From Archangium sp. (lineage in GTDB: Bacteria > Myxococcota > Myxococcia > Myxococcales > Myxococcaceae): 16,866 nt of DNA. Positions 1 to 16,866 of this stretch are shown here, in pieces; position 1 is the stretch's first letter, and every line of letters starts with the position of its first letter. The DNA is taken from assembly GCA_031367385.1 (NCBI GenBank), contig JANLPS010000469.1, positions 1 through 16,866 on the forward strand. Reading direction: 5' to 3'. The position numbers were made by a program, and so were the translations under genes. The notes under the pieces were generated by a model. The model saw only the letters and a list, made by a program, of their open reading frames with translations. It did not search any database and was not told the DNA's origin.

Positions 1-1
1 G

Positions 2-94
2 CTCGGGTTTCTGAACATTCAGTTGGGATACGGCGGCACCAAGTACGGCACCGACTTCGGCTTCAAAGTTGTCGGGACACTGGTGAAGCCATGA
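2..94 (+). CDS. 3' end of an upstream gene of unknown function (partial, cut by window start)
   Basis: Frame open from base 2 (LGFLNIQLGYGGTKYGTDFGFKVVGTLVKP*) with mostly G/C third positions; its TGA (92-94) overlaps the next ATG (91-93) as ATGA, typical of translational coupling. Too short to assign a family. Confidence 0.7.
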   Translation, partial: LGFLNIQLGYGGTKYGTDFGFKVVGTLVKP

Positions 95-1203
95 GTACGA
101 CCATCACTGCCGCCGTAGCCCGTACGCTCAAGGGCCCGCTCACCATCGAAAAACTGCAGCTCGATGAGCTCCGGCCCAACGAAGCCCGCGTGCGCTTGGT
201 CGCCGTGGGCGTCTGCCACACTGACTCGCTCGTGCGTGATGGCGTCTACCCGCTGGCCCTCCCCGCCGTACTGGGACACGAAGGCGCCGGGGTCGTTGAG
301 GCCGTGGGCTCTTCGGTAACGACCGTAACGGCTGGCGATCACGTCATCATGTCAGCGGCCTACTGTACCCACTGCATTCAATGTCGCTCGGGGCACGTGG
401 CGTACTGTGAGAACCTCTTCGCCGAGGACTTCGGAGGAAAGCGTACCAGCGACGGTACGACGTCTCTCAGGACCCTCAGCGGCGAGCCGGTCTCTTCGCA
501 CTTCTTCGGTCAGTCTTCGTTCGCAACGCATGCGAACGTGGTTGAGAGTGCTCTCATTCGCGTCGCTGCTGATGTGCCTTTGGAAACACTCGCGTTTCTG
601 GGGTGCGGCATTCAGACCGGTGCAGGCTCGATTCTGAATGAATTGCGCCCGCCGGCCGGCTCGTCAGTCGCCATTTCGGGTGCAGGTGCCGTCGGGCTCG
701 CCGCCATCATGGCTGCGCGAGTTGCTGGGGCGACGACGATCATCGCCATCGACGTACATGACTCGCGGCTTGAGCTGGCCATGCAAGTTGGTGCCACACA
801 CACCATCAACGCGAAGTCTGCCGATACCGTGACAGAACTGGCGCGAATCACAGGAGACAGAGGAGTCAATTTCATCCTCGACACCACTGCTGTGCCACAA
901 GTGCTGGTGAATCTCGCAAAGTCGCTCAGCATTCGCGGCACGCTGGCTCTGGTGGGTGCAGCTCGGCCCGGTACTGAAGCGCCTTTTGAGATTGGCGCAT
1001 CGCTTGTCAAAGGATGGACGTTTAAGACAATCGTTCAGGGGAGCTCAGTGCCTCAGGACTTCATTCCGAGACTTGTCGCGCTCTGGCAACAGGGTCGTTT
1101 TCCCGTCGAGAAACTGACGAAGACGTATCGATTGGGAGACATCAACGCTGCATTCGCTGACTCGGCATCAGGAGTGACGGTCAAGCCAGTCATCGTTTTC
1201 TAG
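91..1203 (+). CDS. Zn-dependent NAD-linked medium-chain alcohol dehydrogenase, aryl/benzyl-alcohol dehydrogenase-like
   Basis: Catalytic Zn ligands in CHTD, GHEGAG and LGCGIQTGAG; structural Zn cluster CTHCIQC-x7-C; Rossmann GAGAVG followed by Asp (IDVHDSR), indicating NAD preference; HFFGQSSFATH and C-terminal VKPV resemble the XylB/benzyl-alcohol dehydrogenase group. Substrate cannot be read from sequence. Confidence 0.9.
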   Translation: MSTTITAAVARTLKGPLTIEKLQLDELRPNEARVRLVAVGVCHTDSLVRDGVYPLALPAVLGHEGAGVVEAVGSSVTTVTAGDHVIMSAAYCTHCIQCRSGHVAYCENLFAEDFGGKRTSDGTTSLRTLSGEPVSSHFFGQSSFATHANVVESALIRVAADVPLETLAFLGCGIQTGAGSILNELRPPAGSSVAISGAGAVGLAAIMAARVAGATTIIAIDVHDSRLELAMQVGATHTINAKSADTVTELARITGDRGVNFILDTTAVPQVLVNLAKSLSIRGTLALVGAARPGTEAPFEIGASLVKGWTFKTIVQGSSVPQDFIPRLVALWQQGRFPVEKLTKTYRLGDINAAFADSASGVTVKPVIVF

Positions 1204-1263
1204 CTGACGCTGCGGCGGGAATCTGGGCTCGGCCCTGGCCGAAAAGGAACTTCAATGAATGAA

Positions 1264-3810
1264 TCACGCGATGGCGCCGTTCTGGTCGGAAGCCTTCGCA
1301 AGGGTGCGTCGCCGCCGGCACAGCCCGACCAGCGCGATGACCGCCACGAGGCCGCTCGAGCTCTCGCAACTGCATCCGACCGCGTAGTCGCTGGGTGTGC
1401 TGCCAATGTGACCTGCGTCTGGGTTGGGGGTCGTCACACCGCCATCGGCGACCGCCTGCCCCGCGTCGGTCTCACCCGCACCGGAGTCACCGACGCCCCC
1501 CGCGTCACTGGCCGCCCCCGCGTCACTGAGGCCGCCGCCTGCGTCGGCTACTCCCGCGTCTGAGAACCCTCCATCAGGCGTGCCAGAATCTGCAGGCGTA
1601 CAGGCGCCGACTTGAACGCAACACACCTGCTTCTCGCACACTCGCGAGCCGCACTCCGAGTTTCGGGTGCAGGTCGCGCCGAGGCTGAGGTCATCGCCGA
1701 GCGCCGCGAGCATAGCCCGCTGCACGGACGGGCCCCAGCCGCTCACGGCGCGAGTATACGCGAACAACATTTGGGAATTGCTGATCGGCGGCCCGGCGGC
1801 GACGCTTAGAACATCAGTCGGTGCTTCAATCACGGTGCTGGCTGAGATGCCGCCGTCTTCTCCAATGCTCCACACCCAGAGGTTCGACCCGGCATCGGTC
1901 GCGGTCACGCCAAGCACGTGGAAGACGCCAGCGAGGTAGCCGATGTCTTGCAGGCTGGTGGCGCCCGGTACCTCTTTCATGGTGATGGTCAGCGCGGGTT
2001 GGTCGAGAACGCCGCCGTCGAACCGCAGTCGTGCGGCCCGAATGATTCGGGTGCCGACGACAGGGGCCTCCTCCCAGGCGACCAGCAGCATCGCGGGTGA
2101 TTTCGCCAGGCGGCCGAACCTCCCGTAGCTCGCAGATGGAAACGAGGAGAGCTCGGTCACAGCATTCCCCTCGACGGCCAGCACTCGCTCTGCGGCGAGG
2201 TCGTTGCTGAGAAGAAAGGCACCCGCGCCGTTGCTGATGACGTCGAATACGGTGTTGTACATCGCACTGACCGAGACCCGCGCACCGCTCAGATTGCCCT
2301 GGGTGTCGAGGTACTGCGCGAACGACCCGCTCGACAAACCGGAGTACGCCATCACGTACCCCGGTGTGGTGAGTGAGCAGATGAGTGGGGGGCTCATGAT
2401 GCCGTCGGTGATGTTGGCGCGCTTGGTCGGGGCACCTGCAACGTGAGGCCACTCCAGGAGATCGATCGAAAACGCCTGATACGCGGGGAGCACGAAGGCC
2501 TGGCCATCATCGGCGATGAACCGCTGCAGGTAATTGGAGTTGGTGAAGCTCGAATTCAGGGTCTGCAGGGCGGTCGGGGCTTCGAGCGCCCCGCCGTCGG
2601 GCCCGAGTCGCACGGCCTCGAGTAAATACTCACGAAGCAGCTGGCGATCGTCATTCCACGCGAGGGCCAGAGGGGTCGAGACCTCGCGCGATGAAAAGGC
2701 CGGCGAGAGCTGCGACGAGGGGCGGGTGAACACCGCGAGGGGTGAGCCGGTCGAGACCAGCCCGCTGCCATCGAGTGGCAGGAGCATCGAGCCCACGTGA
2801 TTGCCTCTGCCGACCTCTGTGAATCGACGGGTGTAGAGAAGCAACGGCGCGCCTCCTGAACCCAGCGCGCCCGGTTGCACGGTTCCGCCGTCGCCGGGCA
2901 ACACGAGACTGCTCATGAAGCCCCCATCAGCCTCGAGCTTGACCATGCGCACGCCGGTTGTCTGAAAGCCTGGTCCGAGCTCGCCACACGCGGTGAGCAC
3001 CGAGTCTCCGAGAGCGGCCGATGAGGAGCCGGCGCACAGCACGGGCGTGCTCACCCGAGCGGTGAGCGCGCCGAGCATGGTGAAGAAGGCGAACTCGAAG
3101 GCAACGCCGGTGCGCATCAGCGCCACGTAGTTGTCGGTCGCGACGACCTGAGGGAAATAGCCGTCGAGAAAGCTCGCCGAAGCAGGCGCTCCATCGATGC
3201 CGACACGAACCAGTGCCGTCTGGGTGCCACCATCTGACAGCGGGCTCGTAAAGACCACCCAATGCGCTGTGCTGTTGCTCGCCACCTCGGAGAGATCTCC
3301 GTACGAGGTCAAGTCATGGTCGATGCCGGCGGTGGTCGCGTCGTCGTTGAGCTGCTGCGAAAAAGTGCGAAGACCGCCGTCGACGTATTCGCGATGAAGG
3401 GCGACCAGGTGCCCGGGCTGGCCAGCGACATAGGTGCGGCTCGTGTAGGAGTTGCCGAGTGGTTGGGCGGGCCCGAAGACCCTGGTCGCCGGGTCGTAGG
3501 TCATCGCGAACCCCGTCGACGTGAAATTGCGAATGTAGCTGACGATGACTCCGGTGGCTGACCGGGTCAGCAGCAGAGGGCTGTCTTGGGCGACACCGTC
3601 GGGCAGGTCGAGCGCTGGGTCGAGGCCGCCATCTCCCGAATAAAATCGCAAGACGGCCCGGCTGCGATCGACCACTCCGATGAGCTGGCCATTCGAGATG
3701 CTCAGGGCCGTGGGTTGCGCTCCGGTGGGCCAGGCGATCGGCGCATCGACCGGGCGCTCATCGCTGACAACCGGCCCAAGTAAGAGCAGAAGCCAGATGC
3801 CCGAAGTCAC
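1264..3810 (-). CDS. Large secreted beta-rich surface protein with Cys-rich module, DAG linker and MYXO-CTERM sorting tail
   Basis: 864-aa ORF; start placed at GTG 3810 (MTSGIWLLLLLG, short hydrophobic leader), ATG 3858 also possible. C-terminus GCSC-ESSS-GLVAVIALVGLC-RRRR fits MYXO-CTERM (Cys motif, hydrophobic helix, Arg cluster), preceded by GATCTRNSECGSRVCEKQVCC and an acidic DAG/DGG linker. Confidence 0.8.
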   Translation of the reverse strand: MTSGIWLLLLLGPVVSDERPVDAPIAWPTGAQPTALSISNGQLIGVVDRSRAVLRFYSGDGGLDPALDLPDGVAQDSPLLLTRSATGVIVSYIRNFTSTGFAMTYDPATRVFGPAQPLGNSYTSRTYVAGQPGHLVALHREYVDGGLRTFSQQLNDDATTAGIDHDLTSYGDLSEVASNSTAHWVVFTSPLSDGGTQTALVRVGIDGAPASASFLDGYFPQVVATDNYVALMRTGVAFEFAFFTMLGALTARVSTPVLCAGSSSAALGDSVLTACGELGPGFQTTGVRMVKLEADGGFMSSLVLPGDGGTVQPGALGSGGAPLLLYTRRFTEVGRGNHVGSMLLPLDGSGLVSTGSPLAVFTRPSSQLSPAFSSREVSTPLALAWNDDRQLLREYLLEAVRLGPDGGALEAPTALQTLNSSFTNSNYLQRFIADDGQAFVLPAYQAFSIDLLEWPHVAGAPTKRANITDGIMSPPLICSLTTPGYVMAYSGLSSGSFAQYLDTQGNLSGARVSVSAMYNTVFDVISNGAGAFLLSNDLAAERVLAVEGNAVTELSSFPSASYGRFGRLAKSPAMLLVAWEEAPVVGTRIIRAARLRFDGGVLDQPALTITMKEVPGATSLQDIGYLAGVFHVLGVTATDAGSNLWVWSIGEDGGISASTVIEAPTDVLSVAAGPPISNSQMLFAYTRAVSGWGPSVQRAMLAALGDDLSLGATCTRNSECGSRVCEKQVCCVQVGACTPADSGTPDGGFSDAGVADAGGGLSDAGAASDAGGVGDSGAGETDAGQAVADGGVTTPNPDAGHIGSTPSDYAVGCSCESSSGLVAVIALVGLCRRRRTLAKASDQNGAIA
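1411..1598 (-). repeat. Coding low-complexity D-[AGS]-G tandem linker
   Basis: ADSG, PDGG, SDAG, ADAG, SDAG, SDAG, GDSG, TDAG, ADGG, PDAG at 5-7 aa spacing; ccccgcgtcactg occurs twice on the + strand. Boundaries approximate. Confidence 0.85.
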
Positions 3811-3978
3811 CAGACCACGATGTGCCGATGCCACAGAAATGTCTACGACGAGGAGCATCGTGTTGGGCGACCGCGGCGAGGGCCTTCGTCGAGCTCCGCG
3901 ACATCTTCAAAGCGGAGGTTCGAGCGCTCGAGCACGCGGCTGCCCGCGAGCGCAACCGACACGCAAAGCCATCGCCGT

Positions 3979-3993
3979 GCGCAACTTTTGCGC
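3979..3993. promoter_or_regulatory. Palindromic GCGCA-N5-TGCGC site, candidate enhancer-binding-protein (NmpR-like) activator sequence
   Basis: GCGCAActtTTGCGC is a perfect 6-3-6 inverted repeat in the intergenic region; a weaker copy GCGCA-accga-CACGC lies at 3950-3964. Matches the consensus I recall for M. xanthus NmpR (to be verified). Confidence 0.6.
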
Positions 3994-4089
3994 CGAGCGG
4001 CCTGCGCACGGAGGGGTCGAATGAAATGCGAGGTGACACGAGTCGCCCTGGTCTCGTAACCACTCGCCCTTTTGGAGTCGCAGCGTTCT

Positions 4090-4105
4090 GGGCACGGCGC
4101 ATGTA
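4090..4105 (+). promoter_or_regulatory. Sigma54-like -24/-12 promoter for the USP-SulP operon
   Basis: gGGCACG-gcgc-ATGTA versus consensus TGGCACG-N4-TTGCW: strong -24 box (GG 4091-4092), deviant -12 (GT at 4103-4104 instead of GC), correct N10 spacing. Confidence 0.5.
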
Positions 4106-4117
4106 GCCGGTGACGCG

Positions 4118-5410
4118 ATGTCACCAATCGTCTGTGGAACTGATTATTCGCAATGGTCCGAAGCCGCGGTGTCTGCGGCTGCCGCCCTCGCCTCTCGACT
4201 GGGTGAGGAGTTGTGGCTCGTTCATGCCATCGGGCTCGACGAAGGGGTTGACGATGCGCTTCGTCAGGCGGCCTTCGTCAAAGCCGAGCTTCGCCTCAAG
4301 CAACTGGCAACCCAACTCCCCAGCGTACGCGCGGTGCGAACGCAGGTGATGTGGGGCGCTCCTGCGGCTGAGCTTCTCAATGTTGCCACAAGCCAGGGGG
4401 CGTCATTGCTGGTGGTGGGGTCGAAGGGCTCGGCGAGTACCCCGCTGATGCGGGTGGGCGCCACCGCAGAGCGGGTCGCGGGAGCAGCCGAGGTGCCGGT
4501 GCTGGTGATTCGGCACCAGGGGGCCTTCGAGCAATGGGCGCGCGGCGAGGCAATGCGGGTGCTCATTGGTATCGACGAAACGCTCGTAAGCGGTTCGGCC
4601 GTTCGGTGGGTCGAGAAGCTGCGCGAGCTCGCCCCGCTCGATGTGGTCTTAGGGCACGTGTACTACCCCGATCTGGTCTACGCGGAGTACGGGTTGCCAC
4701 CACCGATTCCGATGTTCACGGGTGATCGCCGGGCGGAGGCATTTGTGGAGCGAGATCTCCAGCAGCGACTCCCCTCCCTGCGGGGCGGGGGCACCGTTTC
4801 GTATCGTGCCCGTCTCGGAGTCGGTCGGACGGGCGATCACCTCGTCGAGCTCGCCGAAGCCGAGCGTTGCCAGCTCATTGTGGTTGGGTCTCACGCGCAC
4901 AAGGGCTTGGGTCGAATGTGGAGCGTCTCGGCGGCTGCGCTTCATCTGTCTGGCGTTGCCGTCGCGGTCGTACCGCCAGACGGTGCTTCGGGTCGCGCGG
5001 TTCGAAACCCCGGGCTCAAACGCGTGCTCGTGGCCACCGACTTTACGGAGTGCGGTAACGCGGCGATACCCTGGGCGTATTCGTTGGTTGCGCCCGGAGG
5101 TGAAGTGACTCTGGCGCACGTCATCGTCGGCGAGTCTGTCGCGACCGGCGCCGCTGACCTCGACCTGTCGGCCAAGCTCAGAGCCCTGCCTGGCGTAGGA
5201 GCAGGCAAGGCAGTCACGCGCACCGAAGTGTTGCGCGGGCTCAACGCAGCCAGCGCCATCAATCAAGCCGCCGCGCGGGTTGGCGCCGATTGCATCGTGG
5301 TCAGCTCGCACGGCCGCGGCGGGTTCAAGCGGGCTGCCCTGGGCTCCGTGGCTGAAGAGATTCTCCGCGCCAGCCATCGACCCGTGTTCGTGGTTCGTGC
5401 GACACCGTAG
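4118..5410 (+). CDS. Universal stress protein with three tandem USP domains
   Basis: Three USP units starting IVCGTDYS, VLIGIDET and VLVATDFT, and ending LLVVGSKG...GATAERV...PVLVIR, LIVVGSH...AVAVVP and CIVVSSHGRGG...LGSVAEEILR...PVFVVR. Confidence 0.92.
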   Translation: MSPIVCGTDYSQWSEAAVSAAAALASRLGEELWLVHAIGLDEGVDDALRQAAFVKAELRLKQLATQLPSVRAVRTQVMWGAPAAELLNVATSQGASLLVVGSKGSASTPLMRVGATAERVAGAAEVPVLVIRHQGAFEQWARGEAMRVLIGIDETLVSGSAVRWVEKLRELAPLDVVLGHVYYPDLVYAEYGLPPPIPMFTGDRRAEAFVERDLQQRLPSLRGGGTVSYRARLGVGRTGDHLVELAEAERCQLIVVGSHAHKGLGRMWSVSAAALHLSGVAVAVVPPDGASGRAVRNPGLKRVLVATDFTECGNAAIPWAYSLVAPGGEVTLAHVIVGESVATGAADLDLSAKLRALPGVGAGKAVTRTEVLRGLNAASAINQAAARVGADCIVVSSHGRGGFKRAALGSVAEEILRASHRPVFVVRATP

Positions 5411-5418
5411 CGCCTGGC

Positions 5419-7167
5419 GTGAGGAATTCACTTTCACCCGCTGCGAAGGCTGCCCCCGCGCTGGCTCCAACGCCGCGCAGCGGGCTGTTCAGTTGGCTGC
5501 CCGGCCTCTGGGTGTTGCGTCACTACCAGCGTGCCTGGTTGGCCACCGACCTGCTCTCGGGGCTGGTGCTCACCTCGATGCTGGTGCCGGCCGGCATGGC
5601 GTACGCCGAGGCCTCGGGGCTGCCGGCGGTCACCGGTCTGTACGCGACCATCGTGCCGCTGCTCGTGTACGCCGTCTTTGGGCCCTCTCGCATCATCGTG
5701 CTGGGGCCTGACTCCGGGCTGGTGGCGCTGGTGGCGGTGGTCACGCTCACGCAGGGGGCCCCTGAGCGCGCCCTGGCGATGGCCTCAACGCTGGCGATCA
5801 TGACGGGGTTGTTGTGTCTGGGGGCGGGGCTCTTCAGAGCAGGCTTTCTCGCCGATTTGCTCTCGAAACCGGTACGGGTCGGCTACCTGAATGGCATCGC
5901 TCTGACGGTGCTCGTCACCCAAGCCCCCAAGCTCTTCGGCGTGTCGGTGCGGGCTGACGGCGTACTGCAAGGCAGTTTGGCATTCGTGCAAGCGGTGTCG
6001 GCGGGCCAGACGCGCTGGCCAGCGCTGGCCATTGGCGCGGCCTGTTTGGCGACCATCTTCGGGCTGCGAGCGGTGGCCCCGAAGGTGCCTGGCATCTTCA
6101 TCGCCGTGGTGGTGGCCACGCTGGCGGTCAAGTGGCTCGCGCTCTCCGAGCAGCTGAGCATCGTGGGGTCGGTGCCGCCGGGGTTCCCCTCGCCCAGGTG
6201 GCCGGGGGTAGCGCTCTCGGAGTGGGGGCACCTGCTGCTGGCCGCGGCGGGCATCGCGCTGGTTTCATTTGCCGACACGAGCGTGCTCTCGCGCACCGGG
6301 GCTGCGCGGGGTGGCTACCGGGTCAACGCCAACCAGGAGCTGGTGGGCCTGGGGCTGGCGAATTTGGCAGCGGGGTTGTTTCAGGGGTTTCCCATTTCGA
6401 GCAGCTCGTCTCGCACGGTGGTGGCTGAAGTCGCTGGCGCTCGCACTCAGTTGGCTGGCGTGGTGGGGGCTCTGAGCATCACGGTGCTGTTGGTAGCGGC
6501 TCCCTCACTGCTTCGAGACCTGCCGATTGCCGCCCTCGCGGCGGTGGTCATCGCCGCTGCCGTGAACCTGATCGACGTTCATTCGGTGGCGGTCTTTCGA
6601 AGGGTCAGGCGCTCTGACTTCGTGTTGAGCGTGGTGGCCTTTCTTGGAGTGACAGTGCTGGGGGTCTTGCCCGGCATCGCGTTGGCGGTCGTGGTCTCGT
6701 TGCTCGACTTCGTGCGCCGTGCGTGGCACCCGCACGATGCGATCTTGGGTCGCGCGCCGGGAGTGCAGGGCTACCATGACCTGGCGCGGTACCCGTCGGC
6801 TCGCCAGGTGCCCGGGTTGATCATCTTTCGGTGGGACGCGCCGCTGTTCTTTGCCAACGCCGACACGTTTCGGCAACGGGTGCTCGAGGTCATCGAGGCA
6901 AACACGGCGGTGCGCTGGGTGGTCGTCGCTGCCGAGCCCATCACCGACGTCGACACCACGGCTGCACAGATGCTCGAGGAGCTCGATCAAGACCTCGCTG
7001 CGCGGGGCACTGAGCTTGCCTTCGCGGAGCTCAAAGACCCGGTCAAAGATCGCCTGCAGCGCTACGGGCTCCAGGCGCGCATCGGGCGCGGCTTCTTTTT
7101 TCCGACCGTTGAGGTTGCGGTACAGGCCTACCTCGAGCAACACCCTGTACGCGCAGGGCCGCTCTGA
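5419..7167 (+). CDS. SulP/SLC26 family anion transporter with C-terminal STAS domain
   Basis: Signature PxGMAYA...GLP...GLY...LLVYAVFGPSR; NQELVGLGLAN; SSSRT; many hydrophobic segments; STAS motifs FRWDAPLFFANA and DVDTTA. GTG start 8 nt after the USP stop (operon); exact start uncertain. Confidence 0.93.
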   Translation: MRNSLSPAAKAAPALAPTPRSGLFSWLPGLWVLRHYQRAWLATDLLSGLVLTSMLVPAGMAYAEASGLPAVTGLYATIVPLLVYAVFGPSRIIVLGPDSGLVALVAVVTLTQGAPERALAMASTLAIMTGLLCLGAGLFRAGFLADLLSKPVRVGYLNGIALTVLVTQAPKLFGVSVRADGVLQGSLAFVQAVSAGQTRWPALAIGAACLATIFGLRAVAPKVPGIFIAVVVATLAVKWLALSEQLSIVGSVPPGFPSPRWPGVALSEWGHLLLAAAGIALVSFADTSVLSRTGAARGGYRVNANQELVGLGLANLAAGLFQGFPISSSSSRTVVAEVAGARTQLAGVVGALSITVLLVAAPSLLRDLPIAALAAVVIAAAVNLIDVHSVAVFRRVRRSDFVLSVVAFLGVTVLGVLPGIALAVVVSLLDFVRRAWHPHDAILGRAPGVQGYHDLARYPSARQVPGLIIFRWDAPLFFANADTFRQRVLEVIEANTAVRWVVVAAEPITDVDTTAAQMLEELDQDLAARGTELAFAELKDPVKDRLQRYGLQARIGRGFFFPTVEVAVQAYLEQHPVRAGPL

Positions 7168-7178
7168 AGCACCTGGCG

Positions 7179-7206
7179 CCGCAGTCTTTGCGCGCAACGA
7201 ATGCGT
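7179..7206. promoter_or_regulatory. Two overlapping one-mismatch GCGCA-N5-TGCGC sites upstream of the dksA-like gene
   Basis: CCGCA-gtctt-TGCGC (7179-7193) and GCGCA-acgaa-TGCGT (7192-7206), same motif as at 3979. Confidence 0.55.
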
Positions 7207-7304
7207 TTCGGCTTGAACGTTTTCTCAACGCCTTTCACGCCTGACCCGAGCTTCTCGACGAACCCGGCGCTCTCGTGACCCATCGTCGATACCTTTCAGA
7301 TTCA

Positions 7305-7320
7305 CGGTCTCTGACTTGCA
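7305..7320 (+). promoter_or_regulatory. Sigma54-like -24/-12 promoter for the dksA/traR-like gene
   Basis: cGGTCTC-tgac-TTGCA: GG (7306-7307)-N10-GC (7318-7319) with a consensus TTGCA -12 box. Confidence 0.55.
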
Positions 7321-7334
7321 GCGTTCTTTTCAGC

Positions 7335-7661
7335 ATGAGCCACCACGACTTCGACACCGCAAAGAACATGCTCATCAAAAGACGCGCGACGCTGGCGAGA
7401 GTTCAAGCGTCGAATGAGGCGGGCATCTTGGGTTTGCGCGGCGAAAATCGGGTCGGAGACCTCGCCGAGAACACAGACCTGTCAACGGCTCTTGCCCTGC
7501 TGTCTGACCGGGAGCGGCTCGAGCTGGAGCAGATCGACGCGGCCTTGCTCAGGATTGAACAGCGAACCTTTGGTCTGTGTGAGAGGTGCGGAGCCCGCAT
7601 CGCCGAGGAGCGGCTGATTGCGATGCCCGAGGCGCGCACTTGCCTCGCGCACGCCCTGTGA
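7335..7661 (+). CDS. DksA/TraR family zinc-finger protein
   Basis: Coiled-coil-like N-terminus then LEQIDAALLRIEQRTFGLCERCGARIAEERLIAMPEARTC, the DksA/TraR signature. ATG 7335 preferred over GTG 7275 because the extra 20 codons overlap the candidate promoter and look non-coding. Confidence 0.9.
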   Translation: MSHHDFDTAKNMLIKRRATLARVQASNEAGILGLRGENRVGDLAENTDLSTALALLSDRERLELEQIDAALLRIEQRTFGLCERCGARIAEERLIAMPEARTCLAHAL

Positions 7662-7714
7662 ACACGGAGAGAATGAGCGCGAGGAGCTCTTTACGGTCGA
7701 CGAGAGACCCTTCG

Positions 7715-8599
7715 CTAGGTTCCGGGGCGCCAAGTGGGGTTGATGCGCTCTCCAGTCGCCGCAATTGTCACCTGGGTCTCAAATCGCCTCGCCATCTCGC
7801 GAGCAGCGATTTGGGGGCTCTCTGAGCCGGCAGAACTCACGAGCAAGAGCTCGTCAGGCCGGCTGGCCCGGAGCGCGATTCGATCTCCGACGTCTCGATG
7901 CCGCACTTCGGCGACCCCGTAGGTCGCAAGGGCCGCCCTGAGATCTTGAAGCGTGCCGTCGACGCTCAATGAGCCATCGGGCAGCGCATGCGCCGCGTTA
8001 TCGTCGGCGCCGAGTCGTACCCGAACGTCGTACCTGCTCGACACCTGCTGCGCTGTTTTCAGGATCTGTTTGGGCGAAGCCGCATCGGTTTTGGCGAGCT
8101 GCAGGCTGGGTACGAACACCCCGCCGCCCGCCATGACGTTGGCTCCGGCGGGCAGGCCTGGGTGTCGGAGTTCGACCTTCGCCAGGTAAGGAAGCAGGAC
8201 CAACTTTTGCAAATTTTGAGCGATCGTGTCGGCAGCCGCCTTGGCTGGCTGCTCTTTCCCAGCGATGAAAACGAGCAAAGGTTCTTTGCTCGACCCCGCA
8301 GCACCTTTTGCAATGCCAAAGCCCGGGGGCAAAGAGGGGTGACTCAATTCAAGTACGAACCCCGCGGGCAGGCCAAACTGCTTATCGGCCACGACCGAAG
8401 CCAAGCGACCGACAGCCTCCATCGACGACTCGCGCGCGCCAGCGGCATAGACAACCCCAGCTCGGCCTCCGGTCGAAAAACGACCGACAAGGTCAGAGTT
8501 CATTGCAACCTTGTCGTTGAGTGAAGAGACCAGGGCTTTTTCAACAATCGAAGCGCGGATTGTACCGACCGCGAGGGGTCGTAAACCAATAAAGGCCAT
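7715..8599 (-). CDS. Hypothetical protein with degenerate internal repeats
   Basis: Long ORF with protein-like composition; GGAG Shine-Dalgarno just upstream of ATG 8599 (ORF track extends to 8632). Repeated strings LELSHPSLPPG / VELRHPGLPAG / AEVRHRDV. No family recognised. Confidence 0.7.
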   Translation of the reverse strand: MAFIGLRPLAVGTIRASIVEKALVSSLNDKVAMNSDLVGRFSTGGRAGVVYAAGARESSMEAVGRLASVVADKQFGLPAGFVLELSHPSLPPGFGIAKGAAGSSKEPLLVFIAGKEQPAKAAADTIAQNLQKLVLLPYLAKVELRHPGLPAGANVMAGGGVFVPSLQLAKTDAASPKQILKTAQQVSSRYDVRVRLGADDNAAHALPDGSLSVDGTLQDLRAALATYGVAEVRHRDVGDRIALRASRPDELLLVSSAGSESPQIAAREMARRFETQVTIAATGERINPTWRPGT

Positions 8600-8630
8600 A
8601 CACACTCCATAGCAGAAACTGCGAACCATC

Positions 8631-8655
8631 AAAACCTGTGTGCCTGCCTACAGGT
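8631..8655 (-). terminator. Possible weak intrinsic terminator after the small lipoprotein gene
   Basis: Minus strand ACCTGT-aggcaggcac-ACAGGT-TTT about 20 nt after the 8674 stop; short stem, large loop and short U tract. Confidence 0.25.
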
Positions 8656-8673
8656 ACCTTCAAGAGATCGATG

Positions 8674-9108
8674 TCACTGACATGGAGGTGTGATGGCCGG
8701 CGCCGATTCTGCTGCAGCCAGCGATTGCCCGTTGGCAGCGCCAGAAACACGCATTCGGTAATCACGAGAATTGTTGAAGCAGCCGGTCGAAGCCTCGAGG
8801 TCGAGGCGTGCCACCGTCGGCTGGCTCGAGCTTTGGCAGACGGCTTCACGCCAGCTCGCAGTGCTCGACGTGCGATAGTCAAGGCAGGTGGTGATCGACA
8901 GAGAGGCGGTGCCGGTACACGCGATGGCTCCTGACCCGACGATCGAACCGCCCACGGCTCCTCGGGTAGGGGCGCGTGCAGAGATTTCGCAGGTGACGGC
9001 TCCGGAGCCGCCTGTACCACCGCCTCCGCCTGCACCACCGCCCGCTCCGTCGCCCCCACACCCGGTGCCCAGAACGATGACAGCGCAGCACTGGAGAAAG
9101 GCCCTCAT
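8674..9108 (-). CDS. Small lipoprotein with Gly tether and 6-Cys beta-rich domain
   Basis: MRAFLQCCAVIVLGTG-C lipobox-like leader, GGDGAGGGAGGGGGTGGSG tether, about 105-aa domain with 6 Cys; GAGGAGG Shine-Dalgarno upstream. Confidence 0.8.
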   Translation of the reverse strand: MRAFLQCCAVIVLGTGCGGDGAGGGAGGGGGTGGSGAVTCEISARAPTRGAVGGSIVGSGAIACTGTASLSITTCLDYRTSSTASWREAVCQSSSQPTVARLDLEASTGCFNNSRDYRMRVSGAANGQSLAAAESAPAITPPCQ

Positions 9109-9205
9109 GTCAATCAGAGCCTCCTCGATGCAACTTGTTGCACCATTTCGAGCACCGCTGACGCAGTGATTCTTGGGCGCCCAACACGTTTCGCCGGGCG
9201 GGCGA

Positions 9206-11545
9206 CTATCGGTCGACCAGCTGCCAGGTCATGCCCCCGATATCGACCATCGTTGCCCGGCCGGTTGCCGGGTCAGTGTAAGTCACTGCAAACGCGGCAT
9301 AGGGTGGGCTCACTCGAGTCGGGCGCTGGGCCCAGGCGGTGCCATCGTACAGCCAGGTGTCGCGCGAGACGCCCGGCGTAAAGCCACCGTAAAGAACGAC
9401 TCGGCTCAGGTTCGCATCGTAGGCCAATGACGCGGCATAGCGGGCAGTCGGTTGGGGGTCGCCCGCTTTCGGCTCCCAGGTGCTGCCCGTCCACTCCCAG
9501 GTTTCACCCAGTGGGCTCGACGACGACCGCCCACCCATCAGCACGAGGCGCATTCGAACCGGGTCTGCCCCAAACCCGGCGAACGCGCGGGCTGACGGAG
9601 CCGCCGCGGGAGAATGCTGCTGCCAGAGGGTGCCATTCCACGACCAGGTGTCGTTGAGCAAACCGGTTTGACCGACGCCGCCGAAGAGCACGATTCGCCC
9701 CAGATTGGCATCGTAGCCCATGACGTGGCCCTCGCGAGCACTCGGCGAATCAGAGGGCTGAGCGGGGGTGACATTGGCCCAAACCGAGCCGTCCCAGGTC
9801 CATGTGTCGGCACGGTACGGAGACTGTGCCCCGCCGAACATCACGAGGGTGCCCCTTGAGGGGTCGAAGGCCATCGTGCACGAATACCGAATCGGGGGAG
9901 CCGCGCTCAATGAAGGCATGGTCCACGTGTGGCCGTCGTATTCCCACAGGTCGGTCTGAGGGTAGCCGTTACCCGCAGAGCCGCCGTAGAGAACCATTCG
10001 CTGCCGCGCAGAATCGAACGCGCCGCATGACCTCATTCGATACGGCGGCCTGAGTGGAATGGTGCGGCTCCACGTGGCGCCGGCGAGCTCATACGTCTCA
10101 TCGCGAAATTCGTAGTTGAGGTGGTAGCCACCGAAGACGACCATTCGGTTTCGAGCACGGTCAAACGCCATCGAGTGACCGGAGCGAGCCGGTATCCCCG
10201 AGGTCGCTACGGCCGACCAATTCGTCCCCGTCCACGCCCAGGTGTCAGACACGCCTGGGTTGCCGCTGTCGCTCAGCCCCCCGAAGACGAGCACTTGGTG
10301 GCGCTCGGAGTCGTACGCCATGGAGTGGGAGTACCGCGGTGCGGGCTCGGTCGTTGGCGCCACTTTTTGCCAATTTGACCCGTCCCACAGCCAGGTGCCG
10401 GTCACTTTCTGGCCGATCTGCGAAATGCCACCAAAGAGCACGGCCTGGCCGTTCATCTCATCAAAAGCCATGGACGAGTAGGCTCGCGCTTCGGGTGACG
10501 TCACCGGAGACTTCACCGTCCAGACCGAGCCATCGAGCTCCCAGGTGTCGTCGTAATACGTGCTGGCGTTGAAGCCGCCGAAGAGCACCAGTCGCTGGCG
10601 AACCGAGTCGTAGGTCATCAAGCATTCCAACCGAGCCGGAGGGCCGCTCGCAGAAAAGATCTGCGACCAGGTCGTGCCGTTGAAGGCCCACGTCTCGCCG
10701 TTGGTGGCCCCCGAGCGGTTGCCACCAAAAATCACCACCCGAGCATTCTTCGCGTCGTACGCAGCGCATGAACCATTGCGCGCAGTGAGCGCTGGTGGCG
10801 TGGGCTTCGAGGTCCACGACGTGCCGTCCCACTCCCACGTGGTGTTCAGGGGTGCGTTGCTCGAGTCGAGCCCACCGAACAACACTGTCTTGCCACGAGC
10901 GATGTCGTACGCCGCGACACTGTCTTGACCGACGGGCCCGGCCGCCGGCGAAATGTCGAGCCACAGCGGGCCACCGGCGTCGACCGGTGGGCCACCCGCG
11001 TCAACTCCGAGGCCGGCATCGACGGCCGAGCCTGCGTCGGTCGAGCCGGCGTCGCTCCGTGATGTACCAGCATCAAACATCGACGAGCCGGCATCGGCAG
11101 ACGAGGCCCCCGCGTCAATGGGCAAGCCGGCGTCGCCGTTCGTACCAACCCCCACGAGGGGTACGAGCAAGACTGGCGTTTGTCGTGAATCGGTCTCGAT
11201 TCGCAGTGACGCCGAAAACGCGCCGGCTCGCAGTGGCCGAAAGGTGACTGCAACGACGCGCGTCTGCCCTGCACCGATCTCGAACGAACCAAGCGATGGC
11301 ACCGAAAACGCCGGGGCCGCTAGGCTCGAATCGACCGACACAGCCGACACGTTCAGCGCCCGAGCCCCTGCCGCCTCCAAGGTGATCATGCGGGTAGCGC
11401 TCTCGTTCTGCACGACCGAGCCAAAATCGAGCTCCTGGGGGCTCGTCGACAAGGTCGCGAGCGACGGGCCGATTTTGTCTCCAGTGCAGCGAAGGCCAAG
11501 AAGCGCAACGAGGAGCGTCAGAAACCGAAGAACGAGGCGTGTCAC
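9206..11545 (-). CDS. Secreted (probably lipo-) protein: choice-of-anchor D/ASH-type Ig-like domain, DAG linker and 12 Kelch-like repeats
   Basis: Start placed at GTG 11545 (MTRLVLRFLTLLVALLGLRC; ORF track extends to 11626). SPQELDFGSV...VTFRP...LRIETD...VPLVGVG fits the Ig-like domain; 11 clear repeats P.R...M.[YF]D..R...VLFGG...TW.WDG..W plus a degenerate 12th. Confidence 0.88.
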   Translation of the reverse strand: MTRLVLRFLTLLVALLGLRCTGDKIGPSLATLSTSPQELDFGSVVQNESATRMITLEAAGARALNVSAVSVDSSLAAPAFSVPSLGSFEIGAGQTRVVAVTFRPLRAGAFSASLRIETDSRQTPVLLVPLVGVGTNGDAGLPIDAGASSADAGSSMFDAGTSRSDAGSTDAGSAVDAGLGVDAGGPPVDAGGPLWLDISPAAGPVGQDSVAAYDIARGKTVLFGGLDSSNAPLNTTWEWDGTSWTSKPTPPALTARNGSCAAYDAKNARVVIFGGNRSGATNGETWAFNGTTWSQIFSASGPPARLECLMTYDSVRQRLVLFGGFNASTYYDDTWELDGSVWTVKSPVTSPEARAYSSMAFDEMNGQAVLFGGISQIGQKVTGTWLWDGSNWQKVAPTTEPAPRYSHSMAYDSERHQVLVFGGLSDSGNPGVSDTWAWTGTNWSAVATSGIPARSGHSMAFDRARNRMVVFGGYHLNYEFRDETYELAGATWSRTIPLRPPYRMRSCGAFDSARQRMVLYGGSAGNGYPQTDLWEYDGHTWTMPSLSAAPPIRYSCTMAFDPSRGTLVMFGGAQSPYRADTWTWDGSVWANVTPAQPSDSPSAREGHVMGYDANLGRIVLFGGVGQTGLLNDTWSWNGTLWQQHSPAAAPSARAFAGFGADPVRMRLVLMGGRSSSSPLGETWEWTGSTWEPKAGDPQPTARYAASLAYDANLSRVVLYGGFTPGVSRDTWLYDGTAWAQRPTRVSPPYAAFAVTYTDPATGRATMVDIGGMTWQLVDR
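10968..11140 (-). repeat. Coding DAG tandem linker (9 copies)
   Basis: GDAG, IDAG, ADAG, FDAG, SDAG, TDAG, VDAG, VDAG, VDAG at 5-7 aa spacing; VDAGGP is duplicated. Boundaries approximate. Confidence 0.85.
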
Positions 11546-11714
11546 GGAGGGCGAGCGTATCGCGACGCCGTGCCGCTTTGGCGACCTTCGCGCAACAAGC
11601 CCAAACAACTTCTCGGCGCTCATCACGGCGCTCAGACCCCGGCCGCTCTATGAAGCGTTGGCCACGGTCGAGGAGCACGCCGTCTCGCCAGAACTTCGCC
11701 AGGGGTGGCCGGTG

Positions 11715-12143
11715 TCACGGTTGCCAGGCGCCTTTCGGGTCATCAGGGGCGGCGGCGTGCGGCACCTTGGCGCGTTCGCCTCGCGCGTTGATGGCCGCCA
11801 CCTGCTCTTTGTAGTCGCTGGCCAAAAGGTCGAGCTTCGAATTCAGCGCTGCTTGGCTCGCTGAAGTGAAGGCAACCAAAGCGGCGTTGTAGGCGACCGT
11901 GGCCGTGTTCACGTCTTTGCGGTTGCTCCCAGTCGGTCGGCGGTCGCCGTCGTCAAAACCCGAAGCGGAGGCACCTGTTCGGGGCGGGTTCTTCGCACGT
12001 TGGAGCGCGGTGCTCGCCGCTTCGAGGGCCGTCGTCGCATTGCCCAGGTCTTTGACCTTTTGCTGGACCTCTGCGACTGCCTTTTGGTGGGCTTGGGTGG
12101 GTGAAGCGACTGCTGCGGTGTCGACTGTTCCTTGGTTGGCCAT
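11715..12143 (-). CDS. Hypothetical Ala-rich helical protein directly downstream of the RHS core gene (immunity position)
   Basis: Strong AAGGAG Shine-Dalgarno before ATG 12143; 22 nt after the RHS stop; 142 aa with no Cys, signal peptide or TM segment. Confidence 0.75.
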   Translation of the reverse strand: MANQGTVDTAAVASPTQAHQKAVAEVQQKVKDLGNATTALEAASTALQRAKNPPRTGASASGFDDGDRRPTGSNRKDVNTATVAYNAALVAFTSASQAALNSKLDLLASDYKEQVAAINARGERAKVPHAAAPDDPKGAWQP

Positions 12144-12165
12144 GGTTCTCCTTGAGCGTGTGCCT

Positions 12166-14484
12166 TCACAGAGACTTGTAGAAGCAGAGCGTGCCCTTCG
12201 CCATTACACCCCGTGAAAACGCCCCAAAGCCGCCTGAGACCTCGTCGACGCCCGAGCGGGTACCAGGCAGGTTGGGCAAGCCGAAGGCAGGCAGTGTCGG
12301 CCGCCCGTCTGCGTTGAAGCCAATGTCGATTCCGATGCCGCCGACCCAAGGTGAAGACACGCCGCCCTCGGCGAACCACCCCTCGTACATTTCGGGCTTG
12401 CAGGTTTCTCCGGTCATGTTGGTGACCGCACCGCCACCGAACGAGGCGCCCACCGCGAGGCCTCCGCAGATCTTGTAGTAGCGAAAGGTCTTTCTCTGAC
12501 CGCACTTGTCCGTGCAGGTCACCGCCGCAAGCCCGCCGCCGACGCCGAAGTGTGCCTCGGCGCCGTAGTACAGCGTCGGGTTGAGAGGGGTGATTTGACG
12601 TGAGAGTCTCGCACCTCCGAGGCCCGCGGCCCCATTGCCCATCAAGCCCGTGGGGTCGGTGAAGCGCAACGGGTCGTTGAACACGAATGCGTACGTGTTG
12701 GGCCCGCCTTCGAGCCCACTCGGGTCAGACTCGATGTAGCGCCCAAGGCGCGGGTCATAGTCTCGAGCGTGGTTGAAGACGAGCCCAGTCTCTTTGTCTG
12801 CGTACTGGCCCGGCCCGCGCAGATTGAAGGTGAAGGCCGGTAACTCTGGGGCGGCGGTGCCGAAGGGGTCAGCGAGCCACCGCCAGCGAACGGCGCCGCC
12901 GCGGTCGACGATGACGCGAGGGGTGTCGAGGTGGTCTGCGTGAATGAAAAAGACTTCATTCTCGATGATGACAGCGATTGGGGTGTCGTCGAGCCACACG
13001 TACTCAGCAATCGCGAGGCCGGTCTGGTCGTACTCGCCGAGCAGGTGGCCCTGTTGGTCATAGGCGAAGAGCACGGTGCCGGCCTTCGAGCTCTTTCGTA
13101 CTCGCCGCCCCTGCTCGTCGTAGGTCGAGGTCGTCGAAAGGCCTGCGACGGTCACCTTCTTGAGTCGGTTCGCCTCGTCATAGTCAGCGACAAAGCGCCC
13201 GTCGCTCAGCGTGTTACCCACAGCGTCATACGTAAAGAGCTGGGTCGGGTTCGTCGCAGACGTGAGGCGGTTGCTAGTCGGGTCAACGACGTAGGTACGG
13301 GAGACTCCCTGAACGACCTCGCTGAGGCGGTTGCCGTTCGCGTCGTAACGGTAAAGGCCGCGGGCTTCTCCGCCTATCGAAAACTGGGTGAGCTCGCCAA
13401 GCGCGTCAGATGAGAACGACTGGTTCATGGCAGGCACAGCTGCCCCGGTTTTCGAATCAACATGGGTATACTCCTCGACACGCCCAGCCGAGTCGAAACG
13501 AACGTCACGAACCACGTCTCCGAGCGGGTAGCGAATCATTCTGCCCATAGAGTCGTAACTCTTGGGGTGAGGGAACGTGATCGCGCCGCGCGGGCCTCCG
13601 CCCCAGACCCATGATTCGATGGGTCCGAAGGGCGTGTACCGAACTTGACTCACGATTACAGTGTCCGGAGGAGAAACAACTCCGCGTGGCGCTCGCCTCA
13701 CCAAGGACACCCCGGTGACCCGCTCGGCGGTTCGGGTGAACGCAATCGAATACCCTGACGGGTACCCAATTTCGCGTACCGCACCACCGGCCGTGTACGA
13801 ATACCGCACGCCCTGTCGAACCGAGTTGGCATTCGCGCCTGAGGCAGGCTCAATGGTGCGCATCTCTCGTGCCAGGCGTCCGGCCGAGTCATAGGCGAAT
13901 GTTGCCGTCGTCTCGGGCGTCTGAGCAGAAGTCAAGCGCCCTACGCCGAACGCGAAGCCGGCACCCGTTTCGCTGTACCTGAAGGTCGTCGTTCGCGTTG
14001 ATGCGCCCAGTGCATTCGCCACCGAGGTCACCCGATTCGAGGCATCGTAGGTGACGGTTGTGACGGCGCCCCGCGCATCGGTCATCGATTTCACATTGCC
14101 AGCCGCGTCGTACACCTTCCGAGCGATGCCGGTGTCTGGGCTCACGAGTTGTGAGTTGCCCAAACCATCACGCTGGTACTCGGTGATGAGGGTGCGAGTG
14201 TCAGCCACGAACACGGTGCGGCCCTGGCCGTCGTAGCCGAACTGGGTAACACCCTTCGCGCCGTCGGTGACGGCAACAGGTTTGTCGAGTGCGTCGTAAT
14301 TCAAAGCAAGTGAGACTCCTGCGTCGGCAGACCATGTCAGCATCGTGCGATTGCCGGTCGCGTCGTAGGTCGTCTTGAGCGTGACGATGGGCGAGGTTGG
14401 CTGCGATTGCCCGAGCGAAACACGGGTCAACAAGAACAAGGCGAGCGATGCGACCCATCGAAGACTGCGAACGTGTGTTTTCAT
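12166..14484 (-). CDS. RHS repeat-associated core protein (C-terminal half of RHS shell) with its own signal peptide and a 158-aa C-terminal tip
   Basis: Leader MKTHVRSLRWVASLALFLLTRVSLG/QSQ; many YD repeats; core HADHLDTPR...FNLRGPGQYADKETGL..N.ARDYDP.LGRYIESDP.GL.GG.NTYA...NDP..FTDPTGL. Confidence 0.95.
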   Translation of the reverse strand: MKTHVRSLRWVASLALFLLTRVSLGQSQPTSPIVTLKTTYDATGNRTMLTWSADAGVSLALNYDALDKPVAVTDGAKGVTQFGYDGQGRTVFVADTRTLITEYQRDGLGNSQLVSPDTGIARKVYDAAGNVKSMTDARGAVTTVTYDASNRVTSVANALGASTRTTTFRYSETGAGFAFGVGRLTSAQTPETTATFAYDSAGRLAREMRTIEPASGANANSVRQGVRYSYTAGGAVREIGYPSGYSIAFTRTAERVTGVSLVRRAPRGVVSPPDTVIVSQVRYTPFGPIESWVWGGGPRGAITFPHPKSYDSMGRMIRYPLGDVVRDVRFDSAGRVEEYTHVDSKTGAAVPAMNQSFSSDALGELTQFSIGGEARGLYRYDANGNRLSEVVQGVSRTYVVDPTSNRLTSATNPTQLFTYDAVGNTLSDGRFVADYDEANRLKKVTVAGLSTTSTYDEQGRRVRKSSKAGTVLFAYDQQGHLLGEYDQTGLAIAEYVWLDDTPIAVIIENEVFFIHADHLDTPRVIVDRGGAVRWRWLADPFGTAAPELPAFTFNLRGPGQYADKETGLVFNHARDYDPRLGRYIESDPSGLEGGPNTYAFVFNDPLRFTDPTGLMGNGAAGLGGARLSRQITPLNPTLYYGAEAHFGVGGGLAAVTCTDKCGQRKTFRYYKICGGLAVGASFGGGAVTNMTGETCKPEMYEGWFAEGGVSSPWVGGIGIDIGFNADGRPTLPAFGLPNLPGTRSGVDEVSGGFGAFSRGVMAKGTLCFYKSL

Positions 14485-16866
14485 TGTGCTTGTTCTCCGG
14501 TCGTACGCTGCAATCGGCCAAGGGCATCGAACTGTTGGGTCGTGAGTCGAACCGATGTGCCAAGCGCGTTCTTCACCTCGATGCGAGTCGGGTTGTTGCG
14601 CGCGTCGTTTGTGAATTCGAGCGTGTTGCCAGCGCCGTCGACGATGGCAGTGACTCGGCCCGCGGCGTCGTATTTCATCGACCGGCTCGATTGATCGGCC
14701 GTTGACATGAGATCGAGAGCCCCCCTCTTGTCGTAGCCGTACTGGGTGCCAAGCGGGTCACTGAGCAATCTCCCCCGCGCGTCGTAGGTGGAGCGCCTGA
14801 CGACTCCGTTTGAATCGACCTCTGAGAGCAGCCGCCCAACGCCGTCATACGCCACATAGGTGGTGACCTCGCCGGTGGCGGTGGTGCGTTTTGCCAAATC
14901 ACCACGGGTGTGGCTCGCGGTGGTGTCGCCGAAATATTCGAAAGTCGTTACGTCAGCGACATCGGTGCGAGGGCCATCTTCGGTCAGCACTTGGCCGGCG
15001 GCGTTATAGGTGTAAGCCCACACCCTTGCCGGTATCCTCGAGTCGATGATTGGGTTGAAGCTGCGTGTGCCGGTGACGTCGGTTGTTGCCCGCTCAACTC
15101 TTCGACAAATGACGGTGAGGGGTGCTGGGCCAGAGAACCGCAGCCTACTCGGGGCACACCAGGTGACGGCGTAGCCCCGGGTCGGGTCTGGCTGCCCGTT
15201 GTAGACGATGTTCGTCATTCGATTCGGCTCTGCGATTCGCGTGACAACCTTGGTCTGCGCACCCAGATTCATGAAGTCTTTGGTGATGCTCCGAGCGCCG
15301 CGCGGCAACACTGCGTTGTACGAAGTTACTGTTGAACACACCGTGCCTGCCGGGAGCCCTTCGACACGGGTTTCGCGCGAGCCATCGGACACGACGCAGG
15401 TACGGTGGCCGTTGAAGTCGTCTTCGCTGGTGACGTTCGCCGCAGAGTCATAGGCGACAGCACTCGTCGAAGCTGAGCAGCCGGCCCCCGCAGGTTGACT
15501 TCGACTCGTCACCAGAGGCTGGCCGAACAAGGTGGTCACTCCGAGCTGGCTCGAGGTGCCGTCAGGGTAGGTGACGACGGGGTTGGTCGGTGCAACCCAG
15601 AAATAGGTACGCGTTATCTTGTCGGAGTCGATGACCTCACTCATCTCGATGTGTGGCGGTGCGTCATACGTCACAGAGAACCGGTTCACACCGCCCGCGT
15701 GCTCGGTCGAGACAGCGCGGCCCGCGCTGTCATAGCCAAAAGTACTCACTCGCACCCTGCGCTCGTCCGTAACCCCAGTGAGCGCCCCAAAAGACCTCAT
15801 GTCTTCGTAATGAAAAGAGCGCCGGCTGCCGTCTGCCCACGTGATGTCGGTGAGCATCGCATTCGAGTTGTACGTCAAGGCGGCCACGACCGTGCCCGAC
15901 CTAAGCGCTCGCGTCAGCAGGCCCCCAGTCGCTGCGGGGCTCCCCGGTGGCAGTTCGTACTCAAAGTCGAGGGCTCTGCCGAATTGGTCTTCGACCCGAA
16001 TCAGGTACCCCGGCGCGGGGGCCTTGAGGGCATCGGTGCTGTAGGTAAACTTCAGAGTTCGCCCGTCAACAAAGTCAATGCGCTTCAGGCCCCCAGACAT
16101 ATCGTCATAGGCCTCAAGGCCGAGATCCTTGCTATCGACGTAGAGGCGTTCTCCATCGACGGGTCCGTACAAGATGTCGGTGACGTCACGGTCATTCGTC
16201 GAAAAAGCATTCGTCGGAAAACTGAATACTGCGCCGTCGCCACGGTAGGCCCGAGCGCTCGATAGCGAGCTGGGGTCTGGCAGCACTTGGTCAAGGCGCC
16301 GATGCAGGTTGCTGAACCACAAGTTCCCAACCGCAGGGGCGCCATTATTGGCCGTCGCGGCGCCATTGGTCGGTACAGCAACCGCATTGCTGTCGTAGGT
16401 GAGAACCCATTCAAGGCCCCCCAATACGAGGCCGGTTGAAACCGACTCACGTTTGGCGCCCACGAGAGGGGAAATGGGGTTGCCGTAACACGTATTTGGG
16501 CGCTTCTTGGTCTTGTCGATGACGACAACCGGGCCGCATTTGCGAAGCGAGCCAGGGGGATTATTCGGCTGCAAGAAAAGTTCGCTCGGAGGCGGGCACC
16601 GACACTCGCCGCCAGAAGCAACCTCGTTGATGTTACAGCTCATGCGGTAGCGGCCGTCGCGTCCGGGGCCCCCACCGAAAAGGCATAAGGTACCGTTGTT
16701 TTTCCCAGGGAGGGCTTCCCAATTGCAGAGGGCTTCGTAGGTGTTGAGGAGTTTGCAAGGGAGTCGGCGATAGCAGTAACTCGTACTGGTGTTATCGAAG
16801 CTGAACTGGTCCAGCTCTTCGGCGCCGCTAAGACCAGTCGCAGTGCTGTACTGGTCACCATTGGTG
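14481..16866 (-). CDS. RHS/YD-repeat protein, N-terminal half (Cys-rich head, DUF6531-like domain, YD repeats); 5' end outside the window
   Basis: GNPISPLVGAK...LTYDS...VGNLW...HRRL...RGDG fits the DUF6531-type RHS N-domain; YD repeats to the end; no RHS core. I translated upstream of ATG 16643 and the frame stays open to the window edge (74 more codons, 4 more Cys). Confidence 0.9.
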   Translation of the reverse strand, partial: TNGDQYSTATGLSGAEELDQFSFDNTSTSYCYRRLPCKLLNTYEALCNWEALPGKNNGTLCLFGGGPGRDGRYRMSCNINEVASGGECRCPPPSELFLQPNNPPGSLRKCGPVVVIDKTKKRPNTCYGNPISPLVGAKRESVSTGLVLGGLEWVLTYDSNAVAVPTNGAATANNGAPAVGNLWFSNLHRRLDQVLPDPSSLSSARAYRGDGAVFSFPTNAFSTNDRDVTDILYGPVDGERLYVDSKDLGLEAYDDMSGGLKRIDFVDGRTLKFTYSTDALKAPAPGYLIRVEDQFGRALDFEYELPPGSPAATGGLLTRALRSGTVVAALTYNSNAMLTDITWADGSRRSFHYEDMRSFGALTGVTDERRVRVSTFGYDSAGRAVSTEHAGGVNRFSVTYDAPPHIEMSEVIDSDKITRTYFWVAPTNPVVTYPDGTSSQLGVTTLFGQPLVTSRSQPAGAGCSASTSAVAYDSAANVTSEDDFNGHRTCVVSDGSRETRVEGLPAGTVCSTVTSYNAVLPRGARSITKDFMNLGAQTKVVTRIAEPNRMTNIVYNGQPDPTRGYAVTWCAPSRLRFSGPAPLTVICRRVERATTDVTGTRSFNPIIDSRIPARVWAYTYNAAGQVLTEDGPRTDVADVTTFEYFGDTTASHTRGDLAKRTTATGEVTTYVAYDGVGRLLSEVDSNGVVRRSTYDARGRLLSDPLGTQYGYDKRGALDLMSTADQSSRSMKYDAAGRVTAIVDGAGNTLEFTNDARNNPTRIEVKNALGTSVRLTTQQFDALGRLQRTTGEQAQ

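Follow-up and report, generated by a model that had tools for sequence, protein, structure and literature searches.

The window, by which we mean the entire 16,866-nt stretch of DNA that was analyzed, is the whole of contig C151 in a genome assembly of 7.97 Mb (562 contigs, 65% GC) with what appears to be myxobacterial gene content, and it carries on the reverse strand two adjoining genes, A and B, that each encode part of an RHS/YD shell (Table 1). The products of both genes match PF05593 and TIGR01643, consistent with a YD repeat array in each, while the RHS core is found in B and not in A (TIGR03696, 73.6 bits vs a cut-off of 32.5), with the core motif DPSG...DPTG at residues 588-613. Gene A, for which at least 794 aa are readable given that the 5' end lies beyond the contig edge, terminates inside the YD array with the C-terminal letters ...QQFDALGRLQRTTGEQAQ before its stop. 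The A stop codon shares bases with the B start codon behind a GGAG sequence 10 nt upstream, and B restarts with a leader of ~25 aa, all of which agrees with the initial annotation. The DUF6531-like start that had been ascribed to A did not hold up for the window protein, which gave no DUF6531 match at E≤0.01; the domain was matched in 7 of 34 aligned A homologues. In A homologues a leader is followed by an N-terminal domain with several cysteines. The leader of the window A falls outside the contig, and a database search for a longer contig carrying the start of A found none, though contig pieces from runs X1, X5 and X6 extend past the window end, that of X1 by ~1.7 kb. The A shell part contains four cysteines that are invariant in the family (residues 490, 510, 570 and 587) as well as Cys463, which corresponds to C338 of alignment A2 and is variable in the family. 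Two other genes on the same strand encode large secreted proteins, one (9206-11626) combining Kelch propellers with an Ig-like choice-of-anchor D domain, and the other (1264-3858) with a C-terminal Cys-hydrophobic-basic tail, which we take to resemble MYXO-CTERM.

Table 1. Features of the A-B locus (window positions) and loci of a second type of split (positions by locus)
Feature	Position	Strand	Description
Gene A	14481..16866	(-)	N-terminal half of RHS/YD shell; assigned by RHS-repeat matches and family profile A2
A N-terminal domain, visible part	16488..16866	(-)	126 aa, 9 Cys; hypervariable, cysteine-rich
A shell part	14484..16487	(-)	From GNP motif to A end
Coupling junction	14481..14498	(-)	GGAG (14498-14495) within last codons of A; ATGA overlap (14484-14481) of A's TGA (14483-14481) and B's ATG (14484-14482)
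Gene B	12166-14484	(-)	772 aa; C-terminal half of RHS/YD shell plus tip
B leader	14410..14484	(-)	Residues 1-25; predicted Sec signal peptide, predicted cut after S-L-G (hydropathy heuristic)
B shell part	12646..14409	(-)	RHS core ending DPTG (610-613); no Cys
Tip (cargo)	12169..12645	(-)	159 aa, 21% Gly, 5 Cys; polymorphic; no Pfam family
Downstream ORF	11715..12143	(-)	142 aa, 22 nt after B, behind AGGAG; immunity-gene position
Second-split loci	L227:2903-7212; L199:2995-7310; L210

Using Logan contigs of four runs (X1, X4, X5 and X6, with X1 and X4 possibly being the very source of the window DNA), we found 14400-14500 to be spanned with zero indels and zero substitutions, and the junction thus passed the read check that had been proposed for it. 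Closest to this stretch is a T>C change at 14376 (K37E); C is what three runs and two database members have at this position, so that the base in the window may represent a variant or be erroneous. The second database member, on a 24 kb contig, likewise has a separate 772-aa B. Since a scan for the motif at the mature start of B picks split forms by design, an A-profile search without length limits was added and the best 150 clusters at 50% identity were scored for their end point. Of these, 138 end ≤10 residues from the breakpoint, six run on and six lack the end, so that homologues being always single-chain, which had been named as an outcome that would contradict the proposal, is refuted. 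In 56 of 61 A genes, GGAG or GGGAA occurs among the final 18 nt, and family B genes start -4 to +26 nt relative to the A stop. The conserved A end GRE, found in 47 of 61 A genes, encodes the ribosome-binding site of the next gene; because the A end has this second role, its conservation need not mark an interface. Collectively, the shared breakpoint, the indel-free junction in four runs and a leader on 51 of 51 B proteins (below) bear out the earlier view that the break is not an accidental frameshift and confirm that the A/B split is a real, conserved and deliberate two-gene arrangement, shared by many bacteria from the environment.

Leaders were assessed by the 11-residue hydropathy maximum, a heuristic of our own that was also used for cut sites. 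Residues 1-25 of the window B run from basic through hydrophobic to small and reach a maximum of 2.13, with 8 of 1298 shell windows reaching 2.0. All 51 of the 51 B leaders scored were at or above 1.5, as were 78 of the 1298 shell windows. The mean identity among B leaders is 20%, compared to ~60% for the next 50 residues, and the leaders are thus conserved in property rather than sequence, as in signal peptides. Full-length A proteins start with a hydrophobic leader, and between it and the GNP motif lies an unrelated domain rich in cysteine. The leaders claimed for both halves were therefore recovered, directly for B and through full-length homologues and a paralogue on C277 for A, and both halves look exported by these sequence criteria. 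The absence of a type VI secretion (T6SS) link was also upheld, as VipB/TssC gave no match in the genome, which is 98% complete, and two GspD were found; this combination points to secretion of the assembled shell probably by the type II route. The neighborhoods of the A-B loci have no conserved accessory or transport gene in common, with type II-like neighbors (GspE, F and G genes) adjoining three of them (L035, L070 and L077).

The single-chain relatives C379 (encoded in the window genome), P0200 and P0222 are colinear with A then B, the two halves being linked by ~10-15 residues with no leader, and the close re-fusions P0190 and G440 bridge the break in the same manner. The G440 fusion is nested inside the split clade (41 split rows and G440, SH-aLRT 100). 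The fact that fused relatives join the halves in register suggests one two-chain shell, and we consider it likely from these comparisons that A and B form one closed shell. The C-terminal half of A (53% identity) is conserved like B (55%) and co-diverges with the neighboring B (Spearman 0.68, for pairs that are not independent), while the first 300 shell residues of A are 28% identical and nearly decoupled from B (Spearman 0.10). It had been suggested that the halves could be exchanged freely. Tandem A genes at 5 of 57 pattern loci, a G408 cluster with seven A and three B genes (L186-L188; G408:C1:3525000-3556000), lone B genes in genomes that hold A elsewhere (G061 and G065) and a locus with reversed B-A order fit this suggestion; however, the C-terminal half of A co-diverges with B, and the decoupling is confined to the N-terminal half, which recombination inside A explains equally well. 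The tandem arrays, the G408 cluster and the reversed order are compatible with several addresses per cargo, without proving mixing.

The scan of GTDB for the mature B start returned 59 loci, one row being a non-RHS chance match, and most were in Burkholderiales (Roseateles, Mitsuaria, Pelomonas, Rhizobacter, Piscinibacter, Rubrivivax and Caldimonas), where such gene pairs had been mentioned in the initial annotation. Of the 58 B genes, 52 directly follow an A gene, two are at contig starts and four are without A within 10 kb. Beyond the split clade, relatives consisting of one chain are frequent. A is present in 12 of 201 genomes sampled evenly from the family of G061 and in 2 of 301 genomes of the window's phylum, the window genome included, and a close B was found in just one of 60 relatives, the same-genus G001. 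In a tree of 73 B shells (quick method, midpoint root), 41 split rows and one fused row are on one branch (SH-aLRT 100), and single-chain signal-peptide relatives are the direct parent group. Two split G408 rows fall outside this branch among fused forms of the same breakpoint, with long branches that leave their placement unsure. The window B is placed among Burkholderiales rows, which fits horizontal gain, and together with the scarcity of A and close B genes among relatives supports the earlier proposal of horizontal acquisition.

Several related genes were noted in the course of these searches. A paralogous locus (L091; G000:C277:16676-23808) has the reversed order B then A, and its B carries ~700 extra residues between leader and shell. 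A single-chain relative of 1677 aa with a leader and a cysteine-rich N-domain is encoded at L092 (G000:C379:28645-33678), and another partial A-type gene is located at a contig end (L093; C98:214-1239). In many B proteins the leader and the shell are separated by Ig-like or other domains (P0004, P0008, P0018, P0271-P0281, L077 and L189), suggesting that the break is also a place where passenger domains are inserted.

Tips are highly varied across the family, with 58 BLAST families among 118 tips and Pfam matches in 7 of 48, including GIY-YIG, Tox-WTIP, Ntox16, PLA2-like and alpha/beta-hydrolase. For 44 of 48 B genes, an ORF of 60-260 aa starts -35 to +60 nt from the B stop, and truncated B cassettes trail some loci, as seen for L191-L192 (G063:C2), where eight cassettes, each a truncated B or a core-tip unit, come after one A-B pair. 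These polymorphic tips, toxin domains, small follower ORFs and truncated cassettes correspond to a polymorphic toxin layout. The window tip, which is 51% identical to the C277 paralogue tip and 72% identical to P0003, matched no known toxin family. A similarity look-up with this tip gave unnamed clusters only (0.90-0.91), the same look-up with the paralogous A N-domain gave nothing usable, and a tip-family scan of metagenome contigs gave 78 pattern matches, none confirmed. The 142-aa ORF downstream of the window B has no leader and no cysteine, and no homologue was found, including in the 60 relatives. At C277, B is followed by the A gene with no small ORF after B, and the same-genus locus of G001 has no small ORF either, so that a toxin-immunity pair is not evident for the window cargo. 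The putative toxicity of this cargo is the weakest link of the explanation given below.

Two further features, cysteine parity and a second breakpoint family (considered last), are new and were absent from the initial annotation. The number of cysteines is odd in 118 of 118 full B tips (range 1 to 11; 58 of 58 BLAST families); in 114 of 118 B shells, cysteines number 0 or 2. Among locus proteins, mature A has an even number in 43 of 44, with 10 further ones unparsed, and the same is true of 47 of 47 representatives, namely those of the 150 that passed filters, for a total of 90 of 91. In addition, the parity of the A N-domain tracks the variable shell cysteine C338. Both the even count and this tracking are as expected for full oxidation after export, and the latter suggests that the N-domain may be disulfide-tied to the shell via C338. 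Pairing of the spare tip cysteine with A or with the B shell was rejected given the counts for A and the B shell, as was pairing with the downstream protein, which is odd in 21 of 44. Nor is odd parity peculiar to the split form, since the tip is odd in 87 of 91 single-chain relatives (114 of 122 parsed).

As a control, we examined leaderless relatives of the T6SS-type Rhs L157 (P0390-P0509, obtained with one query; 119 of 120 parsed, 67 tip families). Cysteine is present in 118 of these 119 tips, when 28% would be expected without any by chance, and is near an end in 117. The 92 tips with exactly one cysteine always have it no more than 12 residues from an end (first 12 in 51, last 12 in 41), a feature for which we found no mention in the Rhs structure papers checked. 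Among other RHS classes, tips are odd in 24 of 36 and six are without cysteine, and TreX is given as lacking cysteine in the accessible portion of PMC11606950, indicating that a free-thiol rule is not universal. The simplest reading of the counts is that cargoes of the present RHS class keep one free thiol, which would appear as odd parity where the rest is oxidized. We suggest that this thiol may serve a delivery step.

The A/B genes share YD repeats, a DPxG core, a polymorphic tip, a small downstream gene and truncated cassettes with T6SS Rhs proteins (RhsA 7Q97, Tse5 8CP6, Tse15 8UY4 and 8H8A), as well as DUF6531 in some A. The T6SS proteins, however, are single chains without signal peptides, whereas A/B has two genes, two leaders and a disulfide-rich N-domain; the marks of T6SS Rhs effectors (a PAAR/VgrG link, no signal peptide, a T6SS) were not seen for A/B, and no VipB/TssC was found in the genome. 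The usual RHS form is a shell from one gene, while the A/B shell is conservedly encoded by two. Tc toxin B and C subunits (YenB/YenC, TcdB/TccC) form a two-chain RHS cocoon from two gene products, with the core and cargo on the second, as would A and B; the core match has an E of about 1e-7. Unlike Tc, both A and B have Sec-type leaders and a variable targeting domain is present on the first half. No SpvB/TcdB domains were detected on A or 34 family members, which matched RHS repeats only, plus DUF6531 in seven, and no TcA was found among window ORFs or recurring locus neighbors. One Tc shell accepts different C subunits from separate loci, according to the available part of PMC11067744.

Closer in layout are single-chain RHS proteins with signal peptides (C379 and P0283-P0389), which have the same order of leader, cysteine-rich N-domain, shell, core and odd-cysteine tip but, unlike A/B, consist of one chain with no second leader and no tandem A arrays. 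WapA is a single-chain RHS protein with a signal peptide. Type II-type RHS toxins are tabulated in the portion of PMC3482391 that was accessible. Bacterial teneurin-like proteins (9PT5 and 9IFO), described in the accessible sections of PMC13018210 as common in myxobacteria, combine a Sec-targeted RHS/YD shell with a toxic polymorphic C-terminus and an immunity gene, a layout similar to that of the A/B family. B matches residues 1581-2146 of 9PT5, in the YD/core region only, and the teneurin-like proteins are single chains of >2000 aa with a teneurin superfold and surface anchors, domains that were undetected on A/B. A search of the literature, with supplements and most subscription papers outside its scope, found neither a split signal-peptide RHS nor a tip-cysteine rule described; the split form is not described in the available part of PMC6838775 either, and the words "cysteine" and "split" are absent from the accessible main texts of PMC8636562, PMC11461821 and bioRxiv 2024.02.26.582050. 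We conclude that A/B falls outside both the T6SS Rhs proteins and the Tc toxins; it would act as an Rhs-type polymorphic toxin with a Tc-like two-chain shell, and is apparently a two-gene variant of signal-peptide RHS toxins undescribed so far.

We propose that A and B together constitute a two-chain secreted RHS toxin, a reading to which we assign a probability of roughly 0.7. Each protein would be exported by its own Sec leader, and the two would come together in the periplasm as a single two-chain cocoon, with the C-terminal strand of A pairing with the first strand of mature B. The cysteine-rich N-domain of A, tied through C338 where this residue is present, would recognize the target, and several A genes per B would supply several addresses for one cargo. 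Other Rhs proteins undergo autocleavage after DPxG, and the B core would cut off the tip in the same way. Every cysteine would be paired except one on the cargo, and this free cysteine may be used in delivery, in which a thiol partner other than A and the B shell would bind or handle it. The cocoon would then be secreted, probably by the type II route, as a polymorphic antibacterial toxin.

It is conceivable, though we think it unlikely, that the two-chain shell is real while the Gly-rich cargo of the window is no antibacterial toxin neutralized by an immunity protein, and instead serves kin signaling or adhesion, or targets a membrane absent from the producer. The absence of a small ORF after the paralogous B with the 51% identical tip, the leaderless 142-aa ORF without a homologue in 60 relatives, and a YD protein with a signal sequence that acts in M. 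xanthus motility (per the available part of PMC3150448) are all consistent with such a role; against this, the family has a polymorphic toxin layout with known toxin tips, and one immunity gene could serve both paralogues. Slightly less probable still is that B is a self-sufficient short RHS carrier, acting alone or as a B-B dimer via its tip cysteines, and that A is a separate co-exported adhesin with no remaining part in closing the shell. B without A within 10 kb at 4 of 58 genes, and the domains that many B proteins have between leader and shell, would fit self-sufficiency, yet genomes with lone B genes (G061 and G065) hold A elsewhere, the C-terminal half of A matches B in conservation and co-diverges with it, and re-fusions keep the halves in register. 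The odd tip count, which suits homodimer disulfides, is also found in single-chain forms. The most mundane possibility, a broken gene or an assembly error with the leader as a chance frameshift product, might be suspected from the fragmented assembly of 562 contigs and from frameshifts in some homologous loci (L032, L039 and L082), but its probability is close to nil and we consider it ruled out by the breakpoint common to 138 of 150 clusters, the leaders in 51 of 51, the four indel-free runs and the reversed gene order on C277.

How RHS proteins other than those of T6SS reach and enter targets is stated to be an open question for teneurin-like proteins in the accessible sections of PMC13018210. 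With the candidate targeting half and the cargo half on different chains, as in this natural arrangement, each can be deleted and studied separately, and the cysteine pattern lends itself to a clear and inexpensive test of the still unexplained release of cargo, one that extends to T6SS Rhs effectors. Many RHS genes annotated as fragmented are probably intact two-gene systems.

Finally, a second split, located earlier in the shell (~500 + 940 aa), was found in G720, L210, plasmids of the P. syringae complex and a few other genomes. L227 has ATGA coupling, leaders on both genes and a tip with three cysteines; in this group 1 of 25 sampled loci is split and the others are fused. As the splits are at two different points, the two-gene, two-leader form likely arose at least twice, which suggests selection, perhaps because a shell of 1400 residues is exported more easily in two parts or because one cargo gains further addresses. 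A broader generalization, which we offer tentatively and would not yet bet on, is that these loci represent a widespread, repeatedly evolved, combinatorial class of Sec-exported RHS toxins, in which arrayed A halves with differing disulfide-rich targeting domains join any compatible B in the periplasm, so that addresses and cargoes are combined between proteins, and that cargoes of this class and of the T6SS class alike have to keep exactly one free cysteine, which would point to an undescribed thiol-dependent step in the exit of cargo from the cocoon or its entry into the target. Thirteen proteins (P0093, P0096, P0098, P0099, P0102, P0103, P0105, P0106, P0107, P0109, P0111, P0112 and P0120) end just before the RHS core at one motif, suggesting a third breakpoint, for which a pattern scan gave 0 of 401 genomes. 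One of them, P0107, consists of a leader and a B half without core, possibly indicating three genes. An Rhs element of P. savastanoi, which Sisto et al. in 2010 reportedly found to be needed for bacteriocin production, may be a locus of the second-split type.
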